Positions 1-64,000 of a stretch of 64,000 nucleotides of DNA are shown piece after piece. The number at the start of each line of letters is the position of its first letter. Positions within the stretch are counted from its first letter, which is position 1. Both the position numbers and the translations under genes were made by a program. Origin of the DNA: Isurus oxyrinchus (lineage: Eukaryota); NCBI GenBank assembly GCA_026770705.1, contig JANJGN010000026.1:35092001-35156000 (forward strand). Direction: 5' to 3'. The notes beneath the pieces were generated by a model. The model made no database searches. It had not been told where the DNA came from and saw nothing but the letters and a program-made list of their open reading frames with translations.

Positions 1-740
1 CCAGGCAATCACCATCTCCAGCAAGAGAGAATCCAACCATTGTCCCTTGATGTTCAATGGCATTACAATCACTGAGCCCCCAGTATCAATATCCCGGGGG
101 TTACCATTGACCAGAAACTGAACTGCACTGGCCATATAAATACAGTGGCTAAAAGAACAGACCAGGGTCTAGGAATCCTGCGGCAAGTAACTCACCTCCT
201 GACTCCCTGTCCACCATCTACTAGACACAAGTCAGAAGTGTGATGGAATGCTCACCCATTGCCTGGATGTGTGCAGCTCCCACAGCACTAAAGAAGCTTG
301 ACACCGTCCAGGACAAAGCAACCCACTTTATTGGCACCCCATCCACAATCATTTACCCCCTCCACAACCGACGAACAGTTGCAGCTGTGTGTACCATCTC
401 CAAGATGCACAGAAGGAATTCACCAAGGCTGCTTAGGTAGCACCTTCCAAACCCTCGAATACTACCATCTAGAAGGACAAGGGCAGTAAAAGCATGGGAA
501 CAGCAGCATCTGGGAATTTCCCCTCGAAGGAATTCACCATCCTGACCTGGAAATATATCGCTGTTCCTTCACTGCCGCTGGGTCAAAGCCCTGGAACTCG
601 TTCCTTAACAGCACTGTGGGTGTACCTACACCACGGACTGCAACGGTTCAAGAAGGCAGCTCACCAGCACATTCTCAAGGGGAATTAGGGATGCGCAATG
701 CATTTTGGCCTGGCCAGCATCCTGTAAAATGAACAAAAGT
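1..740 (+). mobile_element. CR1-clade LINE 3' portion (RT C-terminus and tail), decayed
   Basis: Broken frames read ...SPIAWMCAAPTALKKLDTVQDKATHFIG...RRTVAAV; 3' tail matches the copy at 21200-21957 and the SINE tails. Confidence 0.8.
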
Positions 741-1136
741 CACAATTTAGCGTCGTTCAAGGTAATATTATAATGGAAAGTACAGTCTAGCAGAAGATAA
801 CGGATCGGGATAATGGATGTATGAAATATTGCTGTCAGAAATAGTGATCACTCTCACATGTGGGAAAAAGTAAGATATCCAAGGGTACAATCCCTAAAGT
901 GAAGCTCAGATTCATGTGTCGGATGCTATCCATTTGTATAAAACAACTGTCAGAAGATTCAAGCCAAGATAGCCACCGGCTGAAGGAATCGCCGTTGTGT
1001 ATCAAACAGCCCAGCACCAGTTACACTGAGCGAGCCAGATTCGAGGCTCTGGGACTTGTGTTGAAGCTGAGAGGGAGCTTCGGCATTCATGGTGTCTGAG
1101 GTTGAAGGCTGCGAATGCGCCAGACCATCCATTATG

Positions 1137-1207
1137 TGACGTAAGTCTGTGGTCTGCGTGACATCACCTTGTAATCTTTGTGACATCCAACAATCAGTGT
1201 GACGTCA
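1137..1207. promoter_or_regulatory. Cluster of four CRE/TCR-V decamer-like motifs
   Basis: TGACGTAA 1137, TGACATCA 1159, TGACATCC 1181, TGACGTCA 1200 within 70 bp, just upstream of a V relic. Confidence 0.45.
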
Positions 1208-1279
1208 GTCGGTCTGGGTTGAGGGTCAGAAACATCTTTCCAGAAGCTGATCTGGATATTGAGACCTCAGTTTAAGGGA

Positions 1280-1530
1280 ATTAAAAGCTGATCAGAAGCA
1301 GGAAAGGCGGTCTAACCTGCAGATTCATTTGGTGATGGATCAGTCGGACGGATCGGAATCTGCAGCTTGTTTTCTCGGCCTCTGTTGGAAACAGTTGGTG
1401 ACAGTTTCTCCGAGGTGAATGCGGTTTCATCTGGGTTCGTGTTTGAGCGGCCGACAGCGCCGATGAACATTGTGGCTGCACCTGCCCTGGATTCTGTACA
1501 AACCCCATCTGGCAGGAGCTGTCAGACAAA
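1280..1530 (+). pseudogene. Highly decayed TCR V relic
   Basis: Broken frames GKAV.LQ / W...DRNLQLVFSASVG / TAPMNIVAAPALDS resemble the V at 5409 and align with 52868-53038(-). Confidence 0.4.
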
Positions 1531-1574
1531 GCGCGAAGAACGGAGATGAGACTGCTTTCCATCATAAACTCAGG

Positions 1575-1807
1575 CTGTGAGCCTTGATCCTGATCAGCTC
1601 TTCAGAGTCCACTTTCTCCGTTCAGAGAGAGGTGTGACTGCTTGAATGGTGCTGTTGCTATTTTCCTGCCTCGCCGATTGCCTGAAAATATGAGTAAGAC
1701 TGCCCCTGTAAATGCAGCCCGACCGGGACAAGCCAGTACTAGGATAAAACATAGTTCACCCCATGTAATATCACAGATTATGCTTAAACCAGCCACTTCT
1801 CTTCCAT
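1575..1807 (-). pseudogene. Decayed leader plus V 5' relic
   Basis: Leader-like MEEKWLV*A*SVILHG, ttttcag acceptor at about 1702, and a spacer-like sequence resembling that of the V at 52813. Confidence 0.3.
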
Positions 1808-2298
1808 CTAATCATTCGAGGAGTGACAAAATCTCCATGACTCAGATCTGAAATCCATACGCAAACAGGAAAACCTGACTGGAGGTTGATTAAAATTGAA
1901 ATATTGGTTCGGATATGAGACGAACTGTGTTTGTTCCATAATTACCTTTTCGAAATGCTTCACTTCTCCCCCGTCCCCCAGCACCATTTGAACCCAGTTG
2001 CTGGGTGGCTACATTGTGCTCAGGGCTTATTTTAAAGGATGAAAACACAACCTGATGAAATGTCTTCATTTTCTATACATTGTTTCTGAACCAGCAAAAT
2101 ACTCTCATCAGATAGACACGATGTGCCGGCTTTGACAAAGGGACCTAGAAGGAGAGAGTGAAGATGGGGATAGGGCTGCTTAAGAGTGCAGACAGGCGAG
2201 GAAAAATCATCGAAAGTCTAAATGTGAATTAGCGCAACACAAATTTATTCATGGAATTCATTTTTAGCATATTTGAAAGTTAAAGCCAACTAATATAA

Positions 2299-2433
2299 GT
2301 TCTGATGAAGAGTCATACGGACTCAAAACTTTAACAGTATTCTTCTGCGCAGATGCTGTGAGGCCTGCTGAGTTTTTCCAGGTATTTTTGTTTTTGTTTC
2401 AGATTTCCAGCATCCGCAGTATTTTGCTTTTAT
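2299..2433 (+). mobile_element. Penelope terminal-repeat fragment with mutated hammerhead core
   Basis: GTT-CTGATGA-A-GAGTC-atacg-GACTC-AAAA (GAAA mutated); matches the ends of the Penelope copies at 14288, 44602 and 47114. Confidence 0.75.
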
Positions 2434-2609
2434 ACTGTAATATAATTCCCCAGTTGCTGCCCGCCCGTTCTTCTTCAGCGCTGCCTTTATTTTGATATTT
2501 TATTAAAAGTTTGTGATCCTTTCAGTCCGAGCTATTGCTTCCATTTATCGGTGTGAGTGCGCCCTCTTCTGAGCACTAACCGGAACTGGGATCCGCTGTA
2601 TCTCTGCAG

Positions 2610-3027
2610 CATGGCACAGAACTATATGGCACTGTCGGAGAGGAGAACCCCGGCGATATTTAAAGGAATCATTTTATTTCCTTTGTGCAAAACAGCTGAG
2701 AACCTGTCTGGGGAATCTGGAGACTTCTCTGCATCCCCCAAGCGATATATCTTCATTAAATATCTCGGAGCTTCCCCGGGATACTGGATGTACCAGAACA
2801 GAGTTGAAACAGCAGCTGTCGAGTAATTACAGTCCTGTTTTATGCTCTGTCCTTCCAGAACCGTTAACTCAGGGGGATCTTGGGAAACTGAATTTTTACC
2901 ATTTGTTCCTGCAACAAAGCACAGAATGTATCAAATATCTGGGAGTAAAGATAACGCAAGTAATGGACACTGACCATTTAAGCATTGACTCACCGGGCAG
3001 CAAGCCATTATTAGCAGTAAGGAACAT
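2610..3027 (-). pseudogene. TCR alpha/delta V pseudogene
   Basis: Leader 2994-3027 (G|GTGAGT); exon 2610-2908 reads GTNGKNSVSQDPPELTVLEGQSIKQDCNYST...LFWYIQYPGEAPRYLMK...DRFSAVL...DSAI*FCAM; TAG stop; RSS heptamer deleted. Confidence 0.9.
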
Positions 3028-4074
3028 GGAGAATACAGGATGACAGGATAAGAGTTTGGAAGATGTAAGATATAATTGGAAATATGTTGACACTTCTGTT
3101 CTGATTGTAAAGACGAAAGTCGGATCAGGGGCAGGCTTCACTTATTGAGAAACTTAGGGGCGTGTCCCAGCGACAAGATTGGCTGGTCTCTCAGAACTGA
3201 TGACAGTTGAGCGCCAATCAATGTTCGCTGTGGACAGATTATTTCTTCTGACTTTCTCCTCCCTGTCTTTCTCGGCCTCTCCGGATCATTCTTGGTTTCG
3301 TGATCTCTCTGTCTCATTTTGCCTTTCAGTCTCCATGGATCCATATCCCCTTTCTCTGTTTCTGACCCTTTCTGACAAACACTTTCTCTGCCTCTTTCTG
3401 TTTTTCCCGTTTTGCCTGAGGTTCAGAGTGCAGAAAATCCAATCCAGTCTCCCATTTCAATGAGTTCAGAAAAGTGCTCACTTCATAGGAGCAGTTACAG
3501 TCGATAAATTATTTAACCGTAGCTCAGAGGCAGCATTAAAATTAAAACAGTTATATTTAAATCCCAAATATAGCAGGCGCCCTATTGGCATCATTTTTCT
3601 GTGTTGATATTTGAGACTCGGCATCCTATTGGAATCTCAGTTGTTTCAAATTGTTTAAAACAGGCTTATTTTAACCAGTAATGGTTGAGATATTGAAATA
3701 AACAATGGAATCGCCAGGATTTAAAATAAAGCTTGAATTAGCCCACGTGTATAAGGTCACCTGCACTAAAATGCATTATATTAACAAGAAGAAGAACGCG
3801 AGAAATGTGATATAATCATGTAACAGTATCGTGTTCCTTTAACTGGAGCTCCCTGGTCGTCTCTGTGCGTTTATTGCAGCGGGTATGGGCACGATAACAT
3901 GGTGTTTATGAGACTGGTCTCGTAATCCAGGAAGTCAAGTAGCTCTCGGAAATCATCCTTTCCCTATTACGTGCAACATTATGTTATTTTTCTTTCCCTT
4001 CCTAGAATTCCTGCTTCCATTTAGAATATTGTTCATCTTGCTGCATATGTTCCCATTACTGAACCTTCATCTTT

Positions 4075-4438
4075 TTATTTAATCATTGATGAGATGTGGG
4101 CATCGCTGGCAAGCCAGAATTTATTGCTTATCCCTAATTGCCCTTGTTGAGAGGGAATTTATGAATCAACTGCATTGTTGCAGGTCTGGAGTCACATATA
4201 GGCCAGACCAGGTAAGGGCAGCAGACTTCCTTCCCTAAAGGACATAGTGAACCAGATGGGTTTTTTATGACAATCAACAATGGTTTCATGGTCATCATTA
4301 GACGTTTGATTCAATAATTTTTTATTGAATTCAAATTCCACCATCTGCCATAGCGAGGTTCTAACCCGCATCCTCAGAGCATCACCAGGGGAGACCCTCG
4401 TCCTCTGGATTACTCGTTCAGCGACTACGCCATCGCCT
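4075..4438 (-). mobile_element. tRNA-derived SINE with CR1-derived tail (shark HE1-like)
   Basis: A-box TGGCGTAGT, B-box-like GGTTAGAACC, body shared with 32125-32457 and 45885-46150, tail shared with the CR1 3' end. Confidence 0.8.
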
Positions 4439-5316
4439 CTCTCCTTCTCTCTCTCTCTTGTTTATCTCAATGTCTCTCCTTCATTTGTATCTTTCTTCCT
4501 TCATTTTCTTTCTCTCTGTCTCTCAATGTGCTCGTCCCTCAGTCTCTCACTTACAAACACATTTGAAGAACAAGTACTTAGCTGCCCAGGCGTTGCCCTA
4601 GCCCTTCGTGATTATTTGATTCATTGAAAATATCCAAGTGTTGTTTTTGCATTAAATTCCCTGGGGACTCTTCAGGATTAGATGTCTGTTACTGTTGCAG
4701 AAAAGGAGATTAGTCAAATGGGCGCAGCAACATCACAAGACATGTACATTCCTGGCCATAACAGGCCTCTAAATCTCTCTATTTTATATCAGGACATTCG
4801 TTTCCAAAACCAAATGCGGTTTCTACTCATTTTCCAGGCTCCAATTACATTCATCATAAATCGGAGCATCAAACCAGTTGATGTGCTCAGTCCCCATCAG
4901 AAACAATATTTGCCTATCCTTGTATAAAAGTATACTGTGGATGCTCTAACATAAAATTTTAAAAGTGCTTTAAGACATGGCAGGTCTGGAAGCATCTGTG
5001 GAAAGGGAAACAGATTAAAGCTTTGATTCGAATTTAACTCTTCTTTGGAACTCCGAGTTGGCCCAACAGCCTTTCCTGAGCTATAGGAGATAGTTGTATC
5101 TTTTACTGAAAAGGAAAAATGTGAAACCTGGCTCCAGAGGGCATGTCAGTGCGAAAAATATATCAGCGTTCGATTGTTCCCTTGCTCTTGTTGACGATGT
5201 GAAATATGTTTATCAAAAAAATATATTTGATTGTAAATCTCAATGACCCCAAATTAAACCAATTCTCCAGCAATATTCCTGATCCAGCGAGTGCAGAAAC
5301 CAGTAAAACACAATGA

Positions 5317-5692
5317 ATGGAATTACAGCTTCTGGTTTTGATTTTAGGTGAGGATTTTGTGGAGAATAGTTTTTGCCATTAGAACATGTTTCTTATCTTC
5401 TGTATCAGAAGTTATCAGCGGAGAGACTGTGATCAACCAGTCACAGCGGATCTTTACAGAAGAGGGACAATCGATTGAATTGCAGTAAAATGCAATCACC
5501 AGGGCCCCTGAGAGTATTCACTGGTACAGAATACGACAGAATCGTGGCCTGTAATTTATCAGGTCAGCTGTTAGCAGATGCACCACAGGCAGATTCTTCA
5601 ACATATTCATTTACCCAACAAGAAGTTATTACATTCCCGGTAGGGACAGCACCGTGGACCCAGAAGCTGGGGTGTATTACTGTGCATTGAGG
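5317..5692 (+). pseudogene. TCR V pseudogene (divergent family)
   Basis: Leader MELQLLVLIL G|gtgagg; exon from 5409 reads ...EEGQSIELQ*N...IHWYRIRQNRGL*F...GVYYCALR; RSS CACTGAG-23/24-ACAACATCC; two stops. Confidence 0.85.
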
Positions 5693-6011
5693 CACTGAGA
5701 GATAAAACAACCATTCCGAGCTGACAACATCCACAACGGCCACTGCTCTCCTCAGTGTGCTGACTCCTTTGTGAACTACAGGTCCACAGACGCCATCCAT
5801 TCTGCAGGGACAGGGTTAATAGGATCGGCTGAAGCCTGTTACTGTTTCACTGCTATCGTTTTCTCTTCATGTTGTTAACCATCAGCTCTTGATGGTTGGG
5901 TTGGGAATGATAAACCAAATTAAACTAATCACCGCGATGTTGCTGCAGGTCTGAGCTGGCAACAGTGTTTGGTTCAATCACTTCAGTTGCAGGCGGAGAT
6001 CAATGAACAAG

Positions 6012-6122
6012 TACAGCAGCGGAGGAGTCCATCAATACACCATACAGCAGAGGAGGAGTCGAACAATACACCATAAAGCAGAGGAGGAGTCCAACAACGC
6101 ACCATACAGCAGAGGCCGAGTC
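6012..6122 (+). repeat. 31-bp tandem repeat, about 3.5 copies
   Basis: Unit CAATACACCATACAGCAGAGGAGGAGTCCAA; abuts a LINE-tail-like sequence. Confidence 0.8.
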
Positions 6123-6849
6123 ATTTTGCCCCATTGTGCTTGAGTTTACTCTTCGCATGGGCTATCCAATTAATCCCACGTCTCCGCTCTTTCCCCAAAC
6201 CTCCAAAAATTGCTCCTTTACATGTTTGAAACATTATTCAGTTATTTCATTTAGAAAAAGAATGAAAGAAACATATTCTGAAATAGAGGCATTCATTTCA
6301 AATACACGTTGTTTTATTATAATTGTTACGATGAACAATCGAGATATTGTAATGTAAAGGTATGGTAAAAATATTTCACTGAGCAGATCCCCACAGTTTC
6401 TCTGATCTCATCTGCAGCTTGCACTCTCCCATTCTGCTCAAGCCTGTCAGTCAGGCAGCCCCCATTTCATTCATATGATAAGTGGAATTGGTCTAAGTGA
6501 CCATGTCGCTTTAGTCAAAGCCTTCAGAGCGCACTGGTCCTCTATATCCACCTTTATATTAGGTTGTGTTTGTCTAATTCAACACGGCATTTTATTCAAA
6601 TTCTTCTGGGTACACTGGTCCTCTATACCAACATTTCTATTAGCTGTGGGTAGCTGCACAGATCAGCTCTTTTAATGGGAGGCTCCGGCACTGCTACCAG
6701 CACAATATGGACTACTTCTCTTCACTCCATCCACCTCAGAGACTGAAACAGTTGGAGGGACAACATTGTGTTGAATTCCTGTCCAGTTCCCTGTTCCATT
6801 GATTGCTGGCCGCTCGGATGTCATAAATTGGAGGATAAAGGAGCTCTCA

Positions 6850-6925
6850 GCTGATTGGACGAATAACAGAATAAAGGATTTGATTGGTCCACCTGCTGAC
6901 TCTGTCAGGAATGAACCAATCGGCA
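6850..6925 (+). promoter_or_regulatory. CCAAT-rich promoter of the Tyr23/Leu41 V family
   Basis: ATTGG 6854, ATTGG 6883, CCAAT 6916; a similar module lies upstream of the paralogous leaders at 13866, 24332 and 35741. Confidence 0.55.
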
Positions 6926-7014
6926 GAGACGCCGGATGTTGCTCAACGTTAACCCAACTCTTCACGAAAACAATTTCAGATTCTATTCAAATCCGGCTTC
7001 AACTGTCTGCAAGC

Positions 7015-7526
7015 ATGTCGGTTATTACTTTTTGTTCGTTCCTCACAACTGCAGCTCTCGTAACTGGTAAGCTTACAGCTGCAAAATCTCCTTGCAGGCA
7101 ATGTGTTCTATGTTCACTATGTTTTGTCTCTGTTTCTAATATGCCCCGTCACCTGATGTTATTAAGTATATTAAAATGATGATAAAAGCTTAACGTTCTG
7201 TGTTTCTAAATTTCTACAGGTGTTAATGGTGCAGATTCGGTATCACAGGAGCCGCTTATAGCGATACATTTCGAAGGACATTCGATGACCATTAATTATA
7301 GCTACTCGGGCACTTATAGCTCATATTCGTTACAACTGTACCGTCAGGACCAGGATAAAGCCCCCAAATTCTTGATCTACATCTCTAACTACGGGGATGT
7401 TGTCAGAGCAGAGGGCGTAGGGATTCGATTTTCTGCATCGATCGACACTTCGAAAAGTGAGGGGAATTTCACCATCCGTGACTTGCTGCTGTCTGACAGC
7501 GCGGTGTATTACTGCGGGCTGAGAGA
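7015..7526 (+). CDS. Intact TCR alpha/delta V segment with non-canonical core (Tyr23, Leu41, Cys104)
   Basis: Leader 7015-7066 (G|GTAAGC), exon 7220-7526: MSVITFCSFLTTAALVTGVNGADSVSQEPLIAIHFEGHSMTINYSYSGTYSSYSLQLYRQDQDKAPKFLIYISNYGDVVRAEGVGIRFSASIDTSKSEGNFTIRDLLLSDSAVYYCGLR; no stops. Confidence 0.92.
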
Positions 7527-7565
7527 CACAGTGACAGGAACCAGAGGGAGCCCCGTACAAAAACA
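7527..7565 (+). other. 23-RSS
   Basis: CACAGTG-23 bp-ACAAAAACA. Confidence 0.95.
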
Positions 7566-8047
7566 CTGCCGCAATGTGATAAGGTGAATAGAATAGGCGG
7601 CAGACTGTGGAGAAACCAGAACTTCATTACATTATCAGTATATCGAGCTGATTTCATATAAGTAACAAGCCGAGAGTAGCACATGCAGCATTGGAGAAGG
7701 CCTGCTCTGTTCCATTTGCATCCAATATATTCTGAACATAATGCAAAAATGTGTTTAGAGATTTCGTAAAATTTTGAAAATTAAAGGTCTTAGGGCAGAA
7801 ATGCTCAGCAAAGTATTTGAGAGTGTGTTCTGGCCGTTACAGGAGGTACACACAATAAGAAAATGCAGCAGCAGGTATGTAACACTGCGGGTCGCTCAGG
7901 AAAAGAACAGGCTTTGCATTTACATAAAGTCCTGCGCCCTGTGTTCAGATTTGCCGAAGTGCTTCCAGCAAAATTCCGAATGCATTCTTTTTCAATTTGG
8001 CTTGTGCGTTCTGTCGTTTTACAGACCAACCGGTGACAATTCTGCTC

Positions 8048-8286
8048 CACATTGATACACGGCAGAGACACGAGCCCCAGCGATATTTAAAGGAAATGTT
8101 TTCTTGACTTGGTCCAATTCAGCGGAAAACCGGTCAGGGAAATCTGGAGAAACAATCCCTTCCCCTAGTTATAACCCTTCAGTAAATACCTAGGAACTTC
8201 CCCGCGATACTGGATGTACCAAAAGAGCGTTGATATAGTGTATTTTGTTGCGTAACTGCAGTTCAGTATTATTGTCTGCCCTTCGT
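8048..8286 (-). pseudogene. TCR V fragment (family of 2610-3027)
   Basis: EGQTIILNCSYATKYTISTLFWYIQYRGEVPRYLLK / frameshift / DFPDRFSAELD...AVYQC; no leader, no RSS. Confidence 0.85.
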
Positions 8287-8421
8287 AAGTCCGCAATATA
8301 TATCCAGCACTTTAGAGATGTTGCTGTTGACATGTTCCTCATGTCCTTTTTAAAAGTATATGGGGGCATCCTGTGTTGATGTGAATTTACATGCTGCCTC
8401 CTGCAATATTTAATTACTGAG

Positions 8422-8889
8422 ATGCTTTCTATTCTCTGGCCTGAATGCTCCAATGCCCCTTGTAATAGGTAGGTTGTGATTGATGTTTTCCACGTTGGGT
8501 GGAATGCTCATAATCTGTAAGTGTGTTAACTAATATTTTCTATGCTATTTTCCAGGCAAAATCCGTCGGAGCTGGGTAACGCAGCGTCAACATGAGTTGA
8601 AGTTATCTGAGGGAGATAATCCACAATTGAACTGTAATTACAGTTCCAGTTCTGATGATCCGGATCGCTCTGGTACCGGCTGTACCCGAACCAGACATCC
8701 CAGTTTATATTGTTCCGTGATATTGCACGGATTGCGAGTTTGCGAAAGGGAAATTCGATGCTTGTCATCATGCTCATTAACATTTTATCCATTTGTCAAT
8801 TTCTACAGCAGAGGCGAAAGGCAGCACATTCTATTTCTGCAGATTGAGAGTCTGGGAGCTTCAACGCCGCTCCAGTCCGTGCAAAAACA
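8422..8889 (+). pseudogene. TCR V pseudogene with decayed RSS
   Basis: Exon from 8556 reads SWVTQRQHELKLSEGDNPQLNCNYSS / WYRLYPNQTSQFILF / FYFCRLR with frameshifts; nonamer GCAAAAACA at 8881. Confidence 0.8.
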
Positions 8890-8922
8890 TCATCAAACTG
8901 CAGGCAAACAGTTAAGCAAAGG

Positions 8923-9086
8923 TAAAAGCAAAATACTGCGGATGCCGGAAATCTGAAACAAAGACAAAAATACCTGGAAAAACTCAGCAGGTCTGACAGC
9001 ACCTGCGGAAAGAAATACAGTTGACGTTTCGAGTCGGTCCGAAACGTCAACTCTATTCCTCTCCACAGATGCTGTCATACCTATTG
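8923..9086. mobile_element. Foldback pair of Penelope terminal repeats with 13-bp TSD
   Basis: Arms 8981-9032 and 9038-9090 are inverted; AGTTAAGCAAAGG at 8910-8922 and 9087-9099. Confidence 0.75.
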
Positions 9087-9179
9087 AGTTAAGCAAAGGC
9101 ATCTGCCACAGTGAAAAATAAAATCTTTCATTGGGAAGATGATGAAAAAACATATGTTTCCATGTTCTGCCACAATGGC

Positions 9180-9610
9180 ATCAAGGATAATGGACATCAG
9201 TTACGCGAAATGAGTAGAGAAACTGAATTGTTTTCCTCGGAACAGTGGAGATTAAGTGGAATACTAATTGGGGGGACCAAATTTATGAAAGGATTTCAAA
9301 ACGTAGATGAGGAAAAATTATTCCTGCACGCAGCAGGAACGCCGATGGGAGGATACTGATTCAAGATAATTGACAGAAAAATCCAGGGGTAATTTATGAT
9401 TATTTTCAAAGTGAGTTGCGATGACTTTGAAAGCACTGCCTGAAAGGCGGTGGGAGCAGATACAATAATAAGTAATTGATTCATATTTGAAAAAGGTAAA
9501 CTGCAGGCCTAGGGGGAAAGGCCATGTAGTTGGTCTTATTGGATAGCTATTGCAGACTGGAAAGCACGGGAACGTTTGGCCGAATGACCTCCTCCTGTGC
9601 TGTATTATCC
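9180..9610 (+). mobile_element. CR1 LINE 3' fragment
   Basis: ELFSSEQWRLSGILIGGTKFMKGFQNVDEEKLF resembles the CR1 ORF2 C-terminal LFSLEKRRLRGDLI motif. Confidence 0.7.
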
Positions 9611-10847
9611 AGCAATTCTATGTATCACACCCAATGCTAATCCCGGCACAAGCTGGAGTTCCTTGTGTTGGCTCTTGGCTAAATTCCCGAAACTATCTCC
9701 AGAATAGCACTGGAGGAAAACCTTCATGATGCATGTTCTGGCAGTTCAAGGTGAAGCTTCAGCACAATATTCTTATGTGAAATTAGGGATGGATAATACA
9801 TGCTGGCCTTGCCATAATTGCCCATAACAAGAAAATAAGTACAATAAAACTAAGAACATAGGGCTGGGATGAAAGCAGCTCGCCTTCGCCTTTAAGACTA
9901 TTTGCTTCATTAACCTGCTCAGCCTCTCTCCTCCCATCGTCTCTTTACCCACATTCGGCACAGCTGGGCTTTTGACTAGCTTTTTTCAGAGAAAGCAAAC
10001 AGAAGCTACACTATGGCAATTATACCGATTGGGGAGATAAGACATGATGAAATATGTGAGTTCAACCAAGTTCCTCTTGCTGTTTGTAACATGAGCATCG
10101 GTTTCCAACTATAGATTATGAAGGAAATGTAATATGGCAGCATTAACATAGATATTTTCAGTTATTACTATTTTTCTTTGTCATTTCTTGATCGTTGTGG
10201 TATGAGCAATGGAGACGAGATGTTGTAAGGCAGTCATAACACAAAAATGTTACAGAGGATAAAAATCCAGATACATTAGAAAATGTAACGAAATACAATG
10301 CACATCTGAAAGTGACCAACAGGTCAATGCGTTCCTGACTGATCTGAATGGTCAAGAGTTTTTAGTATTCTACATTTGATCTGCTGTTTTATTCAATAGT
10401 TTTCAGTTCTCTTGTTACCATTGATGGCCCTGAACACTGAAGTCAGGTTCACAGTGATAAATAATTGGCATGTTATTTTCTCAGCTGCTCTCTTCGTAAC
10501 GTTATCAGGGAAATATGAAGGATGTTAAAGGAAAGGGCTTCTTACTTTATTTATGATTCACTTGATTTATGATTTTCCCAGACCTAAAATCTCTGCATAT
10601 TACACTTGTTATTTTGCACTTTCTATAGATTCCTAAAATTCTGTTCTCGTCATGTTCTATTACTGCACTTTTTAGCTTTCTGTTTTTCTCTCACTCATTC
10701 TGGCTTTTTCTGCGTTTATGTTTCCAACTCTGCTCATTTCTCACCCCCTTGTAAATCTTGAGATACTGGAAATGCTGATCCTCCGATAACAACAGAGCGG
10801 CTCTCCCAGAAGGCGCAGGTTTCTGTACATATGCTCGTTGTATTGTG

Positions 10848-11281
10848 GTTTACAGCGCACAAATAAGTGGCCGTGTCTGTAACCCGGGCGCCCCTCACAG
10901 CTAGGACACTGAGCTTGTTGTCTACAACGATTGATCGCGTTGATTGGCTCCTCTTGTTGCCATCACCAGATGCTGGGGCAGCTGATTTGGGGGTTGTCTT
11001 TGCCAACGCACAATGTCAAATGCAATAGTGATGGTGCAGTTCATAAACATGATTCCCGTTTCACTAACAATCACCCGCCCAGGGGGTTGCATCACCTCAT
11101 CTTCACATGTCACATCCGTGTAGATCAGGGTGGAAAACAGCAAACAGGCTCTGTAAATCCGGAGCATTATCAGAGCACATGAAACACCAGCTGGACCAAT
11201 TGTCCACTGACTTCGGAGTTAGAGCCGGGAGATGAATATTATATTCAGAAGAATTAACAAGGAGCAAAACACCAGCTTCAG
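10848..11281 (-). pseudogene. TCR V pseudogene
   Basis: DVTCEDEVMQPPGRVIVSETGIMFMNCTI...VRWQRQPPNQLPQHLV / frameshift / ARVTDTATYLCAVN; leader starts CTG, acceptor is GG; RSS CACAATA-14-ACAGAAACC at 10818-10847. Confidence 0.85.
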
Positions 11282-12693
11282 GTCCTATTCAGAGGGAATC
11301 TTCTGTTGAATTAACTAAAGAGACCGGGTCTTGGGATTGACTCGCCCATATTCAATATTTCACACTGACTCCGGCTAACGTATTCTGTGAGTTCATACCG
11401 GGCCACACAGATTCAATATTTCTCAAAGATTTACACTGCTCTCTGATGGTGTGCATTGGTAACTGCATGGTACAATCATTCAAGTCAATTCCCGCCAATC
11501 TGCATTTCACAGGAGAATTGTAAATGAGAACAGCTATTCCCTTCGTCCTTGTATAGCACCCCTATCTGGAGAGGCCCTGTACCTCGCTTTCAATTGCAGC
11601 ATTCAACGATCCCAGTGTATCTTCCTCCCTCATTCTAGTTGAATCTTTATTCCACAGTGTGATCACTTTCAGTGTGACAACAGGAATCTCTCTTGACATG
11701 CATCTCAAAAGCTCATTTTATAGTTTAAACTCGTGTGCTGCCCCACATGGATGCAGTGCAAAATTTTCTGTTGGATATTTGCAACACACCAACATTGGCA
11801 ACTCATAAAAGTATATTTCGCTAAAACAAATACAAGTTGGCCACCAGCGTTAAATTAATGCCTCTATTTCATCATTTGTTCGTTTAATCACATTTTCTCA
11901 ATGAAGTTACTGGACAATTGTGAGTCTGGAATTGCCCTGTCACTGAAAACAACATGGTATCTCACCACCTTCTGGCGGCGGCGACATTGCACTACAGGGT
12001 GCTTCTCTACAACACTTGTTCGCCTTCGGAACTCAGGAGTGAGTTCAACAATTTCTGGTTCGAAACTCTACTGCATTTATACTTATTCATCTTTTTAGTT
12101 TAGACGGCACCTGGTGGTGAGGAATCTGATTTTCATAAGTTTACTTCATCCAGGCAAAGCTACCCGTCTGTTTTATCTTTTCCTGTTGTAGCATCTTTAT
12201 CAGGTCTGAGTCACGGAGGTTCTGTAATGCAGCCGCTGTCCCCAGGAGTAAGGAAAGGATAACCGGCGAACTTAAAATGCACCGATAATAATACATGGAG
12301 AGGCAACTGATATCAGCCAGAAACTGAAACACAGCCAGTGCTTAATCTGATAAAATATCCAAACGACTCTGAAGATAAAGCGCATTTTGCTGAAATCTGG
12401 TTTACACTGTACACTTGCCAACTTGACAAAATTCAGCATCTTCAGCTGAACAAAGCTATAGTTTATTATTGCTCCCTTAGACTCACAATGTTGGAAACCA
12501 GTTAAACCCTCATACAGCTACTCCCGCCAATTTGTAAATCAGGAACTTTGCCTGCTGTTGTAACTTCTAGCGGAGACTAGATGCGAACGCCATCAAAAAA
12601 CAATTACATAGACAATCTGCCAGGTTCAGCTGTTCATTACCCTGAGCCACCCACTTTCTCTGAACTGAGTTTGAGAAGATTGTTAAGTAAGGG

Positions 12694-12707
12694 CCACCAG
12701 AGGGCAG
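12694..12707 (+). promoter_or_regulatory. CTCF-type motif
   Basis: CCACCAGAGGGCAG matches the CTCF core consensus. Confidence 0.65.
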
Positions 12708-13865
12708 TAATAGCGTGGATTATGAAAAAGGCAGCACCTGTGGAAATATTAACAGATTTAACGTTGCAGGTAAAGTACCTTCCTTATACCTAAACATATT
12801 CAGGTATTCGGCACGGACCAATCGACAGAGTCCAGGGTGCACTTGGATGATGGGTTGGCTGTTTGTTTGGCTGACGGGATTCGTTGAAGGCTGAAACCTC
12901 TTTTTTATTGTTTCATGTGGTTGAGAACAGCATTTCTTGCTCATCAATTAATTTCCCTTCAGTAAGTGCTGGCGAGCCGCCCTCTTGAATCGCTATGGTT
13001 CATTTGTTGTTGTGATGGGATGTTGTGTTAGTGATGTTAGGGGGTAGTTCCAGTATATTGACCCAGTGACAATGAAAGAACGGCGATATAATTCCACGTC
13101 AGGATGGTATGTGGCTGGGAGGAGAAATTGCAGGAGCTGATATTCTCTTTGTTTAGGTGGAAAATATTGAGGGTTTGAGACATACTGTCGAAGGTACCTT
13201 GACGAGCTCATTGTATCACAAAAATTTAAGTGCGAGCAATAATTTCCAGTGGAATCCAATGGTTGCCCTAGTTAACTAATGAATTTCTGCAAACATGGTA
13301 ATTGCTAAAATAGGCAAGCTGTAAATATTTCTAATGATCAATTCAGCCATGACTACTGAGCGCATGAGGTGTTCGTACACCCTGGATCCGTCAAACAGTC
13401 AATCACTCCTCTTCCATCGTTGAATTCATTTCAAATGTGGTATTTTTCTATTTGCCGCTTTGTTGTATTCAAATTCCTCAGGAGCCAGTGGCCGCGTGTA
13501 TCATCTATGGGGAGTCTTCATAGTCAGACAGCAGCAATTGGGGCTCCGGTTCTGAAAGTAGAACAGCATTCACTGCTTTCCTTCTCTTCCTCCGCCTGAC
13601 TGATTGAATCGTTATAGGGCCAACATTGGGTATAAACCCTGCCTCATTCCCTGTTGTATGAATCGGAGATCAAAGGAGCTGTGAGCTAATTGATTGAATT
13701 GAAAACAAAGGCATTTTCAGCTGAATGGATGTAACCTGATGACGCTGTCAGCAATGATCCAATCAGCAGCGATGCGGATGTCACTCAACTTCTCACCAAT
13801 TCTTGGCGAAAATAATTTCAGCTTCAGCCGATTCTAGTCATATCCACCGCGAGCTCTCTGCAAAC

Positions 13866-13917
13866 ATGTCGCCCGTTGCTTTGAACTTATTCTTCACAGC
13901 GGCAGCTCTTTTAGTTG
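13866..13917 (+). pseudogene. Orphan leader exon of the Tyr23/Leu41 family
   Basis: MSPVALNLFFTAAALLV; donor mutated to AT; CCAAT module upstream; no matching V exon follows. Confidence 0.75.
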
Positions 13918-14287
13918 ATAGGTTCACAAATTGCGAAACTCTGCGTTTTACATCCCGTCCTACCATTACATTTAATTGGGTAGTTCAGTCTACACAGGGG
14001 GGTTGGGGGGGCGGGGGGCGTGGGGGGGGGGGGGGGGCGGTGGAATAGATTGATCCAAAATGTGAAAAATCGCCCCGATCCACCTCGTACCAACACGGAA
14101 CACTGTCTTGGGAGAAGTAGGCGAAATTCCCGGAGTGATTGAGAGCAGAGGAGTTGGGCTGGGATCCTAGACTCCACTTGTGCACTTGAGAGACTTTGGC
14201 AGATTCAAGAGTTCGAACGAAACCCTCCGACTGTTCCCAGTTTTCCCTTCAAATCACCGGAGATGACGGTGAGGAACTGATCTCAAT

Positions 14288-15575
14288 CAAAAACAGAATT
14301 ACCTGGAAAAACTCAGCAGGTCTGGCAGCATCGGCGGAGAAGAAAAGAGTTGACGTTTCGAGTCCTCATGACCCTTCGACAGAACTTGATTTCGAGTCCA
14401 AGAAAGAGTTGAAATATAAGCTGGTTTAAGGTGTGTGTGTGGGGGGGGGGGAGGAGAGAGAGAGAGAGACAGAGGTGCTTGTGTAGACAAACAAGCAGTG
14501 ATAGAAGCAGATCATCAAAAGATGTCAGTGACAATGGTGCAAAAGAACACATAGGTATTAAAGTTAAAGTTGGTGATATTATCTAAACGAATGTGCTAAT
14601 TAAGAATGGATGGTAGGGCACTCAAGGTACAGCTCTAGTGAGGGTGGGGGGAGCATAAAAGATTTTAAAATATTTAAAAATAATGGAAATAGGTGGGAAA
14701 GGAAAAATCTATAAAATTTATAGGGAAAAAAAAGGGGAAAAAAGGGGGAAACAGAAAGGGGGTGGGGATGGGGGAGGGAGCTCACGACCTAAAGTTATTG
14801 AATTCAATATTCAGACCGGAAGGCTGTAAGGTGCCTAGTCGGAAGATGAGGCGTTGTTCCTCCAGTTTGCGTTGGGCTTCACAGGAACAATGCAGTAAGC
14901 CAAGGACAGACATGTGGGCAAGAGAGCAGGGTGGAGTGTTAAAATGGCAAGCGACAGGGAGGTTTGGGTCATTCTTGCGGACAGACCGCAGGTGTTCTGC
15001 AAAGCGGTCGCGCAGTTTACGTTTGGTCTCTCCAATGTAGAGGAGACCGCATTGGGAGCAACGAATGCAGTAGACTAAGTTGGGGGAAATGCAAGTGAAA
15101 TGCTGCTTCACTTGAAAGGAATGTTTGGGCCCTTGGACGGTGAGGAGAGAGGAAGTGAAGGGGCAGGTGTTACATCTTTTGCGTGGGCATGGGGTGGTGC
15201 CATAGGAGGGGGTTGAGGAGTAGGGGGTGATGGAGGAGTGGACCAGGGTGTCCCGGAGGGAGCAATCCCTACGGAATGCCGATAAGGGGGGTGAAGGGAA
15301 GATGTGTGTGGTGGTGGCATCATGCTGGAGTTGGCGGAAATGGTGGAGGATGATCCTTTGAATGCGGAGGCTGGTGGGGTGATAAGTGAGGACAAGGGGG
15401 ACCCTATCATGTTTCTGGGAGGGCGGAGAAGGCGTGAGGGCGGATGCGCGGGAGATGGGCCGGACACGGTTGAGGGCCCTGTCAACGACCGTGCGTGGAA
15501 AACCTCGGTTAAGGAAGAAGGAGGACATGTCAGAGGAACCGTTTTTGAAGGTAGCATCATCGGAACAGATGCGAC
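14288..15575 (-). mobile_element. Penelope-like retroelement, 5'-truncated (RT C-terminus plus GIY-YIG endonuclease)
   Basis: ORF 14782-15528 contains NLVYCIRCSQCGLLYIGETKRKLRDRFAEH; TSD GATCTCAAT at 14279-14287 and 15576-15584. Confidence 0.92.
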
Positions 15576-15643
15576 GATCTCAATGTTCACTCAGGAACGT
15601 TTTATTGAATCGATCCAAGCACCTTCCCTTTACAGCACCTGAG

Positions 15644-16094
15644 CTGCAGGAAATATATTTCTATTTAGCTGCCATGATTTATTTCTCAGGTTCCGGGTGA
15701 CAGGCCGATTTTGGGGCATAGACATAGTGAAGTGACATCGTTTAATTGAATATCGCTCTTGGCTCTTATAGGACATTGTGGAGGAGGCTCTGTTTCACAG
15801 ACACTGGCTGCAGTCACAGTGAGTGAAGGAGACGATGTTCAGCTGCTCTGTAATTATACAGCTACAAGCAGCGTCAATCCTTATCTATTCTGGTATCGTC
15901 AGTATCCCAGCGGATTCCTAGAGTATCTACTGAAGAGAAACAGATACATGGCTAACACAGAGATATTTCCCGGAGACCGTTTTTCAGCGGAGCTCAATGA
16001 AAGTGTCTAAAACAGAATTGTCATGCTCTGCGGTGTATCACTGCACGCTGTACCCCACAGACACACAGAGCAGGGCTGAACCTGTATGAAAACT
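15644..16094 (+). pseudogene. TCR alpha V pseudogene with RSS
   Basis: Exon from 15772 reads GGSVSQTLAAVTVSEGDDVQLLCNYTATSSVNPYLFWYRQYPSGFLEYLLK...DRFSAELNESV*; FR3 deletion; leader starts CTG; RSS CACAGAC-23-ATGAAAACT at 16056-16094. Confidence 0.9.
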
Positions 16095-17980
16095 GTCAGA
16101 ACGACACTCAACATTACGGAGCAAGGCGCAAACATTGTGATCGAGGTGAGTCTGAACTACTTACTTAAATCGTAGTGACATTTATACATTTATTTCTAAT
16201 TTATAGTTTTATTCTTAATAATTTTATCATGAAACAATCTTAATGCGGGCATATTAGCAAAAGATAATACAATATTTATATGATTCTTTTCTTCATGTTC
16301 CAAAATGTTTCTCAGTCACTGTTATAATATAATGTAGAGAAGGCAGCAGCCAATTCTTGCCCAGTAAAAGACTTCAATAAACGGCCGGCCTCTTTCAGTA
16401 ATGATGACTGACCGGGGCAATTCCTCTCCTGTCCTCAAGAAAGTGGCTGTGCGATCTATGATGCTGAGAGGGCAAACAGTGCCATCGATTGAACATCTCA
16501 TTTGAAACCCGGTACCTCTGACTGCACCATTTCCTGAGGGCAGCACCGGGGTAACAGCATTGATCCTAGGGCTCAAGACCTTGGTGGTGGAGGAGGGAAG
16601 GTGTGGGTGTGGGATGGGAATGGAAGGTTGAAACTTTTGTTTCAGGGGCAATAATGATGAGAACAGAACTTCGCCTGACAAGTAGAGCTCTCAGGTTAAC
16701 CCCTGTATGGTTAATTCTTAGACATCAGTATCTTTTAATTATACATATAAAATGGACAATAGATGAGTGCAAAGCTTTTCTAGATGTGAGTGACATAATG
16801 GCAGGCATCTGGGCAGCCGTCAATTGGCGCCTCGGTCACCTTTTCTCCCAGAACAGGAGGTCAGTTTCCATTGGGGCCTCCTCGGTAAGTTCCCGAGTTG
16901 TCCTTACTGACAGGCTGCCGGTGTCCTATTGAGCGGAAAGTATCTCTGAACAAATCGGCCTCAGAATCTGGGAAACTGCAGGAGGTGGTGACTGTTCATC
17001 AACTCAATCCAGGAAAAACGGATTGAAATAAAGAAAAGAAAACTGAAAAATAAACTTTACTGGTCCCCGTGGCAACAGGAAACGATAAGCTTAACCCATG
17101 GAACCAAATGTCACTCAACAAGAGAAAGAAAGACTTTTCCTGATGTCACGCTTTTCCAACTCAGGATTTCCAGAAGCCTTTCCAACCTCAGGAAGTACGT
17201 TTCCAGTGCACTCACTGTTGCGATATTGGAAACATTATTTCCACAAAGGAAAACGGGAATGTTTAATTCTCTGCCAGGATAGGTTGTCACTCTGATCCTG
17301 GAGCAAAGGAATTTGTGAGGCCAGGTGTTTTCCAGATAATTTCAACTTGCAGAAAATAGTAACCAGAACATTCGGTAACGAGCTGATGGACACCTCTTAC
17401 TCTAAGGCGCATTGAGCAAACCTGCTAAACATTGTGTCAACCTGCTTATTCAGACAACCCATTGACATTGGAATACAATGATTCATAGTGTTCATCCTCT
17501 AAGTCCTCTGTGCCATCCCCCTCCTCCTTCAACTGCCATACCTTAGGAGGCCGTTGATGACCATGGACTTACATTGGATTGGGCTATGATTATGTTTGCA
17601 AGGTACTTCAGTTGTTTGTCGTTGCTTTCTGCAGTATTACTGACCAAGAATCTCTCCTCTCTTGTCACCTACCATCAAGCATATTGGAAGCATTTACAGA
17701 CTGATAATCAACCTTTTTGACCACGTTAGGAACTGACTTTCTGTGGCCATAATGTCCTGAATTGAGACTTGAACCTGAAGCTTCTGACCCAAAAGTATGG
17801 ACGCTGCCAGTGCTCACGAAGACCTTCTTCCATGCATAATTCATACATAGGCTCTTGCCCTAAATACACTATCGTTTGCGGTGAAGTGTCATCAATATAT
17901 TTCCTGTAATGCCCAGCGGTCACCTGTGACAGCGGTGAACTGATGGCTCTGTCACTTTTGGACAGATAAAAGGATTTGAA

Positions 17981-17994
17981 GCGCCATCTAGTGG
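17981..17994 (-). promoter_or_regulatory. CTCF-type motif
   Basis: CCACTAGATGGCGC on the minus strand; identical in the paralog at 30704-30717. Confidence 0.7.
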
Positions 17995-18567
17995 AACCCT
18001 GTCTGTGAAACAACGATTCTCAACTTATTCTGGAATATTGCTGCATGATATTGGTGGATAATTATTATGGCATCTTATTATTTTTTTTTGCTCAGATTTT
18101 ATTATTACTGCACCTGATGCCTTTTTTCATCTTTTGCTTTTGCTATATGTGCTATTTCATATTAGTTGCAAGATTATTTGTCTGTTTTCCGACATGCCTA
18201 CGTCATTAGTACAGTGCATGTCATTTGCACACATAGATGAGGTTCTCATTAATAAATTCATAAACCCACAACTTATGAGGTTGGATTGTAAATTTCTAAA
18301 GAATGGAATGCTTCTAAGCCCCCTAATCATAAAACAGGAATGTCAACCAAATTTCAATAAGCGAATGTATCAGAGTATTTTTCTACGATTAGGAATAAAA
18401 AAGTGAAATTTTACGGCAGTAATTTCTTCGTATGATCAACTTTGCGTTTTCCTTTTACCGATTTCACTTCCATCACACTAACTTCTAAAGCCCATGGGCT
18501 TATTTTCTCCTCAGTCCCCATGTTGAGTGAATTATTGTATAGCTCCTCCTCCCCTTATTTCACCATG

Positions 18568-19390
18568 CCTCTCTGTACTGTAATACACGCAGCGTCTGAC
18601 AGCTGAACCGTGTCAACAGTGACAGTGATGGAGCTTTTCTCACGGTCCACCCCTATTTTAAACTTTCCCTCAACTCTTTCATTGCTGTAAGTGGAAACGA
18701 GATACTCGGGAGCTTGATTGGAGAATTGCCGTTACCAGAATACAATATCATTTTTCGTGAATATAACATTGTGATGAAGCAAAATGGTTTGTCCAACAGT
18801 TTCCCAAAACATCGATATCTGAAATGTCTTCCAGTGACAAGGAACAACTGCGAAGACATGAATAACATTAGCTTTATGACACAAGAGTGGATAAAGCACT
18901 TGCGGATTTTGGCAGAATCTACTAATCTGTCTATTGATCTCTCTCTATCTATTTATTTATCTGCATCTCTACATTCCGATCTATCTATCTATTTGCATAT
19001 CTATGTATCTCATCGTTTATGAATCTTTCACACGGATATCTACTATCTTGGTCTCAGAGAGGCAGAGTTATTTCACTGTTTATCTCTTTACTTTGAACAA
19101 ACAAATATCGGAAATTCAATTTAATATTTTTTGATGCTCTTCATCTGAGCCAACGTAGAGCCACCAGTCCAGTTCAACCCTTTGATCTTCCCATGACTCC
19201 ACCTACTTAGGGTGTGAGCTCTGATCCTCACACCAAACGGCTGTGAACAAAAGAAAAACCACTGAACCACCACGGGGGTACCGACAGATTGGTTAAAAAC
19301 AATACCGCTGATGAGATAAATAAACTCACACAATATCAACAGCAATAGGGCTCCAACTGGAATCAGGTCTTTGCCGGAGTTTCTGTTCAT
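18568..19390 (-). pseudogene. TCR V pseudogene of the family lacking both cysteines (His23, Ser104)
   Basis: Leader 19330-19390 MNRNSGKDLIPVGALLLLIL; exon 18568-18847 reads ...GQTILLHHNVIFTKNDIVFW*RQFSNQAPEYLV...DAA/VYYSTER; RSS CATGGTG-22-ACAATAATT. Confidence 0.85.
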
Positions 19391-20089
19391 GACGATGAAG
19401 ATGGACAAAGGGCAGATTCAATCTGGGTCTGATTTCCAGACTGCGACTTGTTGCCGAATCCAGGACTCTCAATGGGGGGAGGTGGGGGGGGGGGGGGGTG
19501 GAGGTGGAGAGGGGAGAGAATTACATTCTCTTTTTGAATGTGAGACTGATGGGCGATATTCTCACCGGTTGCACAATTATGGGATGTCGCTATATGACGT
19601 TATTCCTGGTGCCACCCAGCGATTGGCAGTTTCTCAAAACGTAGGCCACTTGAAAAGCCATTGCTTCCGAACATCTCTGCTTCCTGCATATTGCACCAGG
19701 TTATAGTGTTTCATAATGCCTGTGCTCTGTTGTCTTTACAAATGAGAAGAGGCATTAGTCATCCTACAACAGAAGGAGAGGAAGCTCAACCCACTATTCA
19801 TGTATGCTGGCTGTCACGTAGTGTTATACTCTTACTGTGAATCATGTGTCTGCTGCCCGTATATTGTGCCTTTAAGAAAAATATTTTCACTGGTCAAATG
19901 TTGACCTATTTGTCTTCTAAATTACTTGTACATTTTGTTTTCATCGCTGTTTCTCATGAACCATCACATCCTCTAACATTCCACTTCTCAAAATACGAAA
20001 ACGGTCTACTCTCTCCTCCACTAGAATAATGGTAAACTTAAATGATGCCATCGAGTTACCCACCCGTTCACTCTCTCTTTTTAACCTTT

Positions 20090-20480
20090 TCCAAACCTTT
20101 CCTGATTGGGTACAGTTCTGTCATTCTACTTCTTAACCTTCTGTGTTCTGGTGAAAAGATCTCCAGCTGCTCAAGTTTCTGCTCAGGATGATTGTCCCTC
20201 ATCCGGCAACATCGTGCACAGTTCATCCCACACATTGTATTTCAGGTTGACACCAAACGAAAGAAGAGTCACAAAACTGATCCAAGAGTTTGAACTGCGT
20301 CCTCAGCAATGATCTGTCCAGCTTTATTCTTGATTCTGAGTTTAACAATCCATGCCCCTGTTGATTAATGTGATTCTTTAACTCTTTATCTGCAGCTTGT
20401 TCCACACTTTCTGCATCTGGGTTCTGAATTTTTTCTCCTCCTTTACCCATTAAAGTAAATGTTTCTTCTTCGTACCCCAT
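20090..20480 (-). mobile_element. Old CR1 LINE fragment
   Basis: EQKLEQLEIFSPEHRRLRSRMTELYPIRKGLEKV resembles the CR1 ORF2 C-terminus. Confidence 0.65.
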
Positions 20481-21329
20481 AACCTGTCAACCCCTTGCTT
20501 AGCAAGAGCCTTAAAAATATCCAAAGACTCTGTTTCCACCACCTGTTTTGTTTCAGATTTCCAGCATCCGCAGTATTTTGCTTTTATCATCAAACCCGGT
20601 ACTTAGCCCATGAATTTTTAAAAAAATTTATTTTAGCGTGGAAGGGACATTTTCTACATAATGGTAAAGATTGTGGACGTTGTATTTTTATGTATTTTAT
20701 TTGAAGTGACACTAAACCATAAAAATGAAGTATTATTAACAAAAAATAAAGCATGCGCTCTAGGGTTTGGGCATCGCTGGCAATTCACCTACTGGCTGTC
20801 CATCCATAATCGGACCTTTCAACGTCTGGATCTCCCAACTTTAATAATATGGCCCAGCATGTTTGGTGCATCCGTTTGAAATCTTGCCCCACATGGGCAA
20901 ATAATGCATTGGAGAAGTGAACAACATTATGGAGTGTTTAACATCGAGCCAACAAGGGCACAAGTCAGAGGAATTCCTTAATGAAACGTCTTTAGTTATA
21001 TCAGCCAAGTAAGAATGAGATCATTGAAGTTTGGCGGTAGTGCAGAGGTGACCCAGGAGTTTAGTGCTTCAGCTTGAAGTCTGTGAGTCGGGAGAAAAAA
21101 CCTAAATAGTCTTTTTGGACTGCTATTGCACAAACAGTGAACGACAATTGGACCAGTTTTCACACAGAGTGACAGAGTCCACAAATATGGAATTATCTCT
21201 GTATAGCTAGAGGGCATTGTAGGGGTTTGGTGTTTTCTATAAAGACGAATGAAATTGGAGGTAATCTTTTAACCTGATAATGGATGATCAGATGGAAATT
21301 AGGGGCAGAGAGTAAGGGTAACGAGAATT

Positions 21330-21957
21330 TAGTTGGGCCGAACGCTTTCTCATCCGTCAGTATCCGCCAGAATCGGGCGACGAGCAGCTCACCTCCTGAC
21401 TCCCCAAAGCCGGTCCACGATCTACAAGGCACAAGTCAGGAATGTGATGGAATACCCCTGGCCTGGATGAGTGCAGCTCCCACAACACTCAATGAGCTTT
21501 TCACCATCCAGGACAAAACAGCCCACTTGCTTGGCACCACATCCACAAAAATTCACTCCTTCCACCACAGACACACAGTAGCAGCAGTGCGTATCATCTA
21601 AAGATGCACTGCAGGAATTCACCTAGGGTCCTTCGACAGCACCTTCCAAACCCAGGACCACTACCACCTAGAAGGACAAGGCCAGCAAATAGTCGGGAAC
21701 ACCACCACCTGGATGTTGCCCTCCAAGTTGCTTTCAATCATCATCCTGATTTGGAATTAAATCTCCGTTTCTTCACTGCCGCTGGGGTAAAATGCTCGAA
21801 CTTCCTTCCTAACAGGACTGTGGTTGTATCTACGCCAGATGGAATGCAGCAGTTCAAGAAGGGAGCTCCACACCTCCTTCTCAAAGGCAACTAGGGAAGG
21901 GCAATAAATGCTGGTCCAGCCAGCGAAGCCCACATCATGTCAATGAATAATTAAAAA
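21330..21957 (+). mobile_element. CR1 LINE 3' portion (same family as 1-740)
   Basis: PLAWMSAAPTTLNELFTIQDKTAHLLG plus the shared 3' tail. Confidence 0.8.
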
Positions 21958-22269
21958 GGCACCTTCTGACTTTGAGGTTGATCTGCTGCAGTGATAACAC
22001 CAACACAATAATTGAATCCCTCGAGGTGGCGTGGAATAAATTGTACTCTGACAATTTCCGCAATTTAACTAATAAAAAATGAGCAGCGTCTTGTGTGGTG
22101 ATCTACTGTGGCTATCTGTAAGCGTGCAAGTGTGTTGTGTGTGTGTGTGTGAGGGGGTTGGCGGGGGGGGGGGGGGGGGTGTGGGGTTCGGGGGTGTGTG
22201 TGTGCACCTGTGTGTTCATCGGTATGTGACTGTGCGGATGTCCAGTGTTCCTGGTGAGGTTTGTACTGC

Positions 22270-22283
22270 CCAGCGGAGGGCGC
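22270..22283 (+). promoter_or_regulatory. CTCF-type motif upstream of a V leader
   Basis: CCAGCGGAGGGCGC; paralog CCACCAGAGGGCGC at 57383-57396(-). Confidence 0.65.
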
Positions 22284-22513
22284 TTCCTGATTCCCCTGCA
22301 ACATGATGTGCTTGTTCAGAGAGATCTAAATGTTGAAGAGATTCCCACCAGCCTTCGGTAGCCTTGCCGCTGTTTTTAATTTCCGCAACCCACCGCCCCT
22401 CTCCTCGCCACACGACCCACTGCCCCCTGCACACACCCCCCACCTCACCCCATGCCCACAACCGTTATGTACCATTGATCAAAATTTCTCATTCTACAGC
22501 TCAGGCTAGGACG

Positions 22514-22720
22514 ATGGAAGTGGGATTTTGGCATTGGTTATTGTCCTGATGTCTGGTCAGTGAGATTGGGACATTGCTACCATATTCCACCATTTTGTAT
22601 AATTTCCCAAATCCATCTCTGGTGACCATCCTGTTTCCGATACTTCGCCTAACCCATTGTGTGGCCACTTTTCATTTTCAGAGATAAGTAACGGGCATTC
22701 AGTGCCCCAGTCGAATCAGG
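22514..22720 (+). pseudogene. Leader plus truncated V 5' fragment
   Basis: Decayed leader 22514-22555, exon from 22682 EISNGHSVPQ; aligns with 57000-57210(-). Confidence 0.7.
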
Positions 22721-23445
22721 AAATCAAATCAGATGCTTCCCCAGGAAATTATAAAGGAAATGAATGAGAAAATACATCCTGATCCAGGCAGGTTTGTCCA
22801 GCTTGAATCATCTCTGTCAGTCTTAAGAAAATTTAAATTTCTCGATCATTTTAAGTTAGGATCAAGTTCAGATATTCCCGCCCCCGGTTTTAGTAAAAAT
22901 ATGTAGATTTCTGAATGAATACCAGAGCCCCCATCTCCTGGCTTGACCCTTCAGGTCAAATTTTGAAAAGATCCCTCACCATTGCAGAGTCATGATCGCC
23001 TAATTACGTCCCTTATTCTCTTTCGGTTAAGACTAGTCATGCAACCCATTGTCTGCGGAATGATTTTGATTATTTTCCACTTCACGTGTTACAGGGGGGA
23101 TTGGGGGTGGAGGAGGGAGACAGACAGAGAGAGAGAAACAGAGAGGGGGGGGGGTCAAAGCGCGAGAGAGAAAGACAGAAAGAAAGACAGAAAGAAAGAA
23201 CGAATGAAAGAAAGAAAGTCAGAGGGATAGAGAGACAAGCCAAACCAACATCCTGCATTCACACAGTAAGTGGAATACCTTCTGTCTTTAATATCAGAAA
23301 GAATGGTCAATAAATTTAAAACATTCTGCGATTCTCTATCATATTCAAAACCAGATATTACGTGCTCCCATGTCTCTTTCTGATAATAGCATTCATGAGC
23401 GTATTTACTCCCGGAATTTCGACAAACTTTGTGTTTTTGTTACAG

Positions 23446-23767
23446 GAACGAGTGGCCAAGATTCAGTGTCTCAGGATCCTCCTGAATTAATGGTTCAAGG
23501 CAGACAGACGCCGATCTGTAGTTACGCCACATCCACCAGCAAACTCGACTGATACATCAAATATCCCGGTGGTGTTCCGAGATTTTTACTGAAGAGTTTT
23601 GGTAATGGGCAAGGACATAATTCTCCAGTTTTCTCAGAAAGGTTTTCTCCTGATTTGGATAAAAAGAAGAAACCTGCCCATTTAACCCTTGTCCCTGACT
23701 CTGCCGCGTATCACTGAGCACAGAGCCCCATGCTGTTACAGAGCCACAGTCAAGGTATAAAAAACGC
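23446..23767 (+). pseudogene. TCR V pseudogene with decayed RSS
   Basis: GTSGQDSVSQDPPELMVQG...ICSYATSTSKLD*YIKYPGGVPRFLLK...DSAAYH*AQS; heptamer CATGCTG at 23729. Confidence 0.85.
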
Positions 23768-24331
23768 GAGAAGGCGCCCTCATCTACCGTCTCAGAATCA
23801 GTTCTGTTGCCTGGATTGTTAACTGGTAATAGAACCGAAACCAAATTAAAGACTAGTATGGCTGAATGGCACATTGCTACGTTGCAGGCCCTGCGTCATT
23901 CTCTGGAGCCTTCCTCTTAATATCAGCTGTGGGTGTTTTCCATGGTCACTAAGCAGCACCTTTAATGCAGCCTGCGGCATTCATACAAGGACAACATTAA
24001 CCATTTACCTTCATTGCCAACTCCTCACACACTGAGCCCTATGAAAGGGCCAACGTTTAGTTGAATCCTCATCTCGATCCCCGCTGGAGGAATAATAACT
24101 TCACTGATCCGTTGCACTCCTCTCTGACGCAACTAACTGGAGAGCAATGGACCTGTGGGTTGATTGGATGAATTGGGGGACAAAGGATCGTGGAGCTGAT
24201 TGGTCGTCACTTGATGACTCTTTAAGGAATGGACGAATCGCTGGGGAGACCGGACATAAATGAACATCTTTAACTCCTCAATTACAGATTCAGTCCATTC
24301 TGTTTCAATCCACTGCCAATTCGGGGCAAAG

Positions 24332-24629
24332 ATGTTGGCTTTTGCTTTTTATTCATTTCTCACAGCTGCAGCTCTCTTACCCGGTAAGTCTACAAGTTAG
24401 ACAATCTTCCTCTTGCAGGACTCATTGACATTCATTTAATGATGTTTCCCTCTACCTACATTGTGATCTGTTACATTATGCTGCTAGTTATCATAAAATG
24501 ACAATAAAATAAGATATTAACTTTCTTTACACCTAAATATCTGCAGAAACTCAGGGTGCAGACTCCATCTCACAAGAGCCGGTTACATCAACGTGATTTG
24601 TAGGAGATGAGGTGACAATTAAGTACTGA
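24332..24629 (+). pseudogene. Truncated member of the Tyr23 family
   Basis: Intact leader MLAFAFYSFLTAAALLP (24332-24383); exon from 24547 reads TQGADSISQEPVTST*FVGDEVTIKY*; remainder missing. Confidence 0.85.
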
Positions 24630-25419
24630 AATTGGGCAGCTTTGGCACTGAGACATAATCCCAGCCTGATGGGATAAATGGAAGTGGATATTAATTCATT
24701 CTGCAGGACTCGGTGATGAGGTGTCATTATTTGTCCTCATTATTTGTCCTCGAATTACGACTCCAATCCCAGAGAAATGTGACTGGCTCTTTAAAGCTTT
24801 GACAAATGAAAGAAAGTTGTGCGTTGTAGCAGGGCAAACAGAGATGGGACACAAATATAAAGAAAAGGTGAAGGAAATACTGAGTAGGTCGGGCAGAATC
24901 TGAGAATAACAACAATATAATTAATGTTCTGGGACAGTGACCTTTCATCAGAACTAGGACGCTTTTACTTGGAAATGAAGGGGAGGGAGAGAAGAAGAAC
25001 AGAAGGGACGAACTATGATGGGGTGCAGGGAGAAGAGATTAAATAAGAAAAATATTCATGGTGCAGTAACTGGACATGTAAAGAAACAGAAAATGTGTCC
25101 ACAGGATGTGTGAATGGCAGGTTTCTGAAAAGTAGGATTCAAAAAGCAAAGAAAATGGAATAAGGGCACATCAGAAACACAAAACAAAACCAACTTGCGA
25201 GGAAAATAGAAATAAAATTGGAAATCAATTCGGCTGGCCAGTAACGCCCACATCCGGAGGATGAAGAAAACTTCCTGAGCCATTACAACACATGATTATT
25301 ACATCTCAAAATCATCATTGCATCCTCTCCCCTTCCTTCTCAGTCTACTACCTTTAATTAAAGTTATGGAAAATTCTCTAGTTCATCTTCTTTATGTCTA
25401 AAACACTTTAGTCCAGTTT

Positions 25420-25686
25420 TGGTGACTTGATGAGCTCTTTGTGCGGTCGACAATTTCACTTGAAATGTTCAGTTTCACAATGAAAACACGCCTGTTTTCC
25501 ATTACAGGAATTCCCAGCAGGGAACAGATTCGTTTTAAATCAATTAACATCAATGGTTCAATGCAACACATGTATGTGATTCCCTCATGGAGGGGCGGGC
25601 TCCACTCTCGGGAATGGATGGAGTCTGTTGCGTGATCCGGACATTGCACACAGCACTCTGTGGCAGATTCTCCTCAAAAAAACGCT
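25420..25686 (+). pseudogene. Possible very old V relic
   Basis: GRQFHLKCSVS...QEFPAG followed by CACAGCA and an A-rich nonamer-like sequence; weak. Confidence 0.25.
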
Positions 25687-26269
25687 AAATTAAAATTAAA
25701 AAGTGCATTTTTCTGCATCCTGGAAATTAGAGATTTAAACAAGAATTAAGTGCATATAACGAACGTGCTAGAAACAGGAGTAAGGCAAGTTACGAAATGC
25801 ATCTGAATCCAATAAGTGGTTTCTTCACAAGTTAGTTCAAATGTCTTACCCAATCACTAAATTGCCCAATCACCAGAATTGTTTTGGGAAACCCGAATAC
25901 ATTGGATAAGGCTTCATGTAAATATGTTCAAGGCTGGGTGAGACAGATTTTTGATCCACCAGATAATCTCCTGTTATGGCTGACATGTAGGAGAGTGGAG
26001 TTAAAACACAGTCAGATCAACCATCTAACTGACTGGCCGAGCAGACTTAAGCGCCAAATGGCTGCTCGTGCTCCTATTACTTATCTTCTTAATTCTTAAG
26101 TTCTTTTGCAACACGCCTAAGAAGAAATCACCTGGCCGTTATGACTTTGCTGTGTGTGGAATCTTGTTGTTTGTGTATTCACCGCCAAGTATCATATATT
26201 ACAACCGTTGATTGGCTGTGAGGATCTTTGGGATATTGTGTCCTTCTGAAATGCGCTATAAATACACGA

Positions 26270-26800
26270 AGGAGAAAGATAGATAAGATAGAGAGCTAGA
26301 GGGAGCCAGAGAGAAATGTCAGAAAGAAAGAGAGAAAGAGAAACGGGTAAAAAAAAGAGAGTAAAGGAGAGATAGAGAAAAAAGTGAAAGGCATATATAG
26401 AGAGAAAGCAAGATAGAGAAAGAGCGATAGAGAAAAAGAGCGAGATAAAGAGAAAAATAGATAGAGGCTCATACAGTCACGGTGAGGAAATTCGAAAGAG
26501 AGGAGAAAAAGGGGGAAGAGAAAGAGACGGCAGGAAACATACAAATTTAAGGCGATAGAGAGGTCGGGGTGGGGGCAGGGATGGAGAGACAAAGAGAAAA
26601 GGATGAGATGAAAAGAGAGGGCTGATATAGGGAATCATACACAAAGAGAGAGAAAGAGAGAATGGTATGGAGAATATCAGAGAGAGAGGGGAAAAGGATG
26701 TAGAAAAGAGAATGAGACAGCTGGGCACAGAGAGGGAGGAGATGGAAAATCAGACACAGGAAGTTAGGCAAAGAAAGATTAGGAGAGAAATTAGAGAGTT
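26270..26800. repeat. Purine-rich (GA) low-complexity tract
   Basis: Almost entirely A/G on the plus strand. Confidence 0.8.
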
Positions 26801-26940
26801 TCATACTCACCATCCCAATTGTTCTGTATTCCCTTGACGGACTCTCACAGTCCTTCTGCCTCCCTTCCCATGGCGAGGAGAGAGACCCTGGGCAACGGGG
26901 TTTGGGCTGGGTGGGGGGAGGTTTAAAATATCAGAGCTGG

Positions 26941-26941
<1 letters not shown>

Positions 26942-27012
<71 letters not shown>
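26942..27012. repeat. (CA)n microsatellite
   Basis: About 35 perfect CA units. Confidence 0.95.
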
Positions 27013-27014
<2 letters not shown>

Positions 27015-28194
27015 GACAGACAGAGAAACCAGATTCAGGCATTAATGCTCACCCAAAGCTGCGTGGTCTAGAAAAAGACACACTGATTCTCCAAACCTCT
27101 TATACCTTCTATGCCTGTCAGTCAAGCTTTTTGCATCTCCCAAATTATAACCCCCTCCCGTCCCCCCCCTCCCGCCATCCAACCAGCTTTCAGCTACCTC
27201 CACCTGAGGCACACCAACCCCAGGTGTGGCACAGAACAACCGAAATATTTGTTTGACTGGGGGGTTGGAAAACAGCAGGTAAATGGTTCAGTGCAGGGTT
27301 GTCTCCCCCCCACTCTCTCTTTCTTCCCCCACCCTCCTCATCAGTCTCACAACTCAGGAACTATGGAGCTGAGAATCTGCAACTTGGAACTAAAGGAGGG
27401 ATCAGTTGGGGATCAGTCATTCTTTCTGTAGCTCATTTTATGCCGGACTGAAGTAGTTAGACGGTTCCATCATCTGTTGCTTTATACTAACATTCCGTCA
27501 AGTTCAAACTTCAACACTTTCTCCCCGCTGTGTCTGTTGCTCACTGCATTGACTATTTCCGTTCAGCTTTACAGGACCATCTCTTGTGTCCACTGGAAAA
27601 CTATGACTCAGTCCAGGTCTTTGCGCTTCAGACCTTACCGGTGCCAATGACACCGGGGCCAGGCTGCATGATTCATGGCAGTGAACTTAGTGCTGAGAAG
27701 TCAATGGTCCAGGCGTTTAAAACATTCAGAGATATTGAAATCCTTTAACACATGAAGGTGTGGGAGGGGGAGGCAAAGAATTAAAGTGCGTTTGGTCTGT
27801 GATATGATGGAAAATGGGGACAGGTGAAATGCTGCTTGGTGCCTTAGCGAGGCTGATCTGGATAGACATGCAGTGGCTCCTGTCTTTCAGCCCGAGTGGG
27901 CTGCATGATGCAGGACTCTGTGTTCTTTGGTTGTACACACACGCACACATTGAGATAAACATCAACTCCTGTACCATGCGGCAATAAGGCTGAAAAACTG
28001 TGCACTTAGCTTCCCAAAGAATACACTTTATTCATGGAATATCTGAAAATGCATTGATTGCAGGACATAAAGTGCAGTGCAGTTCACTCTCCTTCAGTGC
28101 AGTGTGTGTGTGGCACTCTGAGCCACTTCTATACAGTTCCAAATTGGTTAGATTTACAATTCGCATTTCACAATATCAAACATTCTCTGCAGCA

Positions 28195-30178
28195 TAAAAA
28201 CAAAAACTGTGGATGCTGGAAATCGAAAACAAAAACAGAATTACCTGGAAAAACTCAGCAGGTCTATCAGCATCGACGGAGAAGAAAAGTATTGACGTTT
28301 CAAGTTCTCATAACCCTTCCACACAACTGAGTGAATATAAGGAGAGGGGTGAAATATAAGCTGGTTTAGGGTGGGGGCTGAAGGGGAAATGTGGTTGCGG
28401 GCGGGGGGGAGGTGTCGGCAGTGTGGTTGTAGGGACAAGCAAGCTGTGATAGGAGCAGATAATCAAAAGATGTCACAGACAAAAGAACAAAAGAACACAG
28501 AGGTGTTGAAGGTAGTGATATTATCTAAACGAATGTGCTAATTAAGAATGGATGGTTAGGCACTCAAGGTACAGCTCTATTTGGGGTGGGGTGGAAATAG
28601 TAGCAGGGCGTAAAAGATTAAAAAATAATGGAAATAGGTGGGAAAAGAAAAAACTATATACATTATTGGAAAAAAACAAAAGGAAGTGGGAAGAAACAGA
28701 AAGGGGGTGGGGATGAAGGAGGGAGTTCAAGATCAAAAGTTGTTGAAATCAATATTCAGTCCAGAAGGCTGTAAACTGCCTCGTCGGAAGATGAGCTGCT
28801 GTGCCTCCAGTTTGCGTTGGGCTTCACTGGAACAATGCAGCAAGCCAAGGACAGACATGTGGGCAAGAGAGCAGGGTGGAGTGTTAAAATGGCAAGCGAC
28901 AAGGAGGTTTGGGTAATTCTTGCAGACAGACCACAGGTGTGCTGCAAAGCAGTCGCCCATTTTACGTTTGGTCTCTCCAATGTAGAGGAGACCGCATTGG
29001 GAGCAACGAATGCAGTAGACTAAGTTGGGGGAAATGCAAGTGAAATGCTGCTTCACTTGAAAGGAGTGTTTGGGCCCGTGGATGGCGAGGAGAGAGGAAG
29101 TGAAGGGGCAGGTGTTGCATCTTTTGCGTGGGCATGGGGTGGTGCCATAGGTAGGGGTTGAGGAGTAGGGGGTGATGGAGGAGTGGACAAGGGTGTCCAG
29201 GAGGGAACAATTCCTACGGAATGCCGCCGGGGGGTGGGGTGGGCGTGTGGGGGTGTGAAGGGGAGATGTGTTTGGTGGTGGCATCATGCTGGAGTTGGCG
29301 GAAATGGCGATGGATGATGCTTTGAATGCGGAGGCTGGTGGGGTGATAAGTGAGGACAAGGGAGACCCTATCATGTTTCTGGGAGGGAGGAGAAAGCGTG
29401 AGGGCGGATGCGCAGGAGATAGGCCAGACACGGTTGAGAGCCATGTCAATGATCATTGGTGGAAAACCTCGGTTAAGGAAGAAGGAGGACATGTCAGAGG
29501 AACTGTTTTTGCGGGTAGCATCATGAGAACAGATGTGACGGAGGCGAAGGAACTGAGAGAATGGGATGCAGTGCTTACAGGAAGCGGGGTGAGAGGAGCT
29601 GTAGTCGAGGTTGCTTTTGGAGTCTGTAGGCTTGTAATGGATATTGGTGGACAGTCTCTCACCAGAGATTGAGACAGAGAGGTCAAGGAAGGGAAGGGAA
29701 GTTTCAGAGATGGACCATGTGAAAATGATGGAGGGGTGGAGATTGAAAGCAAAATTAAGAAATTTTTCCAAGTCCCGACGAGAGCACGAAGCAGCACCGA
29801 GGTAATCATCAATGTACCGGCGAAAGAGATGTGGAACGAGGCCGGAATAGGACTGGAACAAGGAATGTTCCACATACCCCATAAAGAGACAGACATAGCT
29901 GGGGCCCATGCGGGTACCCATAGCCACACCATTTATTTGGAGGAAGTGAGAGGAGTTCAAGGAGAGATTGTTCAGTGTGGGAAAAAGTTCAGCCAGACGG
30001 AGGAGAGTAGTGGTGGATGGGGGTTGTTCGGGCCACTGTTCGAGGTAGAAGCTAAGGGCCCTGAGAACATCCTGGTGGGGGATGAGGTGTAGAGGGAATG
30101 GACGTCCATGGTGAAGAGGAAGCGGTTGTGGCCAGGGAACTGGAAATTGTTGATGTGATGTAAGGTGTCAGAGGAATA
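28195..30178 (-). mobile_element. Penelope-like retroelement (RT plus GIY-YIG), frameshifted
   Basis: QINGVAMGTRMGPSYVCLFMG and RRYIDD RT motifs; LVYCIRC...LYIGET endonuclease motif. Confidence 0.92.
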
Positions 30179-30601
30179 ACTTCCTCTCTCCTCACCGTCC
30201 AAGAGCCCAAGTATTCCTTTCAAGTGAAGCAGCATTTCACTTGCATTTCCCCCAACTTACTCTACTGCATTCGTTGCTTCCAATGCGGTCTCTTCTACAT
30301 TTACAAAAGTAAACTGGGTGACCGCTTTGCAGGACACCTGTGGTCTGCCCGCAAGAATTACCCAAACCTCCTGTCGCTTGTCATTTTAACACTCCACCCT
30401 GCTCTCTTGCCCACATGTCTGTCCTTGGCTTGCTGCATTGTTCCAGTGAAACCCAATGCAAACTGGAGGAACAGCACCTCATCTTCCGACGAGGCACTTT
30501 ACAGCCTTCTGGACTGAATATTGAATTCAACAACTTTAGATCTTGAACTCCCTCCTCCATCCCCACCCCCTTTCAGTTTCTTCCCACTTCCTTTTGTTTT
30601 T
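30179..30601 (+). mobile_element. Inverted copy of the Penelope 3' (GIY-YIG) region joined to the 5' truncation point
   Basis: KQHFTCISPNLLYCIRC...SGLNIEFNNFRS on the plus strand. Confidence 0.85.
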
Positions 30602-30703
30602 TACACTACTATATTAACCTATATTTCCTGTATTCCCCAACTGTCACGTGTCAGAGCCGTGAACTGATGGCTTGGTACGTTCTCTACAAAGATAAGTCCC
30701 GGA

Positions 30704-30717
30704 GCGCCATCTAGTGG
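30704..30717 (-). promoter_or_regulatory. CTCF-type motif
   Basis: CCACTAGATGGCGC on the minus strand. Confidence 0.7.
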
Positions 30718-31094
30718 GATCCTGCCTGTAAAACAACGACTCTCAATTTATTCTCGAATATTGCTGCATGATATTGCTGCATCACTATTCTGCCACGTGA
30801 TTATGGTTTTTGTAGCTTTAGTTTTATTATTACTGGAAGTTCTATCTTTTCATTGTTTTGCTTATGCTACCGTTACTATTTAACATTAATTCCTAGACTA
30901 TTTGACTCAGTTTTCTGACGTGCCTACGTCAGTAGGACAGTACCTGTTCATTTGCATAAATAGGTGGGCATCTTGTTCATAAATTCATAAATGCGCAACT
31001 GATGAGCTTGTGATTGTTCATTTCGGAAGAATGTAATGCTTGCGAACACCTTAATCATCAAATAACGATGTCAATCAAATTTCAGGATGCCAGA

Positions 31095-31390
31095 TACATA
31101 CGAGCATACAAATACGCTGCCATCCAATAAGGTCATGTCTGATTTGACTGTAACCTCCACCTAACGTCGGTTACCTTCCACTCCCTTGTTTATCAAAAAT
31201 CGATCACCCTCTCCTTGAAAACATTCAAAGACCCTGTTTCCCCTGCCCTTTGAGGCAGGGGTTTCCAAAGACATACTCTTTCTGAGAGAAAATCTTCTTC
31301 TCATCTCTGATTTAAATAGGAGACCCTTTATTTTTAAATAGTGACCCCTAGTTCTAGGTTTTCCCACAAGAGGAAAGATCCTTTCCATGC
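31095..31390 (-). mobile_element. CR1 LINE 3' tail
   Basis: MERIFPLVGKPRTRGHYLKIKG (CR1 TRGH motif). Confidence 0.75.
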
Positions 31391-31554
31391 GTGATTTATT
31401 TTTATAGAGGTCGTTAATCTGTATGCTGTATTATTATGGAATAATTAAAAATATTTTTATTCAGTTACTCGAATGATGAACAGGTTTTTTTGCAGAATCG
31501 CTCCTGCTTCTAAAGCCCATGTCCTGATTGTCTCCCCAGTCCGCATGTCGAATG

Positions 31555-31874
31555 AGTTCTAGTGCAGTCTCCTCCCCTCCGTAACTCCACGTGTTTCACT
31601 GCACTGCTCTACACCGTAGCAACTGGGAACTGAACCGAGTGAATGGTAAGAGTGGTAGAGCCTTTCATATGGTCCACAGATACTTTAAATCTTCCTTCAA
31701 CTCTTTCATCACTGAATATGGAGAAGAGATGCTCTGGGGTCGCAATTAGAGAATTGACGGTGCAAGAATATAAGTTCATTTGCAGAGAAAGTAGAGTTAT
31801 GGTGAAGCAAAATGATTGTCCTTGCGTTCCCGATAAACCAATATCAGAATTTGTTTCCCAGTGACAAGGAGTAG
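31555..31874 (-). pseudogene. TCR V pseudogene of the family lacking both cysteines, with RSS
   Basis: Exon 31594-31874 reads ...GQ/ILLHHNSTFSANELIFLHRQFSN...ERVEGRFKVSVD...ATV*SSAVK; RSS CACGTGG-23-ACTAGAACT. Confidence 0.85.
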
Positions 31875-32124
31875 CTGCCAAAATAAGAATGAAATTAACA
31901 TAATGATATATACAAGGAAAACTAAATGCAGTCCTTGTGGAAAAAGGTACAATAAACTGATCAGTCCACCCTCCAACTATCCACCCTGGGTCCACCTGAG
32001 TTAACAGTGCTGTAAGAATAGCCCATAATTATTAGCTATAGGAACTTCACTTCTGAGAGATTTCATTACCTCTGTTGGCAAATCGATATTCCGAGTAAGT
32101 TCGAAACCAGTTACGCTACAAATA

Positions 32125-32457
32125 GCTGCATGGTGTACTGGTATTATTCCTGCAATAGTTCTTTAAGAATCCGGACTCACCCTTTGGGCGCTCCGGTTCG
32201 AGTCCTGCTAAGTAGAATTTAAACTCAATTTAAAAGTATAATGATGACCATAAAACGGTTGTTGGAAAAACGCATTTGGTTCACTGTTGTCCTTTAGGGA
32301 AGGAAATCTGTCGTCCTTACCTGGCCTGGCCTACATGTGGCTTCAGGCCCACAGCAATGTGGTTGACTCTAAAATGTCCACTGAACGAGGGCAATTTGGG
32401 GGTGGGCAACAAATGCTGGCCTAGCCAGTGACGCCCACATCCCATGAACGAACAAAC
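32125..32457 (+). mobile_element. tRNA-derived SINE with CR1 tail
   Basis: B-box GGTTCGAGTCC; body and tail shared with 4075-4438. Confidence 0.8.
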
Positions 32458-32621
32458 ATTTCCCCCCCCAAAACTGTCTGTGGATTTAGACAAGGACAAA
32501 AAGAGCAATAAAACTGCGGTAAATAGACCTGTCTATTTTGCTTTCCAGGAACCCAGGATGAAACCCTTCCCATCCACAAAAGCACATAAGAAAGCTTATC
32601 GAAGCTGTAAGTGCTCACTGA

Positions 32622-32660
32622 GGTTTTTGTACGGGGTTCTAGCTGTGATCTAACGCTGTG
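32622..32660 (-). other. 23-RSS
   Basis: CACAGCG-23 bp-ACAAAAACC. Confidence 0.92.
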
Positions 32661-33189
32661 ACTCATTGCACAATAATACACCGCACCGTCCTCCACACTC
32701 AGTTCGCTTATGTTGAGGTAACCGTTCTTTTGAGACATATCAGCAGCTGCCAGATACCGTCCTGAAATTTCATTTTTCTTCAGTGCTAAGGCATTGGTAA
32801 TAATCCATGTTAGTGGCTGTGCCGTCTGCTGCCGATACCATTGCATGTAGTTTAGATTCCGATCTGTATATTCACAGTCTAATTGCACCGAACCCCCTTC
32901 CGACGCCGTTATTGCGACCGGGGACTGAGTTACTGGATCTGCGCATCGTCCGCCTGTGAGGTAGAGGAATGAAATATCAAGTGGTTAAACAGTGTTGATC
33001 TCAATTTGTTTGTAGCTGTTTGGGTTTGCAGAACCTCCTATCTACCTAGCTGTCCATACTATGGATATTTCTGATCGTGAATTCTATTAAATACTATCGC
33101 CGTCTCTATACACTAATCTACCGATCTGCCTTGATTAACTAAATCCAGTACTTACTGTCGAACAGCGCCGTCAGTATTATCAGCAACAT
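32661..33189 (-). CDS. Intact TCR alpha/delta V segment
   Basis: Leader 33156-33189 (A|GTAAGT), exon 32661-32953: MLLIILTALFDSGRCADPVTQSPVAITASEGGSVQLDCEYTDRNLNYMQWYRQQTAQPLTWII...LSVEDGAVYYCAMS. Confidence 0.92.
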
Positions 33190-33393
33190 GTCAGACTGAA
33201 TCTCTCCCTCAACGAACGTGAATGGAATGAGCAAGAGACGGAGAAGGAGAGAGGGAACCCAGGCTCTGCCCAGCTCATTGTTCCACCCGCACACTGCAGG
33301 GGGCAAGGCCCATTGTGACCTCACTCAGGAAACCATCCCTATTGGTTTTGGCGTTTCCACCACGTGACTTATTGACGCCCCTGCTTGAATTTG

Positions 33394-33407
33394 GCACCCT
33401 CCGCTGG
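33394..33407 (-). promoter_or_regulatory. CTCF-type motif in a V promoter
   Basis: CCAGCGGAGGGTGC about 205 bp upstream of the ATG; CACGTG E-box at 33361 is conserved in the paralog at 44037. Confidence 0.55.
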
Positions 33408-34307
33408 TGATTTCGGTTAAACCAGCGTTCGGATGCGGCCGTTGAATGGATTCAGGGTTTATTGAAATGCATGTCAGCAAACGAATGCTCCCCAGGAATC
33501 TGAATTGGAGCTGTTCAGACAGTCTTTGCGGCTGCTGATGTTTAGGTTGGGCTTGATGTTAAATCTGTAGAAATGATTGCTGGAGTTCTCTGTCCAAATC
33601 CTGAGCACTACGAAGTAGAAGGAATGTCAAGAGTTTGGAGAAAGTGCCGTCGCTTCACATCAGAATGGCACCAGACATGTGGACATTTATGCGAACAGAC
33701 TAGGCAAACCTGGATTCTTATCCTCGCAACAAAGAAGGTAGAAGAGAGATTCAATTGATGTGCCAAAAATTGTCCTTTACTCAGAGTAGAACGCAATTTC
33801 TTCCCTTGTCAGAAGATTCAATAACCGAATCACTTCGATTTCATGAAAAGATAATAGGGAAAGATTTGTTTTATTTATTACATTGTATATGTTACCATCT
33901 TGAATACGATGCTTGAAATAATGGAGAAAGAGGATTCAATCATAAATTTCAATGCGGAATTGTTATAATTTGGAAAAGGAAAACAACGTGGAAAATGCGG
34001 GCTCTGAAAGGCGATTGGGATCGGTCTTTCAAATAGACACAAATACGCTAAGTGGAGTCCTCATTCCACCCCCTAACTTACAATGCTTCTGCTCCCTTCC
34101 TGCCACTCCCACACTATTTATTCTCAGTCACTTGATGAGTGAACAGGTGCAGCATGCTCACGGTCTCCTGGAGCTTCAACCGTCGCTATTTCCGCTCCAA
34201 CACTTCCGGTTGCAGCTGTTCATCGCCGCGCACTTGTATCAGTTTTCAATCTGCTGCATCTCTGGCCACAGCTTCCATTTGTTCCTCTCCTCAGACCCGA
34301 ATTTGTC

Positions 34308-34556
34308 AGAGACAGTTTGATCCTTAATTGATTTGACAGTTTGATCGTTAATCGATCTGAGATACTAAAGTTGAAAAGTGAGGTACTTCCTGGAGGCCAT
34401 GTGGCCCATTAATCGTATGTCTAGAATTAGCACAAAAAGGCGGAAAAGAGTTTAATCTTTAATGGATGTGAGAGATAGTTTAATCTCTAATCGATCATGG
34501 GAGACAGTTTTCTCTCTAATTCATCTGAGAGACAGTTTGATCTTTAATTGATCTCT
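34308..34556 (+). repeat. Degenerate ~27-bp repeats
   Basis: Recurring GAGACAGTTTGATCTTTAATTGATCT; a related unit lies at about 54080-54110. Confidence 0.65.
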
Positions 34557-35740
34557 CTATAGACATATGTCTCTCTGTGTATGTATGGTTCTCCTTGGCC
34601 TCGTGTGCCTGTGCGTGCGTGCTTGAGTTGATGCACTTCAGAGTACGTGTTTGATTTTACATGTCTGTGTGTGCACCTGCAAGTGCTTTTATGTATTTCT
34701 CTGTGTGCTTATCTCTGCGTGTGTCCGTTGTGTGGGTCTGTGCCGCCATAGTTTTTCCAATGCCGTGTGAGAGGCTTCGCCTGGACACAGCAGGGCTCTA
34801 CTGGGACATTTGATGAAGAATTTTCAACCCAAATACAGTTGAATTAGGTCAGTAACTTCCATACTTTTGTGCTAATTCTGGACATGTGATTATTGGACCA
34901 CATTACCTCCAAGAATTACTTCACGTTTCAACTTAATAAAAAACAGGAGTGAATAGTCCCACAGAGAGGAAAGAGAGAGTAAAATAGGCAGAAAGTGATA
35001 TTGAGAGAAAAAAGAGTAACCCAGAGGGAAACAAGTAGACAAAGCTGGAGGAGAAAGAGGAAGAGAGAGGGAGAAACAAGTGGTATTGGGGGGTGGGGGG
35101 GGGGGGGTGGTGGGGGAGAAATATGGGGTGATGTTGGCGGGGTGCAGAATGTGCGGCATTCTATGTGAAATCCCTCTTTCTACCGGCTGTGAGTATTTTT
35201 CATGGTCATTGAGAAGCTTTTTTAACGGGAGACTCGAACACTGGTCAGAGAACAACTTTAAATATTACCCATTATCGTTCCGCATCAAAGATTGACCCCC
35301 TTAAAGAAACTATATCGGCTTCAATGCAGTTTTCATTATTCTCTACTTCAGAACGTAGTCGCTGAGCTGATGTTAGACTGAGGTTGCTAGATCTATGGGT
35401 ATGAAGGGAAACAAGGGATCTGGGGACAGTGCAGGAAGGTAGATGAGAGTTAGATAGCTAGATTAGAGATAGCTGGTGCTGCAGGGTCGAGAGACCGAAT
35501 GCCCGATCCCAGCTCTTGTTTCATATGTTCTTATGCTCTCTCTCCTTATTTGGAGCTCTCTGGCGTCACGGATTGAAGGAACTGTGAGCTGATTGGGTGA
35601 ATTGAAGGACAAAGAGCTGTGAGCTCAGTCAGGAATAAACCAATCGGGCGCAGGACTGGATATTATTCAACATCTTCTTAACTCTTCACTAAAACAATTC
35701 TGGAATCAATCTATTCAAATCCACCATCGGCTCTGCAAAC

Positions 35741-36248
35741 ATGTTGTCTGTTCATTCTTCACAGCTGCGATTCTCTTAACTGGTAAATAGCCAAGTTACG
35801 CAATTTTCATTTTGCAAGCTATACTGGCACAGTGATCTTCCTTTTAACTATGTTTTCCCTTTATTTGTAAAGGGCTCCGTTAACATGATAACCCTGATTG
35901 TAACAGTGATAATAAAAAGTTGAAGTTCTGTACTTTGAATTTTCTGCAGACTCGGTGTTACAGGAGCCGGTTGCAGGGGCACAGTTTGAAGGAGACTCGC
36001 TGACCATTAATTTCAGCTATTCGACCACGATTGGTTTCTGCTTCTTGCAACTGTACCGTCAGGATGACGAGAAAGCCCCCACAATATTGACCTGTATCCC
36101 TTCCGCTGGGGTTGTTTTCACTGCAGAGGGCGCGAGGGCTTGATTATCTGCATCTCTCGACACTTCCAGAAGTGAGGAGAATTTCGCCATCCGTGACCTG
36201 CGGCTGCCTGACAGCGCGGTGTATTACTGCGGGCTGAGAGACACAGTG
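35741..36248 (+). pseudogene. Pseudogene of the Tyr23/Leu41 family (Phe23 here)
   Basis: Frameshifted leader; exon 35950-36241 reads DSVLQEPVAGAQFEGDSLTINFSYSTTIGFCFLQLYRQDDEKAP...ARA*LSASLD...DSAVYYCGLR; CACAGTG at 36242, nonamer lost. Confidence 0.9.
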
Positions 36249-37307
36249 ACAGGAACCAGAGGGAGCCTTCCTCGTAGAGGAACACTGCAGAAACGTGACC
36301 CGTTGAACGGAATGGCGGGTAGAGTGGGGAGGAACAAAGACTTTCAAAGCATCTAACCGGAATGTGCTCATTGAAAGTAAATCCAAATAAGTAACAACCG
36401 GCTAGCAGCAGGTGCGGCATTTCGAAATTTTCCATTTACATTGAATGCATTCTGAACATCATGTAAATTGTGTTCAGAAAATTCATCCCATTTTGTAAAT
36501 GAGAGGTACAACGGCAGAAATGCTGAGCAAAGTAGTTGACCTTATGTTCCAGCCGGTACAGGGGGTACATACAACACAAATGCAGCATCGGTTATATATC
36601 ACTGAAGGGACGCGCAGCAAAGAAGAACAAAGGCTTTGCATTTTCATGAAGCCTTATCTGGTGTGTTCATATTTCCCAAAGCGCATCCAGTGCTCAAACT
36701 TTCTGACATTGTTAAAAAAAAAGCTTTAGTATTCAGTCGGTTGTCTGAACATCTGTTCCGGTGCCTAAGACACAGCAGCCTGTCCTTGTCGATTATGCAA
36801 TCTATTAATCATTGTTCATCAGCTTCTAATCATGTCTTGAAAATAACCTCTTTGTGCCTGTTTATATTATAGATTCTTAATTTCAATATATGGAAGCAAC
36901 TAATATTGAGAGATATTTAATGAGACCATTATCTTTATTCGGATCCTCCTCACCTGGTGGCCTTATGTCCCACAACTGGTTATTTCAACTTAAAAGAGAA
37001 ACATTTGTTCCTTTGCCGTGAGTTCTTTCATAAACAGCAGTGCACCGATATAAATGGATCCCGGCCACCTTCATGTGTTTGTATTCTCAATGGATATGGC
37101 GACCACTGAGACATTCCCAAATAATCAACAGGATTTTGCCCCACACATTTAATACAGTAATCAGACTGAATCAATATTCAATGTGAGCGATTTTAGATGG
37201 TGCTTATGTGGATTGTGTCCGTACATGATGGACTGACGTGTCAGTGTCCGACCCGCTGTTATAAACATCCCTCAACAGACACCAGCTGTGCCCCAGAAAA
37301 CTGCAGC

Positions 37308-37346
37308 AGTTATTGTGCGAGGTTTTCTCTCGTTCCCATCACTGTG
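37308..37346 (-). other. 23-RSS
   Basis: CACAGTG-23 bp-ACAATAACT. Confidence 0.92.
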
Positions 37347-38387
37347 AGACTCTGTGCACAGTAATAGACCGCGGCGTCAGACAGCCGCAACTCCGAGATA
37401 GTCAATCGGTACGACTTGTCCGTCTGCTGGACTGTATCAGAAAACCGGCTCTGAGCGAAATCCGCCTTAAATTCTGAACCGCCGCCCGGGAGCCTCCGGA
37501 CTGCAAACTCGGGCTGTCTGCCTGGGTACTGCCGGTACCAGAATAAGTAATAGGCATCGTCGGTATAGGTGCAGTTTAAAGCGACATCTTCTCCCTCTGT
37601 CTTTGTGACTGAGGATTCCCGCTGAGTAACAGAAACTCCATCGCTCAGATCTGGAACACACGGTTAAAGAAAGAGGAAATCAGCGATTAAAACTTTCACG
37701 GAACAGAACTGAGGGTGAAAATTCACAGCCAGTGTTACATATATTAAATGTAATTTCGAGCATACAACAGTTCATTCGGCCTAAATGGTCCATCTCCGTG
37801 TTTCCATCCCCGAAGAGCATCCTCACTCTCTTAGCAAATCCTTCCAACCTTTTCTTCCTCTTCCACTTATCTCGTTTCCCTTCATTAAAACTAGAGTCTT
37901 TGTCTCAACTGCTCCTTGTAGCATTGAATTCCTTATTCTAAAAAGTAAAGATAATTGTCATGGATCCCCTATTGAGTCCTTTTCGTGACTCTTATATTTA
38001 TAACTCATACTTTAGAAATCCTCCACAAGTGGAATTATATTTTCCGTCGAACTCCTTAATCATTTTGAAGACCTCTATTCGGTTCCGCCTCAGTTTCTCT
38101 TTACCAGAGGGTAGAACCCCAGTCTGTACAGTTCTTGCTGAATTCCAGTACCATAATTGTAATTGGATTTCTTTTCATTTTCTTTTGTGGTCTGTGTTCG
38201 TCTGATTAAAGACCAGAACACTTCCCCATAAATCCAAGTGTGGTCCGATCAAGATCCTAAACATGCTTAACATGAATTTTCCGCTTTTTAAATTGATTCT
38301 CCCAGAAATTAAGCCCCTTTTTCAAATTTTAAACTTCTTACCGACAATGAATGTGACCCAGACCACAGCGAGAACGGAGAGCCGCAT
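37347..38387 (-). CDS. Intact TCR alpha/delta V segment (not in the ORF track)
   Basis: Leader 38342-38387 MRLSVLAVVWVTFIV (G|GTAAGA); exon 37347-37650: DLSDGVSVTQRESSVTKTEGEDVALNCTYTDDAYYLFWYRQYPGRQPEFAVRRLPGGGSEFKADFAQSRFSDTVQQTDKSYRLTISELRLSDAAVYYCAQS. Confidence 0.93.
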
Positions 38388-38472
38388 TGCTGCTGCTCCG
38401 GAGAAGTTTTGTGTCTCAGAAGTCGGCAGAAGACCGGACAAGAAAAGCTGAGTCAATTGGCTGAGGCGGATC

Positions 38473-38540
38473 TGACGTCACTTCCTGAGGATATGGGATC
38501 GAAAGAGCTGAAATCACTGGATCTGATTGGCCTGACGTGA
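38473..38540 (-). promoter_or_regulatory. V promoter: CRE decamer, ETS site and CCAAT
   Basis: CAGGAAGTGACGTCA on the minus strand about 85 bp upstream of the ATG; CCAAT and a second TGACGT at 38525-38538. Confidence 0.65.
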
Positions 38541-40392
38541 CTCCAGCAGTCACGAGTCCGTGTTTATTACAGAGAACTGGGACATTAAGGGTGTATTCTC
38601 TCTCTGTGACCTTATGAATTGGCAGCGGGTCAGACTCTGACTTTCATCCATGTGGGACCTGGGTCAAATCCAGGCCAGGGAGAGGGTGATGGTCTCCAAC
38701 TTGTGATTGGTTACAGGGTGTGGCAGCGGATCAAACACTGACCTTTCCCTCTCGATGAATTGGGTTCGAAACCAGTGGTTAGGACAATTATTATTTGTGA
38801 TGGGCACGAATCACATCAGTGGGTTTAATGTTCCTATTTCTCCTGTACTTAAATCGAGCTCATAAAATGAATAAAGTCCGCTTCGGGTTTTGGAAACGAA
38901 GACCTTAGTATTTTGCGGGGTGTTAGAATCCGTTTTTGTGTTTGGGCCCAGATATGAACGACTTGTGCTGTTTACATTGGTTGCACATTATGGACCAGAG
39001 CAACACCTGGCTCCCCATTCGCCTAAATACCTGTTTTTAAACCCGTCTGTGAGGAAGGTTTGGGGGAGAAACAGATTGAGGCTCAGGGAAAAAAACTGAG
39101 GGAGAGACAGAGTTGAATCACGATTAAACATCCGCAATCTATATTTGGCTTATGGTTTTCATAGCAGTTTTCATGAAACGGGTATTATACCGGGTGGTTA
39201 AAAGTCGCCCATATTTCTATTGGTAAGTGGAACGGGCAAAGACCCTGGATTGCTTTCCGTCAAAGACATTATCGAGCCAGCTGGGACTTATGACCATCCA
39301 ACAGTGTCGTGCCACCACCAGTACTAGCTTTAACTCCAGGCGTTTATTTTATCAGCAGAAATTAAATTCCTCAAGCGCCGTGGTCTGAATGCAAATCAAG
39401 TAGTCGGATTATTAAACCAGTTACCTCAGATTGCCAGTATGGTAACATAACCACAGAATGCGCGGGCCCGTAGCTGCTCCAGTGCACAAACACGATGTGT
39501 GCGCTTCGTCTTGTGCTGATGTGTGGCAAATAGCGTTTTCCCGACAATACACTAAATTCGCATATTACTGAATGATGTTCCTGCTTGATTATGCCGCGTT
39601 CTTCTTGTTCTTCTTACCCCTATTATAATATTCTTTAATACAAGTGAACCTATGCATGGAACCAGTACCAACTCCAGTTCAAATTCTAGTGATTGTCTTT
39701 GTTTATTTTCAAAATGCCAGGCATACCTGTTAATTCATGCTCGTTTTAAACATAATGAAATGACAGAGGCCCCGGTAAGATTCCGACATTTAAATGTCCA
39801 CGCAAAGAAATTATGTCAGTTTGACTCCTGATACACACCTAACCTATATAGTGTGGGATTTAAGTGTAGCTGCTTCCATTTTAAACATGTTTCTGCTCTG
39901 TGGTTTTTATATATTGTCTATTATATCTTCCCCTAACACTTGAGCGCGTTGTTTGGAGAACTCTTTGAATAGTAGATTGGGAGATATTGGACTTTCTACG
40001 TTCTGCACTCCCAGGAACACGACAGAAGGAGAAAGAGAGATAACAATTGAAAGAGGGGAAGGGGCGCAGAGAGACAGGAGCGAAAGAGGCTCAGAGAGAC
40101 GGAACGACTGAGAACGGGAGAGAAAAGAGATTGAAAGGCAGACATAGGTACGAAGACAGAGCCATTGACATGGAAAAACATAGCGATACAGGAAGACAGC
40201 CAGATCAAGTCGTTGATATACAATTAACATTAATTGGTGCACAACTGTCGTCAGTACTGAAAGACCAGCCAATCCTGTACCTGTGAATCGCCCCCGAGTT
40301 TCCAAATGCAGGGTAAGTGAAGCCTCTCCCGGATATCCGTTTACTCTTTCATGTCGGAATAGAAGTCATTCTGTTAGTCTAAACCAGGCACC

Positions 40393-40721
40393 ATGTGACC
40401 CCTATATTCCTAATATTGGTCTTGCTGCCCGGTGAGTTTGTTTTTAATGATCAATGTCTCTTCCATGGATTATATTCACCGTCAGATATTTAGTAAGTTC
40501 TGTAATGTGTTACAGAAACTATTGGCGAAGATGAATTGTCTCAGGGCCCCTCTGAATTAACAGCTCTGGAAGGGCAGACCATAATACTGAACCGCAATTA
40601 ATCGACAATTGCTGCTCGAACTCTCTCCTGGTGCGTCAAGTATCCCGGGATGCTCCAGGATATTTATTGAAAGTACACAGCGCGGGAGATACGTCTCAGG
40701 ATTTTTCAGACAGGTTCTCAG
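40393..40721 (+). pseudogene. 3'-truncated TCR V pseudogene
   Basis: Exon from 40516 reads TIGEDELSQGPSELTALEGQTIILNRN*ST...LSWCVKYPG; ends at a LINE tail near 40722; upstream region is an inverted paralog of about 3030-3900. Confidence 0.85.
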
Positions 40722-41066
40722 AGAATCATAGAAAGATAGCGGAGCTGAAAGAGGTTACTTGGCCCATCGTTGTCTGCGCCGGCTGAAAAACGAGTCACCC
40801 AGTCTAATCCCACTTTCCACTTTAAACTCCTACCACTTTAAATTGATCGCTGAGTTACCAGTTGAAATCAGCAAAATATAAAAATGTAATTGCACAAGTG
40901 AGACTTGCCTGATTTTGTTAACTGTGGTTTTGTTACTATTTTGGTGGTGGTGGTGGGGATAGGGAGGGAGGGGGTGGGGAGGGGGGGTGGGCGGGTTGCG
41001 GTGGGGGATATCCCAGATATTCCCACTGTGGAGGCTGTTTGGGAGCTTTGTTTTGTCGGTGTGACA

Positions 41067-41080
41067 GCACCCTCTGGCGA
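41067..41080 (-). promoter_or_regulatory. RSS-proximal CTCF-type motif
   Basis: TCGCCAGAGGGTGC, 24 bp beyond the nonamer; equivalents at 42396-42409 and 2559-2572. Confidence 0.6.
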
Positions 41081-41104
41081 GCACCAACTGCAAACCCCAG
41101 TGTT

Positions 41105-41143
41105 GGTTTTTGTGTGGAGTCCGCTTTTCTCTGCAGCAGTGTG
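41105..41143 (-). other. 23-RSS
   Basis: CACACTG-23 bp-ACAAAAACC. Confidence 0.92.
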
Positions 41144-41616
41144 GATCTCATGGCACAGAAATACACGGCGGTGTCAGAGATCACGACCTTACCGATCGTT
41201 AGCTCGGTGTTCTTGGCTGTTTTATCGAACGCAGAATTGGAGCGGGCAGCCAAACCTGGGTTGCGGTTTATTATCCCTCCAATAATATAAAACATTTTCT
41301 GTGGAGGCTCCCCGGGGTGCTGACTGTACCAGAGCACAGTAGGATTACCAACGTTTGTTTTTAAGGTGCAGTTTAGGGTGAGATTGCCTTCCTCTTCAGC
41401 AACCTTTTCAAGAACCGGCTGTTCCACTTTGTCTTGGCGGCTCAATTCTAACATAATTTAAGAATAAGAGACATCGATATTGTTAACATCATCATCATTT
41501 CACAAAGCAGTGACATCTGGGTGAGGGTGTTTCTGGGAATAATGAATTTTTCGTGGGCGTGAACACTTACTGAGAAGGGATATAACGATGAGGAGCAGTG
41601 TGAGACAGTTCTGCAT
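41144..41616 (-). CDS. Intact TCR alpha/delta V segment
   Basis: Leader 41571-41616 MQNCLTLLLIVISLL; exon 41144-41447: KLSRQDKVEQPVLEKVAEEEGNLTLNCTLKTNVGNPTVLWYSQHPGEPPQKMF...ISDTAVYFCAMR. Confidence 0.92.
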
Positions 41617-42471
41617 GATGTTCGATGTGTCTGTAACTGTGAAGTCAAGGGAAACCCTCTGTCGGAGCAGAAGTACAGAATCCCACCCCGAGTCCCCACT
41701 GACTTGCTCATCCAATCAATTCCAAGCAGAGAACAAAGGCAGCAAATTCTCCAATAATAAAGGGCAAGGAAGGGGGTGATGCTGACGACAGCAAACCGAT
41801 GCTGTGGGCGGGGTTATAGCTGGTAGTGATATCACACAGTCGGATTCATCTGCAAACAAGTGAACTCAGGAGTAATGTCTCCTTCGAAAAGAATGTAACT
41901 CTGACTCTCTAGGACGGTTGTGGTAATTCATATTCATTCCATACTGGATACGAGTAAATTCGGGACAGGAGTATCAGGATTGTTATATTATTCAGTAATA
42001 TGTAAATGTTTAATGAATAACCTCTCTTGAATCCAGGGCTAAATCTACAGGCATCGGGGTTGGACTGATTCTGAATTACTGGACAGAGAAGTAGCAAAGG
42101 ACCATCTACTTAAATTAAAGACTAAAAGAAGAAACTGTGCACAATTCTGTTTACCGAATGGAGACGGGTTGATAGGAAACACGACAGCAGGGAAATGCGT
42201 CGATAAAGAAAAGTGGAATTGAGGCATTACATTGCCATTTGTAAAGCTCGCTTTAATTATAAATTCAAATTTCAACCGCAAACTAATCGAAACAGCTGTT
42301 CTTGATGAATGTTAAATGTTTAATGATCTTTTAACAAGGTTCACCTGATCTCACAGTGGGATTTGAATCATTCCTTCTGTTTTGACGGTGTGAGTGCGCC
42401 CTCTGCTCAGCGCAAACTGAAAAACTCTGTGAGTTGCAGTCTGGGACCCGCTACCTCTCTGTAGCAGTGTT

Positions 42472-42959
42472 GGGCTCATGGCACATCAATACAAGGTGGA
42501 GTTGGAAATCAGCATGTTGCCGATCGTTAGATCAGTGACCTTGGCAGTTTTATTAAGCGTAGAAGAAAACCGATCAGTGATCTCGCTGCTCCTGTGCACA
42601 TTCTCTCTAATATGATGAAACACCCACTCTGGAGGCTGCCTGGGATGCTCACTGTGCCAGTACACATAATAGCTGTGAGTTCTTGCTTTCAAAGTGCAAG
42701 TTTGTGCGAAATTAATTTTCTCTTCATCCATTATTTCATGAGCCGGCTGTTCCATTGTGTCCTGGTAGTTCCATTCTAACATTAAAGAAAAGTAAAAACA
42801 ATAGTCAGTCAACATAATCGTCATGATCGCCGTCACCATTATTTGAACAGCAATGACATCTGGGTCACAGCAATCAGGAGGACAATGGATTTTACCGGGA
42901 AGGAGATGCTTACTGAGAAATGATATATCAATGAGGAGCGGAGTGAAATTGTCCCCCAT
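42472..42959 (-). pseudogene. TCR V pseudogene, tandem paralog of 41144-41616
   Basis: Leader 42914-42959, exon 42472-42775 reads ...TCTLKARTHSYYVYWHSEHPRQPPEW...STLY*CAMS; heptamer AACACTG. Confidence 0.9.
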
Positions 42960-44224
42960 AATACGTCCTCAGTCTGCAACCTACGTGCCAAAACTCTTCT
43001 GTCAAAGCAGAAAGATAGATCTCCGTCCCACTGCACTGCTGACCCGAACAATGAAAAGAATGAATCAGCGTCAGTAAACTCTCCAATTACAATCGGTTCA
43101 GAGTGGGAGCAGGAAACGAAAGCTGCGGGCGGGGATACCGCAGACTCGATATTAAGTGAAGTGCACGGTGACTCTCAGCTGCTCTCTGAACTGAGGGAGC
43201 GGAAATAGCGACGGGTGAAATTTCACAACTTTGTGACAATCCTGCACCTGCTCACTGTTTAAGTGACAGAGAACAAATCGAGCAGAAGAGGCATGAATAA
43301 ACTTGAATCATAGAATTTTAAACTATTGAATTAGACCATTTGCCATACCATCCCTGTGTCTGTTTGGAAGAGTTATCAAATCGTCTTTCAACTCTTGCAA
43401 TTTCCGCATGAGGGGCAAGTTTTTGCATTTTCAACGTACAAAACATTTCCTTCTGAAGGTTACGATTGAATATTCTTCTTCCATCCTTTGGGTCGTGCAG
43501 TTAAGATTTTGACACGGTGTATTAAGTGAATTTCATATTTTTCTCATTTTTTTTTTCTCTGAAAATGGGGCTCATGGGTTATCGAATTTTCTGCTACTAG
43601 ACGCAATAGTGCGTGATTTATTACATCAGACCTTTTATCATTTTGAGTACTTCAATTAATTATCTTCTTTAAATAGTTGAGAAAGGAATAACGCCCGTTT
43701 CCCTCGTCTGTTGACACTTAAGGGCGTCACCCTTGGTACCTGCCTGGTGCATTACTTCTAATGTCTAATATCTGATATCTTGTCATTTTGTATGAATATT
43801 GGTCCCCTGATTTTTAAACAGTATCATGGAAAGAATTGCATTACTTTCTGGCATAAACATAAAAAAAGCCTAGGTCTGATCAGCTCCAAATTAAATATCT
43901 GGGAAACAATGTCTGACATGCATCTTTTGATATGTATACCAATGAACCCTCCACCCACTGAAAGGCCCCATTCTAAAATAAATCGAACAGAGCTCCCTGA
44001 AGAGCGCACTAAGTTCATTCATGTTGATTAGAAAGTCACGTGTGACCAACGCCGGGGCCTATAAGGATGGTAGCCTGAGTGTAGTCACAACGGGCCTGGC
44101 CCCCTGCAGTGTGAGGTTGGAACAATGAGCTGATCAGAGCCTGGGTTCCCTCTCTCCTTCTCACTCTCTGGCCCATTGCATTCACATTTACTGAGAGAGA
44201 TTCAGTCAGACATGTTTCTGATAA

Positions 44225-44328
44225 CAAAAACAGAATTACCTGGAAAAACTCAGCAGGTCTGGCAGCATCGGCGGAGAAGAAAAGAGTTGACGTTTCGAGT
44301 CCTCACGACCCTTGGACAGAACTAGATA
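44225..44328 (-). mobile_element. Solo Penelope terminal repeat inserted in a V leader, 13-bp TSD
   Basis: ATGTTTCTGATAA at 44212-44224 and 44329-44341. Confidence 0.85.
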
Positions 44329-44601
44329 ATGTTTCTGATAATACTGGCTGCGCTGTTGGACAGTAAGTACTGAATTATGTTCATCAAGTCTGGTTAGCTG
44401 GTTTGCATGAGGATTTAATGCGGCTAGCGATCGGGTACATGCATATTATAGACAGCTTGGTAGGTGGGGATTTGCACATACATACAGATAGACACAAGTT
44501 TAGATTTAAGCTCGTGCTCTTTTGTTTATCTACCTCCAGAGTCGGACTATTTGCAGATCCAGTAACTCACTCTCCGCTGACACCAACTGTTTTAGATGTG
44601 A
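44329..44601 (+). pseudogene. Truncated V, paralog of 32661-33189
   Basis: Leader MFLIILAALLD (A|GTAAGT); exon from about 44541 reads GLFADPVTHSPLTPTVLD, then Penelope sequence. Confidence 0.85.
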
Positions 44602-45287
44602 TAAAAGCAAAAATCTGCGGATGCTGGAAATCCAAAACAAAAATAAAAATACAAATACCTGGAAAAACTTAGCAGGTCTGACAGCATCTGCGGAGAGGAA
44701 CACAGTTAACGTTTCGAGTCCGTATGACTCTTCTTCAGAACAAAGGAAAATAGAAGAGATGTGAAATATAAGCTGGTTTAAGGGGGCGCAGCTGGGGTGG
44801 GACAAGTAGGGCTGGATAGAGGGCCAAAAGATAACCAAAAGATGTCACAGCCAAAAGGACAAAGAGACGTTGACGGTGGTGATATTATCTATGAAATGTG
44901 CTAATAGGTGACATTAAGGGTAGAAATCAAGACGAGCAAGGTACAGATAGCCCTAGTGGGGGTGGGGTGGGGAGCAGGGATCGAAATAAGCTAAAAGGTA
45001 GAGATAAAGCAATGGTTGGAAATACATTTAAAAATAATGGAAGTAGCTGGGAAAAGAAAAGTCTATATTAATTATTGGAAAAAACGGGGATTGGCAAGGG
45101 GGTGGGGATGGAGGAGAGAGTTCATGATCTAAACTTGTTGAACTCAGTATTCAGTCCAGAAGGCTGTAAAGTGCCTTGTCGGAAGATGAGGTGCTGTTCC
45201 TCCATTTTGCACTGAGCTTCACTGGAACATTGCAGCAGGCCAAGAATGGACATGTGGGCATGACAGCAGGGTGGTGTGTTGAAATGC
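44602..45287 (-). mobile_element. Penelope 3' fragment with hammerhead core
   Basis: C-terminus ...QPSGLNTEFNKFRS plus 3' repeat; hammerhead core at 44705-44741. Confidence 0.85.
44705..44741 (-). ncRNA. Minimal type I hammerhead ribozyme motif
   Basis: GUU-CUGAAGA-A-GAGUC-auacg-GACUC-GAAA-CG-UU-AAC. Confidence 0.65.
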
Positions 45288-45884
45288 ATGTCCATCCTGC
45301 TCTCACTCACTTATTAGGGGACTCAGAGCCCTCTTCCAGGGAGATTGTTATCAAGCTCCCAGTTCTTTGATGATGGCAGAAACTACAAATTGTCACCCTG
45401 TCTCTCAGAAGGCTTTTCTATGATCCTTATTGCGAGGTAACACCTTGTGTCTCCAACGAACAGGAATTGGTGGCACCGTCTGTCACTGAAGTGTCGCTAA
45501 CATTCAGAACACTTCACTATGCTAAATTGGGCGAAGCTTTGATCCTGTTTCCATCGCTAGTACTTGTCGCCAGGTGCTGCACTGTTCAGTCTGGATATTG
45601 TCTGTACCATTGTTGGATCCGCCTTGCTACAGTGATAATACAGGTCAATGATACAATGTCCCCTTCTGCAACAGCCGCTGACTGTCATGTTCCATCACTG
45701 CCAGTTACATTAGATATAATGTCGCATAATTAGTAAAATATAACGCAACTCCTTATAACATACAACAATAAAATATAAAATAACAAAATACAAGTTGATA
45801 GAATACAGGAAAATGCAATCCAACAGGATATAGCATAACTATATTTTATATATATGTACATATATATACATAAATATATTTAGA

Positions 45885-46150
45885 ACCCCGGCAAATCGCG
45901 AAATTTGAATTCAATACAAATCTGGGAATATGACGATGAAAACACTGTCGGTTGTCGTAAAAACCCATCTGGTTCGTTTATGCTCTATAGGGCAGGAAAT
46001 CTACCATCGCTACTTGGCCTGGACAACATGTGACTCCAGTCCCATACCAACGTAGTTGACTCTTAAATTACCCTGTGAACTAGGTCAACTAGAGAGAGAT
46101 GGGTAATAAATGGTGGCCCAGCCGGCGACGCCCACACACTATAAATGAAT
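45885..46150 (+). mobile_element. 5'-truncated tRNA-SINE
   Basis: Body and tail shared with 32125-32457. Confidence 0.75.
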
Positions 46151-46599
46151 AATATATGTTATACTGTGGTAACATAAATTGCACTATATACGATATTATA
46201 CTCATATTGTATCTAATGATGTGTGCTGCAATCATTTGGAGGATAGAGTGCGAAATCCAGAAAGGCCATCAATAAAATGAAGCTTAGCTTCATGTCGTGT
46301 CCTATCAACTTCGGTAAATTAATTCTCGGGAGATCCAGGTCAGGGTAGCTGCTTCTGAAGTCAGTGCTGTTGCGCATGAATCTTAACGAGCATCAGAACG
46401 CTGTACCCGCTAGAAACAGGCTTCTGGGACTTCACCTCCCAGAGTGAAGTATGAGGGAGGTTCTCGTTCAGCTTTGGTGGAAGTTGGGTGGAGCGTTCCG
46501 TTCGTTATCCTGAATCAAACCGAATAATGGAAACAGAGAGAACACAAATCGTGAGCAATGATCTCCGTGATCCTTTCAAATTTGATCATTTAAACCAGG

Positions 46600-46613
46600 C
46601 CAGCAGGTGGCGC
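46600..46613 (+). promoter_or_regulatory. CTCF-type motif
   Basis: GG-CCAGCAGGTGGCGC-TG, near-perfect consensus; intergenic. Confidence 0.7.
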
Positions 46614-47113
46614 TGCCGGGTCGCTGTGTCTACCACAGGTCATTTTGTCCCAAAGAATGCTGACTGGCATTTGCTTCGATCTAAATTCACAAAAAATATT
46701 ATTTTCAGCCCTTCGATTTGAATTCATAATATTCTATCTTTGCTACTGTTAAAAATTTCATACCTTATTTGATTACTAATAAGCTAGTTACCTCAAGTTG
46801 ACAGTTTGAAATTAAATACATTTGCCACTACAATGGATTACAATTCGGATTGGGTTCGGATTTTTCTGTCATCCAAAATTTGCTTTCACCCGCACACTTC
46901 AACCGGAGCTCAATGGTGAAGGTATTTGCAGCTAAATAATAGCATTGGAATTCATTTCGCGAACCTGGGACTAACATGGTTCTCATAGAGAGGTGGAGTT
47001 ATATCATTTTCAATGGGCATCTTAATATTGAAGCAACTTCCTCACGCCTGTTTTGACCATGTGCTGCACAGGTAAATGCTGCAGTTAAACAGCGACGACA
47101 GATATGATACCCT

Positions 47114-49497
47114 GAACAAAAACAGAATTACCTGGAAAAACTCAGCAGGTCTGGCAGCATCGGCGGAGAAGAAAAAAGTTGAAGTTTCGAGTCCTCATGA
47201 CGCTTACTCAGAACTGGGTGAATATAAGGAGAGGGGTGAAATATAAGCTGGTTTAAGGTGGGTGGGGGGGGGGTGGTGAGAAGTGGGGGTGGGGGGGTGG
47301 TGGTGTGGTTGTAGGGACAAGCAAGCAGTGATAGGAGCAGATAATCAAAAGATGTCACAGACAAAAGAACAAAAGAGCACAAAGGTGTTGAAGGTGGTGA
47401 TATTATGTAAACGAATGTGCTAATTAAGAATGGATGGTAGGGCACCAAATGTACAGCTCTAGTGGGGGTGAGGTGGAAAGAGTAGCAGGGCATAAAATAT
47501 TTAAAAATAATGGAAATAGGTGGGAAAAGAAAAATCAGTATAAATTATTGGAAAAAACAAAAGGAAGGGGGAAGAAACAGAAAGGGGCTGGGGTTGGAGG
47601 AGGGAGTTCAAGATCTAAAGTTGCTGAATTCGATATTCAGTCAGGAAGGCTGTAAAGTGCCTCGTCAAAGATGAGGTGCTATTCCTCCAGTTTGCGTTAG
47701 GCTTCACTGGAACAATGCAGCAAGCCAAGGACAGACTTGTGAACAAGAGAGCAGGGTGGAGTGTTAAAATGGCAAGCAACAGGGAGGTTTGGGTCATTCT
47801 TGTGGACAGACCACAGGTGTTCTGCAAAGCAGTCGCCCAGTTTATGTTTGGTCTCTCCAATGTAGAGGAGACCACATTGGGAGCAACGAATGCAGTAGAC
47901 TAAGTTGGGGGAATGCAAGTGAAATGCTGCTTCACTTGAAGTGAGTGTTTGGGTCCTTGGACAGTGAGGAGAGAGGACGTGAAGCGGTAAGTGTTGCATC
48001 TTTTGCATGGGCATGGGGAGGTGCCGTAGGTGTGGGTTGAGGAGTAGGAGGTGATGGAGGAGTGGGCCAGGGTGTGCGGAAGGAACGATCCCTATGGAAT
48101 GCCGCCGGGGGGTGTGAAGGGAAGATGTGTTTGGTGGTGGCATCATGCTGGAGTTGGCGGAAATGGCGGAGGATGATCCCTTGAATGCAGAGACTGATGG
48201 GGCGATAAGTGAGGATAAAGGGGGACCCTATCATGTTTCTGGGAGGGAGTAGAAGGCGTGAGGGCGGATGCATGGGAGATGAGCCAGACATGGTTGAGGG
48301 CCTTGTCAACGACCATGGGTGGAAAATCTCGGTTAAGGAAGAAGGAGGACATTTCAGAGGAACATTTCAGAACAAATGCGATGGAGGAGAAGGAACTGAG
48401 AGAATGGGGTGTATTCCATACAGGAAGCGAGGTGTGAGGAGCTGTAATCGAGGTAGCTGTGGGAGTCGTTAGGCTTGTAATGGATATTGGTGGACAGTCT
48501 ATCATGAGAGATTGAGACGGAGAGGTCAAGGAAGGGAAGGGAAGTGTCAGAGAAATAACCATGTGAAAATGATGGAGGCGTGGAGATTGGAAGCAAAATT
48601 AATAATTTTTTCCAAGTCCCGACGAGAGCCTGAAGCAGCACCGAAATAATCATCGATGTACCAGAGAAAGAGTTGTGAAGGGGGCCATAGTAGGACTGGA
48701 ACAAGGAATGTTCCACATACCCCATAAAGAGACAGGCATAGCAGGGGCCCATGCCGGTACCCATAGCCACACCTTTTATTTGGAGGAAGAGAGAGGAGTT
48801 AAAGGAGAAATTGTTTAGTGTGAGAACAAGTTCAGCCAGACGGAGGAGCGCAGTGGTGGATGGGGATTGTTCGGGCATCTGTTCGAGGAAGATGCTAAGG
48901 GCCCTCAGACCATCCTGGTGGGTGAATGGAGGTGTAGCGGGATTGGACGTCCATGGTGAAGAGGAAGGGGTTGGGGCCAGGGAACTGGAAATTGTTGATG
49001 TGGCGTAAGGTGTCAGAGGAATCATGGATGTAGGTGGGAGGGGACTGCACAAGGGGAGAGAGAAGGAAGTCAAGATAATGAGAAATGAGTTCTGTGGGGC
49101 AGAAGCAGGCAAAAGCGATCAGTCCACCGGGACAGTTCTGGTTGTGGATTTTGGGTAGGAGGTAGAAGCAGGCCATCCTAGTTTGGGCGACTATCAGGTT
49201 GGAAGCCGTGGGAGGAAGATCTCTAGCGGAGATGAGGTCAGTGACAGTCCTGGAAACAATGGCTTGATGTTCAGTGGTGAGGTCATGGTCCAGGGAGAGG
49301 TACGAGGAAGTGTTTGTGAGTTGACGCTCAGCCTCCGTGAGATGGAGGTCAGTGCGCCAGACAACAGCAACACCACGCTTGTTAGCGGGTTTGATGACAA
49401 TGTTGGGGTTGGATCTGAGAGAGCGGAATGCAGTAAGTTCAGAGAGGGACAGATTAGAATGGGTGAGAGGAGCAGAGAAATTGAGACAACTCACTTG
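47114..49497 (-). mobile_element. Penelope-like retroelement (RT plus GIY-YIG), frameshifted, 14-bp TSD
   Basis: IVIKPANK, YLLPKIH, FTMDVQS, QIKGVAMGT and LYIGET motifs; AGATATGATACCCT at 47100-47113 and 49498-49511. Confidence 0.92.
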
Positions 49498-51289
49498 AGA
49501 TATGATACCCTTTGACCCTGCCAATGTCAAGGTATCATGAAAAGATATCCCTTACTGCCAGTATCCAAGACATTCTCGACTGCCTTCCCTCCAGTTCGAA
49601 ACCGACTCTCGGATCTCTTTCAAATTCATCTGCAGTTATTATCTCAACACCAGCAGGTCTGCATGTTTTCCATTCTACCTTCTTACTGTTCAATTATTAA
49701 GGCAATTTTACATTTTGTTCCAGCCATATCAATTGTTTGTTTCCTACCCCCACCCCCCCACCCCCACCCCCACCAGCATCCCCCACCCCCGCCTCTCTCG
49801 GCTGGGTAGATCCATTCATCGGCAGCAATAACACTGGTGTCTCCCTTGAATTCGGTAGTCCTGAGTGCCTTAAAAGATTAACTTTCTGACTGACTGCTCA
49901 GACCAGTCACCTTCCTCTAAAAAGTTAGGCGTGGATCCACTTTGTCTGCCCAGATTTCAACACAGAGGCGCAGTGGGTGAAGGCTGATTTCGGGCAGATC
50001 ACAAGGACCTGACTACCCCACCAAACTAAATTGTCACCAATCGCTTTTGACTTTGCAAACTGCAACCAGCCCAAATATCGGACGTGTCGGAGAGAAACAT
50101 GTCAGCCACCTGGTTAGATGCCGGAGAATAAATAGATAGGAGGCTGCCACATTAGCCGATCTCTGCAAAATAAAAACATCAAAAAGTGAATTGATCAATG
50201 ATAATAAAAAAGATTTTCCAGACAACTGATCTTGCTGGAATTTCGGGAACGATTTGCAGGGCGACGGGGGAAAGGCAGTGATTCTGGCTTAGCTGCTCTC
50301 ACAGAGGGTCGGCACGGATAAGATGGGACGAATGGTCTTCCTTTCCATCATTTTATGATTCTTACCACGATCTTGAAGTATGACGTATCCAATTGGGACA
50401 TTCACTTGTTATCTTTATGTGACTAATCTGGCTTAAAATGACTGGGTTGGCAAATGAAGCCATTGAAAATTTTGCATGTTTACCTTGCATTAAGACAGGT
50501 CCATGGTGGGGGCCGGATACCCCGAGTTGAATTCTCAATGTATTTTCAAAGTACATCAATCACAGTCAGCAGTCTATCTCTGTTTCTACTTCAACAGCAG
50601 CTCTTCCTGAATGATCCTTGGAAAGTCATATCGACGGATTAAAATCTGACACTATTCACTGGGCAAGGCAAGTGGGTGAAAGGTGTGGAAGATGGTGAAA
50701 AGAATGTTAAAATATGAAGGAAAGATACAACTGAGTTCGGATTTCTGAAGAGGAGGAAATGGATATTTAAAAAAAAGGATGAATACAACCTGAGATGATA
50801 TTCCTGAAGACGGAGAAAGGGATATGAAAATATGAAGGAAAGATGTGATGAGATGTGATTTCTGAAGCCATTCACTATATCGAGGGTGGGGATCGATGAT
50901 AAAGGAGTGAAGGACAATTCAAATCCCTTTTATTTTGCTTCTCTCTGCACCACATCTTTTTCTAACCTAATTGAGAATTGTAAGGACAGTTTTTCATGCA
51001 CTGTGTGTGTTACGTTCTTGTTAATGAGTATTCCCCCTGCACCTCACCCTGGGAGCTTTGACCCGCCTGGAGCTTTCTGTCCTCTGTAACTGGCTGCGCA
51101 GAGTCGATGTGACACAATCTCTTTTCTCTCTATTTGCAAACCCGAAGTCTGAAAGTTATGGCTGTTTAAATATATCCTTACTTGCGCAAAGATGGGCAGA
51201 ATCCACCACTGAGTTTCAAACAAAATTTTAAATAAACTACAGCAGGGGTCAGTGCTCGAAATGTTGTTTAAATTAGAGGTAGAGCTGTT

Positions 51290-51620
51290 TTTTTTATTTA
51301 TTCACGGGATGTGGGCTTCGCTGGCTGGGTCAGCATTTATTATCCACCCCTAGTTGCCCTTGAGAAGGTAGTGCTAAGTTGCCTTCTTGAACTGCTGCAG
51401 TCCACGTGGTGTAGGCACACCCACAGTGCTGTTAGGAAGGATTTCCAGAATTTTGACCCAGCGACAGGTGAAGGAACGGCGATATATTTCCAATTCTGGA
51501 TGGTAAGTGACTGGGAGGGGAACTTCCAGGTGGTGGTGTTCCCATGTATTTGATGTCCTAGTCCTTCTAGATGGTAGTGGTCGTGGGTTTGGAAGTTGCT
51601 ATCGAAAGAGCCTTGGTGAA
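51290..51620 (-). mobile_element. CR1 LINE 3' tail
   Basis: Reverse complement matches the 3' end of the 1-740 family; similar fragment at about 12900-13210. Confidence 0.75.
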
Positions 51621-51850
51621 TTCCTCTAGATTTGTATCTCTAGGTTTGTTCAATTACTTGTTCAGTAACAATAAATGTCACCCTTATAATATCACGGATC
51701 TCAAAAGCGCTGAGGCAAAACACAGAATCGTCCTTAGCTCAGTAGTTAACTGATGCTTGAGGGAAATCTCAGCGGAGTCACTGTTCTGACTGTCCTTCTG
51801 GTCAGGTCAGCTTTCTGTTTCCTGGTTACAATAATAAGCCACGGTTCGCC

Positions 51851-52220
51851 GGTATCTAAAGCTGAACCTATCCCCCAAAAGGACACTAAATATCACCCAG
51901 CTCTGGGTATTTAAATTCACAGGCACGCAGAACACCACCCTCGGTCTCTAAAGCTGAGCCATTCCCCCTATAAACACACGGACCGTGGTCCACCTCAGGG
52001 TGTTTACATTCACTGACAGCCAGAGCATCGCCCTTGGTCTCTAAAGCTGAATCATTCCCCCTATAGGGGCCCTGACCGTATTCAAGCTCTGGGTGTTTAT
52101 ATTCTCTGACAGCCAGAACACCACCCTCGGTCCCTAAAGCTGAGCCATTCCCCCCATAAAGACACTTACCATAGACCAGGTCGGTGTCTTTACATTCAGT
52201 GAGGACCAACTCGCCACCTA
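51851..52220. repeat. 93-bp minisatellite, 4 diverged copies
   Basis: Units begin GGT.TCTAAAGCTGA at 51851, 51943, 52036 and 52129. Confidence 0.85.
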
Positions 52221-52358
52221 CCACTCTCACAGAACGACTGTGGACCGAAGGAAGTGAGATGAGAACATCCTGAGACACGAAAGCAGTTTATTGAGGTTTG
52301 GGTTTAAAACGCCTGTCGTCAAATATCCAACTCCCCTTTCACAGAGTGGACAGCGACA

Positions 52359-52852
52359 ATGCGGCTGCTCAGCACCTGGGTTGTGTGGGGAACATTTCTG
52401 ACAGGTATTTGTGGAAGACACATATTTCGTCTCTATTTTTCTAATTTCCCACACACCTTTTAAATGGTCTGATTTTTGTTTTCTGTTTCAGTATGTTGTT
52501 CAGATCAAATTCATGGAAATTCTGTACGAGCCGCTGTCCTCAGGTGCCAGGGCAGAAGGAGAAGCGGTGACTTGAACCTGCAGCTATCCTACGACACAAA
52601 GCAGCTATTCACTATACTGGTACAGGCAACATCTAGGCGCCCAGCTCCAGTTTTTATTGCTGAAATCTACGAACTGTGAATCTCTTAAGAAAAAACAGAT
52701 TTTGCCCAAATCCGTGTCTCAGTGAAACTCCAGACCTCCGCGAAATTCACTAGTTTAACCATCTCGGCTCTGCAGCTGCCTGACGCTGCCTTGTATTGCT
52801 GCTCTCTCAGACTCATAGCGAAGAAAAACAGTCTCACACCTGTGTATAAAAC
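52359..52852 (+). pseudogene. TCR alpha V pseudogene with decayed RSS
   Basis: Leader 52359-52404; exon from 52504 reads AEGEAVT*TCSYPTTQSSYSLYWYRQHLGAQLQFLL...LQLPDAALYCCSLR with frameshifts; CATAGCG at 52814. Confidence 0.9.
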
Positions 52853-52867
52853 TCTCTTTGAATTGTG

Positions 52868-53822
52868 ACTCAGAGCTCCTGTCTATTTGGGTTTATGTGT
52901 AGAATCTCGGGCAGATGCAACCACAATGTTCAGCGATGCTGTCAGCCGCTCAAGCACACATCGAAAGGAAACCACATTCACCTCGCATCAAACTGTCACC
53001 CAACAGTTTCCAGCAGTGACCGAGAGAACAAACTGCAGATTGAGGATTTCTGCTGAGTAACAGAATCTCCATCGCTCAGATCTGGAACACACGGTTAAAG
53101 GAAGCAGAATTTAGCGATTAAAAACTCAACTGAAATGAACTAACAGTGAAATTTCGCAAACAATGCTACATAAAATGTTATACAATCTACAACACCGAAA
53201 ATTACACCTTACTCAATATTTCGATGTTTACACTTCCAACGACCCTATCCCTCTTTATCTCACTCACTCAGCATATCCTCCTATTCCATTCACCTTCCTT
53301 GTCCCTTTAAATGCATCAGTTCGCCTTATCCCCTGCTGGTGATAGTGATTTACATATTCCATCCCATCTCTGGATAAATAAATTTCTCATGAGCTCCATG
53401 TCGGATCTTTTAATCATTCATAAATATATCCCACAGTTTTGAATTAAGTACAAGTGGAAACATTTCCATGTCTGCCCCTTCATCATCATTAAAAGAATTC
53501 TGTTTGGTTACCCGTCTTTCTTCTCTTTACCATAGGAAAGAAGGCCAGTCTGTGCAGCGTTTTCTTCACCTCTCAAATCTGGCATCATCGCTGTAATGCC
53601 TTGTTGCATTGTGTCTATGCCGCTTTATATTCCTCTTGTAAGGAAGAGGCCAGAATTGCTCACAATAGGTCATGTGTGCTCTAACCAAGACCTGCTGCAT
53701 TTTTAACATGAACAGTCTTATTTTTAAATTCATTCCTCAGAAAATTAAGCCCTTTTAAAGGTGCTAAACTTCTTACAGATAGTGAATGTCAACCAGGTGA
53801 CAGCGAGAACGAAGACCCACAT
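52868..53822 (-). pseudogene. Chimeric V pseudogene
   Basis: Leader 53777-53822 and exon start LSDGDSVTQQKSS (paralog of 37347-38387) fused at about 53039 to the 3' relic of another family (LQFVLS...TASLNIVVASARDS). Confidence 0.75.
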
Positions 53823-54584
53823 TGCTGCTGCTCCTGGAATTCAAGGGAGTTTTTGTCTCTCAGAATCCTGCAGAGTATGGAACCAGAATAATCTGACAGC
53901 ATTGGCTGAGACTGGTCTGGTGTCACGTCCTGCAGAACATACGATGATGAAGATGAGATCACTGGATCTGATTGGCCTGATGTCATTTCGGTAACCACAT
54001 TGGGAAAGTTCTTATTACAGAGAACTGAGGCATTAACGTCGCATTCGGCTGATCAGAGAGAAAGATGGATAAGTATACACAGCTTGATCTCTAATTGATC
54101 TGAGAGATAGTGTGAACTTCAATGAGCTGGTATGCAGGTCTTCTCAAAGAAAGAAATACAGGGTGTGAACGTCGATGGAGATTTTCAGTTATTTCACTCG
54201 TTATCACAACTTAGATTGAGCTTGTTGACTGTGATGAAGTCGGATTTGATCGACATTCTACTGTGTTCACACAACGTGTAGATCTTAACTTGTAATTCTG
54301 TGTTAGTGGCACACTGAAGAGAGGGTGAAAATTCCCGGACAATGAATAGGATAAACTTCCTATGTATCAGACATTATCGGGCCAGGTTACCAAAAAAAAC
54401 CTGCACAAGGTTTCTCCTGCTGAATTAATAGAGTGAATAAATGCTTATCCGACTCACCTACTCAGAGTTTATGGGAGTTGTCTTGAGGCCACATTGTCTG
54501 TTGGCTTTACTTGGAGAAAAACTTGCATTCCCTATATATCACCAAACAGTCTGCTACTCAATTCACTTAGAAATATTGCGGCAG

Positions 54585-54623
54585 TGTTTTTGTAGGAGTC
54601 TTCCCCTGGTTCCTGTCACTGTG
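54585..54623 (-). other. 23-RSS
   Basis: CACAGTG-23 bp-ACAAAAACA. Confidence 0.95.
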
Positions 54624-55126
54624 TCTCTCAGCCCGCAGTAATACACCGCGCTGTCAGACAGCCGCAGGTCACGGATGGTGAAATTCCCCTCACTTTTGGA
54701 AGTGTCGAGAGATGCAGAAAATCGAGCCCCCACGCCCTCTGCTCTGAAAATATTTCCGTATTTCCGGATGTAGATCAAGAATGTAGGGGCCTTACCCCGG
54801 TCATGACGGTACAGCTGTAAGTAAGGTGCATCAGCAGTGGTCGAATAGCTGTAATGAATGGTCACCGAGTCTCCCTCAAATTGCATCGCTGTATCTGGTT
54901 CCTGTGAGACCGAGCCTGCACCACTAACACCTGCAGCAATTAAAAATAAAGAGCTTTAAGGTTTTATTACTTCAGCCCAGTTTATCATGTTGAGTGAGGG
55001 ATTCTGAATAGAAATAAAACTGAATTGAAACAATGATACCTGCAATAGGAAGATTGTGTAACGTGCGGACTTACCGGGTAAGAGAGCTGCAGCTGTGAGA
55101 AAAGAATAGTAGGTAAAACCCAACAT
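54624..55126 (-). CDS. Intact TCR alpha/delta V segment with non-canonical core (Tyr23, Leu41, Cys104)
   Basis: Leader 55075-55126, exon 54624-54930: MLGFTYYSFLTAAALLPGVSGAGSVSQEPDTAMQFEGDSVTIHYSYSTTADAPYLQLYRHDRGKAPTFLIYIRKYGNIFRAEGVGARFSASLDTSKSEGNFTIRDLRLSDSAVYYCGLR. Confidence 0.92.
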
Positions 55127-55678
55127 ATTTCCAGCGAGCTGATGGCGGATTGAAACAGAACGGGTTGAATCTGTCAATGCTTCAGTGAAGGGTTGGGAAA
55201 TTTTCATTTATATCCAGTCTCTTCAGCCATTGGTTAATTCCTGAAAGTCTCCACAAGTGACGTCCAATCAGCCTCACGATATATTGTTCTCCAACGGATT
55301 GCGTCAGCAAATAATGATGCAGCAAATCAGCGAAGCCGTTTTCGCCTCCAAGGGGGCTGAACCAAGGATTCAACTGAATGTTGGGTCTCTAGCAGAGTCA
55401 GTGTGTGACGTGGTGACAGTGAGGGAGAATAGTTAATGATGTCCTTAATGTTGTCCACCAATGCCGGAGGCTCGTATTAAAAGAGTTGCTCACTGACCGT
55501 AGGAACCGCGCACATCTGATATTAAGAGGAATACTAAACAGAATGACAATAATAGAGTCTGCAACAGAGACATGTGCCATTTCGCCAAACTAGTCTTTAG
55601 TTTGGTTTCTGTTCAGCTACCAGCTAACAATTCAGTTCCCAAAATTGATTCAGTGAGAGGAAGTGAGAGTCCTTTGCC

Positions 55679-56144
55679 GGTTTTTGTTCGGCCTGACAGC
55701 GCCTCTGTAACAGTGAGGCTCAGTGCACGGTAATGCACGGCAGTCAGGGACTAGGGATCAGGGAACTGTTGAGAGAGCATGTTTTTTTTTACTTTATCCA
55801 AAACAGCGGAGAACCAGTCGAGGAAATCTAGAGCCTTCACCCCCTGACCCTTGCCGATCTCTTCAGTAAACATCGCGGATCTCCCCAGGGATATTGAATG
55901 TACCAGTAGAGATAGGAATAGCTACAGGACGTGGAGTACCTGAACTTAATATCAGAGTCTGTCCTTCTTGAACCGTTAGTTTAGGCGGTTCCTTAGGCAT
56001 TAAATCTCGGTCACTCGTTCCTGTAACAAAAAGTGTCAGAATTCTGCGAGTAAATATAACCATTGGAACACAAACTTGTCGTTTAAACATAGACTCACCA
56101 GGCAGCACGACTATTCTTAAAAGCAGGAAATATGGTTTAAGCAA
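55679..56144 (-). pseudogene. TCR V pseudogene with RSS (paralog of 23446)
   Basis: Exon 55718-56020 reads GTSDRDLMPKEPPKLTVQEGQTLIL / YLYWYIQYP with frameshifts; RSS CTCACTG-23-ACAAAAACC; leader lacks ATG. Confidence 0.85.
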
Positions 56145-56525
56145 TGCTAGAGAATAACAGATTGTTCAGTATGTTGACTCTTCCGACCTGATATCAAAGA
56201 GTAAATTCAGAGAAGGTGTTTATTCCACTCATTCTGAGAATGCGGGGCTTTTCTCTTTCATAGGATTGGCTAGTCTCTTAGAGCTGCCTACAAATGAATG
56301 TCAACCGCTGCTAGTTGCTGGCCAATTATTGCTGCCTCTAGTCCAACCATTTTCTTGTCTAGCTGTGTGAGTGAGACTCTCTGACTGCCCGTTTGACTCT
56401 CCCTCTGTCTGTCTCTATCGATGGCTCGACATCAGTCCATCTCTTTAACTTTGCCTCTGTCTTTCTTTGACTTTATACTTGCAGCTCTCTCTCTCTCCCT
56501 TCCTTCCGCTCTACACGCCACCCCC

Positions 56526-56556
<31 letters not shown>

Positions 56557-56999
56557 CTGGTCTCTCTCTTTGTCTCTGACACGGGCTTTCTGTTTATCTC
56601 TACCGGTCTCCCGTTTTCTCTCACTCCCTGTCTCTGTGTTTCTGGTGTGCTGTCACTCACTTTGTCTCACCAGGTTCCTTTCTCTCTCCTTCTCTCACGG
56701 TATATTTCTTCCAATGTTTCTCCTTTCATCTCCGCCTCACTCAATCTTTAAAACATCGACTGAATTCTTTACATCTCATCCAAAAATTCACTCGTACAGA
56801 AATTGACTGTGACATTCATTCAGAAATCTGCAGGTCTCTGCTAACACTGTGGCTTGAAATATCCCAATTTGACCCTTACGTAAAATGATTGAGAAATTTC
56901 ATTTTTCCTGAGACTGAAAGCAGTGATTACAGATGGAGAACCCCGATCGGGTCAGGATGTATTTCCCCTTTTACTTTCTATGTAAATTCCCGGGCACTC

Positions 57000-57210
57000 T
57001 TTTGATCCCACTCCTGGTTTTGGCTGGGACACTGAATCCCCGTTACTGATCTCTGATAATAAACAGGCAGCACACGCTGGGTTTGGCGAAACAACACCCG
57101 GGGTGGAATTGGGAAATTTTAGAACGATGGGAGGATATTGTAGGAAGGTCCCAATATCACTGACCGGTGATGAGGAATTTGATTGAAGCCAGGCAAAGTT
57201 TCACCTCCAT
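57000..57210 (-). pseudogene. Leader plus truncated V 5' fragment
   Basis: Leader MEVKLCLASIKFLIT (57165-57210); exon from 57052 EISNGDSVSQPKPGV, then non-V sequence. Confidence 0.75.
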
Positions 57211-57382
57211 TGTTCCAGTCTGCACTCGAGAATCAAAACTTTTGATCGCTAGGGAATAGAAACTAAAACGTCGTGGAGATCCGAGCGGGTCAGCTGGGAT
57301 GTCTGCCCCATTTGTATTTCTCTGAACAAGCACTTCCTGCAGCTGGGGTTCATGATCACCATCATTAACAAGTGATCAGAGA

Positions 57383-57396
57383 GCGCCCTCTGGTGG
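57383..57396 (-). promoter_or_regulatory. CTCF-type motif
   Basis: CCACCAGAGGGCGC, consensus match. Confidence 0.72.
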
Positions 57397-57597
57397 ACAA
57401 CACAAACCTCACCTGGAAATCTGCCCAGATGCAGACAGATAAACAGACATTTGCAGACAAGTGTACACAAGCAGATAGCCACATTCGATCACCACACAAG
57501 AGGTTGTCATTTTTCTATTTTAGTCAAATTGCAGAAACCACTGAAGCGCAATTTGATTCACATCATCACTAGAGACCCATTCGTCATTTTTGATCCA

Positions 57598-58836
57598 CTG
57601 TAATCCAGAGACCCAGAGTAATGCCTTGGGTTCGAATCCCGCCACGGCAGGTGTTGGAATTTTAATGCAATAAAAATCTGGAATTAAAAGTCTGATGATG
57701 GCAATGAATCACTTGTTGATTGTTGTAATAACCCATCTGGTCCACTAAAGCCTTTTAGGTAAGGAAATTTGTCGTTCTTACCTGGTCTGGCCTACATGTG
57801 ATTCCAGACCCACAGCCATGTGGTTGACTCAAATGCCCCCTGAGATGGCCGAGCAAGCCATTTAGTTATGAACAAGGTCACAAAGTCACAATAAAAGGAA
57901 TGAAACCAGACGAACCTCCCAGCATCGACTTAAACACCGGAAACAACAACATAAACTCGGTCCTGTCAACCCTGCAAAATCCTCCTTATTGATATATCGG
58001 GTCCGTGCCAAAATTGGGAGAGCTGTCTCAAGGTCTCGTCAAGCATCACCTGACATAGGCTGATCATCCGCACCGAATCATACCTTGCAGATAATGTCCC
58101 AGACACCAAAATTACTGGCAGGGAAGGCCCAGCAGAGGTGGGGGCACAGTTGTATACAGTCGAGAGTTACCCTGGGAACCCTTAGCATTGACTCCGGGAC
58201 ACATGAAGTCTCGTGGCATCAGTTTAATCATGGGCCAAGGAAACATCCTGTTGATTACCATGTATCACTCTCCCTCAGCTGATGAATCAGTGCTCCTCCA
58301 TGTTGAACACCACTTGGAGGAAGCACCGGAGGGTGGCAAGGGCACAGAATGTACTCTGGGTGAAGTACTTCAATGTCCATCACCAAGAATGGCTCGGTAG
58401 CACTACTACTGAATGCGCTGGACGAGTCCTAAATGATGTAGCATCTAGACTGGGTCTGCGGCAGGTGGTGAGGGAACCAACAGGAGGGAAAAACTTTCTT
58501 GACCTCATCCTCACCAATCTGCCTGCTGCAGATGCATGTGTCCATGACAGTATTGGTAAGAGTGACCACCTCACAGTCATTGTGGAGACGAAGTCCCGCC
58601 TTTACATTGAGGATACCATCCATCGTGTTGTGTAACACTACCACCGTGAACAGATCTTGCAACTCAAGACAGAGCATCCATGAGGCTAAGTGGGCTATCA
58701 GCTGGAGCAGAATTGTACTTAAAAACAATTTGTAACCCCACGGCCCCGTATATCCCCCAATCTACCAGTATCATCAAGCCAGGGATCAACCCTGGTTCAA
58801 TGAAGAGGGAGGACATACCAGGAGCAGCACCAGGCT
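57598..58836 (+). mobile_element. tRNA-SINE-like head continuous with a CR1 APE endonuclease region
   Basis: B-box GGTTCGAATCC at 57629; FNVHHQEWLGS...REPTGGKNFLDLILTN...IGKSDHLTV endonuclease motifs. Confidence 0.8.
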
Positions 58837-58953
58837 GCCCTATGTAGATAGATAGATAGATAGATAGATCAGTTTATATTGCCTAAATCCACGGGCACTT
58901 TATTTAATTCTGCTTCCAATATCATTAAGTTGATTTTATTGTTGTTTTGGCAG

Positions 58954-59190
58954 TTGCTCTTTGTCACTCGGATATATTTCAGATATCGATATATCGGAGG
59001 GCTTTCAGGCCAGAAATTTGGTTTCCTGTACTGACCATTCCTCAGTCAAGCTCCCGAGTGTCTTACCTTCACATATAGAGACAAAAGAATTGAGGGAAGA
59101 TTTAAAGTATCTGAGGACCGTGAGAAAGTCTCCACCACTCTCACTGTTAACACGGTTCAGCTGTCAGACTCTGTGGTGCATTACACTGCA
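58954..59190 (+). pseudogene. TCR V pseudogene of the family lacking both cysteines
   Basis: FLY*PFLSQAPECL...RIEGRFKVSEDREKVSTTLTVNTVQLSDSVVHYTA; FR1/CDR1 deletion; RSS position occupied by (CA)n. Confidence 0.85.
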
Positions 59191-59192
59191 CA

Positions 59193-59248
<56 letters not shown>

Positions 59249-59268
59249 CACACTCACATACACACACA
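59189..59268. repeat. (CA)n microsatellite at the RSS position
   Basis: Begins at the last V codon. Confidence 0.9.
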
Positions 59269-60132
59269 AATAGCAAAACATCCATCGCCCTTCATTCATG
59301 GACCTGTTCAACTGTGATTTGTGTCCGCCTTTGATGATTAGGGAAGTAGGAAGACTGATCCGTATTTACGAAATTTCAATCCAACCTTATAATAGTGGAA
59401 TTATTAACATCAATGGAAATGAGCATGTACTGTGTCAAGCAATTGGACACACAAGAAGACTGAACCAAATAATCTCACAATTTCTGCTAAAGACCAACGG
59501 CTGAAAATGGAAAATAATAAACAGGCAAGTTATGCTAGTAATAAAATAAAAGTAACAGCATTCATAATATTCTTGCGTAGTAATACTTCAGCAAAATCAT
59601 GTAGCAATATTCGAGTAGAAATTAAGAATCATTGTTTTCCGTAGGTTACCACTGGATGTCGCTACAGCACTTCAGCTTTGACTAAACCTTGCAGAACTGT
59701 CAGTTTGCTGGTGTCACAGCTCACAGATGGAGATTACAGGAAACAACCTTGTTCCGTGACACTTCACTTCATAAAATTCAGGGCAAGAGTTTGTACATAA
59801 GTTGCAGGTGTTGTGGCTAAGATGAAATAGGCAATGAACTTTGGCCCAATGGCACCGGGTAGTCAGAAGAAAAAGGCGAGCAATTTCTTAATCTAAATTG
59901 TTGAAATATGTTGATCATTTTGTGGCATAATGAATTGTTATTATTGACCACAAATCTATTATTGATCACAAGTGATTGTACATTGCCGCCTTCTTCTGTT
60001 TAAATAACATTTCCTGCATTACAATATCAAATGTATTTGAGATTTTCTTGAGACTTAGCGCTTTCTGAGATCCGGAGGACTTAATGTTTGGGTGAAAAAT
60101 TGGGGTGAATCTTTTAACAATCTCCGAGTGTG

Positions 60133-60288
60133 NNNNNNNNNNNNNNNNNNNNNNNNNNNNNNNNNNNNNNNNNNNNNNNNNNNNNNNNNNNNNNNNNNNN
60201 NNNNNNNNNNNNNNNNNNNNNNNNNNNNNNNNNNNNNNNNNNNNNNNNNNNNNNNNNNNNNNNNNNNNNNNNNNNNNNNNNNNNNNNN
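60133..60288. other. Assembly gap
   Basis: Run of N. Confidence 1.
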
Positions 60289-60809
60289 ATGTGTTCCATT
60301 ACGCATGTTTGATTATTTTGTATGTAGAGTACATGTGTGTACAGAGTACGAAACACATCATCCTGAATGTTTGCAAAAGCATGTAACTTGTAGTATCACA
60401 GTGGGCCCTGCCTTATTTCATACTATGCATGGCAATGCCTTGGTTTACCATTCACACAATCCGTTTTCAATTATTATTGTACTTGAGTGTGTCTCTGTTT
60501 ATATAATGCAAGTCCCTTTCTCAGTTTTCAGTGCATGATGTCCACTTTTATATTTGATTAGTTCCTATCTCTGTTATTGACTTATCAGATCTTGTCCCTA
60601 TTACATTAAACCACATCAGCTTTGATGAGATTAGATCTTATCCTGTCATTATGTCAGGACATATTTGGCTCATTTAATGTTGCGCTGGACAACTTTTTAG
60701 TTTCTATTACACTAGGTCTCTCCATGTCGCTGCTTACATTACACTAGACCTTGTCATTGTCATTCTGTGTTTCAAACCTCCCAAAGCCATCCATACTCAC
60801 TCGCCAAGC

Positions 60810-61190
60810 ATATGAAAATACGACCATGGGACTTAGGAGCAGGAGTAGGCCATTCAGCCCTTGGAGATTAATCCACAATTCCATCCATTCCATAGCTGAT
60901 CTGTTTGTGGCCTCAAAATCACTTTCCCATCTGTCCCTTTAGACATTAGTCTATCAAAAATCCGTCTAACCCATGGCATTAGCAGAACATAACTCCCCCT
61001 TGAATACATTAATCGCTCAGCCTCCACAGCTTTCTTGAGAGGAGAATTTGACATATTAACGACCCTCTGAGAGAAGAACAAATCTCTTCATCTTAGTCTT
61101 AAAGGTAAGCCTTTTATTCCTAAACTCTTCCCCCTAGTTCTGGTCATTCCTACAAGTGTAAACATCCTCCCAGTATCCACCATGTAAAGG
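60810..61190 (-). mobile_element. CR1 LINE 3' tail
   Basis: FFSQRVVNMSNSPLKKAVEA resembles the CR1 FFSQRVVNLWNSLP motif. Confidence 0.75.
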
Positions 61191-61779
61191 CACACCACAG
61201 TGCCCCACAACCCCACACACCCACACGCCACTCCCACCCCCCACCACCCTCCGCCTCAGGACCTTATAGCTTTCAATAAGTTCACCTCTCATTCTTCCAA
61301 AATCCAATGGCTATTGATTCAAACTATTCACGACTTCTTGATAAGTAAAGCCCCTAACCACAAATGGCGAAGAGCAGATGGATGCTTTTCAGTGATAAGA
61401 ATGAGATTAGGGACCTGCTGCTGCCCAAATCTGCTGCAGCTTTTCTCATAAAACAGTTTATTCACCGAGAAAGCTGGTGCGGGTGGCCTGAGGTCGCTAA
61501 TAGTGCTGATTATAACCAGAAAGCAAAGGAGAAGATCAGTTGGTCATGGCGTGTATGCTGGATCTCTGTTAGTAATAGTTACTTGTTCTTAACAAAATGT
61601 CGCCTTTGTCTTTATTAAGTCAACTTTTGAAATTCACAATTCAATGTGCGTCCAGCTCCCTTAAAGGCAGCAGAATCCAGATCACAATTCACTGCTTCAT
61701 AAACCACTTCCCATTCCATCAAATACTTTGTTTTAAATGTTAAGAGTAACTTTAGTGGAAATTGTGTCTGTGAAGTGGG

Positions 61780-61822
61780 AGGAAGAAAACAAGAAAGAGA
61801 GACTGAAAGAAAGAGAGACTGA

Positions 61823-61858
<36 letters not shown>

Positions 61859-61984
61859 ATGGCAGGAAGGAAGAAATATAGAAATAAAGGAAGGAAGAAG
61901 GGAAGGAAGAAATAGAGAAATGAAGGAAGGAAGAAGGGAAGAAAGGAAGAAAGAAAGAAAGAAAGAAACAAAGAAACGAAGAAA
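61780..61984. repeat. (GAAA)n/(GAAG)n repeat
   Basis: Purine tetranucleotide repeat running into the gap. Confidence 0.9.
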
Positions 61985-62218
61985 NNNNNNNNNNNNNNNN
62001 NNNNNNNNNNNNNNNNNNNNNNNNNNNNNNNNNNNNNNNNNNNNNNNNNNNNNNNNNNNNNNNNNNNNNNNNNNNNNNNNNNNNNNNNNNNNNNNNNNNN
62101 NNNNNNNNNNNNNNNNNNNNNNNNNNNNNNNNNNNNNNNNNNNNNNNNNNNNNNNNNNNNNNNNNNNNNNNNNNNNNNNNNNNNNNNNNNNNNNNNNNNN
62201 NNNNNNNNNNNNNNNNNN
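61985..62218. other. Assembly gap
   Basis: Run of N. Confidence 1.
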
Positions 62219-62708
62219 GGTTTCCCAAAGTGTTTTCCTGCCAATCCAGTCTTCCCCCAGTGTAATGTGGGAAACACGTCAGCAAATGCGCACAGAGCAA
62301 GATTCCACAAATGTAATTGGAGAAATAATCAGGTCGCTGTTTTCAATGGTGTTAAATGAGGGAAAATTATTGTAGGAAGCTGGGAAAAGCTCTTCCTGCT
62401 CCTTTTTGAAATTGGGGTATTGAGATTCCATCTGAGAGGGCAGATACTCTCAGTGGTTTCGTATCTCAACCAGGAAGGCAGCAACTGCAATAGTTCAATA
62501 TTCATTCAGGGCCACAGGGACACTGCCGGCCCTGGAGTGTGGGCCTGACATCTCTCAAGTAAGAGAGTTACAGCCCAGGACTTTCTGGTTCTGGAGATAG
62601 AGAGAGAGGAAGCGAGAGAGAGAACGAGAGGGAGAAAGAGAAAGAGTGAAAGAGAAAGAAAGAGAGAGAGAGTGCTGCTACATACTGAACCACTGTGTTG
62701 GAAGTGAA

Positions 62709-63598
62709 TTAGTATGAGGATGTTTTAAAGTGTTTCAACTGTTTGAAACAACCAGTGGCCTTGGTGAAAGTACACATCAGCACCTTCTTCAGCTCTTCCC
62801 AGAACTTGCTCTGGGCCACTAACTGGAGCATATCGGTTGTCTCCTGAAGGATGTACCGCGGATCATTGAAATCCAGGCTGGTGATGTAGCGCTCACCTGT
62901 GATCCGAACGTAGAGGAAATGTAAGAGATAGATGGCCCACAGGAGGAGGAAGCTGAGCGAGATGGCAAAAAGCAGGACAATGGACCTCTTGCGGTTGGTG
63001 AAGACGTGTCTCTATGACACTTGGTGCCCCGGAGTCCTTTGCGGGCTCTGCTGGCCGCTAAGATGTGCCCAGTCAGGCCGTAGAGCAGCAGAATGAGGAG
63101 GAATGGGAGGAAAAGAGTTAAGATGGTTCAGCCAGTCATAGGCCTGCCAGATGGGCAAAGAGTATTAGGTGGACTAGAGGGCGCAGAACCAGGGCACCCC
63201 GTCCGGGATGTACAAGGGCTGGTAGCTGAATTAGTATGGGATGTTCCTCACACAGCTCAGGGCACTGACCAGTGCTATAACCGGCAACACAGTTTTCTCG
63301 GTGCAGTATCTGGCCTTCAGGCTCTGACAGCAGATGGCCATGAAACAGTTGATGGTGAAAGCCACAGTCAGCCAGGCTGAGCCATCCTGGGTGACATAGA
63401 CCAGCAGATTGCTGAGTGTGCATGCGGGAGTGGTGGACAGGACACTATCCTGAAAGTAGATGCGGCCGATCCGGCTGAGGATGGCGGCAGTGATGATGAC
63501 CAGGAGGTCACTCACTGCTACCGCCACCAGGTAGCAGGTGATGCATCGGGAGAGTCTGCACTGTCCTCAGGATAAGATTACGATCCCCAACAGGTTGG
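62709..63598 (-). pseudogene. GPR139/GPR142-like class A GPCR pseudogene, main coding exon
   Basis: After a cacag acceptor: ANLLGIVILS*GQCRLSRCITCYLVAVAVSDLLV...SAWLTVAFTINCFMAICC...RYCTEK...NRKRSIVLLFAISLSFLLLW; several stops, a frameshift, and TM7 partly deleted. Confidence 0.85.
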
Positions 63599-64000
63599 CT
63601 GTGAGAGATCAGGAGAGAGAGATGTTACTGTGCAGAATCCAAACACCAACACTGTCTCGTCCAATCAGTTACTGTACCCCCACGGGCCGCCCCTCTGCCA
63701 TTTCTGGACTGCAGCTATTTCAAAGCCTTTTGTCAATGTTCGGTATCCAATGCTGCATGAAACTTGTCAATGCAGACGGCATTTCAGTCGGACCCCGCCA
63801 CAAATTCTGCTCTCTAGTCATTGAGTCGATCCCAAGGTCTCGCTATCCAAATTAAGATCATCCAAAAAATGTGCTACCGGTGGCCTAAGTCAAAGCAATG
63901 CCCGTATTCCCATTAAGCCTATGCTCGCTGACAAAGATTAGCTATCAGGCGGCAACGTCTCAGTTTTCGTAATCTCCCCCTTCCATTTTTGGAACCCCTC

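Follow-up and report, generated by a model that had tools for sequence, protein, structure and literature searches.

For a V to count as functional, the Cys23-Cys104 bond of conventional TCR alpha/delta V segments (IMGT V-REGION) is regarded as obligatory, so that annotation rules discard segments without it as pseudogenes. This disulfide is important for V-domain stability, and Ig V domains without it can work if they are intrinsically stable (PMC5734687). The examples given in that source are the VH of ABPC48, where one cysteine is missing in one antibody, and an engineered scFv, doubly cysteine-free, derived by laboratory evolution (PMC5734687). As to gene layout, TRD L-V-V units of the newt Pleurodeles waltl consist of one leader exon before two V exons, and sharing of the leader was confirmed by amplicon and IsoSeq reads; cysteine loss is not described in the parts of that report drawn upon here (PMC12698447). 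In NAR-TCR, a supporting V-delta with an extra CDR1 cysteine follows a rearranging NAR V-D-J cassette (PMC1845163). The elements reported here constitute a real, apparently undescribed variant, the old cysteine-free second V of L-V-V units in a shark TCR alpha/delta locus. Unlike ABPC48 and the scFv, they form a germline family without both cysteines, common to shark species. No earlier description of such a family was found in the literature searched; the main nurse shark TCR repertoire papers lie beyond that search, so that a prior mention is possible.

The analysed stretch, hereafter the window, covers 64,000 nucleotides (contig C26, 35.09-35.16 Mb) of the 5 Gb genome of the mako Isurus oxyrinchus. 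It contains three paralogous V exons, copies A, B and C of the family called V2, identity being 70% between A and B and 79% between A and C (shared part). Copy A (18568..18847, minus strand) features His23, Trp41 and Ser104; it is a pseudogene, with a stop at codon 42 and a 1-nt deletion in FR3. In its degenerate RSS (18530..18567, minus strand) the heptamer starts with CAT, not CAC, and the nonamer is still recognisable. Upstream of it are found the truncated 5' remnant of an ordinary V, V1a (19151..19240, minus strand), which precedes V2 as a whole exon at loci L011, L017 and L022, and a leader exon of 61 nt (19330..19390, minus strand; phase 1, GT donor). The latter is the sole leader found in this L-V1a-V2 unit, and is part of the truncated ordinary V, not directly of copy A. 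Copy B (31594..31874, minus strand; His23, Leu41, Ser104) has one frameshift in FR1, another in FR2 and a stop at position 102, and its RSS (31555..31593, minus strand) is degenerate. About 750 bp upstream lies V1b (32622..32953, minus strand, exon start approximate), an open ordinary V with Cys23, Trp41, Cys104 and a 23-bp RSS. Copy C (58954..59196, plus strand, end approximate) features Leu41, Thr104, a stop and a 39-nt deletion spanning position 23, and a CA microsatellite occupies the position of its RSS. LINE-like sequence (about 58000-58840) is located directly upstream of copy C, with no V1 within 2.4 kb.

These data agree with a preliminary description of the window, which had read codon 104 as AGT, AGT and ACT in copies A, B and C, never as Cys, codon 41 as TGG, TTG and CTG, and the codons around position 23 as CAT CAC AAT in A versus CAC CAT AAC in B; it had also reported all three copies to be pseudogenes with differing lesions, as direct inspection showed them to be. 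Copies A, B and C are dead. Beyond that description, the analysis revealed a family of at least 73 alignable copies, in which V2 is located just behind the RSS of another V.

Several V exons with a 23-bp RSS are present in the window. A separate family, with Tyr23, Leu41 and Cys104, is open at 7230-7565 (plus strand) and 54585-54920 (minus strand), with near-perfect 23-bp RSS, and a broken copy with Phe23 is found at about 35945-36275 (plus strand). Its identity to V2 is about 31-35%, which argues that Cys23 was lost independently. Two more ordinary V exons, open and each with a 23-bp RSS, are located at 37308-37640 and 41105-41440 (both minus strand), and broken V remnants near 2604-2890 (minus), 15790-16040 (plus), 45454-45669 (minus) and 52640-52810 (plus).

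A DNA search of the same genome produced 45 matches (40 of 112 candidates were scored), and a protein search 146 matches, other V families included (150 of 792 scored). The alignment comprised 77 copies: 30 loci from the DNA search, 5 from the protein search, 40 further fetched, and window copies B and C. Removal of 4 copies with a non-homologous 5' part left 73, a lower bound on family size in which some copies, those on unplaced contigs, may represent second haplotypes; 41 of the 73 are less than 97% identical to each other and are referred to as non-redundant.

Position 23 is His in 47 of the 73 copies, deleted in 17, Tyr in 3, Ser in 2, and Cys, Asp, Asn or Arg in one each. Position 104 is Ser in 52, Thr in 9, Asn in 6, Arg in 4, Ile in 1 and a gap in 1, and position 41 is Trp in 30, Leu in 30, Cys in 10 and another residue in 3. 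Evaluation by IMGT-style functional-V criteria (PMC12529555) therefore found Cys104 in 0/73 copies and Cys23 in 1/73, and neither residue in the two close protein relatives described below (P0001 and P0002). The only copy with Cys23 (TGT; L024, C26 near 24.518 Mb) is otherwise broken and has a third kind of V before it; the residue is either a retained ancestral state or a reversion, and the copy groups weakly with P0002, a His23 sequence. A close cysteine-bearing parent family was not found among 16 weaker matches and in the neighbourhood of L011, the best identities being 29-42%.

V2 has the sequence of a V-set domain: the top ESM Atlas clusters are TCR alpha V (0.96), and PDB entry 6uln_D is matched with an E-value of 1.1e-8. 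The AlphaFold model shows seven strands at a mean pLDDT of 89; 20 of the 24 alignment rows are cysteine-bearing V, and the model says nothing on stability. Since the nearest look-alikes are TCR alpha V clusters, and the only close protein relatives come from sharks, the window, with its several V exons, was read as a shark TCR alpha/delta V region. V2 shares with the conventional segments, human TRAV4 chains being among the nearest solved relatives, the V-set look-alike, the predicted V-type strand pattern, the phase-1 acceptor, the leader tail, Trp41 (in 30 of the 73 copies), the D-x-A-x-Y motif and a 3' RSS with the 23-bp spacer of TCR alpha/delta V, complete in L011, and it is interspersed with ordinary V genes. 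It differs from them by His23 and Ser104, by having no own leader found and by the fact that nearly all copies are broken.

The frame from acceptor to heptamer is broken in 70 of the 73 copies and open in three, L010, L011 and L025. Both AG and CAC are lost in L010; L025 has a poor nonamer and no leader match. L011 (C26 near 28.277 Mb) is the only copy in which every part is kept, i.e. open frame, AG acceptor, CAC heptamer, 23-bp spacer, recognisable nonamer and intact upstream leader; it carries new Cys residues at positions 40 and 103, and the nonamer of its V1a is damaged. The V2 family in the mako genome is almost wholly dead. Seven non-redundant copies with short branches, copy A and L011 included, make up a slow 'core' clade. 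Trp41 is retained in all seven, versus 8 of the 34 other non-redundant copies, and is found in P0001 and P0002 as well; a CAC heptamer is present in 5/7 core and 22/34 other copies. Frame, acceptor or heptamer has been lost in 6 of the 7 core copies.

A V1 with Cys23, Trp41, Cys104 and its own RSS was detected upstream of V2 in 66 of 77 loci (V1a in 40, V1b in 26), and a truncated V1a in 4 more, copy A among them. V2 follows the RSS of V1, at 283-1534 bp where both exons are whole, and has its own acceptor and its own 23-bp RSS. A leader-like exon with a GT donor between V1 and V2 was not seen by eye in the aligned intervals of 16 loci, in the part of the alignment viewed, nor was a D or J found in the gaps inspected. 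V2 starts with a signal-peptide-like tail, and thus probably once had a leader. The V1 leader is phase-compatible with the V2 acceptor, yet every V leader is of phase 1. Trees of V1a and V2 have 12 of 15 splits in common, compared to at most 3 in 2000 shuffles, which indicates that the two were duplicated together; only 3 of 16 splits are common to V1b and V2. L095, related to copy C, has a V1b 1.5 kb upstream, whereas its sister copies follow V1a, which suggests exchange between units. At L073 (C242 near 257.6-258.4 kb) one V1b is followed by two V2 copies in direct tandem.

The unit resembles the newt TRD L-V-V units in having one leader exon before two V exons; for V2, sharing of the leader is deduced from the layout, whereas reads document it in the newt (PMC12698447). 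Like the NAR-TCR supporting V-delta, V2 is apparently leaderless, has its own acceptor and RSS, and is placed in the same locus. Unlike it, V2 is preceded by a plain V whose RSS has a 23-bp spacer, not by a NAR V-D-J cassette, is devoid of the conserved CDR1 cysteine, and has lost the canonical cysteines.

Relatives in other sharks came from profile searches, a single-sequence protein search having given no match. A profile of the three open copies detected two proteins at E <1e-30 among 1.84 billion representatives. P0001 (XP_067869830.1, from the horn shark Heterodontus francisci) comprises a leader, the greater part of V1a and a V2 that is open and has His23, Trp41 and Ser104; P0002, from a 1252-base contig, agrees with it at all three positions. 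XP_038644554.1 (P0154), from the catshark Scyliorhinus canicula, emerged when longer proteins were searched, and is composed of V1a and then a His23 V2 piece, the 5' part of which is in a shifted frame. Best identities to the mako genome are 73% (P0001), 62% (P0002) and 66% (XP_038644554.1), and these are thus genes different from those of the mako genome. Horn sharks and catsharks belong to different orders; the presence of the unit and of His23 in both argues that unit and cysteine loss predate the split of these lineages. The earlier proposal that the cysteine-free state is older than the separate inactivations is supported by these models and by its occurrence in nearly all 73 copies, despite clade-specific lesions. 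Matches from coelacanth and cobra were rejected as relatives, since both are weak, the former being an ordinary multi-V model. V1a is itself an unusual short-CDR V family, common to mako, horn shark and catshark. The catshark model also includes an IgH chain, fused to the V1a-V2 unit, which suggests an IgH cluster beside TCR V segments on the contig, in agreement with the IgH-TCR linkage reported elsewhere (PMC12227049).

The reading preferred here, held at roughly even confidence, takes V2 for an ancient TCR alpha/delta V of sharks, devoid of Cys23 and Cys104 and located behind an ordinary V in an L-V1-V2 unit, which likely once worked and is likely dead in the mako genome. In a working unit, V2 would recombine to a J via its own RSS, the promoter of V1 would drive transcription, and splicing would carry the V1 leader past the unrearranged V1 to the phase-compatible acceptor of V2. 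The product would be a chain lacking the internal disulfide in its V domain. With His and Ser at its core, such a domain would be expected to be destabilised, which counts against this reading. According to this history, most V2 copies would have died early and multiplied as passengers in duplications of V1 and the unit, and one lineage would have been constrained longer and relaxed later.

Alternatively, V2 was already dead when its cysteines were lost, and is a very old pseudogene that persists owing to the slow change of shark DNA and to being copied with its neighbour; this is a possible, although somewhat unlikely, explanation. Several measures of selection among present copies fit it. 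The codon model gave an omega of 0.996 over the 41 copies, as for neutral evolution, site rates are nearly uniform (gamma shape 7.4), and the ratio of branch lengths at positions 1+2 over position 3 is 0.93 on terminal branches and 1.05 on internal ones; the latter value, in which internal branches are summed, reveals no constraint and counts against a once-working V2. NG86 ratios within and between clades (0.79, 0.87, 0.76) agree with those of neutral simulations (0.82, 0.79, 0.80). Within the core clade, omega is 1.28 and divergence is 0.133 at positions 1+2, 0.134 at position 3 and 0.123 in the flank; deep flank distances (0.44-0.47) look inflated by misalignment and were left out of deep comparisons. 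Without counting indels, a neutral copy at 0.07-0.25 substitutions per site would have a 15-52% chance of remaining free of stops, so that the three open copies need no selection. The failure to find an own leader, the frameshift at the 5' end of the catshark piece and the slow evolution of sharks (PMC10587355) point the same way. The neighbouring families gave omegas of 0.74 (V1b, 20 sequences) and 0.87 (V1a, 19 sequences), pseudogenes included in both; omega thus separates V genes from dead ones weakly, and lesion load is the stronger sign of death.

The preliminary description had considered that intact homologues all bearing both cysteines, or a dN/dS near 1, would refute its reading. The former were not encountered, the open sequences L010, L011, L025, P0001 and P0002 being without both cysteines; the latter was, as the omega of 0.996 indicates. 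It had also taken the three synonymous codon differences between copies A and B as a mark of coding constraint. This argument does not hold, because the omega of 0.58 for this pair is matched or undercut by 13.5% of 200 neutral simulations. Past constraint is indicated instead, for one lineage and for the horn shark, by another signal, which was chosen post hoc.

Measured from the family root, the core clade has a depth of 0.095-0.099 at positions 1+2, versus 0.19 for clades C and D; at position 3 the values are 0.14-0.16 and 0.15 (core-depth bootstraps, 0/300 and 3/300). These slow positions 1+2, at equal position 3, suggest past protein-level constraint on the core lineage. The core stem measures about 0.03 versus 0.08-0.10; a test of whether its positions 1+2 fall below position 3 does not reach significance, the order being reversed in 10% and 6.7% of bootstraps. 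With the horn shark as outgroup, private amino-acid changes average 8.2 in core copies versus 21.6 in the others, the difference holding in 236 of 238 non-independent pairs. The V2 branch of the horn shark (0.157) does not exceed its V1a branch (0.176) in length, and the 14 differences of this V2 from the column majority have a mean BLOSUM score of +0.5, found in about 1-2% of matched neutral simulations; this comparison concerns one predicted protein, visible because it is open, at the protein level only. Both the constraint tests and the core clade were chosen after the tree was seen, over 85 codons, and the case for the core stem is made from distances only. Taken as a post hoc signal, these data provide moderate support for past protein constraint on V2. 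An already dead V2 leaves unexplained why the core clade is slow at positions 1+2 and not at position 3, and why the horn shark branch is short, conservative and open. It would also imply that at least 3 base changes, within the six bases of the two Cys codons, led to His23 and Ser104 with frame, Trp41, acceptor and RSS intact, as the colinear and open L011 and P0001 suggest.

Present use of V2 in the mako through its one complete copy is improbable. L011 is open from acceptor to heptamer, with RSS and upstream leader intact, and units of this type seem to have active promoters. Evidence for the latter was derived from the assembled contigs of seven runs (X7, X9-X14; run types guessed), placed at 80% likeness. 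X9 contigs, assumed to be RNA, at L101:6046-6202 and 6298-6586, cover a V1a-family exon which leaves the germline at its 3' end, and join a leader to V1a, with 19 letters on the short side. They suggest rearrangement and transcription of the leading V in such units, and on their account the promoters of the L-V1-V2 unit type appear active. The V2 exon itself lies under 0 contigs of those seven guessed-type runs, in which contigs drop rare transcripts and neighbouring V exons have thin cover at most, in X9 and X11; this blank was given no weight. The clade of L011 has been neutral since its radiation (omega 1.28, as above), and against current use stand also the losses in the other six core copies, the new cysteines of L011 and the damaged nonamer of its V1a.

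It is very improbable that V2 serves as the second, supporting V of a two-V chain, joined by splicing to a portion of V1, as in NAR-TCR and the RefSeq models: V2 is an apparently leaderless V behind another V, like the NAR-TCR supporting V-delta (PMC1845163), and V1a is joined to V2 in both public gene models, but such a role appears to fail on layout and on the CDR1 cysteine, given that the V1-V2 gaps inspected yielded neither D nor J, that V2 has a signal-peptide-like tail and no CDR1 cysteine, that its identity to a supporting-type V in the mako genome is 42% over 64 residues, that the catshark model also contains an IgH chain, a kind of chimera typically produced by automatic prediction, and that the horn shark model exits V1a before the second cysteine, so that the first domain would be incomplete.

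Under the preferred reading of V2 as an old, likely once working V, a further step can be proposed only tentatively, and we consider it rather unlikely: at least one living shark, most likely the horn shark, or the mako via L011, would express a TCR alpha/delta chain with a disulfide-free germline V (His23/Ser104), the leader of the neighbouring V being spliced over that V, and the family would be conserved across shark orders. The open V2 of the horn shark makes the question of expression testable in lymphoid RNA of this species. If V2 always was dead, it would be a clear case of a pseudogene maintained in different shark lineages and, as a passenger, duplicated dozens of times. If V2 worked without the disulfide, it would represent a natural exception and a model for stable disulfide-free Ig domains, as well as a second example, in a TCR locus, of V exons that share a leader.
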